Part shown: one piece after another, positions 1-64,000 of the stretch
Layout of the letters: each line of letters starts with the position of its first letter
Position numbering within the stretch: the first letter of the stretch is position 1
Assembly (NCBI GenBank): GCA_965248925.1
Contig: CBDFLE010000006.1
Coordinates: forward strand, 3,392,001 to 3,456,000
From: Candidatus Multivoradales bacterium
GTDB lineage: Bacteria; Acidobacteriota; Thermoanaerobaculia; Multivoradales; J023
Length of the DNA: 64,000 nucleotides
Reading direction: 5' to 3'
Position numbers and translations under genes: made by a program
Notes under the pieces: generated by a model
Databases searched by the model: none
Seen by the model: the letters and a program-made list of their open reading frames with translations, nothing else
What the model was told of the DNA's origin: nothing

Positions 1-210
1 GTGCAGGAATTCCGCGTCTAGATCGCGCCGGGCGCCGTCCTCATTGAGCCGCAGAACCTTGAGCAACGCCCGGTAGAGAACTTTGCAGGCGACATCGGCC
101 CTCCAGGTGGGTCCGAGGGCGATCCGGGGCTTGGAATCGTAGTCGGGCGGTCGATGTATGGAGAGAGTTGGGCTCTCGGTGGCTGGCGGCATGATATTGG
201 TGGTGATCAT
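1..210 (-). CDS. CHAD domain protein, N-terminal part (runs off the window start)
   Basis: Not in the ORF track. Manual translation from ATG at 210 (AAGGAG RBS upstream) gives MITTNIMPP...KVLRLNEDGARRDLDAEFLH, typical of the start of a CHAD domain. Lies next to sixA and ppk1. Confidence 0.7.
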   Translation of the reverse strand, partial: MITTNIMPPATESPTLSIHRPPDYDSKPRIALGPTWRADVACKVLYRALLKVLRLNEDGARRDLDAEFLH

Positions 211-239
211 ATCTCCTTGTTCGACGTTTCCTGGCCGCG

Positions 240-746
240 CTATTCGAAACCTGCTCTGGCCAGCAGCTTCGGGGTCACCAGCCAGATCAACTGGCCGTGG
301 CCGAATCTGACCTCCCGCCAGCTGTCTACCGGCACGTCGAGTCGCGCCACCGCGGCGGTCACCATGCGCACATCGCCGCCACCGGAGAGGTGCCATACAG
401 AGGCGGACCAGCCCGGTTCGTGGCCGGCGAGTAGGACGCTGGAGTAACCGTCGGCCTGGCGGTGAATCTCCTGCAGCACCTCTTGAGGAGCACCCAGGTA
501 GAGTTCTTCGCGGATCTCGATCGGACAGGACCAGGCGCCGGCTCGAGCGGCGTGTTCGACGGTCTGCCGAGCGCGGGTCGCCGACGAGCACGCCACCGTT
601 TCGGGCACTTCCCTGGCAGCGGCCAGGAAACGGCCGATGCGCTCGGCGGCGGTGCGCCCGCGGGCATTCAACGGCCGGTCGTGGTCGACGCTGGTGGCAG
701 CATCCCAGTCGGATTTGGCGTGGCGTAGAAGGAATATCGTCTTCAT
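240..746 (-). CDS. sixA: SixA-like phosphohistidine phosphatase (histidine phosphatase superfamily)
   Basis: LLRHAKSDW, DHDRPLNARG, SSATRARQT and GHEP motifs. Confidence 0.9.
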   Translation of the reverse strand: MKTIFLLRHAKSDWDAATSVDHDRPLNARGRTAAERIGRFLAAAREVPETVACSSATRARQTVEHAARAGAWSCPIEIREELYLGAPQEVLQEIHRQADGYSSVLLAGHEPGWSASVWHLSGGGDVRMVTAAVARLDVPVDSWREVRFGHGQLIWLVTPKLLARAGFE

Positions 747-799
747 TCTGTTAAGCTTCCTCGGTTAGGGACCGTGCGTCCCGACCTTTTGGAGGCACC

Positions 800-2995
800 A
801 TGGTAGAGCATGCAGTAGTGCAGCGAACAGGCCCGGTCGCAGTCGTGGCCGAGGCCGGTGAAGAGGCCGCTGAAAAGGCCGTGGAAGAGATCGCGGTCGA
901 CCTCGATCAGCCGAGCCTCTTCACCAATCGTGAACTCAGCTGGTTGGCGTTCAATCGTCGGGTGCTGGAGGAGGCACTCGACCCTTCCCATCCGTTGCTC
1001 GAGCGGGTTAAGTTTCTCGCGATTTTCGCCGCCAATCTCGACGAATTCTTCATGATCCGGGTTTCCGGGCTGGGGCGCCAACTCGAGGCCGGGACCTTGT
1101 CCGCGCCTCCTGACGGCATGACCCCAGCCGAACAACTGAAGGCGATTCGCGAGCAGCTCGATCCGCTGCTTGAGCAGGTTTCCAGCTGTTGGCGACAGGA
1201 TCTCTTGCCCAAACTGCGGCAGCAGGAAATCCGTGTCCTGAGCTATTCCGAGCTCAAATCGAAACAACGTAAGTTGTTGCGTAAGCTGTTCAAGCGGCAG
1301 ATCTTCCCCGCTTTGACGCCGCTGGCTTTCGACCCTGGACACCCCTTTCCCCACATCTCCAATCTGAGCATCAATCTGGCGGTGGTGGTGCGCCATCCAG
1401 ACCGTGGCGAGTGCTTCGCCCGGCTCAAGGTGCCGCAGATGTTCCCCCGGCTGTTGCCGATTCCCAGCGAAGCAACAGCCGGCTCTTACGACCAGCTCGG
1501 CCTCTCGGATCCGACGGCCAACACCTTTGTTTGGATTGAGCAGGTGATCGCTGCCAACCTCGATCTACTTTTCCCGGGGATCGAGGTCGAAGCCTCCTTT
1601 GTCTTCCGGGTGACCCGTGATGCCGATTTCGAGATCGAAGAGGACGAGGCCGGTGATTTGCTGGCGGCGATGGAAGAGGTGGTGGGGCAGCGCCATTTCG
1701 GCTACGCGGTGCGCTTAGAGGTCGACCAGCGGATGCCCAGCCAGATGCGGGATATGTTGATCCAGAATCTAGGACTGGCGCCCTATCAGACCTTCTCGCT
1801 GGCCGGGCCGATTGGCAAAGCCGCCATCATGGAACTCACCAAGGTGGATCGGCCGGAGCTCAAGGACCCTCCTTTCTTGCCCTATGTGCCGAGCGTGCTG
1901 AGCACTGACGAGAGCCTGTTTTCGGTGCTACGGCGGCGCGATCTGCTGCTCTACCACCCCTACGACAGCTTCAATCCAGTGGTCGACTTTCTGCGCGCCG
2001 CCGCCCGCGATCCGCAGGTGATGGCGATCAAGCAGACCCTTTACCGCGTCGGTCCCGACTCGCCGATCGTGCAGGCGCTGATGGAAGCGCGCGAGAACGG
2101 TAAGCAGGTGGCGGCGTTGGTCGAGCTCAAGGCGCGCTTTGACGAGACCAACAACATTGTCTGGGCACGGGCCTTGGAGCGCGCCGGGGTGCATGTGGTC
2201 TACGGCGTGTTGGGGCTCAAGACTCACGCCAAGATGTGCTTGGTAGTGCGGCGCGAGAAAGAAGGGTTGCGGCGCTATGTCCACCTCGGCACCGGCAACT
2301 ACAACCCGGTGACGGCGCGGATCTACACGGATCTCGGCTATCTGACTTGCAATCCGGCGATCACCGCCGACGTGGCGGATCTGTTCAACAAGCTCACCGG
2401 CTATTCGCTCAAGCAGACCTACCGCAAGTTGCTAGTGGCGCCGAAGGGGATGCGCGAGCGGCTGGTCGAACGCATTGACCGCGAGATCGTCCATCAGCGG
2501 CGAGACGGCTGCGGTGAACTGGCATTCAAGTGCAATGCCTTGGCCGACCAACGGATCATCCAGGCTCTCTACCGTGCCTCGCGCGCCGGGGTGCGAATTG
2601 ACTTGCAGATCCGCGGCATCTGTTGCCTTCGGCCGGGCCTGGCAGGGGTTAGCGACAACATCGTCGTCACTTCGATTGTCGGCCGTTTTCTAGAACATTC
2701 GCGGATCTTCTACTTTCACAACGGTGGTGATGAGGAGATTCTGCTCGGCTCCGCGGATCTCATGCCACGCAACCTTGGGGGTCGCGTGGAGGTCTTGTAC
2801 CCGGTCGAAGACGAGGCGATTCGGCGGGCGCTGAAAGAGCAGATCTTGCTGCCCCACCTGGCCGACACTCGGCGCGCTCGGCGGCTGCTCGCGGACGGCA
2901 CCTACCAGCCCCTGGACGGGCGAGACGGTGAGCTCTTGGTCGATTCTCAGCAACAGATGTTGGAGCATCGCGGCCCTTGGCTGGTCGATTCCTGA
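800..2995 (+). CDS. ppk1: Polyphosphate kinase 1
   Basis: NRELSWLAFNRRVL, NLDEFFMIRV, LKTHAK, GRFLEHSR and GSADLMPRNL motifs; GGAGG RBS. Confidence 0.97.
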   Translation: MVEHAVVQRTGPVAVVAEAGEEAAEKAVEEIAVDLDQPSLFTNRELSWLAFNRRVLEEALDPSHPLLERVKFLAIFAANLDEFFMIRVSGLGRQLEAGTLSAPPDGMTPAEQLKAIREQLDPLLEQVSSCWRQDLLPKLRQQEIRVLSYSELKSKQRKLLRKLFKRQIFPALTPLAFDPGHPFPHISNLSINLAVVVRHPDRGECFARLKVPQMFPRLLPIPSEATAGSYDQLGLSDPTANTFVWIEQVIAANLDLLFPGIEVEASFVFRVTRDADFEIEEDEAGDLLAAMEEVVGQRHFGYAVRLEVDQRMPSQMRDMLIQNLGLAPYQTFSLAGPIGKAAIMELTKVDRPELKDPPFLPYVPSVLSTDESLFSVLRRRDLLLYHPYDSFNPVVDFLRAAARDPQVMAIKQTLYRVGPDSPIVQALMEARENGKQVAALVELKARFDETNNIVWARALERAGVHVVYGVLGLKTHAKMCLVVRREKEGLRRYVHLGTGNYNPVTARIYTDLGYLTCNPAITADVADLFNKLTGYSLKQTYRKLLVAPKGMRERLVERIDREIVHQRRDGCGELAFKCNALADQRIIQALYRASRAGVRIDLQIRGICCLRPGLAGVSDNIVVTSIVGRFLEHSRIFYFHNGGDEEILLGSADLMPRNLGGRVEVLYPVEDEAIRRALKEQILLPHLADTRRARRLLADGTYQPLDGRDGELLVDSQQQMLEHRGPWLVDS

Positions 2996-3055
2996 GCTAC
3001 GCACAGTTCTCGGTGTTTCAGTTGCGAAAAGAGTGCCCTCTACTTTGGAGATTCC

Positions 3056-3763
3056 ATGCGATTCGACCTGCCGCTCGAGCGCGGTGTGCTGATCTTGCGT
3101 TATAAGAGATTCCTGGCCGATGTTGAGCTGGAAGATGGCTCGCGACTGACCGTGCACTGTCCGAACTCGGGTTCGATGAAGGCTTGCTCTGAGCCCGGTC
3201 GACCGGTGATCATCTCGGACTCCGGCAACCCGAAGCGCAAGCTGCGCCACACTCTCGAGATGATTCGAATGGGCCGCACTTGGGTCGGGGTCAACACTGT
3301 TAATCCCAACCGCGCGGTGGCCGAGTTTATAGCCCGCGGGCGAATTGACGAGTTGCGGGGATATGGCGAGCTGCGCCGCGAAGTGCCCTACGCCGGTCGC
3401 AGCCGGATCGACTTGCTGTTGCGCGATCCGGCCGGCAGTCGTCGGGATGCCTACGTCGAAGTCAAGAATGCCACCTATCGCGATGGTCAGCATGCCGCCT
3501 TTCCCGATGCGGTCACCGAGCGGGGCCGCAAGCACTTGCAAGATCTGGCTGAGATGGTGCGCCAAGGACATCGGGCGGTGATGTTCTTCTTCGTCGGTCG
3601 CGCCGACTGCCATCGCCTGCGACCGGCCGATGAGATCGATCCGGCCTATGGCCAAGAGTTGCGGCGGGCGCAAGCGTCGGGCGTCGAGCTGCTGGCCTAT
3701 CGTTTTCGCTTTAGCCCCAGCCGTGGTATCGAGTTGGCAGGACGGTTGCCGATCGATCTTTAG
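3056..3763 (+). CDS. sfsA: DNA/RNA nuclease SfsA
   Basis: RYKRFLADV, HCPNSGSM, YVEVKN and FPDAVTERGRKHL motifs. Confidence 0.95.
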   Translation: MRFDLPLERGVLILRYKRFLADVELEDGSRLTVHCPNSGSMKACSEPGRPVIISDSGNPKRKLRHTLEMIRMGRTWVGVNTVNPNRAVAEFIARGRIDELRGYGELRREVPYAGRSRIDLLLRDPAGSRRDAYVEVKNATYRDGQHAAFPDAVTERGRKHLQDLAEMVRQGHRAVMFFFVGRADCHRLRPADEIDPAYGQELRRAQASGVELLAYRFRFSPSRGIELAGRLPIDL

Positions 3764-3871
3764 CCCGCTCCAGCTGGCAGCATCCGCAATGCTAGACTCC
3801 GGGCCGCTTTAGAGGTTTTTCTCGGACCCAATCTGGCTGGCGACAGAAGCTGGCCGAGTGAGGTGTGGACG

Positions 3872-5431
3872 ATGGCGGACGACTCTGCGAAGGCTACCGC
3901 GCCGGCTAGCCGCGGCTGGCTCGACAAGGCGCTCAACGGGATCGAAGTGGCGGGCAACAAACTGCCGGATCCGGCGGTGCTGTTTCTATTGCTGATGTTC
4001 TTGGTTTGGATTGTCTCGGCGTTCCTGGCGCCGATGGACTTTTCGGAGATCGATCCCCGTACCAATGAGTCGATCGAGGTCAAAAGCCAGCTCAGTCCGT
4101 CGGCGGTGAGCACTTTCATGACCAGCATGATAAGGACCTTCACCGGCTTCCATCCGCTCGGTGTGGTGCTAGTGGCGCTGCTCGGCGTTGGTGTGGCAGA
4201 GCACACAGGTTTCATCAATGCCTGCTTGAAGGGCATGCTGAGCTTCACCCCGAGGACGCTTCTGACGCCCATGCTGGTGCTGGTGTCGATCGTCAGTCAC
4301 ACCGCGGCAGATGCTGGATATGTACTGGTGATCCCCCTCGGCGGGGTCATCTTCTATGCTGCTGGCCGTCATCCTTTGGCGGGTATCGCCGCCGCCTTTG
4401 CCGGTGTTTCGGGGGGGTTCTCGGCCAACTTTCTCATTTCTGGTATCGATCCGCTGCTCTCGGGTCTGACCCAGACTGGCGTCGACATTATCAATCCGTC
4501 TCACCTGGTCAATCCCGCCTGCAACTGGTTCTTCACCGCTGCGTCGAGCGTGCTGGTTATCCTGATCTGCTGGTACATCACCGACCGGATTATCGAACCG
4601 CGGCTACAGGCCACTGAGATCGACGGCGATCCAGACGAGATGCCGAAGATGGAACGGCTGACCAGCGCTGAGCGTCGTGGCATGTGGGCTGGCCTGGCAA
4701 CCTTGGTGGCCGGCCTGCTGGTGTTGCTGCTGGTAGCCCTACCCGAGGGCTCGGTGCTGCGCTCGCCGACGTCTGGCGGTTTGGCCGATCTCGATGCTTC
4801 GCTGATGCGGATGATCGTGCCCTTGATTTTCCTGATGTTCATCCTGCCGGGGATCGTCCACGGCTACGTCTCCAAGTCGATCAAGAATCATCGCGACATC
4901 ATCAAGGGTATGTCGAAGGCGATGTCGACGATGAGCTACTACCTGGTGATGGCCTTCTTCGCCTCGCTCTTCATCTACTCCTTCAGCCAGTCGAACCTGG
5001 GGGTGTTGTTGGCCATCAAGGGTGCTGATTTTCTCAAATCCCTCAACGCCCCAGCCCAGGTGACGATCGTCGGCATTATCCTGCTGGCGGCGTTGGTCAA
5101 CTTGCTGGTGGGTTCGGCTTCGGCCAAGTGGGCCTTGTTGGCGCCGATTTTCGTGCCGATGCTGATGCAGCTGGGGCTGTCGCCCGAGCTTACCCAGGCG
5201 GCCTACCGTGTCGGCGACTCGACCACCAACATCGTCACCCCGCTGATGCCCTACTTCCCCCTGGTGGTGGTGTTCTGCCAGCGTTACGTTAAGAAAACCG
5301 GTATCGGCACCGTGGTCTCGCTGATGTTGCCTTACTCGGTGACCCTGCTGATCACCTGGACGATCTTCCTGCTGATCTACTGGGGCGTGGGCTTCCCTCT
5401 GGGCCTCCAAGCCTCCTACGTTTATCCCTAG
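3872..5431 (+). CDS. abgT: AbgT family transporter
   Basis: GNKLPDP, GRHPLAG, GVSGGFSAN and YRVGDSTTNIVTP motifs; many TM helices; ATG at 3872 follows GAGGTG. Confidence 0.93.
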   Translation: MADDSAKATAPASRGWLDKALNGIEVAGNKLPDPAVLFLLLMFLVWIVSAFLAPMDFSEIDPRTNESIEVKSQLSPSAVSTFMTSMIRTFTGFHPLGVVLVALLGVGVAEHTGFINACLKGMLSFTPRTLLTPMLVLVSIVSHTAADAGYVLVIPLGGVIFYAAGRHPLAGIAAAFAGVSGGFSANFLISGIDPLLSGLTQTGVDIINPSHLVNPACNWFFTAASSVLVILICWYITDRIIEPRLQATEIDGDPDEMPKMERLTSAERRGMWAGLATLVAGLLVLLLVALPEGSVLRSPTSGGLADLDASLMRMIVPLIFLMFILPGIVHGYVSKSIKNHRDIIKGMSKAMSTMSYYLVMAFFASLFIYSFSQSNLGVLLAIKGADFLKSLNAPAQVTIVGIILLAALVNLLVGSASAKWALLAPIFVPMLMQLGLSPELTQAAYRVGDSTTNIVTPLMPYFPLVVVFCQRYVKKTGIGTVVSLMLPYSVTLLITWTIFLLIYWGVGFPLGLQASYVYP

Positions 5432-5450
5432 GCGCTTCCCAGATCGATTC

Positions 5451-5490
5451 AAAGCCCGCTTGTCCGATTCGTCGGCTGGCGGGCTTTTTT
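5451..5490 (+). terminator. Intrinsic terminator of abgT
   Basis: AAAGCCCGC...GCGGGCTTTTTT stem plus U tract 20 nt after the stop codon. Confidence 0.85.
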
Positions 5491-5579
5491 CGTTGAACTG
5501 CTGATTACAAACAGCTTCGCCGGGGTTCGGAGAAAGATCTAATCTGTAATGTTAGGCGTAATTCTGTATTGCTCTAATA

Positions 5580-5968
5580 GCGGTCGACGGGGGAAGGCCC
5601 GAGGGGTTTGCGAGGGGGAGGAAGGGCTGGGGCGGGAGAGAGACACTCTGATCAGACCCGGAGTATCGGGTCGAAGGCTCGCGGAGGGGTTTGCGAGCCG
5701 CAAAAGGAAGTCGGCGCTCGGGGCTAGCGCGCCGACTTTGATTGAGGGGGTCGCTGATTTGGCGATTTTCCCCCCTCACAGACCTGGGGTCTGAGTGAGA
5801 GAGCGCGGCTGAGCCGCAAGAGTGGGTGTGAATCCGGGAACTCTTCGGGGTATGCCAGGGGGCGATGGGGGTCGCGGGGCGAAAGAGAGAGCGAATGCTA
5901 GCGACCGCGGAGAGTTCCTGGATTAGTTTTTTGAGAAAGGCCCTCGCGCTGTGCGGGGGCCTTTTTTA
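5580..5968 (+). ncRNA. Candidate structured non-coding RNA of unknown family (ends approximate)
   Basis: At least seven hairpins in tandem, G-U pairs favouring the + strand, its own terminator, and no credible ORF. Confidence 0.6.
5936..5968 (+). terminator. Intrinsic terminator, + strand (may also serve glyQS)
   Basis: AAAGGCCCTCGC-GCTGT-GCGGGGGCCTTTTTT; the T-G pair is a wobble on + but a C-A mismatch on -. Confidence 0.8.
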
Positions 5969-7543
5969 TTTGGCTAGAGCAGCGCGCACCACATCGAGCG
6001 CTTCGCCGACCGCGATGCGGTCTTGGCGGCGGTCGTCGCGATGGCGGATAGTCACCGTATCGTCGACCATCGTCTGGCCATCGATGGTCAAGCAATAGGG
6101 GGTACCGACCTCGTCGTGACGAGCGTAGCGCTTGCCGATCGAGTGCTGCTCGTCGTATTTGGCATTGACCCCGGCGGCGAGAAAGCGCTCGACGATGCCG
6201 CGGGCAACCTCGGGCATGCCGTCTTTCTTCACCAAAGGCAAGATACCGGCCTTGATCGGCGCCAGGCGAGGATGCAGGCGCAGCACGGTGCGAGCCCCTT
6301 TGCCCTCGGCATCGGCCTCTTCTTCGTCGTAGGCATCGCAGAGCACCGCCAGCACTCCGCGGGTGGCGCCCGCCGCCGGCTCGACGACGTGGGGCACATA
6401 GCGCCAGCCGTTCTTGCCGGTGTCGGGGTCAACGGCTTGGGGATCGAAGTAGTTGAGCTTCTTGCCCGACCCCTCGCTGTGCGCCTTGAGGTCGTGGTCG
6501 GTCCGCGAAGCGATGCCTTCGAGCTCGTCCCAGCCCCAGGGAAAGCGGTAGTCGATATCGAAACAACCGTCCGAGTAGTGCGCCAGCTCGTCTTCGTCGT
6601 GTTGGCGAAAGCGCAGGTTGTCCTTGTTTAGGCCAATGCCCCGCCACCAGGCCAGGCGCTGCTCTTTCCAGTATTCCAACCATTTCGGCCCTTCGCCGGG
6701 GGGGACGAAGAACTCCATCTCCATCTGCTCGAATTCGACCGAGCGGAAAATGAAGTGCTCGACGGTGATCTCGTTGCGGAAGCTACGCCCCATCTGGGCG
6801 ATACCGAAGGGCACCTTGATGGCGGTCGATTGCAGCACGTTGGGGAACTGCACGAACATCGCCTGGGCGGTCTCTGGCCGCAAGTAGGCGGTGGAATCGG
6901 CCGTCGCTTGCTCCACCCGGCGGCGGATCTCGGCATCGTCGGCGCCGGCTTCGATCGCCGAGCGCACCTGGTTGATCACCTCGCCGATCGGATCCACCGG
7001 CCCCAAGCTAGTGCGCAGCATCAAGTTGAATTGGCGTTCTTCGCTGAGGAAAGGGGAGCCGCAGTTCGGGCAGCCGTAGCCCCGGTCGCCAGCGGTGGCG
7101 CCGTGCAGGGTCTTGCCTTGGCGGCGGAGTTCCAAACCCTCGGTGCGCTCGACTCGTTCGAGCGCCACCTTGGCGCGGCCCTTGTCGGCCAGGGTGATTG
7201 GCGCCGCTTCGCCTGCGGTCAGCCGTGGCGCCTTGTCGGCGCGAAAGCGCTCGCCACAGACCTTGCAATCGACCAGCGGGTCGGAGAATCCCGTCAGGTG
7301 GCCGCTCGAGCGCCAAACGTCGGAGTGCATGATGATCGAGGCGTCCAGGCCGACCACGTCTTCGCGGCTGTGGACCATCGCTCGCCACCACTCGTTCATC
7401 AGATTGCGCTTAAGTTCGGCGCCCATTGGGCCGTAGTCGTAGGCCGAGCGCAAACCGCCGTAGATCTCGGAACTCTGGTAGACGAATCCACGGCGCTTGG
7501 CCAACGAGACGATTTTCTGCATCGAGACGGCGGATGGGCTCAC
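5966..7543 (-). CDS. glyQS: Glycine--tRNA ligase, alpha2 dimeric type
   Basis: SLAKRRGF, YDYGPMG, YLRPETAQ, SFRNEIT, EFEQMEMEFF, ELEGIASR and SIGKRYARHDEVGTP motifs; GTG start at 7543 behind GGAAAGG. Confidence 0.95.
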   Translation of the reverse strand: MSPSAVSMQKIVSLAKRRGFVYQSSEIYGGLRSAYDYGPMGAELKRNLMNEWWRAMVHSREDVVGLDASIIMHSDVWRSSGHLTGFSDPLVDCKVCGERFRADKAPRLTAGEAAPITLADKGRAKVALERVERTEGLELRRQGKTLHGATAGDRGYGCPNCGSPFLSEERQFNLMLRTSLGPVDPIGEVINQVRSAIEAGADDAEIRRRVEQATADSTAYLRPETAQAMFVQFPNVLQSTAIKVPFGIAQMGRSFRNEITVEHFIFRSVEFEQMEMEFFVPPGEGPKWLEYWKEQRLAWWRGIGLNKDNLRFRQHDEDELAHYSDGCFDIDYRFPWGWDELEGIASRTDHDLKAHSEGSGKKLNYFDPQAVDPDTGKNGWRYVPHVVEPAAGATRGVLAVLCDAYDEEEADAEGKGARTVLRLHPRLAPIKAGILPLVKKDGMPEVARGIVERFLAAGVNAKYDEQHSIGKRYARHDEVGTPYCLTIDGQTMVDDTVTIRHRDDRRQDRIAVGEALDVVRAALAK

Positions 7544-7880
7544 GATACGACCTTTCCAGTGCTGTACGGCGCTGTTTGGTGCTGGCCCGAGCCGTCTCAA
7601 AGCAGCTCGGGCTGGTGGATGAAGGCGCCTTTTTAACACAGGTGTCGCGGAAATTACACAAACGCCTGAAAACAGGCGTGTTGCTCCCCGTCCCGTCCGG
7701 GCCGTCCCGCCCCAGCGAGGATTTCAGTCCATCGCCGACACTCGAGGCTCTGCTTTGGCTGGCAGGGCCGCACCGCCGCGAGTCTGCTGTACCCTAGTGG
7801 AAGAGTCGGGCTGGCCAAGTAATGCTAGCCAAAGATACAGTCCCTTCGCGGCGAGAGATCAGCAGATTGAGTACTTCAGC

Positions 7881-9227
7881 ATGAATTTTCGACTTTCTCG
7901 AATCCCCCGTCGCTTACCGGCTCTCCTCGCTACCCTGCTGCTTCCTTGGCTGGTCGGCTGTAGTGGCTCGCAACCGCCACCGCGACTTCTACCTTTAGTT
8001 GACAGCGCCGCGCGGACGCCGGTGGTGTTGGTGCCGGGAATCACCGGCACCGAGCTGGTCGACTCGACCGGCAAGATTCACTGGGGCAAGGGTGGCAACC
8101 TTTTCGTGCCTCGCGACCGGGGGTACGGACTGGCTTTGCCGCTGGTCGAAGGTGGCCCGGACCAGCTGCGGGCGGGGCAGGTGATAGAGAGAATCTCGGT
8201 AGGCGGGGTGATCAAGAAGCCGGTTTACGGTCCGATCATCGAGTTGCTGCAAGCTAACGGCTACGTTCGTGGCGATCTGTCGTCTCCAGATAGCGATTCC
8301 GACCTCTATTTGTTTGGCTACGACTGGCGCCGCGACAACTCGACCTCGGCGCGGCGGTTGTTCGCGCGACTCGCGGATTTGCGCCGAGCCCGCGGCGAAG
8401 ATCGCCTGCGAGTGACCCTGCTATGCCAGTCCAACGGCGGCCACATCTGCCGTTGGTTGGCCAAGTACGGCAACGCTACCTTGGCCGCAGCCGAGGCTGG
8501 CCGGGGAGCACCGCCAGTCCAGTTCGAGATCGAGCGGATTGTTTTCGTCGGCACCGCCAACGGCGGCTCGATGCGAATCCTGCGCGAGTTGCACCGGGGT
8601 CGCCACTACGTACCGCTAGTGGGTCGCAAGCTGGCAGCCGAGACCCTGTTCACCTTCCCCTCCCTCTACCAGGATCTGCCGGCCTACCGCGACGATCTCT
8701 TTGTTGACCCGGACGGCCAAACGTTGGCGGTCGGTCTCTTCGATGCGGCCAGCTGGCAGCACTACGGCTGGTCGGCTTTTGCCGCCGATGCAGCGCGGCG
8801 GATGGACCGGCGGCCTGATTTGTTTGGTAGCGAAGCCGATCGCCTGCATTTCCTAGAGGACGCTCTAGCCGCTGGCCAAACCATGCAGCGCCTGCTCCAG
8901 CGGGACGTGGCTGGTTTCTCCGTTGGCCGCTACTTCTTGATCCAGAATGTCTACGAGCCGACTCCTGATCGTGCTGTTCTGGTGCGTCAGAAAGACGGTT
9001 GGGAAATGCAGCTCACCGGCGATCCCAAACTGCGTCAGGACACCTATTTGAGTGCCTTGGTGAGTGCGCCGGGGGATGGCCATGCCGCTCAGGCCAGCCA
9101 AGTGTGGCTGTCACCGCAGGAGCTGGCGGTATTGCACGATCAACCCTTCCACATTCTCGGTGAGCACTTCGAGATGATCCTTGATCGGGGCACCCATCGC
9201 CGGCTGCTCGATTTCTTGCTGGAATGA
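7881..9227 (+). CDS. Lipoprotein alpha/beta hydrolase (LCAT/phospholipase-like)
   Basis: Lipobox LVGC; VLVPGITGT, YDWRR, variant nucleophile elbow CQSNGG, GDG and C-terminal His (GEHFEM). Confidence 0.75.
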   Translation: MNFRLSRIPRRLPALLATLLLPWLVGCSGSQPPPRLLPLVDSAARTPVVLVPGITGTELVDSTGKIHWGKGGNLFVPRDRGYGLALPLVEGGPDQLRAGQVIERISVGGVIKKPVYGPIIELLQANGYVRGDLSSPDSDSDLYLFGYDWRRDNSTSARRLFARLADLRRARGEDRLRVTLLCQSNGGHICRWLAKYGNATLAAAEAGRGAPPVQFEIERIVFVGTANGGSMRILRELHRGRHYVPLVGRKLAAETLFTFPSLYQDLPAYRDDLFVDPDGQTLAVGLFDAASWQHYGWSAFAADAARRMDRRPDLFGSEADRLHFLEDALAAGQTMQRLLQRDVAGFSVGRYFLIQNVYEPTPDRAVLVRQKDGWEMQLTGDPKLRQDTYLSALVSAPGDGHAAQASQVWLSPQELAVLHDQPFHILGEHFEMILDRGTHRRLLDFLLE

Positions 9228-9262
9228 CAGCGGGCGGGCCTGACGGTGATTGTGAGACTGCA

Positions 9263-9688
9263 ATGAACAGGACTTCTTTAACCATCGTAGGTTCGCTATT
9301 GGCGGCCGCAGTCGGCTTGCAGGGCTGCGCACCAGGCCCATCGCCCAGCGAGTCGCTGGCGATATCCGAGGCTTTTCTGGACCAGATTGCCGCTGAATTT
9401 GGGCCGTTTCCGATAGCTATCGACGAAGAAGTCGAGATGGTGGCGGTAGATGGCCGGCCGGCGATGCTGGTCTACAACTATCGGCTGGTCGACATGGAGG
9501 CTTCTGAGATCGATGCTAACGCCCTGATTCAATGGACACAGCCGGCTGTGGTCTTGGAGGTCTGTGGTGCGTCGGAAACCCGTGACAACCTGTTGCACAA
9601 GGGTGTCACCTTGCGCTACATCTACCATGACAAGAATCTGAAGCCGGTCGCTTCTTTCGATGTAACTGAGGCCACTTGCGGGCTTTAG
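9263..9688 (+). CDS. Small lipoprotein, possibly GspS/AspS pilotin-like or PA3611-like fold
   Basis: Lipobox LQGC; pattern YNYRLV...VC...GVTLRYIYHD...C; fold resemblance is from recall. Confidence 0.55.
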   Translation: MNRTSLTIVGSLLAAAVGLQGCAPGPSPSESLAISEAFLDQIAAEFGPFPIAIDEEVEMVAVDGRPAMLVYNYRLVDMEASEIDANALIQWTQPAVVLEVCGASETRDNLLHKGVTLRYIYHDKNLKPVASFDVTEATCGL

Positions 9689-9720
9689 TGTTCCCTCCTC
9701 AGATCAAGTGTCTAACCGTG

Positions 9721-11100
9721 ATGAACTATGCAGCTGATGTAGAACCCCAAGAATCTGACACTGCCGTGCCAGGCATCACCACACCGGCAGCGACGCCGGT
9801 CCCGGCCGAAGTGCTGCCGGTAGACCTCGGCGAGCGTAAGGGTTCGATCGACTTGCTGCGCGGAGTCGCCCTCTGCGGCATCTTGTTGATGAATATTTAT
9901 GCCTTTTCGATGCCCTTTCAGGCCTACGACAACCCGCCGATCTACGGTGGTACCGGTGCGCTCGACATCGGCACTTGGTTGTTCAATCACCTCTTCTCAG
10001 AACTCAAATTCATGACCATATTCTCGGCCCTCTTCGGCGCCGGCATGGTGTTAATGGCCGAACGAGCGGCGGCGCTTGGTCGCCGCTTTGCCGGAGTCTG
10101 GTATCGCCGTCAAGCATTGTTGATGTTGATCGGCATGATGCACGGCTACTTGCTGTGGTTTGGCGACATCCTGTTTCACTATGGCTTGTGCGGCATGTTG
10201 CTCTATCCCTTGCGCCGCGCTTCGGCGAAGAATTTGATCACTCTCGGCTTGGTGACTCTATCGGTGGCACCATTGCTCAACACCGGCATCGGCTTAGCGA
10301 TGGGCTATGTCCGGAATCAAGGGAAGGCTGTAGAAGCGCGCGCGGAGGCGGGCCTTGAATTGGACGCTGAAGAGCAGCTGACCCTTGAGCGTTGGCGCGA
10401 GATGGCGATCTTTCTCCAGCCGGATGCGGCGGAGATCGAGCGTTCGGTCGAGGTTCATCACGGCGGTTGGTGGGGGATTGCCAAGGAACGCTCGGAGCTG
10501 GTGTTAACCATGCAGACCTTCATCACTCTGACCTTGATCCTGTGGCGGGCCACTGGTGTCATGTTGATCGGCATGGGGCTGATGAAACTCGGTATTTTGT
10601 CGGCCGAGCGTTCGCGCCTCTTTTATGGCCGGGCGATGTTGTGGGGTTATGGCCTGGGCCTGCCGCTGGTGGCGATCGGTGCTTGGGACCATTGGTCGCA
10701 CAATTTTGACAGCTTGCGCCTGATGGCAGTTGGCGCTCATTTCAACTATTACGGCAGCCTCGGAGTGGCGCTCGGGCATGTCGGGTTGGTGATGCTCTTC
10801 TGGCAGAGTGGAGTCGCCATCTGGTTGCGCCGCCGCCTCCAAGCGGTGGGCCGCATGGCGTTTACCAACTACTTGATGCAGACCGTGGTGTGCACCACGC
10901 TGTTCTATGGCTACGGTTTCGATCTTTTTGGTCGCTTCAGCCGTTTCGAGCAGATGGGCTTCGTGCTCGGGGTGTGGCTGCTGCAACTGCTGTGGAGCCC
11001 CTGGTGGCTGGCGCGTTTCCGCTTCGGTCCAGCGGAGTGGGCCTGGCGCTCACTGACCTATCGCCAGCGGCAGCCGATGTTGCGCGAGAGGGCCGGCTGA
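9721..11100 (+). CDS. DUF418/YeiB family membrane protein
   Basis: IDLLRGVALCGILLMN, KFMTIFSALFG, GRMAFTNYLMQT and RFGPAEWAWRSLTY motifs. Confidence 0.92.
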   Translation: MNYAADVEPQESDTAVPGITTPAATPVPAEVLPVDLGERKGSIDLLRGVALCGILLMNIYAFSMPFQAYDNPPIYGGTGALDIGTWLFNHLFSELKFMTIFSALFGAGMVLMAERAAALGRRFAGVWYRRQALLMLIGMMHGYLLWFGDILFHYGLCGMLLYPLRRASAKNLITLGLVTLSVAPLLNTGIGLAMGYVRNQGKAVEARAEAGLELDAEEQLTLERWREMAIFLQPDAAEIERSVEVHHGGWWGIAKERSELVLTMQTFITLTLILWRATGVMLIGMGLMKLGILSAERSRLFYGRAMLWGYGLGLPLVAIGAWDHWSHNFDSLRLMAVGAHFNYYGSLGVALGHVGLVMLFWQSGVAIWLRRRLQAVGRMAFTNYLMQTVVCTTLFYGYGFDLFGRFSRFEQMGFVLGVWLLQLLWSPWWLARFRFGPAEWAWRSLTYRQRQPMLRERAG

Positions 11101-11180
11101 GCAGCGCGAGCAGCTCTTCCCCGTCCCGCAGGGACGTTATCGTCAACCCCTCGCTGAGCAGGCCGAAGTCCACCATCGTC

Positions 11181-11204
11181 TCAGTTGGTGTCGACTGCGA
11201 TCAC
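11181..11204 (-). pseudogene. vapC: Truncated vapC (PIN toxin) remnant
   Basis: GTG overlapping the antitoxin stop reads VIAVDTN then TGA; xIAVDTN is the canonical PIN N-terminus. Confidence 0.7.
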
Positions 11205-11458
11205 CCGCCATGGCCCTCGTAGATCATTGCCCTAATCGTGTCCCAATCGCCTTCGTGAATGTCCGGCTGCAGGCCATCGCCGCTGCAGCTAGCATCGCGC
11301 AAGTGGAACGCTGGCGTATGCCTACGCGATTGTACGACGAGGCGCAAGCCCTCTTCGATCAACGTGCGTAGAGTCGTCTGGTCGCGATTCGCGATTTGTT
11401 TCGCGGTAGCGAGCAGCGGGTCGGAGATCTCTACGGTCGTCTTCATATGGGTAACCAT
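11201..11458 (-). CDS. vapB: VapB family (RHH) antitoxin
   Basis: MKTTVEISDPLL...TTLRTLIEEGLR...W.TIRAMIYEG; coupled to the vapC remnant. Confidence 0.8.
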   Translation of the reverse strand: MVTHMKTTVEISDPLLATAKQIANRDQTTLRTLIEEGLRLVVQSRRHTPAFHLRDASCSGDGLQPDIHEGDWDTIRAMIYEGHGG

Positions 11459-11684
11459 ATCATTGGACCCGTAGACGAATAGACTAGGTGGAATCTAGAC
11501 CCGATCGTTGCATCAGATCGCCCCTCAGACGGCGGGTTTGAGCACCCAAAGTTAACCCAGGAACTAAGAGTCCCTCCGAAGGGCTTGCCTTTCACTCCGT
11601 CTGCCCCGGCTCTGTCACAATTCGCCTTCAGATCCGCATCAGCGGGTCATCACTGCTCTGCTCTGGCCTGCTCTACTGGAAATC

Positions 11685-14600
11685 ATGAAACGAGATACCA
11701 CCCAAGCCCCCCTAGGACGTCTGGCGGCGTCCAACTCCCACCTGCGGCCGCGATTTCTGTTCACCTGTGGCCTGCTATTGGTCCTCGCCCCTGGCTTGCT
11801 GGCGGCGCCTGGGCCTGAGTTGCAGATCTTGTCGATCACCCCCAGTGGCGACGATGTGCCGGCGGAGCGGCAGATCGTCGTCCAGTTCGACCGGCCGATG
11901 GTGCCGCTGGGGCGGATGGAGCGGGATAGCAGTGAGGTGCCGATCGAGATCTCCCCGGCGCTCGACTGTGAGTGGCGCTGGCTGAACAACGCTGCCCTCT
12001 CTTGCCGGCTGCAGGAGAACGGTGCTTTGGTACCGGCGACTCGCTACCGGCTGGTAGTGGCGCCGACTCTGGAGGCGCTCGATGGAGCGCGGTTGGCAGC
12101 GCCTCAGGAGCACCGCTTCTCGACCCGGCGGCCGCGGGTGGTGCGGGCTCGGTTTCTCACCTGGGAGGGGCCGGGTAGCCCGTCGATGCAGCTGACTTTT
12201 AACCATCCACCGGACAGCGCTGCGGTGGCCGAGCATGTCTATTTCAGCTTTGGCAACGGTAGGCGGGTGGCGGCTCGGGTGGAGCTGCGGCAGCCTGACA
12301 GTGATCCGACCCAGGATCGCTACCGGGTGCTCAGGCCAGTCGAGGTGCTACCCCTCGATCACCAGGTGCGGCTGCGGGTCGAGCCTGGTTTGCGTTCTTG
12401 GGCCGGCCCCGAGCCAGGGGTCGAGGATCGGGTGGTGGTCGAATTCTCGACTTTTCCAGCAGCTCGGTTTCTTGGGGTTCGTTGTCGCGATAATCAACTG
12501 CGGGATATCGGCTGGGGGCGGGCCGCGGGCGTTTGCAACCCGCTCGAGGATGTGCGGCTGGTGTTTTCTTCGCCGATGCTGGTCGATGCCTTGCGCGACC
12601 AGCTGCTGATCGAGCCCGACCTGGCCGGCGAGCGGGAGGACTATGACCCGTGGGAGAAAGTCTATCGCTACTCGCGGCTGCGCGGCCCCCGGCATGCGGG
12701 GCAGGTCTACGAGTACAGCCTGCCAGAGGTGCTGCGGGCGCGCTCGATCTATCGGCTACGAGGCTCGGCCGAGGCTTTGCGCGATGAGTTCGGGCGCCCG
12801 CTGGTGAGCGATTTCGACCACCGCTTCGAGACTTCGGATCGGCCGCCGCGGTTTGTTCTCACCCACCCCCTGTCGGTGCTTGAACGGCAGGTCGAAACCC
12901 ATGTGCCGGTGGTGGTGACCAACCTCGAACAGCTGTCGCTGGCGGTTCACGGCGTCACCCCGCGCGGTGCGGTCGATCGTACGTTCAAGATTTCGGTGGC
13001 CGATGCTCAGAACGTCGCTTTCGCCATGCCGCTGCCGGTGCGCGAGTGGCTCGATGACGATTCGGGCGCGGTGTTTGCGACCCTCAGCTCGGTACCTGGA
13101 GTGAAGGGCTCGGCACGGCATTTCTTTTCACAGGTCACCCCTTTCTCGGTGCACGCCAAGATCGGCTATCACAACTCTCTGATTTGGGTGACGGATCTGG
13201 CCACCGGTCTGCCAGTGGAAGGGGCCAAGGTGCGGATCTTTGCCGCCGGCACCGAGCAGATGCCGGCAGCGCCGGTAAGCCGCAGCGAAGCGTTGACCGG
13301 AGTCGCTGGCTTGGCCTGGCTCGATGGCACCGACAAGCTCGATCCGAAGCAGGGTCTCAACGGCTATCTGCGCCTGCCTCACGGATTTGATTCCCGGCCT
13401 CTGCTGTGGGTGCGGGTCGATCACCAAGGGGAAATGGCCTTGCTGCCAGTGGACGGGGAGTTCGCGGTGCGGGCCCTGGGCCATGGCGATAGCTGGATTC
13501 CCAGTTGGCAACGGCCGCAGTACGGACACGTTCGCGCCTGGGGGACTACCGCCCAGGGGGTCTACCGGTTGGGCGACAACTTGCAATTCAAGATCTGGGT
13601 GCGCGACCAGGGCAATCTGCGGCTGGTGCCGCCTCCGGCCACCATCTACAGCCTGCGTATCGTCGATCCGACCGGCAAAGAGGTACATCGGGTCGACGAC
13701 ATCGAGCTCAGTGCTTTCGGCGGACTCGACGGTGAATTCCGCTTGCCCGAGAATGCCGCCGTGGGCTGGTATGACTTCGAGCTGCAGGCGGCTGCCTTGC
13801 CTGACTCGCTCTTTCCACTACGGGTATTGGTGGCTGATTTCACTCCGGCGCCGTTCCGGGTCAGCTCGGACTTGAATGGCGAGCTGTTCCGCGCTGGCGA
13901 TCAACTCGAGGTTGCCACTCGGGCTCGGCTGCACTCCGGCGGGCCTTATCTGGAAGCGCAAACCCGAGTCACCCTGGCCTTGGCCACCTCGCCTCTGCCG
14001 TTGGCCACGGCGGCTCAGGGCTTTACTTTCGCCACCGGCCATCAAAGGCGCCGCACTTTGCACCAACGGGCTGGCACCCTCGATGATCGCGGCGATCTGC
14101 TACAACAATTCACTATTCCCGAGAGTGACGTGGTCCACGGTCGTCTGACGGTGGAGAGCGCGGTGCGAGATGACCGTGGCAAGTACGTTGTCGGCCGCAG
14201 CTCAGCGCGTTTTGTCGGTCGCGATCGCTACGTCGGTATCCGTCTGCAGGATTGGATTCTCAAAGGTGGTCAGGTGGCCGAGGTGCTGGCTTTGGTGGTC
14301 GACGAACACGGCCAGCCAGTGGCCGGTAGCGAGGTGACGACCCAGGTGCAGTATCGGCAGACCACCGCTTCGCGGGTGAAGGGAGCTGGCAATGCTTACC
14401 TGACCCGCTACCACCACGCCTGGGTCGAGGTGGCGAACTGCCGGATGACCGCGGCTGAAGACCCGGTCAGCTGTCGTTTCACCCCTGAGAAGGCGGGCCT
14501 CTACCGCCTCACCCAGAGCATTTATGATCGTCAAGGGCGGCGTCATTCGAGTACGACGACGCGTTGGGCAAGCGGTGCCGGGCAGGTGATTTGGGAGGCG

Positions 14601-17459
14601 CCAGCGGGGCACCAGATGTCGATCATCGCCGATCGCCAAGACTATAAGGTGGGTGATACCGCCCGTTTCCTGGTGCAGAATCCCTTTCCTGGCGCCCAAG
14701 CTTTGGTTACCGTCGAGCGTCTCGGGGTGCAAGACAGCTGGACCAAGGTGCTGGAGCGATCGGCCGAGGTTATCGAGTTGCCGATCACCGCCGATCACCT
14801 GCCGGGGTTCTACTTCTCGGTGGTGGTCAGCTCACCGCGGGTCGAGGCGCCGTTGGGGGCCGGTGAGGTCGATCTCGGCAAGCCGGCTTTCCGCATGGGC
14901 TACGCCCGCATCGAGGTGCGCGATCCAGCCAAGGAGATCGCCGTCGAGGTGCGTCCTGAGCGCCCACTCTATCGGCCGCGAGAAAAGGTGCGGGTGGAAC
15001 TCATCGCCCAGCCCCGCATTCCCTTCACCGAAGAGCCCGCGCCGGCGATCGAACTGGCGGTGGCGGTGCTTGATGAGGCGGTGTTCGACCTGATTGCCAG
15101 CGGCAGTAAGTACTTCGATCCCTACGCCGGTTTCTACCAGCTCGACCCCCTCGATCTGGCCAACTACAACCTGCTGACCCGGCTGGTGGGGATTCAGAAA
15201 TTCGAGAAGAAGGGTGCCAATGCCGGCGGCGGGGGCGGGGGCGCCGACCTGCGTTCGCTATTTGAATTCGTCAGTTATTGGAATCCGTCGATCGAAGCCG
15301 ACGCCCGAGGCCGGGCGACCATCGAGTTCGAGGTGCCCGACAACCTCACCGGCTGGCGGGTGCTGGCGATGGCGGTCACTCCGGGCGATCGGATGGGGCT
15401 GGGGGAAGGACAATTCGCGGTCAATCTGCCGATCGAGCTGCGCCCCACCCTGCCTAACCAGGTGGTAGAGGGAGACACCTTCGAGGCCAGCTTCACGGTG
15501 ATGAATCGAACTGACACGGCCCAGCGTCTGCATCTCAAGGCGACCGTCGAGGGACCTGCGGAATCTGCCGGTATCGTCGACTTGCAGCTTGATGCGCCGC
15601 CTTACAAACGCCTACCGGTGAGTTTTCCGGTGCAGGCGACTGGCGTTGGTGAAATTGTGCTCGAGGTCGTGGCTAGCGGCGGTGGCGAGCGTGACAGCTT
15701 GCGCTTGCGCTTGCCGGTGGGTCGGCGGATGGCGCTCGAGACCGCCGCCACCTATGGCACCACCACCGACTCGACGGTCAGCGAGCAGGTGGCTTTCCCA
15801 GTGTCCATGCGCAGCGATGTTGGATCTCTCAGCCTGGTTGCCGGTCCGGCGGTTATCGGTGGTCTCGACAGTGCCTTCAGCTACCTGCGCGACTATCCCT
15901 ACAGCTGTTGGGAGCAACGCCTGACCAAAGCGGTGATGGCGATGCACTTCGCCGAGCTACGTTCGTACCTGGCCGAGGACGCTTCGTGGCCGGGGCATCA
16001 GCAGCTACCGCGCCGCACCTTGGAGTGGGCGACCAACTTTCAAGCGCCGAACGGTGGCATGGTTTATTACGTGCCCAAGGATCGCTACGTTAGTCCCTAT
16101 CTATCGGCCTACACCGGGTTGGCTTTCGCTTGGTTGGCCAAGGCCGGCCATCCGCTGCCCCAAGGGGTGGTCGAGCGTCTCGATGCCTATCTCGAGCGTC
16201 TCTTACGCCGCGATGTGCTGCCCGGTTTTTACAGTGAGGGGATGGCTTCTAGTGTGCGCGCGGTGGCGCTGGCGGTGTTGGCCGAGCGCGGCAAGATTAC
16301 CGCCGCTGACCTGCAACGCTACCGCCGTCATCTGCCGCAGATGAGCCTGTTCGGCAAGGCGCATTATTTGCTCGCTGCCCACAAGCTCGGGGGCAACGCG
16401 GAACTCGAAAATGAGGTCCGCAACGCCATCCTCGCCCACAGCGATCAGACGGGTGGCAAGATAGTGTTCGCTGAAGCCGTCGACACCCGTTACCAGCGCA
16501 TCTTACACTCCGCCGGGCGCACCCACTGTGCTGTGCTGAGCGCGCTGGTACAGCAGCAAGGCGAGGCGCCTGGCGGTACGGGAATCGGTGATATGCCCTT
16601 CCGCTTGACCCGCTGGATCTCGCAGCAGAGGCAGCGCCGAGATCGTTGGGAAAACACCCAGGAGAACGTCTTCTGCACCCGTGCTCTGAGCGACTACAGC
16701 CAGGTCTACGAGGATGTCGAGCCACGGATGAAGGTGACGGTCGAGTTCGATGGCGAGAGACTCGGCAAGATGCGTTTCGATGACTTGCGCGATGCTCAGC
16801 AGCAGGTCGAACGGCCACTGCGCGCTGGTGACGCGGGTAGCCAGGCGAGCCTGCTGATCAAGAAGCGGGGGCCGGGGCGCTTGTACTACGCCGCCCGCTT
16901 GGCCTATTCGCCGGCCGAATTGAAGCCAGAGCCGATCGACGCCGGTTTGGTGGTGCGGCGCGAATACAGTGTCGAGCGCGACGCCAAGTGGCACTTGCTC
17001 AGCGACCCAATGCGGGTTCGTCGCGGCGAGTTGCTGCGGGTCGATCTTTACTTGTCGCTGCCAGCGGCGCGAAATTTCGTGGTCGTCGACGACCCAATTC
17101 CGGGGGGATTGGAACCGGTCAACACCGACTTGGCGACTTCTTCCACCGTCGATGCTGCCAAAGCAAACTATCGCCGGAGCGACGCTTCCTGGTGGTTCAC
17201 GCAGAACAATTGGTACGGCTTCGGCTACTCGCGGTGGAGCTTCTACCACTCCGAACTACGCCATCACGCGGCGCGTTTCTACTCGGACTACCTGCCGGCT
17301 GGCAATTACCACCTGTCCTACGTCGCGCAGGCGATCGCATCAGGTGAGTTTCAGGCTTTGCCCACCCATGCCGAGGAGATGTACGACCCCGATGTCTTCG
17401 GTCAGGGGGTGCCGGCGCGGTTGCTGGTCGCGCCTGCTGACGGGGAGGTGTCGCCGTGA
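11685..17459 (+). CDS. Bacterial alpha-2-macroglobulin
   Basis: 1924 aa with signal peptide, MG2-like GVYRLGD, VPDNLTGWRV, intact thioester motif YPYSCWEQ, DPIPGGLE and AEEMYDP; coupled to pbpC. Confidence 0.95.
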   Translation: MKRDTTQAPLGRLAASNSHLRPRFLFTCGLLLVLAPGLLAAPGPELQILSITPSGDDVPAERQIVVQFDRPMVPLGRMERDSSEVPIEISPALDCEWRWLNNAALSCRLQENGALVPATRYRLVVAPTLEALDGARLAAPQEHRFSTRRPRVVRARFLTWEGPGSPSMQLTFNHPPDSAAVAEHVYFSFGNGRRVAARVELRQPDSDPTQDRYRVLRPVEVLPLDHQVRLRVEPGLRSWAGPEPGVEDRVVVEFSTFPAARFLGVRCRDNQLRDIGWGRAAGVCNPLEDVRLVFSSPMLVDALRDQLLIEPDLAGEREDYDPWEKVYRYSRLRGPRHAGQVYEYSLPEVLRARSIYRLRGSAEALRDEFGRPLVSDFDHRFETSDRPPRFVLTHPLSVLERQVETHVPVVVTNLEQLSLAVHGVTPRGAVDRTFKISVADAQNVAFAMPLPVREWLDDDSGAVFATLSSVPGVKGSARHFFSQVTPFSVHAKIGYHNSLIWVTDLATGLPVEGAKVRIFAAGTEQMPAAPVSRSEALTGVAGLAWLDGTDKLDPKQGLNGYLRLPHGFDSRPLLWVRVDHQGEMALLPVDGEFAVRALGHGDSWIPSWQRPQYGHVRAWGTTAQGVYRLGDNLQFKIWVRDQGNLRLVPPPATIYSLRIVDPTGKEVHRVDDIELSAFGGLDGEFRLPENAAVGWYDFELQAAALPDSLFPLRVLVADFTPAPFRVSSDLNGELFRAGDQLEVATRARLHSGGPYLEAQTRVTLALATSPLPLATAAQGFTFATGHQRRRTLHQRAGTLDDRGDLLQQFTIPESDVVHGRLTVESAVRDDRGKYVVGRSSARFVGRDRYVGIRLQDWILKGGQVAEVLALVVDEHGQPVAGSEVTTQVQYRQTTASRVKGAGNAYLTRYHHAWVEVANCRMTAAEDPVSCRFTPEKAGLYRLTQSIYDRQGRRHSSTTTRWASGAGQVIWEAPAGHQMSIIADRQDYKVGDTARFLVQNPFPGAQALVTVERLGVQDSWTKVLERSAEVIELPITADHLPGFYFSVVVSSPRVEAPLGAGEVDLGKPAFRMGYARIEVRDPAKEIAVEVRPERPLYRPREKVRVELIAQPRIPFTEEPAPAIELAVAVLDEAVFDLIASGSKYFDPYAGFYQLDPLDLANYNLLTRLVGIQKFEKKGANAGGGGGGADLRSLFEFVSYWNPSIEADARGRATIEFEVPDNLTGWRVLAMAVTPGDRMGLGEGQFAVNLPIELRPTLPNQVVEGDTFEASFTVMNRTDTAQRLHLKATVEGPAESAGIVDLQLDAPPYKRLPVSFPVQATGVGEIVLEVVASGGGERDSLRLRLPVGRRMALETAATYGTTTDSTVSEQVAFPVSMRSDVGSLSLVAGPAVIGGLDSAFSYLRDYPYSCWEQRLTKAVMAMHFAELRSYLAEDASWPGHQQLPRRTLEWATNFQAPNGGMVYYVPKDRYVSPYLSAYTGLAFAWLAKAGHPLPQGVVERLDAYLERLLRRDVLPGFYSEGMASSVRAVALAVLAERGKITAADLQRYRRHLPQMSLFGKAHYLLAAHKLGGNAELENEVRNAILAHSDQTGGKIVFAEAVDTRYQRILHSAGRTHCAVLSALVQQQGEAPGGTGIGDMPFRLTRWISQQRQRRDRWENTQENVFCTRALSDYSQVYEDVEPRMKVTVEFDGERLGKMRFDDLRDAQQQVERPLRAGDAGSQASLLIKKRGPGRLYYAARLAYSPAELKPEPIDAGLVVRREYSVERDAKWHLLSDPMRVRRGELLRVDLYLSLPAARNFVVVDDPIPGGLEPVNTDLATSSTVDAAKANYRRSDASWWFTQNNWYGFGYSRWSFYHSELRHHAARFYSDYLPAGNYHLSYVAQAIASGEFQALPTHAEEMYDPDVFGQGVPARLLVAPADGEVSP

Positions 17460-19720
17460 GCCGCTGGCGAGCACTGTGGCGAGCACTGTGGCGAGCACTG
17501 AGGGTTCGGCTGGCCAACTGGCCTTGGAGGCGAATTGTGGTGGCTTGCACGATGTTGCTGGGCTGTGCCGCCTCAGGGCTGACCGCGCTGACCCTTGCCA
17601 ACCTGCGACCGGCCCCTGCTAGCTTGCCGCCGCGAAGCGAGCACACGGCTCCGCCACCGCTGCTCGATCGTCATGGCGAGCCCCTGACCCGGAGTCGCGA
17701 AGGGCGTTGGAATCTGCCGGACAGCCGTGCTTACCACCGCTTTCCGCAGTTGTTGATCGATGCTTTTGTGCTGGCCGAAGACCAGCGCTTCTTCGATCAT
17801 CGCGGGGTCGATTGGCGGGCGCGGGCCCATGCCATGGTGCAGAACCTAAGCGCTCGGCGGCTAGTGCGCGGTGCCAGCACCATCACTGAGCAGAGTGTGC
17901 GGATCGCCTATCCGCGACCGCGCACCGTTTGGTCACGCTGGCTTGAGAGTTTTGAAGCCGGTCGCTTGGAAAGGCGATTCGACAAAGTCGAGATCCTCGA
18001 GTTTTATCTCAATCAAGTGCCCTATGCGCGCCAGCGGCGGGGTGTGTCCGAGGCGGCACGGGCTTATTTCGATCGCGATCTCGACACCCTGTCGGTCAAA
18101 GAGACGCTGGCTTTGGCGGTGCTGGTGCGCAGCCCTTCGCGGCTCGATCCAGAACGCGGTAGTCGGCAGATTCAGGTGCCGATCGAGCGCCTGGCGCGAC
18201 GCATGCACGCGGCCGGCCTGCTCGCCGCTCACGAACTCGACGAGATCCAACGCATGCCGCTGCTGGTGGTGCGGCCCCAGCCTCTGGTCGACGCCGCTCA
18301 TTTCGTTCGCTGGCTGCGACCGCGCTTGCCGGATTCACCAAGTGGCGGCCGACGCACCACCCTCGACGCAAATTTGCAGCGGCAAGTCCAGGCCATCCTC
18401 GATCACCGCCTGGACGAGCTCGGTGAGCGGCGGGTGAGCGATGGGGCGGTGCTGGTGGTGGACCATCAGAGCGACGAGATTCTCGCCTGGGTAAACGGTG
18501 GCGGCTTCGCCAAAGCAGTTGCCGGCCAGGTTGACAAAGTGCTGGCCTCGCGGCAGCCGGGCTCGACCCTCAAGCCTTTTGTCTATGCCACCGCCTTGGA
18601 GAGCGGCTGGACCGCCGCCACGGTGATCAACGACGCGCCTCTGGTTGGTGTGGTTGGCCATGGCATGCACGAGTTTCGCAACTACAGCCGGAATTTCTAC
18701 GGCCCTTTGCGGGTGCGCCAGGCGCTGGCCAATTCGCTCAACGTGCCGGCGGTCAAGGCGCTGGCCTTCGCCGGTCGTGGGCGTACCCTAGAGCGCTTGC
18801 GTGAGCTCGGTTTCGAGACTCTGAGTGAACATCCGGATTTCTATGGCGATGGTCTGGCCCTGGGCACGGGTGAGGTGAGTCTCTACTCTTTGGTGGGGGC
18901 CTACGCGGCGCTGGCGCGGGGTGGTGAGTCCCGGCCCCTGGGTGGTTTGGCCGAAGGGCCGGTAGGTGTGGGGCGGCGGGTGTTCTCGGGCGAGGTGGCC
19001 AGTCTGATCGGTTCGATTTTGTCTGACTCCAAGGCTCGGCAGCTGGAATTTGGTAACGGTTCGGTGCTCGATCTGCCGATCGAGACGGCGGTCAAGACCG
19101 GCACTTCCACCGACTACCGCGACGCTTGGGCGGTGGGTTTTTCGCACCGCTACACGATCGGCGTGTGGATGGGAAATGTGGATGGCCAGCCGATGGCGGA
19201 AGTCACCGGTTCGACCGGCCCTGGACTGGTGTTGCGGGCGGCCTTTGCCGAGGTCCATCGGCACCAGCAGCCGCGGTCCTTAAAGCTCAGCCGCCGTCTG
19301 GCTTTGCATTCCATCTGCCGCCAAAGTGGCGCTCGGCCGGTGGCCAGCTGCCCGACGGCGGTCGAGTGGTTCCGCCCCGGGCGTCAGCCGCTGGCCAGCT
19401 GTGACTCGCACGCGGCGGTCCCGGGCCCGATTTCCGCGGCGACCGAAATCCGCCTCGCAAGTCCGACGCCGGGCCTACATCTGGCGCTCGACCCACGCAT
19501 TCCTGATTCTCTCGAGAGATTTCCCTTGCGCCTGGCCGACAGCGCCGGGGTGCGGCAAGTGGACTGGATCGTCGATGGCCGAATCGCCTCGGTGACCCGC
19601 GGTGAGAGCGAGTACCTGTGGCCTTTGGAACGCGGTTCGCACAGCGCTCGGGCTCGGGTCTGGTTGCGCAGTGGGGGGCAGCCACAGGAAACGGCACAGG
19701 TGAATTTTCACGTCCGCTAG
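17456..19720 (+). CDS. pbpC: Penicillin-binding protein 1C
   Basis: EDQRFFDH, GASTITEQ, QPGSTLKPF, SLN, KTGT; C-terminal BiPBP-like domain; 4-nt overlap with the A2M gene. Confidence 0.93.
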   Translation: MSRWRALWRALWRALRVRLANWPWRRIVVACTMLLGCAASGLTALTLANLRPAPASLPPRSEHTAPPPLLDRHGEPLTRSREGRWNLPDSRAYHRFPQLLIDAFVLAEDQRFFDHRGVDWRARAHAMVQNLSARRLVRGASTITEQSVRIAYPRPRTVWSRWLESFEAGRLERRFDKVEILEFYLNQVPYARQRRGVSEAARAYFDRDLDTLSVKETLALAVLVRSPSRLDPERGSRQIQVPIERLARRMHAAGLLAAHELDEIQRMPLLVVRPQPLVDAAHFVRWLRPRLPDSPSGGRRTTLDANLQRQVQAILDHRLDELGERRVSDGAVLVVDHQSDEILAWVNGGGFAKAVAGQVDKVLASRQPGSTLKPFVYATALESGWTAATVINDAPLVGVVGHGMHEFRNYSRNFYGPLRVRQALANSLNVPAVKALAFAGRGRTLERLRELGFETLSEHPDFYGDGLALGTGEVSLYSLVGAYAALARGGESRPLGGLAEGPVGVGRRVFSGEVASLIGSILSDSKARQLEFGNGSVLDLPIETAVKTGTSTDYRDAWAVGFSHRYTIGVWMGNVDGQPMAEVTGSTGPGLVLRAAFAEVHRHQQPRSLKLSRRLALHSICRQSGARPVASCPTAVEWFRPGRQPLASCDSHAAVPGPISAATEIRLASPTPGLHLALDPRIPDSLERFPLRLADSAGVRQVDWIVDGRIASVTRGESEYLWPLERGSHSARARVWLRSGGQPQETAQVNFHVR
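17465..17500 (+). repeat. 12-bp tandem repeat x3 (TGGCGAGCACTG, encoding WRAL)
   Basis: Three exact copies at the pbpC 5' end. Confidence 0.9.
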
Positions 19721-19849
19721 AGCAAACACTGCTGGCATCACACCTCGCTAAGCGATAAGGTCAATGCCTCGTTCGTGCTGGCGCAACATTGTTCCCCGTC
19801 CCTGCCTATTGGGACACAAGGCGGGCTTATGCCCGTTTGGAGGAGGCGC

Positions 19850-20854
19850 ATGCCAGAATTGAGGAGCGAGTCCGAAGTCAACAGTTCAATCGTCGAGCAG
19901 GGGGTCAGCAAAGCCGTCTCGACGCCCATCGAAGTCAGCCTGTCGTTCGCCAGCGATGATTTGTCGAAGCCGCGCTGGAGCTTCGTTCGTCCAGAGGTGT
20001 TTGAGTTCGAGGACTACTTGTCGATGGGACCGATGTGGGCCGCCACAGAGGCCGAACAAGCCTACGAGCTGACGATCCATTTGCTGGACCCGAAAGTGCA
20101 GTTCGTATCTGCCGACCTATTTAATTCGACCGACGGTCTGGATCCGGTGAAGTTCTCTATCGGTCCGAGCCGCGCCGAGGTGGGTTGGCCGGGGCTCTCC
20201 GTGAACGGTTGGCAACGCTGGGTGTATCGGCTTTGGGTGCATAGGGAAGGGGTCAAGGATATGCCGGTGCACCTTGCCTTCAGTGCTTCAGACCTGGTTG
20301 CCCGGAGTCAGATCATTGCCCGCATTGCTCGCGGCGTAGGGCAACATGATGGTGGGGCAACCGGTATGGACGAGCCAGCGACAGAGACTCCAACCTTGGC
20401 CACCAAGGTTACGGTGGCCGGAGAATCCGTGCTCTTTCCCACTTGGTACGACTACTCGGGATTGGATTTGCCCGCCGGTCTCAACCTTGAGCCATTGATT
20501 GTCTTCAAGGTCCTCGATCAGGATTTCAAATTCCAGTTCGAAAACCCCCAAGGCTTGTTTGTCGGCACTGATTCAACCGCTTGCAATCGTGGCGGCGTCA
20601 CGGTGCCTCCTGTGTCGCTGATCTGGGAAGGGGTCGATCCACCACCGGTCGGCCCCTGTCCGAACGCGGCCGGGTTCGTCAACAGCACGCTGCGCGATGT
20701 CAAGACACTGGCCCGCGTACTGTGGCACGAGCCTAGCGAGGGAGAGGTCAGGCGAACCTCGAGCTTCTTCTTCAGCTTCTCGAGTTTGGACAGTCCCGAT
20801 CTGGTGCGGCCGATAGATCCGACCATCGTTCACGATCCGGAATTGCCGCCGTAG
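19850..20854 (+). CDS. Hypothetical beta-rich protein ending in IDPTIVHDPELPP
   Basis: 334 aa from ATG behind GGAGGAGG; no signal peptide; no recognised family. Confidence 0.7.
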   Translation: MPELRSESEVNSSIVEQGVSKAVSTPIEVSLSFASDDLSKPRWSFVRPEVFEFEDYLSMGPMWAATEAEQAYELTIHLLDPKVQFVSADLFNSTDGLDPVKFSIGPSRAEVGWPGLSVNGWQRWVYRLWVHREGVKDMPVHLAFSASDLVARSQIIARIARGVGQHDGGATGMDEPATETPTLATKVTVAGESVLFPTWYDYSGLDLPAGLNLEPLIVFKVLDQDFKFQFENPQGLFVGTDSTACNRGGVTVPPVSLIWEGVDPPPVGPCPNAAGFVNSTLRDVKTLARVLWHEPSEGEVRRTSSFFFSFSSLDSPDLVRPIDPTIVHDPELPP

Positions 20855-20858
20855 AGGC

Positions 20859-23800
20859 TTATCTGGATCCCTCGGTGGGGTTGTCGGATCGGAGACGCTG
20901 GCGTAGCTCAGGGTGGTCGCGCAGCGAGTCGAACCACGGTAGATCGAAGGCTCGGGCCGGGTATCCTTGGTCGAGCGCACGGGTGGCGTTGACCAATGCT
21001 GCGGTGCGGTCGCCCACCAGCGTATAGACCAGGGATGCCTCGAAGGCAACTAGACGACTCTCCGGCTCGAGTCTGAGGGCTTCCTGGACCGCTTCGACGG
21101 CTTGGCGCGATTGACCGAGCTGGGCCAGCACCTGGGCTTTGACGGTGAGCTGCTGGGCGTCGTTGGCGGTACTGGTCCTGAGCCGTTCAAGTACCTGGAG
21201 GTAAATCTCGTGGGCGCCGGAGTGATCGCCGAGAAGCTGTTTTACATCGGCTTGATTGAGTTGGTAATAGGGGTTTCCAGGTGCCAGCTCAGCCGCTTTG
21301 TCGAAAGCTGTTCTGGCTTCGTCCAAACGGCCCAGGAGCAGTTGGGCAAAACCCAGATTGGCCCAATCGGTCGATTTCGGTGAGCTGACGAGCAGCTCTT
21401 GGTAGAGGCCGATGGCGCGCTGCGGATTGCGCATTAGCTCGAGATTGGCCAGAAAGGAGAGGCCGTTGCGGCTGCCGGGTGCCCGTTCCAGATAGGCCTC
21501 GATCTGCTCTCGCGCTCGTTCGACATGGCCAAGACTAGAGGCTAGCAAGGCGTAGTTGAAGTGCAGTCCAGCCGATGGCCGACGGTTGACCGCCTCTTGG
21601 TAAAGTTCCAGAGCCGCATTGGTCTGGCCGCGACGCCGTAGCCAACTTGCGCGCAAGCCAAGAGTCTCGGGTTGGGAGGGCCGCAAGACTTCGAGCTGGT
21701 TCAGGGTATCGTCGGCGGCTTCCAATCGACCGATGGAGATCTCGCTGCGCGCCCGTGCCCGCAGCAAGTCGATATCGTCTGGCACCAGCCGCTGACCGCG
21801 GTCGAGGAGGTCGAACAAATGCTCCACCAGGGCCGGATCGTGAGTTTCGTGAAGAATCCTGCGAGCCAGTTCGGCCTCCAGCAGATAGGCGTCGAGAAAG
21901 CTCGGCGCGCGTTGGCGGATCTCGGCTAGTTGGTCGATGTCGGCCAGCTCGGGGGGGCGCTTGCCGAGGGCGAAGTCGCGTTCTAGCCGGAGGAACAAGG
22001 CATAGTCCGCCGCTTCGATTTGCAAGTCGAATCCGGTGCCGCGGGGTGGATACTGGGGGTAGGCTCGGCGCAACAGCGCCGCCAGCGCGCGACTGGCGGC
22101 CAAAGGCCGGTCAGCAGGGATCTCTACTTGTTCGCTCCACACCACTTCACCTTCTGCCGCCAGCAGTCGCACGACCTCGACTCGGCAGGTAGTGGCCGCA
22201 CAGGTAAACGATGAACTCAGCGCCTCATCAGCCGCCAGTGCCCGGGCGACCGCCGCCGGTGGGCCGTTGAGGGCGTCGATCTCGGCGCGGCTCTTGGGCG
22301 AGAGGCCCTGGAGACCCACCACCGCCCGGTCGAGAGCGCCGCGGATGACGAAGGCTTGCCGTTCGCCGATCTCAGTCCCTAACTGGGCCGTGGAACTGGG
22401 CTGGAGTACTACCACCCAGCGCGGTTCCGGAGCGCCGCGCAGCTGCCATCCCCAGGCCGCCAACAGCGCTACTCCGACCCCGGCCACCAAGCCGGCCAGC
22501 AACCAGTAGCGACGATAGGGTTGGGCCGTTTTGGGATCGACCATGGTGGTCGAGCTCCACACTCCAACCGCGGTGCCGTCGGCAGACGATGGTGGTACAG
22601 GCGGACGATCTTCAGGCCCTACTTCACAGAGTTCCAGCGGTTCGTCGAGACCCTTGAGCTGGTAGAGCCCGTGGCTGATCCAGAACAGGGACTGGTCAAT
22701 CTCGTCGTCGGCATAGGCACGTTGAGCGAGGTCGAAGGCACCTCGGGTGAGTAGGGTCTGGCCGGCTTCGGCAAGGGCCATCACCCGTGCCGTGGTGGCT
22801 TTGGCGAGGCCTTCGACCTCTAGAGGCTTGGCCCCTTGGCGAACTTCGTCGGGCGGATTCTCGCGCAGAAAGACCTCTCCCAGGTGGGCGGCCACCCGCG
22901 CTTGGAATTCGACCCCGTAGTGCCGTGAGAGATCGGCCAGAGCGGCGTGGTAGGCGAGGGCGAAACGCACGGCCTCGACCGGTCGACCGAAGAGCAGCAG
23001 AAAACCATCACTCTTGTCGATTTCACGACCGTCGTAGCGGTTTAGCAGGGCTCGGGTATGGCGATCGTGGAGTTCGTTGAGCTCCATTGCTTGGCGATCG
23101 CCCAAGGCACTCACCAGTTCGGTGCTGTGTACCAGGTCGGTCAATAGCAGAGTGCGGATGCTCTTGGTCGAGGAACTCGGTGGCAATCTGGTGGTCACCG
23201 GGCCTGTGGCGGCACGGGCGATCACTTCGAGCTGCTCAGCCACCAGCCCGGCACTGGATGGGCGTCGCTGCGGATCTTTGCGCATCAGCTGTTCGATCAA
23301 GTCACTCAGCGCCGCGGGCAAGATCACTAGCTCGTTGGGTGAGCGCGGGCGGTGTTCGAGCACCCGGGCCAAGGTGGAGGCGTCATTGCTGCCCAAGAAC
23401 GGCGACTGGCCGGCCAGCATTTCGTAGAGCAAGACGCCGAAGGAAAACAGGTCTGAGCGTTCGTCGACCTGATTGCCGCGGGCTTGCTCGGGCGACATCG
23501 CGCGATAGGTGCCGGGTAGGGCACCTTCTTGGGTCAGCTGCTCCTCTGACATTTCGCTCAGCAGCAGGCGGGCGATGCCGAAGTCCGTGATTTTGGCGCC
23601 AGCGTCTTCGTCGAGGAGGATATTTTCGCTCTTCAAATCGCGATGGATCACCCCGTGGCGGTGGGCATAGGCCAGGCCCCGAGCCACCGCAATGGCGATC
23701 TCCAACCCTTCTTCGACCGGCAGCGCGCCGCGTTCGTCGAGCAGCTGGCGTAGGCTGGGGCCGGCGATGTGCTCCATCACGATGTGCTGCTCGTCGCCCT

Positions 23801-24041
23801 CGGTGAGCAGGTCGAAGATCTGCACGATCGCCGGGTGGGCGAGACCCGCCGCCAGCCGAGCTTCCCGCTTGAAGCGCGCTCGGCGCAGCGTGGTATCGCC
23901 ACCCTCGGTGTGGATTCGCTTGATCGCCACCCGCCGTTCGAGCCGCGGATCGTAGGCCAGCAAGACCTCTCCCATGCCCCCTGAGCCCAGGCGGCTGAGG
24001 ACGCGGTACGGACCAAGGGTTTCGGCGGCGTCGCGGTTCAC
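20859..24041 (-). CDS. Ser/Thr protein kinase - class III nucleotide cyclase-like - TM - TPR fusion
   Basis: Kinase motifs GSGGMGEV, VAIK, HRDLKSEN, DFG, MSPEQ; cyclase-like LLLTDLVHST...IDKSDGFLLLF...HLGEV...EGLAKATTARV; TM WLLAGLVAGVGVALLAAW; TPRs; AAGGAG RBS. Confidence 0.9.
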   Translation of the reverse strand: MNRDAAETLGPYRVLSRLGSGGMGEVLLAYDPRLERRVAIKRIHTEGGDTTLRRARFKREARLAAGLAHPAIVQIFDLLTEGDEQHIVMEHIAGPSLRQLLDERGALPVEEGLEIAIAVARGLAYAHRHGVIHRDLKSENILLDEDAGAKITDFGIARLLLSEMSEEQLTQEGALPGTYRAMSPEQARGNQVDERSDLFSFGVLLYEMLAGQSPFLGSNDASTLARVLEHRPRSPNELVILPAALSDLIEQLMRKDPQRRPSSAGLVAEQLEVIARAATGPVTTRLPPSSSTKSIRTLLLTDLVHSTELVSALGDRQAMELNELHDRHTRALLNRYDGREIDKSDGFLLLFGRPVEAVRFALAYHAALADLSRHYGVEFQARVAAHLGEVFLRENPPDEVRQGAKPLEVEGLAKATTARVMALAEAGQTLLTRGAFDLAQRAYADDEIDQSLFWISHGLYQLKGLDEPLELCEVGPEDRPPVPPSSADGTAVGVWSSTTMVDPKTAQPYRRYWLLAGLVAGVGVALLAAWGWQLRGAPEPRWVVVLQPSSTAQLGTEIGERQAFVIRGALDRAVVGLQGLSPKSRAEIDALNGPPAAVARALAADEALSSSFTCAATTCRVEVVRLLAAEGEVVWSEQVEIPADRPLAASRALAALLRRAYPQYPPRGTGFDLQIEAADYALFLRLERDFALGKRPPELADIDQLAEIRQRAPSFLDAYLLEAELARRILHETHDPALVEHLFDLLDRGQRLVPDDIDLLRARARSEISIGRLEAADDTLNQLEVLRPSQPETLGLRASWLRRRGQTNAALELYQEAVNRRPSAGLHFNYALLASSLGHVERAREQIEAYLERAPGSRNGLSFLANLELMRNPQRAIGLYQELLVSSPKSTDWANLGFAQLLLGRLDEARTAFDKAAELAPGNPYYQLNQADVKQLLGDHSGAHEIYLQVLERLRTSTANDAQQLTVKAQVLAQLGQSRQAVEAVQEALRLEPESRLVAFEASLVYTLVGDRTAALVNATRALDQGYPARAFDLPWFDSLRDHPELRQRLRSDNPTEGSR

Positions 24042-24471
24042 GGTAAATCTGGCTCCTTGAGATTGGAACCATTCTAGTGATCCTTGGCGTCTGGCGGGGG
24101 AGGGATGCGGGCCGAAGCCACTCAGCCGTTTCTGGTGCTAGGGATGATGAAGCGGCAGAGGCTCAGGCGCTGCTGCCGGATGTCTCCGTGGATTTCGATG
24201 GTCCACAGGTACTTGCCCGCAGCAGCCTGTTCGGTCTCGCGCAGCAGCTTGGCGTGTTGCTCATTGCTTTCCGGTGAGTGAGTTCCTGGGCGGTGGGCTT
24301 TGAGTGTCGGTGGTGATGGCTGCCGGCCGAGGTGTCCAGGGAATCGCGGTTCACAACACCACAGTTTCACTTCCACGAGCATTCAATCGGTGATGAGGAC
24401 TCTGGCACAGGTGAGTTTCCCGCTCTATCAAACGGCGGTGCCTGGCGCCCAGCCGGTCCTCTTCGATACCT

Positions 24472-24948
24472 TCACTGGCGATGGTGATCGGACAGACAAG
24501 GGGTGCTGCCGCTGAGGCTCAGCCGGCCGGTCTTGAGGCCGATCGACATCTCACCATAGTAGTTGTCGAAGTTAGTAGAGATCCAAGGCAGTGCAGAGTG
24601 CGGGTGGTGACGAACTTCCAAACCCATTTGGCGCCAAAGTTCTTCGACTCGCGCCAAAGCGGCCAGTGGCTCGGCGTTGTCGCCGAGTTCTGCTTGCAGG
24701 GTCAGTCGAGTGGTCGAGCTGGTGGTCAGGCCGCCATCGGCGCCGGTGCAGGTAGTGGTCTTGTAGGGGGGCTGCTGTGTCTCGACATTCCGAACGTCGT
24801 CGAGCGAGTTCAGCGCCTGTTGCAGGAAGCTCTGTAGACGGTCGACGGCGGTGTCGCGGTCTGGAGGAGTGGACATGGTGGCGCAAGCTCCGCTAGTGAG
24901 GACCAGAATTAAGAAGATCGTGCGGCTGAGCGTTATCGGTCGTCGCAT
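24472..24948 (-). CDS. Putative lipoprotein (LppA-like; candidate immunity protein)
   Basis: MRR + hydrophobic stretch + SGAC lipobox-like; VEELWRQMGLEV and C-terminal STPC. Confidence 0.65.
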   Translation of the reverse strand: MRRPITLSRTIFLILVLTSGACATMSTPPDRDTAVDRLQSFLQQALNSLDDVRNVETQQPPYKTTTCTGADGGLTTSSTTRLTLQAELGDNAEPLAALARVEELWRQMGLEVRHHPHSALPWISTNFDNYYGEMSIGLKTGRLSLSGSTPCLSDHHRQ

Positions 24949-24970
24949 GGCTGGGTTCAGTAGTGAAAGT

Positions 24971-26359
24971 TCAGTCGATATTCAGCTGAATGCTTGCCAG
25001 GTTGTGCAGCGATTGGTCGGTGAAGTATTGCCCGTGGCCCTTGGCAGCGCCGGTATCGAAGCTCATCGCACCGAAGCCGGCATTCGAAGGATCGGGGCCA
25101 AGGACCCAGCCAGGTGTAAGGCCGATGATATCGGCCTTTGCCTTAGCGGCGTAGATCTCGGTGCTGGCGGCGAAGCCGAGTTCTGCGGCGGTCGGTGCGC
25201 CAACTCCGGGGCTGCCGACGAAGACGATCGACTCGGCGTCGAGCCCCTGACCTCCCGACATGCCGGTGACCAACGAACCATAGCTGTGGCCGATCACCGT
25301 CAGGTGTGGATCGTGGGGCAGGGTCAGTTCGAGTCCTGCAACGAAGCGTGGCAGAGCGACGGCGGCAACCCGTGCCGCCGATTTCGAAGTAGCGTCTGGG
25401 ATCAGTCGGTCGGGAGTGTCGTAACCGAGCCAGGAGATCGAAGCGACCTCCTGCTCCGGGCGGCCGAGCTGGTGGCTGAGTTCGGCGGCTTTGCTTTGCA
25501 GATTGGCGGCGAACTGCTCCAGCCCACCGTTGTTCTTCACCCCCTGGTAGTTGTTCAGGTCGTTGGTGATGCCGGGCACGATGATCGCCACATGATCGGC
25601 GAGGTCGAGGTTGCCCTTGACCTCGGCGATGCGCCCATCGCCGGAGGGATCGAAGAGCAGGAAATCCCGATCCGGGTCGGTCCAACTCTGCCGCACCTCG
25701 ATCTTGTCGCCGAGCCGTTTGGAGAGCCGGCTCTGGCCGTCGAGGATCTGCTGTTGCTGCGGTTCCAGATGCGCCCGGCTCGAGAACCGCTCGATCCAGG
25801 TGTTGGCCTGGCGCAACTGGTCGTTGAAGTGTGGCAAGACCTCGTCGAGATGGTCTTGAATAAGCACCTTGTTGGCCTGATACCGAAGCTCGTAAGGGGC
25901 GCCATCTAGCGCGCCGACGATTTCGGGATGGCGATCGGTGAAGCCGACTTGCTGTTCCTGGCTCAAGCCGTCGAAGAACGACTTGGCGTCCGTTGGAGCG
26001 ACATGGCCGGTGTCGACCGGAGCACCCGCCGTGGGAGGTAGGGCGGTGGGGATCTGACCCAGAAAATCTAACTGCGGCTTGGCGAAGCCGAGTTCCCAAG
26101 CGGTTTGCAGCGGAGTGAACCTGCCGCTGGTGACCGCTGTCGAGCTTGGCATTTGGGAGGCGGGGGAACTCAGCGGGTCGTTCAGCTGATCGAACAGGCT
26201 GGTGGTGGCACGCTCGAAGGTAACGGCCGGCTCGGCGGCTTGTCCGCTGCCGGCGGCCGCCGGGCTTTCACCGGCTGAGGAGTCAAAAGGTTCGCTGGCC
26301 GAAGTGTCGTCGGTGGAGGCGACGCTGTGCGGCTCGGGGGTAGGCGCATCGATCTGCAT
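24971..26359 (-). CDS. Alpha/beta hydrolase (Abhydrolase_8/DUF1023-like) with low-complexity N-terminus
   Basis: GNLDLADHVAIIVPG, WLGYDTP, GHSYGS, VGSPGVG, DIIG and GHGQYF motifs; GGAGGT RBS. Confidence 0.88.
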   Translation of the reverse strand: MQIDAPTPEPHSVASTDDTSASEPFDSSAGESPAAAGSGQAAEPAVTFERATTSLFDQLNDPLSSPASQMPSSTAVTSGRFTPLQTAWELGFAKPQLDFLGQIPTALPPTAGAPVDTGHVAPTDAKSFFDGLSQEQQVGFTDRHPEIVGALDGAPYELRYQANKVLIQDHLDEVLPHFNDQLRQANTWIERFSSRAHLEPQQQQILDGQSRLSKRLGDKIEVRQSWTDPDRDFLLFDPSGDGRIAEVKGNLDLADHVAIIVPGITNDLNNYQGVKNNGGLEQFAANLQSKAAELSHQLGRPEQEVASISWLGYDTPDRLIPDATSKSAARVAAVALPRFVAGLELTLPHDPHLTVIGHSYGSLVTGMSGGQGLDAESIVFVGSPGVGAPTAAELGFAASTEIYAAKAKADIIGLTPGWVLGPDPSNAGFGAMSFDTGAAKGHGQYFTDQSLHNLASIQLNID

Positions 26360-26449
26360 GAGACCTCCAGGTTGTGAATTCGTGATGCAGTCTCAGGTCA
26401 CCGGGCTCTGGCCGCGGTTTGGCCCGCGGGTTCAGCCTTTGTTGGAAGT

Positions 26450-26474
26450 GTACGGACTCAGGAGTAGAAGGTTC
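26450..26474 (-). promoter_or_regulatory. Putative ECF sigma promoter GAACC-N15-CGTAC
   Basis: Fits AAC-N16-CGT ECF architecture ~90 nt upstream of the hydrolase; same motif at 32570. Confidence 0.5.
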
Positions 26475-27386
26475 TGGCCGGCCCATCCTCAGATGGAGTA
26501 ACGGCTTCTGGACTCGGAACGGACCCATCAGGGTGGGGTATTGGCCGTCGCTCTGGGTCGGTGCTCGCTGGCGGAAATAGTAGTCTTGGTGCGTGATACC
26601 AGATTTTGCCTGAGACTATTTGAGGAAACCGCAACGAATCGCTGACCCAGCCTCTGCGGCAGATCAGCGAGGCGATCAACGACTTTCCCCTTGGAAATGG
26701 TGGCAGGTGATGCACTGGCCGGCGCAGTGATAGTCAGTTGCTGGGTGTCGACTGTAAGCGCACCGAGTTCCCGCGGATGACGCCGCCGATCCGCATTGCG
26801 ATCGAAAACCTCCCTCGGGGCCCGAAGTGGCTGGTGACCGTACACCGGCTGGATTATTAGTTCTTGGGTTAGCAGGCCGAACCCGTCTGACCCAACCTGC
26901 AGGCGACCGGCGCACCTCAGTCCAATGGCGGCGCCAGTCACTTCTGAGGTGGTAGGTCTTCGCTGATCAAGGCTGAGAAGCCGACTGAGACGTGGCAGGG
27001 CGAGGACATACCTGGACGCTGAGATTCAACCAATCGGGTTGTCGCGGGAGTTGGCAGTCGTTTCTCGGCCGCCCGCCTTGGCCGGTTTTGGCAGAGCGAA
27101 ATCGAAACGGAAGTTTCTGCTATCCGCATGGGGGATTCCCTGATCGACTTGCGCTGTAGCCGATGTAACTCACCACGCTGTCCAGAACGCAGCAGCGCAA
27201 CTCGCGAGAGTGGAGTGTCGGCTGCGATGTCTGCAAGCGACTACTCGGACTAGTGAGAGTGGCTTGGCAGGAGCATCTCACACTAGACTAAACTCCTGGC
27301 GCCTGCCGCCCGTTGAGGCTGTTCTGACCCGAGTCGCCGTACTAATCGAGACGGGATTTCCGGCCAACGGTCCCGGTAACAGCATC

Positions 27387-27839
27387 ATGCCGATCGTGAA
27401 CGAACTCGCGAGTGTCTCGAAAGCACTGGTGAGCTGTTCTGAGAGACTGGCAGATGCCCGCGACGGGCAGGCCGATCTGCGGACTCTGACCGCCACCCTA
27501 GCAGCGCGGTGCGATACGGCCCTCAATGTATGCACCGCGAACTTCCGCGAGCATCTTCTGGAGGCAGCTACGGAGAACCGCGCATTGAAGCAATCTGTGA
27601 GTAAGAAGTTGGCGACGCAAAACGGAGCCATCGAGGGGCTGGACAAGAAGTTGGATGGCGTCTCGGATGCCCTTGCTTTCGTGGGTCAAGATACGCGGGA
27701 TCTTTGCCAGGGTATCGAGGTGCTGGGTCTGGTTGGTGAATCCCAAGCCAACCGAAATGCTGCTGAGAGGATGAGGGAGTTCTTTGTGGGGTCCGACCTG
27801 AGAGTTGATCTGTCCTGCAGAAAGAGGGGCACCGGCTGA
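27387..27839 (+). CDS. Hypothetical helical/coiled-coil protein (start uncertain)
   Basis: Amphipathic helical sequence (ENRALKQSVSKKL...IEGLDKKLDGV); no clear RBS. Confidence 0.4.
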   Translation: MPIVNELASVSKALVSCSERLADARDGQADLRTLTATLAARCDTALNVCTANFREHLLEAATENRALKQSVSKKLATQNGAIEGLDKKLDGVSDALAFVGQDTRDLCQGIEVLGLVGESQANRNAAERMREFFVGSDLRVDLSCRKRGTG

Positions 27840-27888
27840 GGCGCTGCTACGCGCCTGCAGCCGAGCCAGGCCGAGGAGTCGGGTCGTC

Positions 27889-29277
27889 TCAGAGGAAGCG
27901 GTGTACGATCGGGCAGTTGATGATGATGCCCGAGGAGCCGTATTCGGTGCCGCCGGGGCCGGTGACGAAGCCGAATTCGACGAAGCTCAAGATTTGGAAT
28001 TCGTCGATCAGCCGGGCACGGTAACCGGCATCGATTGCCTCTTGGGTCCATTCGCCGAGGTTGAGGTCCCACAGTGGGCTGTAGTCACCTGCAACGGTCG
28101 GAATGCCGCCGAGGGTGTTGAACGGCGGTGCGCCATCAGTGACTGCCGCTTCGAAGCCCTGGCGGTGTGGATTGTCGCAACCGCGGGGGCCGTTGGTGAA
28201 GCCGAAGATCCGCTCGACCGCGCTGAACAGGCTGTCGTCGTTGCCCACCGTAATGTCCTCGAGGCCCGGAGCATAGGTCGCCCCTTCGAGCGCCGCCGCG
28301 AGCGGCAGATTGGTTTCGGTGGAGAGATAGAGCACCGGCCGGCCGAAACTCTGACCCGGCACCAAGTCGAGGGTCACGTCGCCGGCGAAGGGCCGGATCT
28401 GCGCTACCGAGTCGTGGACTTTGGCATAGTCGACGTCGCCATTGGCCAGCCGCAGGGCGTTGGCCGGCGTCCCGAAGGCGATCACCGGCAGGTTGTAGAT
28501 GTGGCCCCCGGCGTTCTCGATCCGCACCAGCGGGGTGTAGAAGCTATCGCCCACCGAGCCGGGCTGGGCGACGACCGGAGGAAACGGCGTCGGCTCGGCG
28601 GCCGCCACCACCTCGCGCACCGGTGAGAAATCGACCGTACCCGCTTCGAAGATCAGCTCACCATCCGCCCCTAGGGTCGCGTTGCGAACACCCCGGCCGG
28701 TTTCGGCAAAAGCCAGCTTGGCTGAGAAGTTGATCCCCAGCGACTCGGCATTGGCGGCATCGGTGGTGTCGGTGGCGATAAAGAACACCGGCTCGTTGGT
28801 TCCCGCCATCCGACCGCGATAAAGGGGTAGCTGGATGGTCCGCCGCCGGGTGTCGAGCTGACCCGAGGTCAGCAGCTGGACCGGGCCCACCAGCGATGGG
28901 TTGGCGGTCGGACTCGGCACCCCGAAGTAAGTTTCCGGAACGTTGGCGCCGATCGCCGGCGACGACGGCTCGATCCGGCAACCGGGCTGCGGCACAACTT
29001 CTTCGTCGACCTCTTCGGTTTCGCTGGTTTGGAAGAAGCTATCGGCACTCTTGGCCACCGCGCCGATTTCGGCCTGGGCCAGTCCGCGAAGCTTGAACTG
29101 GGGCAGATCACCGCCGGCAATCGCCTCCGCCATCGCTGCCTTGTCCAGCGGTGGCGAATCGGTCAGCTGCAGTGCCCTACCGGAGCCCTGGGCGAAAGCG
29201 GTCGCCGGCAGCAGTAACGCCGTGCAGGCGATCGAGACAAAGAAGAGGTTCTTGAGCGAACGAATTGGTAGGGTCAT
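27889..29277 (-). CDS. Secreted conserved hypothetical protein (DUF7482-like, from recall)
   Basis: Signal peptide ending ATAFA; repeated YTPLVR and YSPLWD motifs; C-terminal INCPIV; GGAG RBS. Confidence 0.75.
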   Translation of the reverse strand: MTLPIRSLKNLFFVSIACTALLLPATAFAQGSGRALQLTDSPPLDKAAMAEAIAGGDLPQFKLRGLAQAEIGAVAKSADSFFQTSETEEVDEEVVPQPGCRIEPSSPAIGANVPETYFGVPSPTANPSLVGPVQLLTSGQLDTRRRTIQLPLYRGRMAGTNEPVFFIATDTTDAANAESLGINFSAKLAFAETGRGVRNATLGADGELIFEAGTVDFSPVREVVAAAEPTPFPPVVAQPGSVGDSFYTPLVRIENAGGHIYNLPVIAFGTPANALRLANGDVDYAKVHDSVAQIRPFAGDVTLDLVPGQSFGRPVLYLSTETNLPLAAALEGATYAPGLEDITVGNDDSLFSAVERIFGFTNGPRGCDNPHRQGFEAAVTDGAPPFNTLGGIPTVAGDYSPLWDLNLGEWTQEAIDAGYRARLIDEFQILSFVEFGFVTGPGGTEYGSSGIIINCPIVHRFL

Positions 29278-29434
29278 TGAATTCTCCGAGCTAGTTTGAG
29301 TAGATCATTTGGACTCAGAGCCGACCTCGGCCCTGCGATTCGCCACCCTAGAGAGCACAGCTCACGAAACCATGGCGAAACCTTCACCAACGATCACTTT
29401 TCGGTAACCCTTGATCAACACTGGTTCCCACGAG

Positions 29435-29468
29435 CCACGGTATTTCGTGGAGTCACGAAATACCGTGG
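29435..29468. promoter_or_regulatory. Perfect 15-bp inverted repeat; probable enhancer (UAS) for a sigma54 activator
   Basis: CCACGGTATTTCGTG-gagt-CACGAAATACCGTGG, ~90 bp upstream of a -24/-12 box. Confidence 0.75.
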
Positions 29469-29559
29469 GGGAACAGCTCAAGCCACGGCCCTGGCATACA
29501 CCTACGGATTTCGCCTCAAACTACTCATTGGAAAAGGGTTGCCTCTCCTATGGCGCAGC

Positions 29560-29575
29560 TGGCACCGGCCTTGCT
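29560..29575 (+). promoter_or_regulatory. Sigma54 -24/-12 promoter
   Basis: TGGCACCGGCCTTGCT with exact GG-N10-GC spacing. Confidence 0.85.
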
Positions 29576-29652
29576 GTGCTCTCCTTGCGTTCACTACCGA
29601 ACGCTCACAATTTGCAGCCCGGTGGAACTTACCGACCGAAAGGAAAAAAACC

Positions 29653-29904
29653 ATGAGTCATCCCAATCAGCCAGCCACCGTGTACTCCACCACCTGGTGC
29701 CCGGACTGTCACCGTGCCAAGGCATTCTTGAAATCCAACCAAATCGACTATCGCGAGATCGATATCGAAGCTACCCCCGGCGCCGGCGATCTGATCGCCG
29801 AGCACAACGATGGCAAACAGGTGGTGCCGACTCTCGAGATCGACGGCCGGTTCTATGGCAATCCGTCTTTACAGGAACTCGGCCAGCTGTTCGGCGTGAG
29901 CTGA
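29653..29904 (+). CDS. Glutaredoxin/mycoredoxin/NrdH-like redoxin
   Basis: VYSTTWCPDC and VVPTL motifs; AGGA RBS; the ORF-track extension to 29296 overlaps the promoter. Confidence 0.9.
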   Translation: MSHPNQPATVYSTTWCPDCHRAKAFLKSNQIDYREIDIEATPGAGDLIAEHNDGKQVVPTLEIDGRFYGNPSLQELGQLFGVS

Positions 29905-29959
29905 GCTGGCAGGCGCCGCCGCCCGAGTTCAAAATCAACTAGCCCAAAGGAGGCTTCCC

Positions 29960-30991
29960 GTGTCCATTCCAATCGCAGAAACCAAGGTCGACTTCGAGGC
30001 GCTCAACTTGAGCGCTGCCGAGCACCGCCGGGTGATCATCGTTGGTAGCGGCCCGGCGGGCTATACCGCTGCCCTCTACGCCGCTCGGGCCAGTCTCGAT
30101 GTGCTGGTCCTGCGTGGCGCCGAGCCCGGTGGCCAGCTGACCACCACTCCCGAAGTCGAGAACTACCCGGGCTTTGCCGAAGGGATCGGCGGCTTCGAGC
30201 TGATGGACCAGATCGAAGCTCAAGCCAAGCGCTTCGGTGCCGAGGTGCGCTACGGCACGGTAACGGCTGCCGATCTCGAGCAGCGGCCCTTTCGCTTGCA
30301 GGTCGACGGCAGCCAAGTCCTGCTGGCCGATGCGGTGATTCTCTCCACCGGCGCCTCGGCACGCTACCTGGGGCTCGACAACGAGAAGCGCCTGCTGGGC
30401 CGCGGGGTCTCGGCTTGCGCCACCTGCGACGGCGCCTTCTTCCGCGACCTTGAGGTGGCGGTGGTCGGCGGCGGTGACACCGCCCTCGAAGAAGCACTAT
30501 TTCTGACCCGCCTGGCCAGTCGGGTGCATCTGATCCATCGCCGTGGCGAGCTGCGCGGCTCGAAAATTCTGCAGCAGCGGCTGCTGAGCAACCCGAAGAT
30601 CGAAGTTCACTGGCACCGCCGGGTCCAGGACATTCTCGGTCAGGAGCGGACCTCGGGACTGCTGCTCGAAGATCCGCGCGGCGGCACGGAGGTCGAAGAG
30701 CTTGCCGTCGACGGGGTCTTCATCGCCATCGGCCACCGGCCCAACACCGACCTGGTCAGCGGCCAACTGAAGCTCGACGGGCAAGGCTACCTGGTCACCG
30801 AAGCCGACAGCGCCCGCACTTCCCGCGCCGGCGTCTTCGCCTGCGGCGATGTTCAGGACCCGGTCTACCGCCAGGCGATCACCGCCGCCGCCAGTGGCTG
30901 TATGGCCGCCCTCGATGCCGAGCGCTGGCTGGCCGTTGAGCAGCCTGAAGCAACAAGTTCCGCGATCGATCGGGTTACGGTCGCGGCTTGA
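29960..30991 (+). CDS. trxB: Thioredoxin-disulfide reductase
   Basis: [37 protein letters not shown] and GVFACGD motifs. Confidence 0.96.
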
Positions 30992-31008
30992 GGGCGTACA
31001 CTTCGGCG

Positions 31009-32517
<1,509 letters not shown>

Positions 32518-32569
32518 CCACCAGGACCGCGCCCTATCTGGCGTGGTTCGAGCAGCCCCAGCCCGCCCT

Positions 32570-32594
32570 GAACCCTAGAGCCTGCAGGCCGTAC
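32570..32594 (+). promoter_or_regulatory. Putative ECF sigma promoter GAACC-N15-CGTAC
   Basis: Directly upstream of AGGAG and ATG (32617); twin of the 26450-26474 motif. Confidence 0.5.
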
Positions 32595-32694
32595 TCACCT
32601 GGCAGGAGCCCACAACATGAACGCTGAATGGCCGTAACATCCCGCCAGCCAGGTCCGTCAACCCAACCGCAGCCAGCCGCCGTTCGGGCGTCGC

Positions 32695-34299
32695 GTGATC
32701 GGCCTGATGGCGCTGCTCAGTCTGTTCCTAGTGCCGGCGGCCGATGCCGACTCCACCGCCCTCGACCGTGCCTTCGAACGGTTCTGGGCGGCCGAGAAGC
32801 GGGGTGCGATGAGCCGCGCCAGCGAAGGGATTCTTGCCCTCGAGCCGGATTTTGCAGACCTCTTGGCGCGCCTGGAGGCCGGTCGCCCGTACTCGGATCG
32901 GGTCAAGACTGGTCGCCTGCTGCGCAGCCGCTTGACCCACTTTCACTATCTGCTGTTGGTGCCATCGAGCTATGATCCGGCGCGGCGCTACCCACTGCGC
33001 TTCTACCTCCATGGCGGCGTCAACCGGCCCGCACCCAGGCGCCGCGATGGCTCCTGGTGGCGGGGCGACCCCGAGGCGACTGACGAGGATCATCTGGTGG
33101 TCGTACCGGTGGCTTGGAACGAGGCCATGTGGTGGCACCAAAACCAGGCGGAGAGCCTGCCTGCCATTCTCCAGGCGGTTCGCCGGGAGTACAACGTGGA
33201 CGAGAACCGCACTTCGCTGCTCGGCATCTCGGACGGCGGTACCGGCGCCTATTTTCATGCCCTTACCGGCCCCACCCCGTGGGCTACCTTCGTGTCGTTG
33301 ATCGGCCACGCCCGAGTGCTGGCCAACCCGACCCTGGGGGTCAACAGCCAGTTGTACAGCAGCAACCTGGCCGGGAGAGCAATCTACGCCGTCAACGGTG
33401 GCAAGGACCCCCTCTATCCGACCGCTGTCGTCGAGCCAATGATGCGTCATTTCGCTGCCCTCGGCGCCGAGGTGGTGTTCCGCCCTAAGCCTCAGGCCGG
33501 TCACGATCTGAGCTGGCTGAGCGAAGAGCAACAAGCGATCGAGAGCTTCTTGAACAGCCATCCACGCGATCCCCTGCCAGACCGCCTTTCCTGGGAAACC
33601 GACAATGTCAAACGCCGCGGTCGCTACCACTGGCTGCGGATCACCGAGCTGGGCTCGACCCAAGGCGACAGCGAGCTGCCGGATCCGGATGTTTTTCCCA
33701 ACCTCCCCCAGCTCAACCTCGGCTTCCTGCCCGTGCGGCAGGAGTCGAGCCTTCCCGGGGTTCTGGTGGCCTCGGTCGAACGCCGCTCAGCGTCTGCCCG
33801 GGCCGGCATCAAGCCAGGGGACCGCCTGTTGCGGGTGGGCGAAACGCCCGTCGCCGATCTGCAAGCGCTGGCGACGGAGCTCGACCGACAGGGCAACTTT
33901 GGACAGACCCTCGACCTAACCATCGATCGCCAGGGCCGGCAGTTGCAACTCACCCTGCAACTGCCGGCAGCACCGCGGGGTCAAGCGCCAGCGCAGATCT
34001 TTCCCAGAAAGCGACCCACCGGCCGGGTCGATGTGGTGCGCAACGGCTCGCACATCGCAGCTCTCAGCCGTGGTGTTCGCCGCTTCAAGCTGCTCTTGTC
34101 ACCAAGGCAATTCGACCTTGCCCAGCCCATCCGAGTAACGGTCAACGGCCGCGTGGCTTTCCACGGCCAAGTGGTGATCGATCCCGCCACCTTATTGAGA
34201 CTAGCTGTGATCGACCAGGACCGCACCCAGCTCTACGCTGCCGAGTTGGAAATCGAGGTGCCGTCGATCCCGCCACCGCGGCCTGCTTCCTCCCACTGA
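32695..34299 (+). CDS. Secreted alpha/beta hydrolase (esterase-like) with PDZ domain
   Basis: YLHGG, GISDGG, GKD, GHD; PDZ SASARAGIKPGDRLLRVG; true start may be 32617 with an in-frame stop. Confidence 0.8.
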   Translation: MIGLMALLSLFLVPAADADSTALDRAFERFWAAEKRGAMSRASEGILALEPDFADLLARLEAGRPYSDRVKTGRLLRSRLTHFHYLLLVPSSYDPARRYPLRFYLHGGVNRPAPRRRDGSWWRGDPEATDEDHLVVVPVAWNEAMWWHQNQAESLPAILQAVRREYNVDENRTSLLGISDGGTGAYFHALTGPTPWATFVSLIGHARVLANPTLGVNSQLYSSNLAGRAIYAVNGGKDPLYPTAVVEPMMRHFAALGAEVVFRPKPQAGHDLSWLSEEQQAIESFLNSHPRDPLPDRLSWETDNVKRRGRYHWLRITELGSTQGDSELPDPDVFPNLPQLNLGFLPVRQESSLPGVLVASVERRSASARAGIKPGDRLLRVGETPVADLQALATELDRQGNFGQTLDLTIDRQGRQLQLTLQLPAAPRGQAPAQIFPRKRPTGRVDVVRNGSHIAALSRGVRRFKLLLSPRQFDLAQPIRVTVNGRVAFHGQVVIDPATLLRLAVIDQDRTQLYAAELEIEVPSIPPPRPASSH

Positions 34300-34545
34300 T
34301 ACATTAGCGGTTGGCACAGGCGTTAGCGCAAGGCGCTACCGGCGCTCTCACTTCCGGCGACGCAGATCCGCCCCTCAATTTGCGGCCAAGTACTTGCATG
34401 GCCGGCGGCCGCCAGAACTTGAAGCGCCAGATGCCAGTTAGTCGCGGTCGCACTCACGGTTGCCACCGGTCACGAACAACTGCTGGTCGAAAGCCTGCAT
34501 CGCCGTCGCGATCTTCTAATGGTGGCGTTCTGGCGGCTGGTCACT

Positions 34546-37500
34546 TCAAGGCTGATCCCTGGGCTTGCTGGCTTTTTGCGCTCCCGCCAAGCCACCCGTA
34601 TCGATCTTGCGCAACGCCGCCAGCAGATCTTTCAACATATCGAGATTCTTGAGCGTCTTATCTAGCTCATGCCGCAGCCGTTTGGCCTGGTTGCCGTCGG
34701 CGGCTTTGAGGGATTTGGCGAGGGCTTGGACGGCGGGCAGCAGGCTACTGTCGACGTTGCTGACCATGCGGGTGAGGATCTCGAGCACTCCACTGCCAAG
34801 GGTTTGAATGACTTGACCGCCTCGGGGGGCTGCTGCGATCGGCGTTTTGCGGACTGCGCTTTGTAAAGCGCTGCCGAGACCTTTGAGGCCGTGGTCGAGG
34901 AGTCTCTGAATTTCTTTCAGGTCGACCGCTGGCGGGATTGGGGCGGGTACTTGGGTCTCTGGGGCCGGCCGCTGGCTGACCTCGGCCAGGGCGGTCAAAG
35001 TGTTGTCGAGTTTCTTGATCCAGGGTTCGAGGGCGCTGCTGAGGTCTGGCCCGGTGGATTCGGCCGCGGGTTGGGCGGCTTGGGCGGCGGCCTGGTCGAG
35101 GGTGCGAGCCAGGCTTCCTAGCTGCTCGGACATCAGGCTTAGCTGGCCGACAACGCGGCTGGTGGGGTCGTCGTCACCGCCCATCGCTTGCACGCGGGCG
35201 AAGCCGCGTTTGATTTCTTCCCAGCGTTTGCTCTGTTCCGGAGTGAGGTGGCCGCGCAGCTCGGCTAGCTTCAGCAAGTTGGCTTCGGCGCCAGAGGTCA
35301 GGGTTTGGGCCTCGCCTTGGTAGTGATCGTCGATCAACGCTTCGAGTTCGGCTTGGTTCATTACCGGCACGACCTTTTCGGCCAGTTTGTTCATGTTGCG
35401 ATAGCTGCCCTGGAGTTGAAATTTGGGCTCGGTGCGGTAGGCGTCGTCTTGGGCGGCGGAGTCGATATATTGACGGTTGACCGCTAGCAGCACCTCTCGT
35501 ACTCGCAGAAGTTTGCTCAGCACGCTGAGCACTTCTTCGAGCTCGACGGCGGAGTAGGGGTGGTCGAGCTGATCGGGAGTTGTCGCGCTATCACCGCCGG
35601 CCATCCGCACTAGTTTGGCAATGTCGCCGCGCTCGCGACTGCCCAAGGGCGCTAGCACGGGGTTGGAGGTCAGGGCGTTCTCAAGGAAGCTGAGGGCAAA
35701 CAGATCACCTTTGCCCGCCAGGACGTCGCCCAGGTTGTAAACATCGGCGCGGTTGGCCAGCATGTCGGGAATCTGGAATTTATCTCCGGACTCGGTGTAG
35801 GGATTGCCCGCCATGGTGATGGCGAAGCGTTTGCCACGCAGGTCGTAAGTGCGGGCGCGGTCGCGCCACACTCCTTCCATGCGACGCTGGGCGTCGCAGA
35901 GGGAAATAAACTTTTGCAATAACTCGGGGTGGGTGTGCTGGATGTCGTCGAGGTAAAGCAGTACGTTGTTGCCCATCTCTAGGGCGAAGCTGATCTTCTC
36001 GACTTCTTGGCGCGCGGTGGCATTGGGCGCTTCGGCCGGGTCGAGGGAGGTGACGCCGTGGCCCAGGGCCGGGCCGTTTATCTTTACAAATACCAGGCCG
36101 AGGCGGTTGGCGATGTACTCCATTAGCGTTGTCTTGCCATAGCCCGGTGGCGAGATCAGCAGCAGCAGGCCCATCTGGTCGGTGCGTTTGTCCTCGCCGG
36201 TGGCGCCGAGCTGCTTGGCCAGGTTGTCGCCCACTAGCGGCAGGTAGACATCATTAATCAGCTGGTTGCGGACGAAGGCGCTCATTACTCGGGGGCGGAA
36301 CTCGTCGAGGCGCAGCCGCTGTTTTTCTTCTTCTAGCAGGCGGTGGCGGAGTTCCTGGAAGCGGCGGAAGCCGGGGATATGCTGGTCGCGGAAGACGGCG
36401 GTGCGGGCCAGCAGCTCGTCGAGGCGCAAGGGCAGGCAGCGCCTCTTTATGCGCGGATGTTGGCCCAGCAGACCCTCGACGGTGGCGCTCTGCTGGGCGA
36501 CCGAACTGTGGCGTTCGAGGTTGCCGTCGGTGAGCAGGGCAGTGACCGCTTCGTCGAGGGCGGGCGCCTGCTCAGCGAGTTTCGGGTCATTGGCGATCAG
36601 TGCCCCTAGCCAGGCAGTGGCTAGCTGGCGGCGCTCAGCCAGGGCGTCGCCGAGAGCTTCGAGATCGGTCAGCAAGCCCTTTTTTCCCTTGCCGAGCTCG
36701 CCTTGCAGTGCTTCGATCAAGCCTTGGGCGTCAGCGCTGAGCACGAAGCTCGGCCGCTCGACGCCGAGCACGGCGAAGAGGTAGGCGCCAGCGGTGTGGG
36801 CGTCGGCCTGGGCTAGCTCTAGGCGGTGGTCTTGGTGGAAGGTGGCAATGGCGGCGGCCAGCTCGCGGGTCAGTTCGCCGATCGCCGGGCTGTGGCGCAG
36901 AGTCTCGCGCAGCCGGGTCAGGCTGCGGGCGCGGCGATGCCAGCCGGCGGTTCTGGGATCGGCGCCCAGCTCGGCCCAGAAGAGGGCGGCGGCGGCACGA
37001 GGGCTGGCGGCAAAACGCAGCAGGCCGGCGGCGGCGCGTAGCTCGACCAGATGTTCGAGGATCCGCGCCGCGTCGTGATCGTGGACGCCGCGCTCGTAGC
37101 CCTCGTCGTAGCGTTGTCCGGCCAGTCGGCGCACCAACTCTAGTAAGCCGCCCTCTTGCAAGCGCGCCTCGCTGAGACTGTGCAGGTCGATTTCACCATC
37201 GCCCTGTTCGGCAGCGCGCAGGATCTCGCTGGCCAGGTACTCGCCGCGGTAGACCTGGTCGTTCTCGGAGATCAAGAGCTGGTGCCAGTAGTCGCGAGCG
37301 TCGTCGATTGCCGGGTCGTCGATGGGGGCGTGGAAATCGGTGCCGGTGAGGTAGAAGGCCATCGACTCGCCGCGGGGTACCAGGGTGAGGTCGAAGGGTT
37401 GGGTGTTGACACTGAAACGGTGCCGGCCGAGCTTGATGACGGTGGCGCCGTCTTCGAAGATGTCGCGCCGGTCGCGCATCGCCCGCGCGGCGTCTTCGCG

Positions 37501-40053
37501 CGCCGACTTGAGCTTCGAGGCGAGTTCTTCGGCGCGCACACTCTCGCCGAGCCCACGCAGCCGTTCGCCCAGGTCGCGCAGCTTCTCTACCATCGCGTCG
37601 CTGGCGAAGTAGGCGTTGAGCTGATCGGTGCTCTCGAAGCTGGCGCCGCGCCGGGTCACGCCGCTGAGAATGCGTTCGGCCGCCGCCAGCAAGCGCCCGG
37701 CTTGGCGTTGGCGCTGGTCGAGCAGGGTTTGCTTGCGTGAACTGAAGGCCTCGTAGACCTCTTCGCGCTTGGTCGCCAGCTCGTCCGTGAACTCGTCGAG
37801 TTCGCCGAAGCGGCTCTCCAGCTCTTCCAGCTGAAGCATCAACTTGGCCAGCTGAGCGTCGCATTTCTCCGGTGTGCCGGCCAGACCGAGAGCGCCGGTG
37901 ACCGCCTGGGCGAAGAGTTTGAACTGGGCGCCGAACTCGGCCTTGCCCTCCTCGGTGCGCAGCTCGCGGTGGCGGTTCTCGACCAACGCCCGAGCCCGGT
38001 TGAGCGTCGCCAGCACCTCGGAGATGGACTCTAGGATCTGGGTACGGACGGTGGCATCGTCGATGTCGAGCCCGCTGACCACTTCGGTGAGCAACTCCTG
38101 GTTGGCGCTGATCTGCGCCAGTTCGGTGGTGATTTGCTCGACTTCGCTGGCCTTGGTGGCGGTCTCGCCTTGTTCGGCGAGTTCGGCCAGCCGCTGGTGG
38201 TAGGGGGCCAAAGCGTCGTCGGCGAGGAGGAACTCGGTGGCTCTACCGGAGAGGGTTTCGATTTCTTCCAGCACCCGGGCTTCGAGACCAGCGATGCGCT
38301 GCAAATCGGCGTAGCGCACCTCCTGCAAGGAAATCAGGTGGCCGCGTTGGCGGCGTAGGCCGGCCAATGCCTCGACAAAGGGATCAATGCTGTCGATGGC
38401 GCTATGGCGCAGCTCGGACCACAGAGCCTCGAGGGTGCTTTCTGCCTCGTCCACCGCTGCTCGCGCCTGGCGCCGCAGGGCTTCGACCTTCTCGAATTCG
38501 TCGATGATCAGCTCGGCGCTGGCTCGTAGCTCGCCCAGCGGGGTGCCGAGGTCGCCGACTTCCTGGTGGCCGTACCAGTAGTAGTTGTCGGCAGCACGGG
38601 TGGCGGCGGCGATCAGCTCTTCGTAGATCGCCGCGCTGGGCTGCTGTTCGTCGACCATGCGGCGCAAGCTGAAGGCGTCGCTAATGCCGCGCACCAACTC
38701 GGCGTTGCCGACTTTGTCCAGGAACGAACCACTGGCTGGTGCCGCCGCGGCGTGCTCGTCGCTGGTGAAGGGGGTCTGCCAGATCTGCATCGGGTGAACC
38801 CGAGTGGGTTCGTCGGAGTCAGCGCGGAACACCACTAGCCGGCCGTCGCTGAAGAGGGAGTAGCCGTGGCAGTGGATCGGATTCTGCACTTCTTTGCGGA
38901 TCAGGTTGTAGGGCAGCAGGATCGAACGTCCTTCCTGGCGCTCGTGAAAGACGTAGAGCACATCTTCGCCGTTGGGTGATCGAACTCGGCGCAGAAACTC
39001 CATGTCGGCGACTTCGCCATCGAAGGCTTTGACCTCGCCGCTCTGTAAGGTGTAGCCGCCCGGAAAAACGATGCCGTGGTCCTCGGGCAGTTGCTGGCAG
39101 GCCTGGCCGATGGCGTCGAGCCGCACCACTGTCTGAGTGCGGGTGTTGAACACCAAGTAGCGGTGCTCGGCCTCTTTGTAAGGCAGCACCTCGATCAGGA
39201 TCAGCACCCCGAGCTGGGCCCAGCGGACGGTGGCGTCGGCCAGCGATTGGTTGGGCTCGTCGACCGGTTCACGGTAGATGCCGCGGCCGTCCTCGGTGTT
39301 GTCTTCGACCTTCACTGTCAAGTCGCCGCCGACGGTTTCGACGAACACTAAGTCGAGGATCGAGATGTGTGGATGGCGACCGAGGACGTGGTCGTCGCGG
39401 CTGGTTTCGGTCCACTCGAAGTCGTGGGCTGGTGGGAAGAGGTGATCGCGCTCGCCACGGTTGTCGAGGTAGGTGACCTCGCCTGCCGGGCTCACCGCCC
39501 AGCGGAATGCCTTGAGGTCGCCAGCTCCTGCGCCGATTTGGAACACCGCCACGATGCGCCCCCCGCTGCGCATCAACTGCAAGAGGCGAGTGTCTTTGTA
39601 GTAGCGGTAGAGTTCGTGGAACTCTCCTACGAAGCGCTTTTCGGCGAGGAAATTACCGGGCTCGTCGGTGGCCACCGGTTGGAAGGCAAAGCCATCTTCA
39701 GTGGCGGCGAAGCGGTAGAGGCTGAAGACATCGTCGATGCGGGTGTCCCGCTTCAGGCCGATGAAGACGTTGTAGCCGAAGAGCAGCAGCTCGCCGACCT
39801 CGATGATGTCGCGCGGCACCGAGTTGTTGTCGGTGCGGATGCGCTCGTTACCGATGACCTCCAGCTCGCTGCCGCCGAAAAGCTCAGTGCGCTGCTGATT
39901 GAGCTGGCCGGCCCGTTCACCGAGCCGGCTGGCGTGCTCCTCGAGCCGGGCGCGGAGGATCTCGTAGGTGCCCTGGTCGAGGCGCGGCGCGGCGTCCTCA
40001 GCTGCCCCGTCGGTCGCTGGTGTTGCCGCCGTGGGTGTCTTTTCCTCACTCAT
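34546..40053 (-). CDS. Large AAA+ ATPase ('DNA repair ATPase'/DUF3686-type)
   Basis: 1835 aa; N-terminal GTYEILRARL, long coiled coils, Walker A PPGYGKTT, Walker B LYLDDIQH; GAGG RBS. Confidence 0.88.
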   Translation of the reverse strand: MSEEKTPTAATPATDGAAEDAAPRLDQGTYEILRARLEEHASRLGERAGQLNQQRTELFGGSELEVIGNERIRTDNNSVPRDIIEVGELLLFGYNVFIGLKRDTRIDDVFSLYRFAATEDGFAFQPVATDEPGNFLAEKRFVGEFHELYRYYKDTRLLQLMRSGGRIVAVFQIGAGAGDLKAFRWAVSPAGEVTYLDNRGERDHLFPPAHDFEWTETSRDDHVLGRHPHISILDLVFVETVGGDLTVKVEDNTEDGRGIYREPVDEPNQSLADATVRWAQLGVLILIEVLPYKEAEHRYLVFNTRTQTVVRLDAIGQACQQLPEDHGIVFPGGYTLQSGEVKAFDGEVADMEFLRRVRSPNGEDVLYVFHERQEGRSILLPYNLIRKEVQNPIHCHGYSLFSDGRLVVFRADSDEPTRVHPMQIWQTPFTSDEHAAAAPASGSFLDKVGNAELVRGISDAFSLRRMVDEQQPSAAIYEELIAAATRAADNYYWYGHQEVGDLGTPLGELRASAELIIDEFEKVEALRRQARAAVDEAESTLEALWSELRHSAIDSIDPFVEALAGLRRQRGHLISLQEVRYADLQRIAGLEARVLEEIETLSGRATEFLLADDALAPYHQRLAELAEQGETATKASEVEQITTELAQISANQELLTEVVSGLDIDDATVRTQILESISEVLATLNRARALVENRHRELRTEEGKAEFGAQFKLFAQAVTGALGLAGTPEKCDAQLAKLMLQLEELESRFGELDEFTDELATKREEVYEAFSSRKQTLLDQRQRQAGRLLAAAERILSGVTRRGASFESTDQLNAYFASDAMVEKLRDLGERLRGLGESVRAEELASKLKSAREDAARAMRDRRDIFEDGATVIKLGRHRFSVNTQPFDLTLVPRGESMAFYLTGTDFHAPIDDPAIDDARDYWHQLLISENDQVYRGEYLASEILRAAEQGDGEIDLHSLSEARLQEGGLLELVRRLAGQRYDEGYERGVHDHDAARILEHLVELRAAAGLLRFAASPRAAAALFWAELGADPRTAGWHRRARSLTRLRETLRHSPAIGELTRELAAAIATFHQDHRLELAQADAHTAGAYLFAVLGVERPSFVLSADAQGLIEALQGELGKGKKGLLTDLEALGDALAERRQLATAWLGALIANDPKLAEQAPALDEAVTALLTDGNLERHSSVAQQSATVEGLLGQHPRIKRRCLPLRLDELLARTAVFRDQHIPGFRRFQELRHRLLEEEKQRLRLDEFRPRVMSAFVRNQLINDVYLPLVGDNLAKQLGATGEDKRTDQMGLLLLISPPGYGKTTLMEYIANRLGLVFVKINGPALGHGVTSLDPAEAPNATARQEVEKISFALEMGNNVLLYLDDIQHTHPELLQKFISLCDAQRRMEGVWRDRARTYDLRGKRFAITMAGNPYTESGDKFQIPDMLANRADVYNLGDVLAGKGDLFALSFLENALTSNPVLAPLGSRERGDIAKLVRMAGGDSATTPDQLDHPYSAVELEEVLSVLSKLLRVREVLLAVNRQYIDSAAQDDAYRTEPKFQLQGSYRNMNKLAEKVVPVMNQAELEALIDDHYQGEAQTLTSGAEANLLKLAELRGHLTPEQSKRWEEIKRGFARVQAMGGDDDPTSRVVGQLSLMSEQLGSLARTLDQAAAQAAQPAAESTGPDLSSALEPWIKKLDNTLTALAEVSQRPAPETQVPAPIPPAVDLKEIQRLLDHGLKGLGSALQSAVRKTPIAAAPRGGQVIQTLGSGVLEILTRMVSNVDSSLLPAVQALAKSLKAADGNQAKRLRHELDKTLKNLDMLKDLLAALRKIDTGGLAGAQKASKPRDQP

Positions 40054-40063
40054 GGCGCCCTCC

Positions 40064-42016
40064 TCAGGAGTCGCCGAGATCTGTCAGCTTGGCACTGCCG
40101 AGCCCCAGCTTTTGGGCGACTTCGGCCAACTCGCCGAGCTTCGCCTTTTGCTCGCCACCGCTAGTTGCCATCAGCTTCATCAACAACGCGGAAACGGTGA
40201 GGTTCTGCACCTCGCCGGGGGAGATAGCAGCGTTGGACAGCACATCCTTGAGATCGGCGGTTAGGCTTCTATCGCCCTGCAAGTAGTCGCGGAAAGCGGT
40301 CTGCACGGTACCGCTCTTGGAGACGAAGCCGTCGACCGCGCGGCCTGCCGACATGGCACCCACCAGGCGATCGAAGAACACGCTCTCACCACCGACGATA
40401 TCGATCTTGGCGTTTTCCAAGCCCTTGGAGATGATTTCGGCTTGAGCCTCGGCGATCTGCCGTTGGTTGTCGATCGCCGACAGTTCGATCTCTTTGCCGG
40501 CGGCGAGGCGCAGGCGATATTCCTCGTGCTCGCGGCTGGCGCCGTCGAGAGCTTTCATTGCCGCCGCCTTCTCGGTCAAACCGGCAGCTTCGCCTTTGAG
40601 CTTTTCTTCGATGGCGGTGGCTTCGGCGAGCCCGTGCTCGCGCAGCACCCGCGCCTTGGCCAGGCCCATCTTCTCGGTGGCTTCGGCGTCGCGATCTTTG
40701 ACTTCCACCGCTGCCAGGCCGGCGGCGGCGGTTTCCGCCTGGATGCCCTCGGCGAGGCGGATTTTGCCCTTGGCTAGGCGTTCGGTGGCTTGCAGCTCGG
40801 CGTCGGCCATCACCAGCAGTTCGCGGGCTTTGAACTCGGCTGCTTTCTCGGCTGCCTCAGCGGCCTTGATGTCTTTGACCAGCAACTCCTGGGCGGCGCC
40901 CTCGGCGGTGATGATGGTGGCTTGCTTGGTGCGATCGGCCTCCTCGACCATGCGCAGCCGTTTGATCTCTTCTTCCTTCTCGGCGACAGTGCAGTCCACC
41001 GCCACCCGCTCGCGGATGACGTTGGCGATTTCCCGTTTCTCGTACTCGACCTCTTTGTCTTTGGCGATGCGTTGCAGCTCGGTCTCGCGCTCGCGGGCGA
41101 TGACCTCGATCAAGCGGTCCTTCTCGACCCGCTCGGTTTCTACCGCCACCACCCGCTCGCGGTTCTTGGCCGCGACCTGGACCTCGCGGTCTAGATTTTC
41201 CTGCTGCACCGCCACGATCTCTTCGGTCTTCAGCCGTGCTTGCTCGGCTTTGAGCTGCTCTTCGGCCTGCACTTTCAAGGTCTCGGCTTGCTCGCGGGCT
41301 TGCACCGTCTGGATCTCGCGCTGCTGCCGGGCCAGGGCCTCGGCCTTCTGGCGCTCGAGTTCGAAGATCGCCTCGGCGGCTTCGACATCCTGCTTGGTGA
41401 TCTGTTTCTTTTCGGTATTCTGGAACTCGTTGGTGCGGACGTGTTCGATCGAAGTCAGCTCGGTGATTTTGCGGATTCCCTGGGCATCGAGAATGTTGAA
41501 TTCGTCGAGCTGCCGTAGCGGTGTCTGCTCGAGGTAGTCGATGGCAGCGTCTTCCAAGGAGTAACCGTTCAGGTCGGTGCCGATCAAATCGATGATCTGG
41601 TCGCGGAACTCGTTGCGCATGGTGTAGAGGTCAACGAAATCAAGCTGCTTGCCAACCGTCTTGAGGGCTTCTGAGAATTTGGCCGAGAAGAGCTGCTCCA
41701 TGGTCTGTTGGTCGGAAGCGCGCTCGCAGCCGATCGCCTGCGCCACTTTGATGACATCGTCGACGGTCTTATTGACCCGCACAAAAAAAGTAACTTTGAT
41801 GTCGGCGCGGATGTTGTCGCGGCAGATCAGACCTTCCGTTCCGCGGCGATCGATTTCGATCGTCTTGACCGAGATATCCATCATTTCCGCTTTATGGACC
41901 ACCGGCCAGACCATGCGGCCGGTGAAGCTCACGTTGACGCTCTCCGAACCCACGCGGCTGACGATCAGCGCGCGACCCTGTTTGACTTTGATGATTCCGA
42001 ATCCCAAAAGTGGCAT
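40064..42016 (-). CDS. Flotillin/SPFH family protein (YqiK-like)
   Basis: GLICRDNIRADIKVTFFVRVN and AIDYLEQT; long A/E/K coiled coil; GAGGAG RBS. Confidence 0.9.
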   Translation of the reverse strand: MPLLGFGIIKVKQGRALIVSRVGSESVNVSFTGRMVWPVVHKAEMMDISVKTIEIDRRGTEGLICRDNIRADIKVTFFVRVNKTVDDVIKVAQAIGCERASDQQTMEQLFSAKFSEALKTVGKQLDFVDLYTMRNEFRDQIIDLIGTDLNGYSLEDAAIDYLEQTPLRQLDEFNILDAQGIRKITELTSIEHVRTNEFQNTEKKQITKQDVEAAEAIFELERQKAEALARQQREIQTVQAREQAETLKVQAEEQLKAEQARLKTEEIVAVQQENLDREVQVAAKNRERVVAVETERVEKDRLIEVIARERETELQRIAKDKEVEYEKREIANVIRERVAVDCTVAEKEEEIKRLRMVEEADRTKQATIITAEGAAQELLVKDIKAAEAAEKAAEFKARELLVMADAELQATERLAKGKIRLAEGIQAETAAAGLAAVEVKDRDAEATEKMGLAKARVLREHGLAEATAIEEKLKGEAAGLTEKAAAMKALDGASREHEEYRLRLAAGKEIELSAIDNQRQIAEAQAEIISKGLENAKIDIVGGESVFFDRLVGAMSAGRAVDGFVSKSGTVQTAFRDYLQGDRSLTADLKDVLSNAAISPGEVQNLTVSALLMKLMATSGGEQKAKLGELAEVAQKLGLGSAKLTDLGDS

Positions 42017-42116
42017 CTGCGTCTCCTCTAGGCTGTGGTCGCTACCGGGCTATAGTTCGGTCCGAGAAGCGGGGTAAAGACTCAAGTGAAGTGCTGTTCC
42101 TGGGCGGCAGCCGTGA

Positions 42117-42893
42117 TTAGGTAGTTTCACTTTCGCCATCATCTCTCAGTTGATCGCGAGCGGCGGTGACCAGGAAGACTTCACGATCCTTGTCATAGTC
42201 GAAAATCAAGGCTTGGCTGTTGCGGCGCAACTCGTTTGGCAGCCGGGCGCGCACCTGGAGCAACAGCGAAGCACCGTCATCGTGCAACTCTGCTTGGCCG
42301 AAGTTCTCATCGACCCGCTGGGTAGTGACCCGGCACAGCCGACCCACCAGTTCCCGGCGTCGCCGTGCCGGTGCCGGCACCATCAGCTTGCGCACCGGTT
42401 TGATCGCCACGGCGGTGGCCGTTACCGCCAGGGTGATCGCAGCGGCGGTCACCACCAGGGCCAAGACAGCGCCCTTCAACGCCAGCTGTTTCATCTGTGG
42501 CAACAGCTCCATGCCAGCATAAGTGAACAACCAGGCAAAGAAAATCAAGAGGCTGAAGGTGATTGAAACTGGCACCTCGCCAATCCCTAGCATGCCCATC
42601 AACCCGTGGTGCGAAGAACCGCCGTGAGCGCCATCTGCGCCGTCGGCAACCTCTCCCAGGCCTGCACCGAGACTCTCTCCCAAACCCTCTCCAAGAGCTT
42701 CGGCGGCACCCTCCGCAATCCCCTCGACTGCCCCTTCGGCGGCTCCCTCCAGGCCCTCCAACATGTCGAAGTTGAGACCGGTGAAGAAAGAGAGCAACCA
42801 GTAGAGGCTAATCAAGATCAGCAAAACGCTGAAGATCGCCGTCGGCAATGAGAAGGCGGCGTCGATGAATTCGCTGAGTGATTCGGGCATCAT
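42117..42893 (-). CDS. YqiJ/NfeD-like membrane protein with C-terminal OB fold
   Basis: N-terminal TM, Gly/Ala/Glu-rich linker, LGIGEVP, two TMs, GRLCRV...FGQAE. Confidence 0.85.
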   Translation of the reverse strand: MMPESLSEFIDAAFSLPTAIFSVLLILISLYWLLSFFTGLNFDMLEGLEGAAEGAVEGIAEGAAEALGEGLGESLGAGLGEVADGADGAHGGSSHHGLMGMLGIGEVPVSITFSLLIFFAWLFTYAGMELLPQMKQLALKGAVLALVVTAAAITLAVTATAVAIKPVRKLMVPAPARRRRELVGRLCRVTTQRVDENFGQAELHDDGASLLLQVRARLPNELRRNSQALIFDYDKDREVFLVTAARDQLRDDGESETT

Positions 42894-43103
42894 GATGTGG
42901 TGGCCGCCGCATGCCGGACCTCGAAGCAGGACTCGACCGAGTGGGACGATGGTCGCCGCGGCCTTGATCGACCGAATCTCAGTTCGCGAACCGGCTTGGT
43001 TTGAAGTACGGGGAACCGAACCGGGCTATTCGCCGGCTGGACGAGGAGCAGCGCGGGGATGGCGATGGCTGCCGCTCCTGCGCTGGTGATCAACCTCTGC
43101 TCC

Positions 43104-45383
43104 TCAGTAGCCCCACTCTGGCCACAGGGCTTCGGTGCCGGTGACCTTGCCCAGGCCCTCACAGTACATCCGCATGGTTTCCACCAGACCGGGCTCGAGC
43201 ACATGCTTGCCCTCGGCAGTGCGGCGGAAAAGGTGTTTCCAGGTCTCCAGCGTGCCCAGCTCGATCTGACGGCCGCGGAGCTGGTCGGTCAGCCGCCCCA
43301 GGCGATAAAGCAGCGCCACCGTACCGCAGGTGGTGAAATACGAACCAGCTTTCAGGGAGTCGATCCACTCTGCGAGATCGGTGGCGCTGGTGAAGCGGTG
43401 TACCGAGTCTGCGAGTTCCGGGGAAGGTTCGGTGGCGCAGCTGACCAAGGCATGGGGCCGCAGGTCGAGGAAGCCGTTGTTGCTGATCACCCAATCGCGG
43501 ATGACGGCGATCTCAAGGTTGAGCGGTTCGGCGACTTGGGCCAAAGTGCGGTGTAGGTCGCCGGAGTTGCTCATCGCGAGGTCTAGTGGCGCCAAGTAGG
43601 GGCCGACCAGGAGTCGATTGGCATCGCTGTCCGGTTGCTGATAGACGATGGGCGTACCTAATGAGGTGATCGTTTGAATGTAGTCGCGGATTGCGTCGGT
43701 GACCTGTTTGAGGAAATGGTCGCGGCCGGGTCGATCACTTTCGGTCGCTGGAGCCTCGAGGCCGAGCAGGCGGCCGGTCGCGGCGGGGCTGTCGATTTCG
43801 CAAAGTTGGCCGAAGAGGTTTGCCAGCCGGCTGGGATCGAGATCTTCGAGATTCTCGAAGCAGGGTAGCGCGGTGTGCTGCCAGAAGAAGCTCTCGAGGT
43901 CCGTCGCTGCCTCGTTCAGCAGTCCATCGTCAAACTCATCGAGGTGCCGGGCGAGGTCCAGCAGCCGCAGCAGCAACATCAGCAGGCCGAGTTCATGCAG
44001 CCGTGCTTGGTGGGTCGACGAGCCCAAAGCCTGGAAAGCCTGCGGGCAGAAGGTCCCCAGATGGGCGCGTTCGAGTTCAGGAGTATTTGCTAGCAAGCGC
44101 AGGGCGAAAGCGGCGTTCTCAGTCTCTTCGTAGTACGAGATCTTGTCTTGGAACCAATCGCGGCGACGCTCGGTGCCAAATACCGCGTGGCGCACCAGCA
44201 CGACAGCGAGTTCTTCCGGGATCGCCACCTTCATGACGTTGTAGAGGGCAACGCAGTTGGCGACCGAGAATAGGCCGTTCTCGCCTGAGCGTACCGCGGC
44301 GTCGACCCGCAGCTCGCGGCCGGCGCCAAAGTTCAAGCGTTGAAGGGCGGTGCCATCGATGGGCACCTGTGCGGTGGGGTAGAGGCGGATCTTGCCGCTC
44401 TCCAAATCGCTCGCAGGCAGCACTGGCTGGTCGCTATTGGCGATCGACGATAGGCCCCGATGCACCGCCCGGCCCAGCGCTAGTTGGCAGTTGAAGTCCA
44501 CTGTATCGATGCCGATCGCCGCGGCGGTCACCAGAGCGTCGAAACCGTTGTCCAGATACAACTGGGTGAGGTCGTCGGCGAAGAACTTCTTGTCGACCAG
44601 CTTCTTGCCCAGGGCGCTGTGGGCAAAGCCCAGACGAATCTCAGGGACGACACCATCGACCCGGTACATGCCACCGACCGCGGTAGTGTGGGCGATCACC
44701 ACATAGCGGGCATGCTGCTGCTGGATCTCGGCCAGGCCGCTGACAAAACGATGCAGGTATTGCGTCTTGATGCGCTGCGGGACTCGGTGGTCGACAACGT
44801 TCTCAGTGGCGATCAGCCGATCGATCACCCCCAGGGTGTAGGTGGCCACGGAGGGCAGCGGAATTGCCACCACCACAGCGTGCAGCAGGTGGTCGTCGAG
44901 GCCGCGGACGAACTCCAGGAAGGGTTGGGGCTGGGCCAGGAAGTAGCTGACCATGGACCTCTCTAAGTCGAAACGGTCTCCTTGCTCAAGTCGCGCCGCC
45001 TGTAGGTTCTGAACCAAGTTCTCCGGCAATGCCAAATGCAGCAGCGAGAAATGCAGGTCGATACAGCTGTCGACTCGGTAGTGCTGTCGGGGCTCGATTT
45101 CTTCGACCGTGGTCAGCCTTCCCATGGCTAGACGCAGCCGTTGCGCGAACAGATCGATCTCCTCGGTGGTTGAGCCGGTGGCATGGACCTCGACCCGCAG
45201 TTGCTGCGGCCTGAAGCGCTTCGAGCGCAGGCTCAACCGGCAGAGTTCGAGGATGGTCGCCCCACCCACCGCGCCGGTACCACCGAAGATCACCAGGCGG
45301 ATCGGCTCGTCTTCGCCACCGGGTAAGAGGCGATGTGCAAGCAGGTGTTCCAGGGATTCGAACTCGTGATACAGCGTCCGCAT
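43104..45383 (-). CDS. Hypothetical 759-aa protein with N-terminal Rossmann (atypical SDR-like) motif
   Basis: RLVIFGGTGAVGGAT; long ORF; TAGAAT -10-like hexamer just upstream. Confidence 0.8.
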   Translation of the reverse strand: MRTLYHEFESLEHLLAHRLLPGGEDEPIRLVIFGGTGAVGGATILELCRLSLRSKRFRPQQLRVEVHATGSTTEEIDLFAQRLRLAMGRLTTVEEIEPRQHYRVDSCIDLHFSLLHLALPENLVQNLQAARLEQGDRFDLERSMVSYFLAQPQPFLEFVRGLDDHLLHAVVVAIPLPSVATYTLGVIDRLIATENVVDHRVPQRIKTQYLHRFVSGLAEIQQQHARYVVIAHTTAVGGMYRVDGVVPEIRLGFAHSALGKKLVDKKFFADDLTQLYLDNGFDALVTAAAIGIDTVDFNCQLALGRAVHRGLSSIANSDQPVLPASDLESGKIRLYPTAQVPIDGTALQRLNFGAGRELRVDAAVRSGENGLFSVANCVALYNVMKVAIPEELAVVLVRHAVFGTERRRDWFQDKISYYEETENAAFALRLLANTPELERAHLGTFCPQAFQALGSSTHQARLHELGLLMLLLRLLDLARHLDEFDDGLLNEAATDLESFFWQHTALPCFENLEDLDPSRLANLFGQLCEIDSPAATGRLLGLEAPATESDRPGRDHFLKQVTDAIRDYIQTITSLGTPIVYQQPDSDANRLLVGPYLAPLDLAMSNSGDLHRTLAQVAEPLNLEIAVIRDWVISNNGFLDLRPHALVSCATEPSPELADSVHRFTSATDLAEWIDSLKAGSYFTTCGTVALLYRLGRLTDQLRGRQIELGTLETWKHLFRRTAEGKHVLEPGLVETMRMYCEGLGKVTGTEALWPEWGY

Positions 45384-45451
45384 TATGTGTTCCCATTCTA
45401 GTATCGAGTTTGATGCCGATCATAGCCGCAGAGGGGGATCTTGAGAAGGGT

Positions 45452-47968
45452 TCAGGGTAGCGAAGACGGACCTTGCCTCGGTGATGGGTACCGTGACGAG
45501 CGGTGCGCTGAGCGCTCTTCTACAGAACCTCGCGCCAGGTGTTCCATCAAATAGCGATGAGCAAAGATGTAACCACCGCCCACCCGGCGTAGTAAGCCGC
45601 TGCGGCATTGGTCTTCGAGGAAGTTCACCAGCCTGGCCGGTACTTTGCCGCGCAGCCGCAGCAGGGCGCGCAAGGAGAGGTGTTTCAGCAGGTCGAAGCC
45701 ACCGAACCAAAGACTTCCCAAGCCGCCCGCGATCGCGGGTAGGGTGACTTTCATCTCGCCGAGGCGGACCGCCAGGCGCAGGGGTTGGCCATGCCAGCTC
45801 TGTAGCCCGCGCGCTAGCAGGCCGGCGGAGAGAACCGCCCCAGCCAACAGCAGGCCGCCGACTAGGGCATTGCGGGCTGACAGCCAAATGCCTTGGTTGG
45901 GTCGAACAGAGCGCTCGACCCGGCGGCCCAGAAGGCCGAGCCAGACGGCGCCGAAACAACCTAGCACCAGCATCGCGTGCAGGAATTCCCAGGCCCAGGA
46001 GCCTGGTGCGGCGGCGCTGTCAGGGTGGAGGAGATTCAGCCAGGCGATCACCAAGAGGCGCAGAATCGCTCCCACCAGGGCGCCGAGCAGCGCCCCGCGC
46101 AGCGCCTCACGCCACGACCAGACCAATGCCTCGACGGTGGCGATGTCGCGCTCGGGTCCGCGGTGCCAGCCGTTCAGGCCGAAGATCAGCAGGAAGCACA
46201 GGCCGGGTCCCAAGATCGCTGAGAGCGGAATGGTGCCGTCCAAAGTATTCGACACTTGGCTAGAGATCGCCACCACCAGCAAGACAGAGGCGAGGAGATA
46301 GATCGCGGCCGCCCAGCGTCGCCCCGTCAACTGGAGCCGCCACCAGAGGCTGTCGAGGACGGCGATTGCCAAGCCTCCCAGGACGCCGGTGATCAGCGGC
46401 GCTAGCGGAAGCCTGTCGGGGAACCTCTGCCAGTAGACCACTAGCCAACAAGTTGCCATCATCAAGCTGGCGGCGAGCCGCGAGATCGCCAGGTAGACCA
46501 GCCGTTCCCCGGTACTGTCTAACCAGCTGGGTTGCAAACACTCCAAGTGCAGGATCGACTGGTTGTGATCGAGCATGCTGCGCGCCAACCAGCCGAGCCC
46601 GGCGGGCTGGCGGGTGACGCTCTCGCCCCTGCTGTCGCGGTGTTCAATCAGCCTGTCGATGAAGAGACCGACTAGGGTACGGCGTTCGTCTTCGAGGTCA
46701 AGAGGGGAAGATTGGTTGGATCTTTCGACGTAGGCACGGCTGATCCAGCGCAACATCAGCGGCGAGTCGAGCAGCTCTAGGCGGGGTGAGTCGGGCCGGG
46801 TCAATTCGCTGAGGTCGGCACCGGGGTGGTGGGCGCGCAGAAAATCGATGGCCTGTCGGCTGTCGATGGGTTCTAGCCCCACCGCCGCGCCGAGCCGCAA
46901 GGGTCGGTCCGCGCCGTCTTTGCAGGTTGTCGCCAGCCGGTACTCGGCGCTGCGGCAGGTCAAGGCGACCGCCGCGAAGCCCTGTTGGTTACGAAAGCGG
47001 TTGATCGCTTCGACCGACCGCCGTCGGCTGTCGGCGGCCACCTCATCGAGACCGTCCAGTAAGAGCATCAGGTGATTGGCGAGCAGCCAGCGGCGGCCGA
47101 CCGCGGCTGGCACCTGGTAGCGCATGCCGAGCTCTTCGACCACCCAGTCGAGCAGCTCACCGCGGCGCCAGGAAGCCAAGCGCAGGACCACCGGGATGGG
47201 TTCTGCGAGATCCCCCCGCGCTTGGGCGATGGCGTGCCGAGCAAGCATTAGCAGGGCGGTGGTTTTTCCGCTGCCGGGTTCGCCGAGGATCAGCAGGGCG
47301 CGGCCTGAGTCTTCGAACAGCTGCGGCAACTCGCTAATTTCTGAACTTTCGCCGACCTCCTGCTCACTCAGTTTCAGCCGCCAGGGCTGAAAGACGGCTC
47401 GCGCCAGCCGCCGCATGCGCAAGTCGAGGCTGGGAGTGACCAGCGTTTCCTTGAGCAGGCTAACGATCCAGAAGCGCTCGACCTTGTCGAGCAGGATGAG
47501 TTGTTGCTGGCGCTCACGCCGATGTTCGCGGCGGCGTTCGCCACCGTGGCGGCGTTCCTCAGCGAGGTCGTTGGAGAGCACGTTGTCGGCTTGGGAGTCG
47601 CTGACCCGCTGGGGAGAAGTGTCGGTGTTGCTTGCTGGTGCTGGCTGGACCCGTGCCACCAGCCGGTAGCCGCGTTTGGGTACGGTCTGGATGTATTTCG
47701 GCTGACGAGCGTCGTCGCCGAAGGCCCTGCGCAACTCCCAGATGCAGTGAGTCAGCACCGCCTCGCCGACAAACGAATCGCCCCACACCGCGCTTAGCAG
47801 TTCCTCCCGTGAGCGGACTCGGCCCTCTTCTTCAATCAACTCCAGCAGCAGGGCAGCAGACTTTGGATGCAGGCGTTGTTGGCGATCACCTAGCGTGCCG
47901 TAGTCGGTCGACAGCTCTCCAGCGGCGGGGTCAAAGCGCCAGGTTCCGACAAGAATTTCGCTCGACAA
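45452..47968 (-). CDS. OmpR/CadC-type winged-helix - NACHT NTPase - multipass membrane protein
   Basis: wHTH SREELLSAVW...IWELRRAFGDD...IQTVPKRGYRL; Walker A GEPGSGKTT; Walker B LLLDGLDEV; ~7 TMs; C-terminal LRRVGGGYIFAHRYL. Confidence 0.9.
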   Translation of the reverse strand: MSSEILVGTWRFDPAAGELSTDYGTLGDRQQRLHPKSAALLLELIEEEGRVRSREELLSAVWGDSFVGEAVLTHCIWELRRAFGDDARQPKYIQTVPKRGYRLVARVQPAPASNTDTSPQRVSDSQADNVLSNDLAEERRHGGERRREHRRERQQQLILLDKVERFWIVSLLKETLVTPSLDLRMRRLARAVFQPWRLKLSEQEVGESSEISELPQLFEDSGRALLILGEPGSGKTTALLMLARHAIAQARGDLAEPIPVVLRLASWRRGELLDWVVEELGMRYQVPAAVGRRWLLANHLMLLLDGLDEVAADSRRRSVEAINRFRNQQGFAAVALTCRSAEYRLATTCKDGADRPLRLGAAVGLEPIDSRQAIDFLRAHHPGADLSELTRPDSPRLELLDSPLMLRWISRAYVERSNQSSPLDLEDERRTLVGLFIDRLIEHRDSRGESVTRQPAGLGWLARSMLDHNQSILHLECLQPSWLDSTGERLVYLAISRLAASLMMATCWLVVYWQRFPDRLPLAPLITGVLGGLAIAVLDSLWWRLQLTGRRWAAAIYLLASVLLVVAISSQVSNTLDGTIPLSAILGPGLCFLLIFGLNGWHRGPERDIATVEALVWSWREALRGALLGALVGAILRLLVIAWLNLLHPDSAAAPGSWAWEFLHAMLVLGCFGAVWLGLLGRRVERSVRPNQGIWLSARNALVGGLLLAGAVLSAGLLARGLQSWHGQPLRLAVRLGEMKVTLPAIAGGLGSLWFGGFDLLKHLSLRALLRLRGKVPARLVNFLEDQCRSGLLRRVGGGYIFAHRYLMEHLARGSVEERSAHRSSRYPSPRQGPSSLP

Positions 47969-48202
47969 GATCCACTACCACTCGGTCGCTCATCTGCTTA
48001 GGAAGATAAATAAGCTACCACGGGTCATAGCGAGCAAGGGGTTTGGGGGCTGCTCTTGGTGGTCCAGATATTCCTCAGATGTTGTTCAGAGGACTTTCTG
48101 GTCGCCTTGGTTTCCAATTTGAGGCATCCGGTCGCCCGGCCCGTGGCTTGGCGATCACCCACCCAACGAGGACCCGCTCGCAGGGTCGAATTCAGGAGGT
48201 AC

Positions 48203-48493
48203 ATGATGTCCGGAACGATGATCAACGGCTTTGTCAACAACCAAGGTGTCGCTGCAACCGGCGACAAATACACATCCGCTCTACTGTCGCCCACCAATCC
48301 CTACATGGTGGCCGTGACCTTTAAGAACTCGTTCAGCGCCAGCAAGCCGCCGATTGGCGTGGCGACGCCGAATGGCAACAGCAACGGTCAGACCTGTTCG
48401 ATTCAGGTGGCCAACACCAGCCTGACTTTCCAGGCCGAAGAACCGACGCCCTTCTCTTTCATCGTCACCGACAAGGGACTGGGCTACTACTGA
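48203..48493 (+). CDS. Small beta-rich hypothetical protein (96 aa)
   Basis: AGGAGGT RBS; high GC3 codon use; downstream hairpin. Confidence 0.8.
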   Translation: MMSGTMINGFVNNQGVAATGDKYTSALLSPTNPYMVAVTFKNSFSASKPPIGVATPNGNSNGQTCSIQVANTSLTFQAEEPTPFSFIVTDKGLGYY

Positions 48494-48507
48494 TCCGGGA
48501 GGCGGTG

Positions 48508-48542
48508 GGGCGACCGGGACCCGAGAAGTTCCCGGTCACCCC
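48508..48542 (+). terminator. GC-rich hairpin after the small gene (terminator or stabiliser; no U tract)
   Basis: GACCGGGA (48512-19) pairs with TCCCGGTC (48530-37). Confidence 0.45.
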
Positions 48543-48637
48543 TGCCTTGCTTGCCGGCCAAACCCGCGCGGTCGTAATTTCGTAGCCAGGGAGATGAAGA
48601 GCCGCTCATCGACCCGCCGCAATCCTGGAGCCTGAAG

Positions 48638-50056
48638 ATGCCGATCGCCGCCTGGTTGTTGTTTGCCTCCCTGCAGTTCACCGTTACTGATCCAGTGGCC
48701 GAGCCTCCCGCCGAGGGGCGCACGTTCGTCGTGGGCGAGTTGGTCGAAGGGGTCGAATGTCGCAGCGATCCGAGCCAGACTTACACCCTCTATCTACCCT
48801 CGGCCTACACCCATGAGCAGCGCTGGCCGGCGCTTTTGATTCTCGACCCTCGCGGCCGTTCGAAGATTGCCGCCGAGCTTTTCCGCCAGGCCGCCGAAGA
48901 CTACGGCTGGATCTTGATGAGTTCCAACGACACTCGCAGCGACGGGCCGATGGAGCCCAACGTCAAAGCGCTGGCGGCCCTGTGGCCAGAAGTCCACCGA
49001 CGCTTCGCCACCGACCCCCAACGGATCTACTCCAGCGGTTTTTCCGGCGGGGCGATGTTGAGTTGGGATCTGGCGCGGCAGGTGGGTGGTATTGCTGGGG
49101 TGATCGCCGCCGGGGGCCGTTTTCAGGGCAGTGAATTCCAGACCGAGTTGGATTTCCCCAGTTGGGGTGCGGTCGGCACCACCGACTTCAACTACTCCGA
49201 GATGCGGCGGGTACATCAGCTCTTCGACCATTGGGGCGCTCCCGAGCGACTCGAAGTATTCAAGGGAAGACATAGTTGGATGCCGCCCGAGTTAGCCCGG
49301 CAAGCGATCGAATGGATGGAGCTGCAAGCGATGAAGCAAGACCTACGGCCCCGCGACCCGGCCCTGGTCGAGCGCCTCTACGCCGCCGACTTGGATGCTG
49401 CCGAGGCCCTGCTGGCCGCCGGCGAGGAGCTAGCCGCGGCCCGCCGCTTCGCAGCCGTCGCCGCCACTTTCGAGGGCCTACGACCTGTCGAGCAAGTCAC
49501 CACTCGTGCGACTGAACTCGATCGCCGGCCAGCGGTCAAGAAAGCGCGCCGTGATGAGAAGCGTTGGGATGCCTACGAACTCAAGCACCGCGACCGCCTC
49601 ACCCTGGCCATCGGCCACCTGCGCCAGGCCGAGGAGCCGGTGCTCGCCGCTCGCTTTGCCGCCGAGTTGGGCATCCCCGAGTTGCGCCAGAAGATTGCCC
49701 GCGGCGGCTACCAGGCGGTGATGGCGCAGCGGGTGCTGGAGACTATCTTCACCAACACCTCCTTCTACCTGATGCGCGACTTCTTCCAGGCTGGCGACTA
49801 CCGCGCCGGGGCGACCGTGCTAGAGGTCGCCGTTGGCATCCACCCTGAGCGCCGGGACCTCTGGTACAACCTGGCCTGCGCCCGTGCCCGGAGCGGTCGC
49901 CCCGAGCCGGCCATCGACGCTCTTGAGCAGGCCATCGAGCGGGGGTTTGTTCATCAGAGCCATATTGAGCGGGATGCGGATCTCAAGTCACTGCGGGGGC
50001 GGGCGCGGTATCGGCAGCTGATCGATGGGTTGGAGTCAGCGGGAGGCGGTGATTAG
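48638..50056 (+). CDS. Exported alpha/beta hydrolase (esterase-like) with C-terminal TPR
   Basis: YTLYLP, GFSGG, TTDFN, GRHSW; YNLACARAR...DADLKSLR TPR-end motif. Confidence 0.85.
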   Translation: MPIAAWLLFASLQFTVTDPVAEPPAEGRTFVVGELVEGVECRSDPSQTYTLYLPSAYTHEQRWPALLILDPRGRSKIAAELFRQAAEDYGWILMSSNDTRSDGPMEPNVKALAALWPEVHRRFATDPQRIYSSGFSGGAMLSWDLARQVGGIAGVIAAGGRFQGSEFQTELDFPSWGAVGTTDFNYSEMRRVHQLFDHWGAPERLEVFKGRHSWMPPELARQAIEWMELQAMKQDLRPRDPALVERLYAADLDAAEALLAAGEELAAARRFAAVAATFEGLRPVEQVTTRATELDRRPAVKKARRDEKRWDAYELKHRDRLTLAIGHLRQAEEPVLAARFAAELGIPELRQKIARGGYQAVMAQRVLETIFTNTSFYLMRDFFQAGDYRAGATVLEVAVGIHPERRDLWYNLACARARSGRPEPAIDALEQAIERGFVHQSHIERDADLKSLRGRARYRQLIDGLESAGGGD

Positions 50057-50685
50057 ATCAGACGCCACTCTTTCAATATTGATATAACCGTTGGCAAGGG
50101 CTTCAGCCAAAGCCACTCCACCCGCAGCCAGAATCCCTCGAGCACGGTGCTGTGAAAGACCCCGTCGGCGTCGACGGGTTGTAGCACAAAGATCGCGGCA
50201 TCGTCTCGGCGATAAAATTCGGCTTGCTGGCGCAGGGGGTCAAGGAGCCAGTACTCCTGCACTCCACCTTGCTCGTATTCGTAAAACTTGTCGCCCCGGT
50301 CGCGGGCTCGGCTGTCGCGGCTGACGATCTCAACGGCGATGTCGGCCGGGCCGGCCAGGTGAGAGTTGCGTAAGCGGTCGGCGTGCTTCTGGCTGAGGAA
50401 GAGCACGTCTGGCTCTCTACCGGGGAGATCCGGCGCCGTCTTCATCTGAAACGGGGCAGGTCGTACTTGCCCAAGTTGCCGGTCTTGGGCGAAGACTCGC
50501 AGCAGGGCGGTCAAAAAGGCGACCAAATCTTGATGTGCATCAGAAGCGGGCGACAAAACTATGACCTCCCCATCAATCCACTCAGCGTGGACATACTCAT
50601 CCGCCTGAGCGAGGAATTCCTCATAAGTGACTCTGCACTCGGAAACAGGGTCTTGCAGATTTTTCAGAGCTTGTGCCACAGTCAA
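50053..50685 (-). CDS. Uma2/DUF820 family endonuclease
   Basis: EWIDGEV, REPDVLF, IAVEIVS and DKFYEYEQGGVQEYWLLDP motifs. Confidence 0.92.
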   Translation of the reverse strand: MTVAQALKNLQDPVSECRVTYEEFLAQADEYVHAEWIDGEVIVLSPASDAHQDLVAFLTALLRVFAQDRQLGQVRPAPFQMKTAPDLPGREPDVLFLSQKHADRLRNSHLAGPADIAVEIVSRDSRARDRGDKFYEYEQGGVQEYWLLDPLRQQAEFYRRDDAAIFVLQPVDADGVFHSTVLEGFWLRVEWLWLKPLPTVISILKEWRLI

Positions 50686-50743
50686 ATTCCACTACGGTCG
50701 AGGCTCTATCCTAGCCGATCGTGGCCGCAGGCCCGCCTTTTCC

Positions 50744-51958
50744 TCAATTCACCCAACTGCCCGCGACCGCCTCCACCGGCTGGTTGGCTCGCCGCCCGGC
50801 GAGAATGTCTACCGCTTCGGACAAGCCGTCCAGGGTCAGCTCGAGCATCGGGAAGACGCTGCGCACCAGCCGGGCGCTGGGGGCGTTCCAGACTCGGGGA
50901 GGTTCGGGATTGAGCCATACGGAGCTGGGGCATTTCTGGCGGATGCGCTGGAGCCAGTCCAGGCCGGTGACTCTGTTGTGCTGGAAAAGGTCGATGGCGC
51001 CGCCGACGTGGGTGAGTTCGAAAGGGCTCATCCAGGCGTCGCCGACCATGATGACTGACCAGCCGTGGTCGATGCGCTTGAGCACCTCGGCAGTGGGCTC
51101 GCCGCGGCGGTGGTACATGTCGGTGTAGAGGTGCTCGTAGACGCAGTTGTGAAACAGGCGGATTTCGAGTTTCTTGAAGTGGTTGGCGGCGTGGGCGGCG
51201 CTGAATAAACGCTCGCTGAGGTTGGCGTGGGGGTCCATCGAGCCGCCGACATCGATCAGCAGCAGCAATTTGAAGCGGTTCTTGCGCTCGGGGCCGAAGA
51301 TCAGGTCGAGCTCGCCGCCGTTGCGGGCGCAATCGTCGATGGTGGCGTCGAGGTCGAGGATTTCGGGTCCCTCGCTCTTGTCCAGGCGGCGCAGGCGGCG
51401 CAGTGCCATGCCGATCTGGCGGGTGTCGAGCACCCGGTCGCTGCGCAGGTTCTTGAAGCGTCGTTGGTCGGCTACTTGCACCGCCGAACGGCCACCACCG
51501 CCACCGCCTATGCGAATGCCCGCCGGGTTGCTGCCGCCGTGGCCAAAGGGCGAAGTGCCGCCGGTGCCGATCCAGCGGTCGCCGCCGTCGTGGCGCTCTT
51601 TCTGTTCTGCCAAGCGCTCCTTGAATTTGTCGCGTAACTCCTCGAAGTCAAGGGCTTTGAGCGCCGCCAGCTCGTCGTCGCTGAGCTTCCGGGGCAGCTC
51701 TGGATTGGCCAGCCATTGGAGCAGCTCCTTATCGATCTCGAAATGGGCTTCGAGGCCGCGGAAGTGGCTGGCGAAGGCGCGGTCGTAGAGGTCGTATTGG
51801 GTTTCCCGCTTGACCAGCAGCGCTCGTGCCAGATGGTAGAAGGCGCCCAGGTCGGCCCGCACATGGCCGGCGGCCAGAGCCCGCATCAGGGTTAGCCATT
51901 CGGTCACGCTGACTTTCAGCCCGTGGCCGCGTAGGTGGTAGAAGAAGTCGGTGAACAT
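50744..51958 (-). CDS. VWA domain protein (CoxE-like partner of MoxR)
   Basis: WIGTGGTSPFG, DVGGSM, FHNCVY, VGDA and WLNP motifs. Confidence 0.9.
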   Translation of the reverse strand: MFTDFFYHLRGHGLKVSVTEWLTLMRALAAGHVRADLGAFYHLARALLVKRETQYDLYDRAFASHFRGLEAHFEIDKELLQWLANPELPRKLSDDELAALKALDFEELRDKFKERLAEQKERHDGGDRWIGTGGTSPFGHGGSNPAGIRIGGGGGGRSAVQVADQRRFKNLRSDRVLDTRQIGMALRRLRRLDKSEGPEILDLDATIDDCARNGGELDLIFGPERKNRFKLLLLIDVGGSMDPHANLSERLFSAAHAANHFKKLEIRLFHNCVYEHLYTDMYHRRGEPTAEVLKRIDHGWSVIMVGDAWMSPFELTHVGGAIDLFQHNRVTGLDWLQRIRQKCPSSVWLNPEPPRVWNAPSARLVRSVFPMLELTLDGLSEAVDILAGRRANQPVEAVAGSWVN

Positions 51959-51972
51959 GGCTGCTTGGCTGT

Positions 51973-52815
51973 TCAGTGCAGGTGCCGGGCGCGGGTCGCT
52001 CCGCGGCGTCGGCCATGCACCGCGTCGAGGTCTTGCTCGCGCTTGAGCAGCACGCCGAGGAAGGGTAGTTCTTGCTCCATTTTCTCGGCTGCGATGCCGG
52101 CTCGGCGCAGCGCCGCGATCCAGTCGATCAGTTCGCTGGTGGAGGGGCGCTTGCGTACTTCGGGCTGGTCGCGCAGCCAGTAGAATGCGATCAGTACCTG
52201 GCGCAGCAGCTCTTCTTCGACCTTGGGGTGATGGACGCGGACGATCTCTTCCATCAGTTCTTGATCGGGGAAGGCGATGTAGTGGAAGACGCAGCGCCGG
52301 AGGAAGGCGTCGGGTAGCTCTTTTTCGTTGTTTGAGGTGACCACCACCACCGGCCGTTTTTGGGCGGTGACGATGTCGCCGGTCTCTTCGACCTGGTAGC
52401 TCATCCGATCGAGCTCGTGCAGCAAGTCGTTGGGGAATTCCAGGTCGGCTTTGTCGATCTCGTCGATCAGCAGCACCACCCGCGCAGCGGAGAGCAGGGA
52501 ACGGCCCAGGGGGCCGGGCTTGATGTACTGGCGGATGTCGGAGATGTCGCTGTCGCCGAAGCGGGAGTCGTTGAGCCGCTGGACGGTGTCGTAGACGTAG
52601 AGGCCGTCGCGGGCCTTACTGGTCGATTTGACGTTCCAGGCGATCAGTTCGAGGCCGAGATCTTCGGCTATTGCCTCGGCCAGCACGGTCTTGCCGGTGC
52701 CGGGCTCTCCCTTGATCAGCAGCGGTTTTTCCAGCGCCACGGCAACGTTGACCGCGTCGCGCAGCGCGGGCGAAGCGAGGTAGGAATCGGTGCCGGTGAA
52801 TTGTTCGAAGGACAT
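51973..52815 (-). CDS. MoxR family AAA+ ATPase
   Basis: GEPGTGKT, LIDEIDKAD and SNNEKELPDAFLRRC motifs. Confidence 0.93.
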   Translation of the reverse strand: MSFEQFTGTDSYLASPALRDAVNVAVALEKPLLIKGEPGTGKTVLAEAIAEDLGLELIAWNVKSTSKARDGLYVYDTVQRLNDSRFGDSDISDIRQYIKPGPLGRSLLSAARVVLLIDEIDKADLEFPNDLLHELDRMSYQVEETGDIVTAQKRPVVVVTSNNEKELPDAFLRRCVFHYIAFPDQELMEEIVRVHHPKVEEELLRQVLIAFYWLRDQPEVRKRPSTSELIDWIAALRRAGIAAEKMEQELPFLGVLLKREQDLDAVHGRRRGATRARHLH

Positions 52816-52878
52816 GCAGCGGCACTGTACCAGTCCGTTGGCTGAGGATTGAATAGCGCCGTGCCTCAGCGATAGGCT

Positions 52879-54372
52879 ATGCCCATGCGGACTCTGCGCT
52901 CGGTACTGTGGTTACTGTTGCTCTTTTCCCTGTTGGTCGCCGGAGTTTGGTTGACCCGCCATCCCGATGCCGAACTCGTCCACCGGGCTCGGCAATGGCC
53001 GCTGGTCGGACCGCTGGCGATGGCATTTCAGCGTGCCTACCTGCCACCGCCAGCGCCGGCGCCGCTTCCTCCGGCGGCGGCTGAGAGTTCTACCCCCGGG
53101 TCCATCGACCCGCGCGCCGCTAACCCGCGGCAGGTCGAGCCACGGCGCTTTCCCCCGGACCATCCGCGAGTCTGGGGGCTCAAGGGTATGGAACTCAAAC
53201 GGCAGCCGACGACCGCCGCCGAGACCGTGCTGACTCTGCCGGCCAATGTGCGGCTGCCGAAGCTCGACCAGCAGGGCAGCTGGTATCAGGTCTATCGCCA
53301 AGGTTTCACCGGCTGGGTGCTGCTCGAGAATTACGACGAGCAGGCCGAGGTGCCGTTCGGCAACGCGCCCCTGGCTCCGGGGCCGCTGCAGCCCCGTGAC
53401 GCCGACCCCGAGCAGTTGGCCAGCGCCCGCGAGCTGCTCGGGCCTACCGGCCGTGAGCTGCCCATGGGGCCCTACACTCTCTACACCGATGTCCTCGATG
53501 AGACTCTGATCAGCTACCTCGCTGGACTGGCGGAGCAGCTCGATGGGGTCTATGCGGCGCGCTACGGTCGTCAGCCGTTGGCTACGCCGCGAGCGGCGCT
53601 GGTGCTCTACCGGGGCGAGGGCGGCTACCGTCTGCTCAAGCGACGTTCTGGCAAGTTGGCTGGCTTGCACGCCGCCGGTCATGCCTCGGGGGGCATGGCG
53701 GCGACCTTCGTGGGCCGGCGTTCGGCGGCGCAGGTCGGGATCACGGTGGTGCATGAGCTGGTACATCTGGTCAATCGCCGCGCTCTCGGCCCGGCCTTGC
53801 CGCCTTGGCTCGACGAAGGGCTGGCCGATGGCCTCGCTCTCTCTCGGGTCAACAGCGCCGGTGCGTTGCAGCCCGAGCAACTCGGTGGTGAGATTCTGGA
53901 GAATGCTGAGCGCCGGACCTTCACCGAAGGAATGTCGTCCCTGTGGCTAGTCGAGCAGCGTCGGCGGGATGGCCGCCTGCCGCGGCTGAGCACTTTGCTG
54001 CGGTTGGATTGGGATAGCTTCGTCGGTGACGAGATCGCCCTGCACTATGCTTCCAGCGCGCTGTGGCTGCGTTTTCTGCTCGATGGCGAGGGGGGGCGCC
54101 GGGCAGCGGCGCTGCGGCGCTTTCTCGATGCCGTGGCTGCGGGTGGACCCGCCTCCGCCGATCGCCTGCGGCAGGCCATCGCCGAGCCGTGGCCAACGCT
54201 GGAAGTCAGCTACCGACGCTGGGTCGAGGAGCTGGCGATCGAGCACGGTGTGGCCGCTCTGCAATCGGCTCTTCTGGTCTGCTGTCGGTTCGGGGTGCCT
54301 TTTGCTACCATGCCTGAATCTTGGTGGCCACCTGGACGTGGGCCGGGCCAATTCAGTGGAGAGGCTGGCTAG
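52879..54372 (+). CDS. Membrane-anchored SH3-like plus zincin metallopeptidase-like protein
   Basis: N-terminal TM; SWYQV...GFTGWV (SH3b-like); HELVH...PPWLDEGLA. Confidence 0.7.
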   Translation: MPMRTLRSVLWLLLLFSLLVAGVWLTRHPDAELVHRARQWPLVGPLAMAFQRAYLPPPAPAPLPPAAAESSTPGSIDPRAANPRQVEPRRFPPDHPRVWGLKGMELKRQPTTAAETVLTLPANVRLPKLDQQGSWYQVYRQGFTGWVLLENYDEQAEVPFGNAPLAPGPLQPRDADPEQLASARELLGPTGRELPMGPYTLYTDVLDETLISYLAGLAEQLDGVYAARYGRQPLATPRAALVLYRGEGGYRLLKRRSGKLAGLHAAGHASGGMAATFVGRRSAAQVGITVVHELVHLVNRRALGPALPPWLDEGLADGLALSRVNSAGALQPEQLGGEILENAERRTFTEGMSSLWLVEQRRRDGRLPRLSTLLRLDWDSFVGDEIALHYASSALWLRFLLDGEGGRRAAALRRFLDAVAAGGPASADRLRQAIAEPWPTLEVSYRRWVEELAIEHGVAALQSALLVCCRFGVPFATMPESWWPPGRGPGQFSGEAG

Positions 54373-54459
54373 TGAGCCGCCAGTGAGCAAGGTGGCCAGC
54401 GAACAAGCTGGCGCCGCGACAACCGCCACCGGTTCTGGTGGCTGGGAAACTCAAAAAGC

Positions 54460-56028
54460 ATGAAAGTGAACAAGGCGACACTCGGGGTGTGGGCCGCCGT
54501 GCTGCTCGGCGGCTGTCTCAGTGAGCCGCCACCGCCGCGCTTGCCAGCGGGTACCGATATCGTGCTGATCACCGTCGATACGTTGCGGGCGGATCGCCTC
54601 GGCGCCTATGGCCACCCGGCCGCGCGGACGCCGAACATCGACCAGTTGGCGGCTGCAGGGAGGGTCTTTCATCAGGCGACGACCCCCTTTCCCCGCACCA
54701 CCCCGGCGCTGGCCTCGTTGCTCAGTGGGCTGTGGCCGCAGCATCATGGTTCGCGAGAAGTGGGCCAGCGGCCGAAGAAGGTGCCGCTGATCTCGGAGCT
54801 GCTGCAAGCCCAGGGCTATTTCACCGTCGGGGTCAGCGCCAATGGCGCCGCCGGCCGACATCAGCAGATGGACCGCGGCTTTGATCTCTTTCTCGACCAC
54901 CAGGATTTGAAGTCGGGCCGCGCCTCACAGGTTACCCACCAGACCGCCGAGTTGCTCGATCAAGTGCCGACCGAGCAGCCGCTGTTCCTCTGGGTGCATT
55001 ACATCGACCCCCACTTTCCCTACCTGCCGCCACAGGCCTGGGTGCCGGAAGGGGTCGAGCCTTGCCTCGCCCTGATGCGCGAGCAGCGCCAGACCGTCGG
55101 CCGGATCATCAGCAATCGGGATGGCATCGCCGCCGCGGTGCGCGACGATTGCCTGCGGCTTTACGATGCCGAGTTGGCCTACACCGACGACCACTTGGGC
55201 GGGCTGCTCGCAGCCCTCGATGGAGTGAGCAGATTGAAGGATACGCTGCTGATCTTCACCGCCGACCACGGCGACAACCAGGGCGAGCAAGGGCTGTACT
55301 TTCAGCACGGTCCGAATGTCGACGACGCCAGCCTGGTGGTGCCGCTGATCATTCGCGGACCAGGCATCGAGCCCGGCGCCGACCACGAGGTAGTGCGGCT
55401 GGAGGATATCCCCCCCACCTTGCTGAGCTTGCTCGGAGTACCCGCGGAAGACTGGCCGCTCTTCGACGGCGAAGACTTCGCGGCTCGCCTGGGCTCACCC
55501 TCGGCCCGGCGGCGGCCTGATCAGCGGTTGGCTTTGGCGGAGAGCGGCAGCTCGCTGATGGTCGAGTCGCACGGCTATCTGCATTCCGGCCGGGCGCACA
55601 AGTTCTCTTGCTTGAACGCCCGCCAATATGCACTGTGCAGCCAAGTCGGGGAAGAGCCCAAGCTGTACGATCATGTGGCCGATCCTGATCTCGAACACGA
55701 TCTCTCGGCTGAGCTGCCGGCGGTGGTCAGGCGGCTCAGTGAGGCACGTCAGCTGTGGCCACCGGAGCACGCCCGCGAGCGCACCGCTCGCACGCCGCGT
55801 TTCAAACTGGTCGAACGGCCGTTGCTGCAAGGCGGCCACCGCCGCTTTCTCTACGATCTGCAGGCCGATCCCGCCGCTGAGCACGATGTGCTGGGTCAGC
55901 ATCCGGAGGTCGCCCGACGCCTCGGTACCGCGCTCGATGCCTGGGCCGTCGACTTGCCGATGCACCAGGTACCGGAACGCGACGAGGAAGAGATCGAGGC
56001 ATTGCGCGCCCTGGGCTACATTCACTGA
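54460..56028 (+). CDS. Sulfatase-like (alkaline phosphatase superfamily) lipoprotein
   Basis: Lipobox LGGC; ITVDTLRAD, HYIDPH, TADHG and LRALGY; nucleophile position reads T-T-P-A-L. Confidence 0.88.
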   Translation: MKVNKATLGVWAAVLLGGCLSEPPPPRLPAGTDIVLITVDTLRADRLGAYGHPAARTPNIDQLAAAGRVFHQATTPFPRTTPALASLLSGLWPQHHGSREVGQRPKKVPLISELLQAQGYFTVGVSANGAAGRHQQMDRGFDLFLDHQDLKSGRASQVTHQTAELLDQVPTEQPLFLWVHYIDPHFPYLPPQAWVPEGVEPCLALMREQRQTVGRIISNRDGIAAAVRDDCLRLYDAELAYTDDHLGGLLAALDGVSRLKDTLLIFTADHGDNQGEQGLYFQHGPNVDDASLVVPLIIRGPGIEPGADHEVVRLEDIPPTLLSLLGVPAEDWPLFDGEDFAARLGSPSARRRPDQRLALAESGSSLMVESHGYLHSGRAHKFSCLNARQYALCSQVGEEPKLYDHVADPDLEHDLSAELPAVVRRLSEARQLWPPEHARERTARTPRFKLVERPLLQGGHRRFLYDLQADPAAEHDVLGQHPEVARRLGTALDAWAVDLPMHQVPERDEEEIEALRALGYIH

Positions 56029-56096
56029 GCAAATGTTAAGCAAGCTCAGGGTGGATTCAAAATGCGACTAGAGCATAGAATATTCTTCTACTGTCC

Positions 56097-56891
56097 GTGG
56101 AGAAACCGAATCTGATGTCCGTTGCCACCGCCAAACCTCAGCTGTCGATCGTCATTCCGGTGGTCGACGAGGCTGAGAACATCGCCTCGGTGTTCGCTGA
56201 GCTGCAAGGCAAGCTGGCGCGTCATGGTGGCTATGAGGTGGTATTTGTCGACGACGGCAGCCGCGATTCGACGGTCGAAGAGATCCAACAGCTGATCGCT
56301 GAGCACCCCCATGTGCGGCTGGTGCGCCATCGCGGCAACTGCGGCAAGAGCGCGGCGCTAATCACTGGTGCCACCGCCGCGCGGGCCGATTGGGTGGTCA
56401 ACATGGATGGCGACGGCCAGAACGATCCTGACGACCTATGGCGCCTGGTCGAAGCCTCGCGCCGCGCCGATGCCCCGGCCGATCTGCTGCTGGTGGCCGG
56501 ACAGAGGCGCAAGCGCAACGACACCCGGTTGAAGCAAATTTCCTCTAGAGTCGCCAATCGCGTGCGTCGTGGGATCACCGGCGATCCCACTCCCGATGCC
56601 GCTTGCGGTTTGAAGCTCTACCGCCGCGATGTCTTCTTGCAGTTGCCGCGTTTCGACAACATGCACCGCTTTCTCTCGGCGCTCTTTCTGCGCCACGGTG
56701 GCAGTGTGGTGTCGGTTCTGGTGGAGGATCGGCCACGGGCCGCGGGCCAATCGAAGTACGGCTTTTTCGACCGCCTGTGGGTCGGCATTGCCGATCTCTT
56801 CGGGGTGATGTGGCTGCAACGCCGGCGGTTGCGCGCCGACTTGCTCGACGACCAAGACTTGTCCGCCGATGAGACGGAGCATTGCCGATGA
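56097..56891 (+). CDS. GT2 polyprenol-phosphate glycosyltransferase (Dpm1/ArnC-like)
   Basis: FVDDGSRD, GKSAA, MDGDGQNDP, DAACGLK, MHRF and GQSKY motifs. Confidence 0.92.
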   Translation: MEKPNLMSVATAKPQLSIVIPVVDEAENIASVFAELQGKLARHGGYEVVFVDDGSRDSTVEEIQQLIAEHPHVRLVRHRGNCGKSAALITGATAARADWVVNMDGDGQNDPDDLWRLVEASRRADAPADLLLVAGQRRKRNDTRLKQISSRVANRVRRGITGDPTPDAACGLKLYRRDVFLQLPRFDNMHRFLSALFLRHGGSVVSVLVEDRPRAAGQSKYGFFDRLWVGIADLFGVMWLQRRRLRADLLDDQDLSADETEHCR

Positions 56892-57175
56892 AAATGGAAA
56901 CCATCTGGCTACTGGTCGGCTTCGCCGGTCAGGGCTGTTTCTTCATGCGCTTTCTGGTGCAGTGGATCTCCAGTGAGCGGCAGCAGAAGAGCGTCATCCC
57001 GGTGGCGTTCTGGTACTTCAGCATTTTCGGCGCGCTGATCATCCTGGCTTATGCCATCCATCGTGGCGACCCGGTCTTTATCGTCGGTCAAACTACCGGC
57101 TTGCTGATCTACACCCGCAATCTAATGTTGCTCAGCCGCGAAAAGCAGAAAAAGGGCGCCGCCGCTGGGCAGTAG
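56888..57175 (+). CDS. Lipid-A-disaccharide synthase N-terminal (LAB_N) domain membrane protein
   Basis: GFAGQ..F..RFLVQW..SE...SVIPVAFWYFS, DPVFIVGQ, YTRNL. Confidence 0.92.
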   Translation: MKMETIWLLVGFAGQGCFFMRFLVQWISSERQQKSVIPVAFWYFSIFGALIILAYAIHRGDPVFIVGQTTGLLIYTRNLMLLSREKQKKGAAAGQ

Positions 57176-58909
57176 CTACTCGCCGCTGGCGACCAGCAGC
57201 CGCAGCTTCTCGGGCAGGCGCAGGGGGCGGTAGACCTGCTGCCATTCGAGCCTGCCATAGGCCTTGAGCCGGCCGCTGGCGATGCCCGCGGGGGTAGCGG
57301 CGACGTAGCCTTCCCAGCCAGTCTTCATTGCCCCCCTGCCTTTGCTCTTGGCCACGGAAGGACGGTGGATGCCGGTGATCAACTCGCCACGCACCCGACC
57401 CTCGTTGTCGATCAGCAAGACTTCGGCGACCCGCCCCTCGGGCGCCCAGGCCCAGCCCTTGAGGCGTAGCAGGCGGCCGCTGCCCACCTTGACCACTTCG
57501 CTGATGTAGCCCTGTAGCTGGAGGCCGGGTTTGGGCACCAGCCGGGTGGGATCTACCGTCCGTGGTTCGGGCGGCGCGAGCTGACGATCAAAGGGAACAT
57601 GGCCAGTGGCGCGGAGGAAGGGCTCGACCTCCCAGACCTGCTGTGGGCTAGGGGTCATCGAGCGCTGGATCAGCGCATCGTCGTGGTAGCCGCGGCGCAG
57701 TGATAGGGCAGTCACCGGTTGCCGCGAGGCGCGGTTGACGAAGGCGTCGAGGGTTTGCAGGCCGCGGCGGTAGTGGTTCAGCTCCAGGCCACCGACGATC
57801 AGCACGAAAGCCGTCGTCGTGGCCATCGCCAGTCGTGGATGGCGCTGCCTGAGGGCGTGCAGCAGCAGCGCCGCCAGCACCAACAAGCCGATCCAATACA
57901 GACCCGGAAGGGAGGCGTAGCGCGAGGCCAGAGCCTGCGCCTCTCCCTTGCCAGAGCGGCCGATCGCCGTTCCCAGGGCGCTGGCAAAGGCGTAGATCTG
58001 CAACATCACGAAGGGCACTGCTAGTCGTCGCAGGGCGCGATCTCCCCAGACCCACAGCAGTCCGAGGCCCACCGGCCAGGCGGCCAGCGCCGCCCAGCCG
58101 AGCCAGATGGCGCGATGCGGCTGGGTGGTGAACAGCGAGCCCATGTAGATCCCCAGATAGCGCCAGAGAGTGCCGAAGTCGGAGGTGTTGGGCTCGGGGT
58201 GGGCCGGCATCACCTTGAAGCGCAGGAAAACCACCAGATAGACCGCCACGGCTGCAAGCGCCAGCAGGGCGAGCTGGCGGCGATCGCGGCGCAAGGCGAT
58301 GGCACCGACCAAGAGGGCGGGCCACATCGCCAGGCTAGTGCTGTAGGACAGTGCTCCCACCAGACCCATGGCGGTGATTGCCAGCAGCGGCTTCAGCTGG
58401 CCAGCGTCGGTGCGCCGTACCAGGACGGTGATCGACAGCACCGCCAAGGCATTGGCCAAGAACCACTGGGTGCCGCTGAAGGCCATGGCGACGTTGTGGG
58501 CCGCCACCGGGGTGAAGGCTAGGGAAGCAACGATAAACGCCAGGCCGGCGTGCTCCCAAGGCGAGCCCCTGAGCGGTGGCGGCAGCAGTCGATAGAGGCA
58601 GCCCGCCACCAACGCCATCAAGGCCAAAGTGAACAACGCCAGGGTGCGATTGGTGCCGGCGAAGAGGTAGGTGTTGAGGACGTAGATCAGGGTCGGGAAA
58701 GTGGCTCGGTGCTCGTTCGACTTGACCGTCAACCAGGTGCCGAGGTCATGGGTCAGATGATCACCGTCGAGCACTCGGGCGAGGATGCCGTAGTAGTCGT
58801 TGTTTTGCAGCGTGCCGAAGCTCGGCCAGTGGAGCAGATAGACCAGTGGCGGCAGGATCAGCGCGGCCCACACGAAGGCCTTGCGCAGGGCTGGAGAGGA
58901 GAGGCTCAT
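57176..58909 (-). CDS. Multipass membrane protein, possibly GT-C glycosyltransferase-like
   Basis: TM1 followed by NDYY...NEHR loop; ~11 TMs; GRS...ASRY motif; soluble C-terminal domain; ATG at 58909 avoids overlap with moaDE. Confidence 0.7.
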   Translation of the reverse strand: MSLSSPALRKAFVWAALILPPLVYLLHWPSFGTLQNNDYYGILARVLDGDHLTHDLGTWLTVKSNEHRATFPTLIYVLNTYLFAGTNRTLALFTLALMALVAGCLYRLLPPPLRGSPWEHAGLAFIVASLAFTPVAAHNVAMAFSGTQWFLANALAVLSITVLVRRTDAGQLKPLLAITAMGLVGALSYSTSLAMWPALLVGAIALRRDRRQLALLALAAVAVYLVVFLRFKVMPAHPEPNTSDFGTLWRYLGIYMGSLFTTQPHRAIWLGWAALAAWPVGLGLLWVWGDRALRRLAVPFVMLQIYAFASALGTAIGRSGKGEAQALASRYASLPGLYWIGLLVLAALLLHALRQRHPRLAMATTTAFVLIVGGLELNHYRRGLQTLDAFVNRASRQPVTALSLRRGYHDDALIQRSMTPSPQQVWEVEPFLRATGHVPFDRQLAPPEPRTVDPTRLVPKPGLQLQGYISEVVKVGSGRLLRLKGWAWAPEGRVAEVLLIDNEGRVRGELITGIHRPSVAKSKGRGAMKTGWEGYVAATPAGIASGRLKAYGRLEWQQVYRPLRLPEKLRLLVASGE

Positions 58910-58931
58910 GGCGGCAAGCGACTCGTTGGGC

Positions 58932-59642
58932 TCAGCTGCTGGCCGAAGGTGCCGGTTGGGCCTCGGCGGCGAGTGGCTCGACCTCTCGCCACTCGGCGCC
59001 GCCATCGACGAAATGCTCTTTCTTCCAGATCGGAACTTCGTGTTTGAGCCGTTCCAGAGCCTCGCGGCTGGCGCTATAGGCCGCTTCGCGGTGAGGTGAG
59101 GCGGCGACGATGACGACGCTGGTATCACCCGCCCGCACCTCGCCCAGCCGGTGGACGATCGCCACTCGCAAATCGTCGCCGGCCGCTTCGCTCTCGCTGA
59201 CGATGCGCTCGATGGCTTTGGTGGCCATCGAGCGATAGGCGCTGTAGCCCAGGTGGCTTACCGGTCGTCCTTGGTGGCTGTCGCGGACGACGCCGTGAAA
59301 GGTCAGGAGGGCGCCGCGCCGTGCTGAGCGGACCTGGGCCTCGACCGCCGCACTATCGATCGGGCCATCGATCAACACCGCGGCAGCGGGTTCGCCGGAG
59401 CCGCCTGAGACTGGCGGTAGCAGGGCCACTTCACAGCCCTCTTCGAGGGCCGGATCATCCCGCACCAGCTGGCCGTCGATGGCTACCGCCAGCCGCGGCC
59501 AGATGGCCTCGAACTCGCGGTGGCGGCGGCGCAGTTCGGTGGCTACGGCGCTCAGCCGAGAGTCCCGCGGCAGCTCTAGTTCGAACTCTTCATGACCGAG
59601 TAGGTCGCCAGCGGTGGCGAAGGCCACGACACGGATTTTCAT
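58932..59642 (-). CDS. Fused MoaD-MoaE molybdopterin synthase
   Basis: MoaD ending LPPVSGG, then MoaE FHGVVR, HRLG, SPHR and PIWKKE motifs. Confidence 0.92.
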   Translation of the reverse strand: MKIRVVAFATAGDLLGHEEFELELPRDSRLSAVATELRRRHREFEAIWPRLAVAIDGQLVRDDPALEEGCEVALLPPVSGGSGEPAAAVLIDGPIDSAAVEAQVRSARRGALLTFHGVVRDSHQGRPVSHLGYSAYRSMATKAIERIVSESEAAGDDLRVAIVHRLGEVRAGDTSVVIVAASPHREAAYSASREALERLKHEVPIWKKEHFVDGGAEWREVEPLAAEAQPAPSASS

Positions 59643-59726
59643 GGTCGGAATGCTAGCAGGTTGTCCCCCCGTTCGCCTTGGTTGGCTTGCGGGTGATGGC
59701 GCGGTGGCAGCGGTTTTCTCGCGTAC

Positions 59727-61208
59727 TCAGCTCGCGGTCTTGGGGCGGGCGAAGTAGAGCTTGCGGCTGCCGCCCAAGATCTCCAAGGTGTCGAGAACTT
59801 GCCAGCGTGCGGTGAGCAGGCGCTCGAAAACTTCAAGTTCGTAGTCCCGATAGATGTCCGGCTTGTTGCGCAGCAGCCGTTTGACCATCGGATCGTTCTT
59901 GGCGACGAACTCGATCACCAACTCGGCGCCGAGCCCGTGCAGCCAGTCGAGGACCTCGCCCAAGGGCAGATGGGCGCTGATCACCAGATGGTGGATCAGC
60001 GCCAGGGCGAGCACTAAATCGGGCTGTCGGCGTTGGTCGAGGGCACGGCGCTCGCGACCGCGCCAGCCGCGGGCCGGCGAGAGGTCGGCAAGGTTGCAAT
60101 AGAGTGGCAAGATGTTGTCGGGACCGTCGGTCGACAGCGCCCGATACATACGCTCTACTGCCAGGTGATCGCCGTCGAGGGCTACCACGTAGTCAGCGTG
60201 GCGAGCGACGATGCGGCTGTAGTCGCCGGTGTTGGCGCCCAGATCCCAGGCCAGCTGCCGCCTTTTACCTGCGGCGGCGCGCTCGACGAAGTCGGCCTTT
60301 TTCCGTCGCTCGGACTCGTCGTAGCTGTTGTCGCTGGCGTAGCCGCCCCATTCCGAGGCGCCGCGCCGCCAGCGCAGCTTGCCGATCAGCCGTTGCAAGC
60401 GGGTGACATTGGCGGTAATGACCTCTTTCTTGAAGGCGGTTTTCTTCAGCTCTGCGCGCACCGACTGATCGCCAGCGGCATTGTGCGCCTGCAACTTGGC
60501 TTGCAGATAGACATCGGCCAAGACTCCGGGGCGCAGGCGGTCGCGGAGTGAGAACAGACGGTTAGCTTGTTCGGGGGTGATGCCATCGATGGCGCCACGC
60601 AGCCAGGGTTGGAAGGGCAAGTCACGGTGGGCGGTGAGTAGCAGCGGGAATAGGAACAGCTGGCAGAACTGCAAATAACCGACCCAGGGCTCGCCGGGTT
60701 GCCAGGGCTCGAAGGAGGCGATGTCGATGAAAGTTGGCCGCCGGCCGACGAATTGGATGTTGTAAGCGCTCGCGTCTTTGAGCGTCAAATCCTCGGCCAG
60801 CGCCTCTCGTAGCAGCTCCAGCTGGAGCAAGGCGCCATCGCGCAGCATGCTGAAACACCACTCGTAGGGATAGGAGAGGAAAGGAATCTTGGCGTGCTCG
60901 AGGACTCCTGTCCAGCGCTCGATGCCCGCCGGGGTGACGGTCTGCAACACCGCCGGGTCGAGTTTGGCTTCGCGGGTCTCGACCAGCTTGCCGGCGGCCA
61001 CCGCGCGGGTGAATAGACCGCTCTTGGCCAGTACCCGCCAAGCCGCCCAGGCGTCGGCGCTCAGCGCTCGGTAGATCTTGTCTTGGTGATGAAAAACCCG
61101 GCCCTGGCGGTCACGGAAGGAACCGCCGTCCAGCTGCGCGCTGCTGGGCTGAGGGGCGCTGGGGCGAGAATCGGTCAATCGGGCACCGTCAGGAGCCAGG
61201 TTCGTCAT
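59727..61208 (-). CDS. NoeA-like class I SAM-dependent methyltransferase with kinase-like N-terminal region
   Basis: GSFRD, SYPYEWCF, LKDASAYNIQF, FIDIASF, DLGANTG and LALIHHL motifs. Confidence 0.85.
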   Translation of the reverse strand: MTNLAPDGARLTDSRPSAPQPSSAQLDGGSFRDRQGRVFHHQDKIYRALSADAWAAWRVLAKSGLFTRAVAAGKLVETREAKLDPAVLQTVTPAGIERWTGVLEHAKIPFLSYPYEWCFSMLRDGALLQLELLREALAEDLTLKDASAYNIQFVGRRPTFIDIASFEPWQPGEPWVGYLQFCQLFLFPLLLTAHRDLPFQPWLRGAIDGITPEQANRLFSLRDRLRPGVLADVYLQAKLQAHNAAGDQSVRAELKKTAFKKEVITANVTRLQRLIGKLRWRRGASEWGGYASDNSYDESERRKKADFVERAAAGKRRQLAWDLGANTGDYSRIVARHADYVVALDGDHLAVERMYRALSTDGPDNILPLYCNLADLSPARGWRGRERRALDQRRQPDLVLALALIHHLVISAHLPLGEVLDWLHGLGAELVIEFVAKNDPMVKRLLRNKPDIYRDYELEVFERLLTARWQVLDTLEILGGSRKLYFARPKTAS

Positions 61209-61401
61209 GCTCGGTCTTCTTGATCCCGAATAGGCTCAGTAGCTTGCTCCAATAGAGCTTGAGCAGCACCGCAATTCCAGCGACTCCGCCGAGAATCATC
61301 TGCACCACCATGCTGCCCGACGCTGGATCTAGATAGGCGTGGGCCGAGGGCGCCAGGAGAATCGATAACAGGGCAAAGAGCGTCAGCAAGGGGCGACACA
61401 T
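61189..61401 (-). CDS. Small membrane protein with AYLDP(A/G)SGS motif
   Basis: Signal-like N-terminus ending AHA, then YLDPASGS, a TM and a basic tail; GGAG RBS; overlaps the methyltransferase start. Confidence 0.8.
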   Translation of the reverse strand: MCRPLLTLFALLSILLAPSAHAYLDPASGSMVVQMILGGVAGIAVLLKLYWSKLLSLFGIKKTEHDEPGS

Positions 61402-61458
61402 GGGTGGATCTCCAGGCAGCTAGCGAGTTGGGGATGACCAGTTGGGGATAGCGACGGC

Positions 61459-61496
61459 TCGACAGTGGATCGACAGTGGATCGACAGTGGATCGAC
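61459..61496. repeat. 11-bp tandem repeat x3.5 (TCGACAGTGGA)
   Basis: Three exact copies plus TCGAC in a divergent intergenic region. Confidence 0.9.
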
Positions 61497-61600
61497 TGTT
61501 TTTCGGTCTAGTGGTGATCTTCGCACCCGCTGCCAAACGGTGTCAACAAGCCCCGGTGGGTTGGCGCAGAGCCTATAATCCACCCCCTAGGAGGAATCGC

Positions 61601-63265
61601 TTGAATATCTTGGCCGACAACTTGAAGCGCGACGAACGCACCGCCCGCTGGCTGGCGGAGTGGCATGAGGCAATCGATTCCCTGAACGAAGAAGCCGCGA
61701 CCATCCGCCAAGGCGGCGGTGAGCGGCGCCAAGCGCGGCAACAGGCCAAGGGCAAGATGCTGGTGCGCGAGCGGGTGGCGGCAGTGTGCGATGCTGATTC
61801 GACATTTCTCGAACTCGGTCTGTGGGCGGGTTGGGGGATGTACGAAGAGCACGGCGGCGCGCCGGCTGGTGGGGTGGTCGTCGGCCTGGGTCGCATTCAC
61901 GGCCGCGAGGTGATGGTGGTGGCCAACGACGCCACGGTGAAGGCCGGCGCCTGGTTTCCGATCACCTGCAAGAAGATCCTGCGCGCCCAGGAGATCGCTT
62001 TGGAGAACCGGCTGCCGCTGGTCTATTTGGTCGACTCGGCCGGGGTCTACCTGCCATTGCAAGACGAGGTCTTCGCCGACCGCGACCATTTTGGCCGGGT
62101 GTTCTACAACAACGCCCGCCTGTCGGCCGAGGGCATCTTCCAGGTGGCGGCGATCCTCGGCTCCTGCGTTGCCGGCGGTGCTTATCTGCCAGTGATGAGC
62201 GACGAGTCGCATATCGTCGAAGGCACCGGCTCGATCTTCCTCGCCGGCTCCCATCTGGTACGGGCGGCGATCGGCGAGCAGATCGACAATCAAGACCTTG
62301 GTGGCGCCGCAGTGCAGGCCGACATCTCTGGGGTGGTCGATCATCGCCATCCTGACGAGCAGACCTGCCTGGCGGCGGTGCGGCGCAACTTCGAGCGCCT
62401 CGGCGAGGCCGAGCGCGGGCCCTTCGTGCGCCGTGAGCCTTGCGCGCCCCTCTACCCGGTCGAGGAGATCTGCCGGGTGCTGCCGATCGCTCGCTCCCGT
62501 CCCTACGACACCCGCGATCTGCTGGCCCGCTTGCTCGATGGCAGTGAGTTCGACGAGTTCAAAGCGACCTATGGCCAGACCATCGTCTGTGGCACCGGTT
62601 TCATCGATGGCTGGGCGGTCGGGGTGGTGGCCAACCAACGCGCCGTGGTCAAGCGTCGCACCGGTTTGGAAGCGCAAGAGCAGGAGTTGCAGATCGGCGG
62701 CGTGATCTACTCAGACTCCGCCAACAAAGCAGCTCGTTTCGTGCAGCTCTGCAACCAGAAGAAAATTCCTCTGTTGTTCGTCCAAGATGTTACCGGATTC
62801 ATGGTGGGTAGCCGTGCTGAGCGCGGTGGGATTATCAAAGACGGTGCCAAGTTGGTCAACGCGGTGGCCAACTCGGTGGTGCCCAAAATCACCTTATTCG
62901 TCGGCAACTCCTACGGCGCCGGCAACTACGCCATGTGCGGCAAAGCCTTCGGTGCGCGCTTCCTCTACGCCTGGCCGTCGGCGGCGATCGCGGTGATGGG
63001 TGGTGCGCAGGCTTCGAAAACCTTGCTCGGTATTCAACTCAAGAATCGCGGCGACGAGGTGACCGAAGGCGAGAAGCAGGCACTGCTAGAGCGCATCCAA
63101 AGCCGCTTTGCCGAGGCCGCCCAGGCCCGCTACGCCGCCAGCCGGCTGTGGATCGACGACATCATCCGCCCCCAGGACACCCGCCAAGTGCTAGCTCGCA
63201 GCTTGGCAGCGGTGGCCGCCAACTCCCGCCTGGCGGATTTCAAGACCGGCGTCTTGCAGACCTGA
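61601..63265 (+). CDS. Acyl-CoA carboxylase carboxyltransferase (beta) subunit, methylcrotonyl-CoA carboxylase-like
   Basis: ANDATVKAG, LVDSAG, CVAGGAY, QDVTGFMVG and SYGAGNYAMCG motifs; TTG start behind AGGAGG; TATAAT at 61574. Confidence 0.93.
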   Translation: MNILADNLKRDERTARWLAEWHEAIDSLNEEAATIRQGGGERRQARQQAKGKMLVRERVAAVCDADSTFLELGLWAGWGMYEEHGGAPAGGVVVGLGRIHGREVMVVANDATVKAGAWFPITCKKILRAQEIALENRLPLVYLVDSAGVYLPLQDEVFADRDHFGRVFYNNARLSAEGIFQVAAILGSCVAGGAYLPVMSDESHIVEGTGSIFLAGSHLVRAAIGEQIDNQDLGGAAVQADISGVVDHRHPDEQTCLAAVRRNFERLGEAERGPFVRREPCAPLYPVEEICRVLPIARSRPYDTRDLLARLLDGSEFDEFKATYGQTIVCGTGFIDGWAVGVVANQRAVVKRRTGLEAQEQELQIGGVIYSDSANKAARFVQLCNQKKIPLLFVQDVTGFMVGSRAERGGIIKDGAKLVNAVANSVVPKITLFVGNSYGAGNYAMCGKAFGARFLYAWPSAAIAVMGGAQASKTLLGIQLKNRGDEVTEGEKQALLERIQSRFAEAAQARYAASRLWIDDIIRPQDTRQVLARSLAAVAANSRLADFKTGVLQT

Positions 63266-63289
63266 TTCGGATCAGAGCCCCGAAAGACC

Positions 63290-63847
63290 GTGAACAAGAA
63301 CTTTCAGAAGGTCACGAAAGTGGAAGGCGCTCGGTGCCAGTTGGAGACCGCGGCGCAGTTGTTCTTTGACTCTGGAGACCTGCTTTCAATTCACACTCTT
63401 GTGGGAGCCGCTTCGGGAGTGCTTCAGGATATTGCGACACAGCGCCAACTAGAGCCACTTCTACTCGATAAGCTCGTCGGAGACCTTCCGGGTGCGCTAC
63501 AAGGGGAAGTGCGGCGGGCTCTGAGATCTCAGCAGAACTTCTTGAAGCATGCGGATAAGGACGGAGAAGATAGTAGTTTTGATTTTTCGAAGGGCATCAC
63601 TCCGATAATGCTTTTTAACGCAATTGCGGATCTAGAGAGAAGTGACGATGATATATCTCTTGTTCTCAGAGCTTTTAAATATTGGTTTTGTGTCAACAAC
63701 TATAAGGGAGGTGTTTTATCGTATTCTAAATCCTGGATCGATTGCTTCGACTTGAAATTCGGAAACTTGCACAGTTTGTCGAAGAGAGAATTCTTAGAGG
63801 GGTTCTTGGACCACAGTCAGCCAGGAGATGGCAAGGTGTCCACTTGA
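63290..63847 (+). CDS. Hypothetical protein with lower GC than its flanks
   Basis: QLETAAQLFF...IHTLVGAA...NFLKHADKD; visibly AT-richer. Confidence 0.75.
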   Translation: MNKNFQKVTKVEGARCQLETAAQLFFDSGDLLSIHTLVGAASGVLQDIATQRQLEPLLLDKLVGDLPGALQGEVRRALRSQQNFLKHADKDGEDSSFDFSKGITPIMLFNAIADLERSDDDISLVLRAFKYWFCVNNYKGGVLSYSKSWIDCFDLKFGNLHSLSKREFLEGFLDHSQPGDGKVST

Positions 63848-63906
63848 GCGGTTCGCCGAGTTCGCTCAGGATGAGCGATGGTAAGGACAAAGATACTATT
63901 AAAGCC

Positions 63907-64000
63907 TCATGCTTCTTGCGCCACCTCCGGCGCAGAACCTTCGACCCACCGCCGCCAGCTGAACTTGACATCTTCGAGGATGTAGTAAGCCGCCAGCACC
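63907..64000 (-). CDS. C-terminal end of a gene entering from beyond the window (possibly a membrane protein)
   Basis: Manual translation VLAAYYILEDVKFSWRRWVEGSAPEVAQEA-stop with host-like codons. Confidence 0.5.
   Translation of the reverse strand, partial: VLAAYYILEDVKFSWRRWVEGSAPEVAQEA

Follow-up and report, generated by a model that had tools for sequence, protein, structure and literature searches.

A G-rich, hairpin-dense stretch between the convergent abgT and glyS genes of a Multivoradales bacterium: a possible young, lineage-specific structured RNA

The abgT-glyS locus

The DNA analysed in this study (64,000 nucleotides from a Candidatus Multivoradales bacterium, hereafter the window) contains the convergent genes abgT (+ strand) and glyS (- strand), which encode an AbgT-family transporter and a dimeric glycine--tRNA ligase, respectively, and are separated by a gap of 534 bp. 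The gap comprises the intrinsic terminator of abgT (T1), an AT-rich spacer, a G-tract module (A), a series of hairpins (H1-H6), a 3' domain in which a long helix surrounds a second G-tract module (B), and a further terminator (T2), which abuts the glyS stop codon (5966-5968) (Table 1). Positions 5580-5968, hereafter the stretch, had been singled out in an initial annotation as a candidate structured RNA.

Table 1. Coordinates of the genes, terminators and structural elements of the abgT-glyS locus
Feature	Coordinates	Strand	Description	Basis
abgT	3863-5431	+	AbgT-family transporter gene	Pfam ABG_transport match, 1.2e-189
T1	5450-5491	+	abgT intrinsic terminator: interrupted G+C stem, then TTTTTT	terminator scan match 5468-5483
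AT-rich spacer	5492-5585		contains TGCTCTAAT (5570-5578)	sequence, motif position
G-tract module A	5586-5650	+	5' module: G runs at 5589, 5603, 5614 and 5629, then GGGAGAGAGA	G-run listing
H1	5655-5672	+	hairpin, 6 bp, loop GAGTAT	
H2	5676-5699	+	hairpin, 7 bp, loop GGAGGGGTTT; contains second GAGGGGTTTGCGAG copy	
H3	5708-5738	+	hairpin, perfect 10 bp, loop TCGGGGCTAGC	
H4	5743-5778	+	hairpin, 8-bp outer stem and 4-bp inner stem	
H5	5779-5793	+	hairpin, 6 bp, loop TGG	
H6	5805-5817	+	hairpin, 5 bp, loop TGA	
3' domain	5831-5924	+	14-bp helix (17 bp with extensions, one G-U) around module B	
G-tract module B	5847-5879	+	GGGG-N7-GGGGG-N4-GGGGG-N4-GGGG	motif scan
T2	5925-5971	+	TTTTTT (5926-5931), 9-bp G+C hairpin, tail TTTTTTATTT	fold energies
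glyS	5966-7639	-	dimeric glycine--tRNA ligase gene	NCBIfam NF003211, 579.8 bits (cut-off 312)

The length of the gap is not in itself rare, since 151 of the 859 convergent gaps of the genome (17.6%) are at least as long, according to crude gene calls. Assembled contigs from four DNA runs (one sample, one study) span positions 4800-6733 and show 0 differences; the stretch is therefore not an assembly artefact.

Several observations concern the neighbouring genes. The closest relatives of the AbgT protein (62-75% identity over the C-terminal 276 aa) belong to Phycisphaerae, Thermoanaerobaculia, Gemmatales, Myxococcota, Acidobacteriota and Gammaproteobacteria, and this scattered distribution suggests that the transporter gene may have spread horizontally. 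The GlyRS ORF (557 aa) starts about 30-36 residues ahead of the position where most relatives align (window 7530-7639), and the listed GTG may lie upstream of the true start codon. Two ORFs adjoining glyS (window 7755-9688; 490 and 154 aa) have no Pfam match, and the 490-aa ORF is conserved beside glyS in 5 genomes of the family (47-57% identity).

Composition, hairpins and folding

The 389 nt of the stretch consist of 164 G, 83 C, 71 A and 71 T. The initial annotation described about a dozen GGGG runs, and we counted 13 runs of at least four G, versus a single run of at least four C. Most G runs thus have no C-run partner, and the outer stem of H4 is the sole place in the stretch where a G run pairs with a C run. 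The predicted positions of G runs include the loops of H2 and H3, the 5' tail and the interior of the 3' domain. The earlier statement that "several" hairpin loops hold GGGG was too generous, as only two loops (H2 and H3) do so. The chain of hairpins itself was found in full: all eight helix pairs are present, including the inner pair GGTCGC (5870) and GCGACC (5906), and the 14-mer GAGGGGTTTGCGAG occurs twice, at 5601 and 5684, as described.

The minimum free energy of the + strand (-190.2 kcal/mol) is far below that of 100 dinucleotide shuffles (-160.5 +/- 5.7; z -5.17), none of which folded as well (0/100). The - strand, however, also folds beyond its shuffles (-145.4 kcal/mol versus -110.4 +/- 5.2; z -6.76). 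The comparison therefore does not favour the + strand, and thermodynamics does not choose between the strands. The - strand folds just as non-randomly, and this counts against reading the stretch as a + strand RNA. In the full-length fold predicted for the + strand, the 5' tail is paired with 5743-5790.

Perfect short hairpins amount to 41 bp within a 400-nt window, a value reached by only 460 of the 159,566 windows of the genome (0.29%), and the level of strand asymmetry (an absolute GC skew of at least 0.33) recurs in 472 of 319,142 genome windows of 350 nt (0.15%). Of the 1151 gene 3' flanks that measure 200 nt or more, the abgT-glyS flank is one of the two most skewed. About 50 non-coding loci of the genome are comparably rich in hairpins (51, based on a crude gene call), and among these the stretch has the highest absolute skew (0.24, followed by 0.23). 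Hairpin density and skew combined are exceptional, while neither feature is unique by itself. The extreme G/C asymmetry of the strands is more than a purely DNA-level palindrome would need.

Two G-tract modules and a G-quadruplex motif

Self-comparison of the stretch revealed that 5605-5643 aligns with 5849-5890, with a best score of 30 compared with 19.8 +/- 2.8 in shuffles. Both aligned copies have four G tracts and agree in these tracts, in the first loop and in an AGAGAGA at the 3' side, but diverge in loops 2 and 3. The motif GGGGTWTGCSAG has four copies in the 8-Mb genome (both strands considered), three of them inside the stretch, and both genomic copies of GGGGCGRRAGAGAGA (2/2) lie within it. 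Direct repeats (D1-D5) are also present, of which D4 corresponds to end sequences common to the two flanking terminators; tandem repeats were not found in the stretch. A search of both strands of the genome for a complementary copy of the repeated motifs returned none.

A canonical G-quadruplex motif (four G tracts, loops of 1-7 nt) occupies 5847-5879, i.e. module B, which is one of only eight four-tract motifs (at least four G per tract, loops of 1-7 nt) in the 8-Mb genome. A second motif, of the G3 type, occurs in the stretch on the same strand. When quadruplex energies were included in RNAfold, a four-layer G-quadruplex was predicted inside the helix (-50.0 versus -48.3 kcal/mol). These data add a new element to the anatomy of the locus, namely two paralogous four-G-tract modules, one in the 5' tail and the other clamped by the 17-bp helix.

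An elaborate version of the RNA hypothesis can be built on this anatomy: a genus-restricted small RNA with two paralogous RNA G-quadruplex modules (one locked in the 17-bp helix) and GGGG-loop hairpins, whose G tracts or quadruplexes would serve as decoys for a C-rich small RNA or for a G-quadruplex- or G-tract-binding protein. This version is highly doubtful in our opinion; were it true, it would represent a stand-alone G-quadruplex-based regulatory RNA in bacteria.

Terminators and the strand of transcription

The claim that the stretch is insulated upstream by a terminator of abgT proved right: T1 folds with -23.3 kcal/mol on the + strand and ends in a U6 tail (its tail on the - strand is UUUGAAUC). 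The U-tailed terminator described at the other end was likewise found. On the + strand T2, with UUUUUU ahead of it and a U6AU3 tail behind it, has a folding energy of -26.9 kcal/mol, versus -18.7 kcal/mol and a tail of UUUCUC on the - strand. Judged by these predicted properties, T2 is clearly built for the + strand, though the sole gene adjoining it is located on the - strand. Since T1 already ends abgT and T2 is strong on the + strand about 440 nt further on, transcription of the + strand between the two terminators would make most sense.

G-U pairs point in the same direction. Beside the helices common to both strands, we counted four G-U and no A-C pairs (4 vs 0), and T2 adds three G-U pairs of the + strand, which are A-C on the - strand. 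The earlier argument that such pairs indicate a + strand RNA is nevertheless weak: against the count of 7:0, base composition alone predicts a ratio of about 2:1, and with p near 0.06 the excess is only suggestive.

The 3' end of the putative + strand RNA deserves separate comment. In Hfq-dependent small RNAs, the 3' module combines a U-rich segment with a terminator hairpin that ends in a poly-U tail (at least 6 U). Each of these features is present at 5925-5971 (UUUUUU at 5926-5931, the 9-bp G+C hairpin and the U6AU3 tail), and the genome encodes Hfq (PF17209, 56.9 bits), so that the region may be regarded as a putative Hfq-binding module. It differs from the module of a typical Hfq-dependent RNA in that the T2 hairpin directly follows the glyS stop codon as well, and its form may partly serve this gene.

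The weak - side of T2 (-18.7 kcal/mol, UUUCUC) is also the starting point of an explanation that places the function on the opposite strand. The region might be an extended 3' part of the glyS transcript, a C-rich and G-poor RNA which acts as a Rho loading (rut) zone, backs the weak - side of T2 and shields abgT from antisense read-through. The - strand RNA is composed of 42% C and 21% G over its 389 nt, the flank is among the two most C-skewed of the 1151, a gene for Rho is present in the genome, and the final ~64 nt of the - strand RNA (complementary to 5580-5643), which are very rich in C, have no pairs in the centroid fold. However, rut sites are typically unstructured, whereas most of this RNA is strongly structured (z -6.76). 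Moreover, the 3' flanks of the genome show no general C bias (mean skew -0.001), 400 nt far exceeds what a rut site needs, the relative L071 described below manages with ~38 nt, and the G-U pairs favour the + strand. We consider a role of the - strand decidedly improbable.

Search for a promoter

The motif TGCTCTAAT, proposed earlier as an extended -10 element, was confirmed at position 5570. The base most conserved in -10 elements is the A at position 2, and TCTAAT of TGCTCTAAT carries a C in its place. A promoter scan revealed no sigma-70-like site in 5300-6100.

The tRNA promoters of this organism have the form TTGACA-N17/18-TAnnAT in 31 of the 48 upstream regions, and these 31 were used to train a promoter matrix; TGn precedes the -10 element in only five of them. 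Upstream of the candidate, the best score of this low-power matrix was 4.3 bits, which is reached by 40% of random 201-nt windows. The genes for RNase P RNA, tmRNA and 6S RNA, however, also scored only 3.2-4.7 bits (3/3 low). As known RNA genes score equally low, the test lacks power, and the absence of a promoter is not implied.

Two further observations were made on upstream sequences. Within 40 nt of the AT-rich spacer (window 5538-5578) there are two copies of TCTAAT (at 5538 and 5573) and four of TAAT, and instead of a -10 element these could form the binding site of a regulator. Four tandem TTGACAGTTTCA-like units, i.e. repeated -35-like boxes, lie upstream of a tRNA-Asp gene (G000:C6:4606520-4606640).

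Distribution in other genomes

DNA searches did not reveal a homologue of the stretch in any of 40 relatives (none of them of the same genus), nor were homologues found in phages or plasmids. Among 400 genomes of the phylum, a DNA search returned only G-rich matches of 24-64 nt, in 15 genomes. Of the two best of these, one (L253) looks coding and the other (L252) falls in a short intergenic gap. The central and 3' parts of the stretch were turned into single-sequence covariance models (R1, 5653-5795; R2, 5828-5927), which were each run against 150 genomes of the order, and the best per-genome E-values (0.019 for R1 and 0.013 for R2) are at chance level. At 198 loci that surround homologues of glyS and abgT, neither nhmmer nor blastn gave a useful result (no match at all with nhmmer).

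Shorter queries gave the same picture. A motif scan of public genome contigs produced 40 scattered single matches in unrelated taxa without wider similarity, an exact 23-mer had 0 matches in such contigs, and none of the 30 single matches of a 16-mer in viral contigs could be extended by nhmmer. A long G-skewed gap behind glyS was absent from the 23 genomes of the family (0/23) and from 27 metagenome loci (0/27), and none of the 23 same-family genomes carries abgT within 1.5 kb behind glyS.

The most informative comparison is provided by a metagenome contig of 1449 nt (L071), on which abgT and glyS converge in the same way (with 75% and 79% identity of the AbgT and GlyRS proteins, respectively) but have only ~38 nt between their stop codons (600-860). 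The presence of ~38 nt in place of 534 indicates that the element is dispensable in this relative. The element is thus either a lineage-specific gain or was lost in the relative represented by L071.

Such a distribution is what one would expect if the stretch were non-functional, lineage-specific filler, which arose by insertion and local duplication between two terminators; the hairpins and G runs would then be by-products of duplicated G-rich palindromic modules, and any transcription would be noise. Besides the lack of the stretch in all other genomes searched and the ~38 nt of the syntenic L071, this explanation is favoured by the visible internal duplications (the self-alignment and repeats D1-D5), by the end sequences shared by the flanking terminators (D4) and by the failure to find a promoter. 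It is also favoured by the ordinary background of the genome, in which 17.6% of convergent gaps are as long and about 50 other non-coding loci are as rich in hairpins. On the other hand, the asymmetry of the stretch is among the most extreme in the genome, and in anything but a very recent insert it should have been lost by drift. Nearly perfect helices, the tuning of T2 to the + strand despite its sole adjoining gene being on the - strand, and a sequence that is identical in the contigs of four DNA runs, and hence no artefact of assembly, also speak against filler. We regard this explanation, the main rival of the RNA hypothesis, as somewhat unlikely.

Coding potential, known families and DNA-level functions

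The ORFs inside the gap have codon scores of -0.06 to -0.35 per codon, versus +0.28 to +0.29 in the flanking genes, and the GC3 of the two longest of them is 0.63 compared with 0.80 in the flanking genes. Three gap ORFs were tested against Pfam and gave no match. A small protein gene was therefore rejected: ORFs of 54-81 aa exist, but with negative codon scores and no Pfam match.

The expectation that no known RNA family would be recognized held. A covariance-model search of the 64-kb window with Rfam 15 gave 0 matches at the gathering score; in E-value mode there were 11 matches, all sub-threshold, the two best of which correspond to terminator hairpins (the top match, 24.6 bits against a cut-off of 50, falls on the T2 hairpin). 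The stretch was also correctly judged to be neither tmRNA nor RNase P RNA, as the genes for these two RNAs and for 6S RNA were found elsewhere in the genome. A further possibility raised earlier, that of a dispersed repeat (REP/MITE-like) with many genomic copies, conflicts with the single copy detected by BLAST and by each of the models R1 and R2. Taken together, membership of a known RNA family, a REP/MITE repeat and a gene for a small protein, readings which the size of ~390 nt (similar to RNase P RNA or tmRNA) and the ORFs of 54-81 aa might bring to mind, can practically be dismissed in view of the Rfam result, the one genomic copy and the negative codon scores.

Alternatively, the stretch might function as DNA: G-quadruplex- or cruciform-prone DNA could bind a protein, or it could impede transcription or replication. 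This is consistent with the rarity of the motif of module B (one of only eight in 8 Mb), with the second, G3-type motif on the same strand, and with hairpins that are equally possible on both strands. An element of the replication origin or terminus was rejected, as the skew minimum of contig C6 lies ~0.7 Mb away and no DnaA-box-like site was found. This location counts against a DNA-level role, which moreover leaves the + tuned terminator and the G-U pairs unexplained and would have to be assigned to a single-copy sequence that is not conserved. We judge a DNA-level element to be very improbable.

Comparison with known RNA and DNA systems

The initial annotation proposed that the RNA might be a multi-site protein sponge analogous to CsrB/Rsm RNAs. 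The candidate does resemble CsrB, CsrC and RsmX/Y/Z in its array of hairpins derived from repeated short modules, its intrinsic terminator and the idea of a multi-site decoy. However, the analogy did not survive closer analysis. A CsrA gene (PF02599) was not detected in the genome (96.9% complete), in a search whose control was positive in 3 of 14 reference genomes. The stretch contains 10 GGA trinucleotides versus 12.6 +/- 2.9 in shuffles, i.e. these are not enriched, and a complete GGA is present in only one of eight loops or bulges. The undetected CsrA gene and the lack of GGA enrichment indicate that the candidate is not a sponge of the Csr/Rsm type.

A closer functional analogue would be RosA of Bacillus subtilis, together with RsaI/RsaOG of Staphylococcus aureus. 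Both are stand-alone G-rich non-coding RNAs of narrow taxonomic distribution, whose G-rich working sites pair with C-rich regions of partner small RNAs; RosA is a demonstrated sponge, whereas the sponge role of RsaI is described as not yet definitively proven (PMC8216469). The candidate resembles them in having its own terminator, and would also do so in its many G tracts if these are unpaired as predicted. It differs in its greater length, in having neither a sequence nor an Rfam match, and in the number of G-rich sites (13 runs of at least four G, compared with the two to three G-rich regions given for RosA). Furthermore, no C-rich partner could be identified for the candidate, and the genome contains no complementary copy of its repeated motifs.

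We know of no helix-clamped G-quadruplex in a stand-alone bacterial small RNA. A literature search on bacterial small RNAs with G-quadruplexes and on small RNAs of Planctomycetes found nothing relevant. With its four runs of at least four G, loops of 4-7 nt and a four-layer quadruplex predicted inside the closing helix, module B would resemble bacterial RNA G-quadruplexes; the known examples are parts of mRNAs and are said to have a poorly understood role (PMC10801317).

The near-perfect clustered hairpins between convergent genes are also reminiscent of REP/BIME and MITE elements. Those, however, are dispersed in many copies, whereas the stretch is unique in the genome and strongly strand-asymmetric.

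A possible young structured RNA

The explanation that we tentatively prefer, with a confidence that falls a little short of even, is that the stretch is a young, lineage-specific non-coding insert from which a structured + strand RNA of ~380-440 nt, ending at T2, is transcribed. Its transcription would start between T1 and about position 5590, either because polymerase reads through T1 or at a promoter that is non-canonical or of the extended -10 type. The exposed G tracts, either single-stranded or folded into RNA G-quadruplexes, might then act as decoy sites that titrate a C-rich RNA partner or a G-tract-binding protein. Hfq would be a plausible helper, given the resemblance of the 3' end to an Hfq-binding module. 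Such a sponge or decoy function is, taken by itself, unlikely. Points in favour of the + strand RNA are the fold beyond chance, the extreme strand asymmetry, the orientation of T2, the G-U pairs, the lack of a coding signal, of an Rfam match and of dispersed copies, the motifs repeated within the stretch, the Hfq gene and the precedent of the G-rich RosA and RsaI. Points against it are the failure to find a homologue, the ~38 nt of L071, the failure to find a promoter, the equally non-random fold of the - strand and the merely suggestive excess of G-U pairs.

The observation reported in the initial annotation is thus confirmed and sharpened, and its interpretation is partly supported and stays a conjecture. 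If transcribed and functional, the element would exemplify regulatory RNAs that are very young and specific to a species. The locus also carries a caution, as an RNA gene is not proven by outstanding fold statistics together with a tidy terminator. It is one unconserved locus and bears on no open question yet.

G-rich and hairpin-rich loci elsewhere in the genome

The survey of the genome brought to light several other loci. Only one further apparently non-coding locus, G000:C5:1901850-1902330 (- strand), contains 12 runs of at least four G. It holds another of the eight four-tract G-quadruplex motifs of the genome, its sequence shows no hairpin array like that of the abgT-glyS stretch, and it could be a Gly-rich gene missed by the gene calls. 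The genome also has identical four-tract motifs in two pairs, at G000:C6:2291579 and 2304933 (~13 kb apart) and at G000:C6:5028024 and 5215058 (~187 kb apart), which points to large duplicated segments. Finally, G000:C5:1995251-2009551 is a run of ~14 kb in which all windows are non-coding and contain 6-9 perfect short hairpins apiece (36-57 bp); it looks like a long palindromic-repeat array, possibly a CRISPR array.
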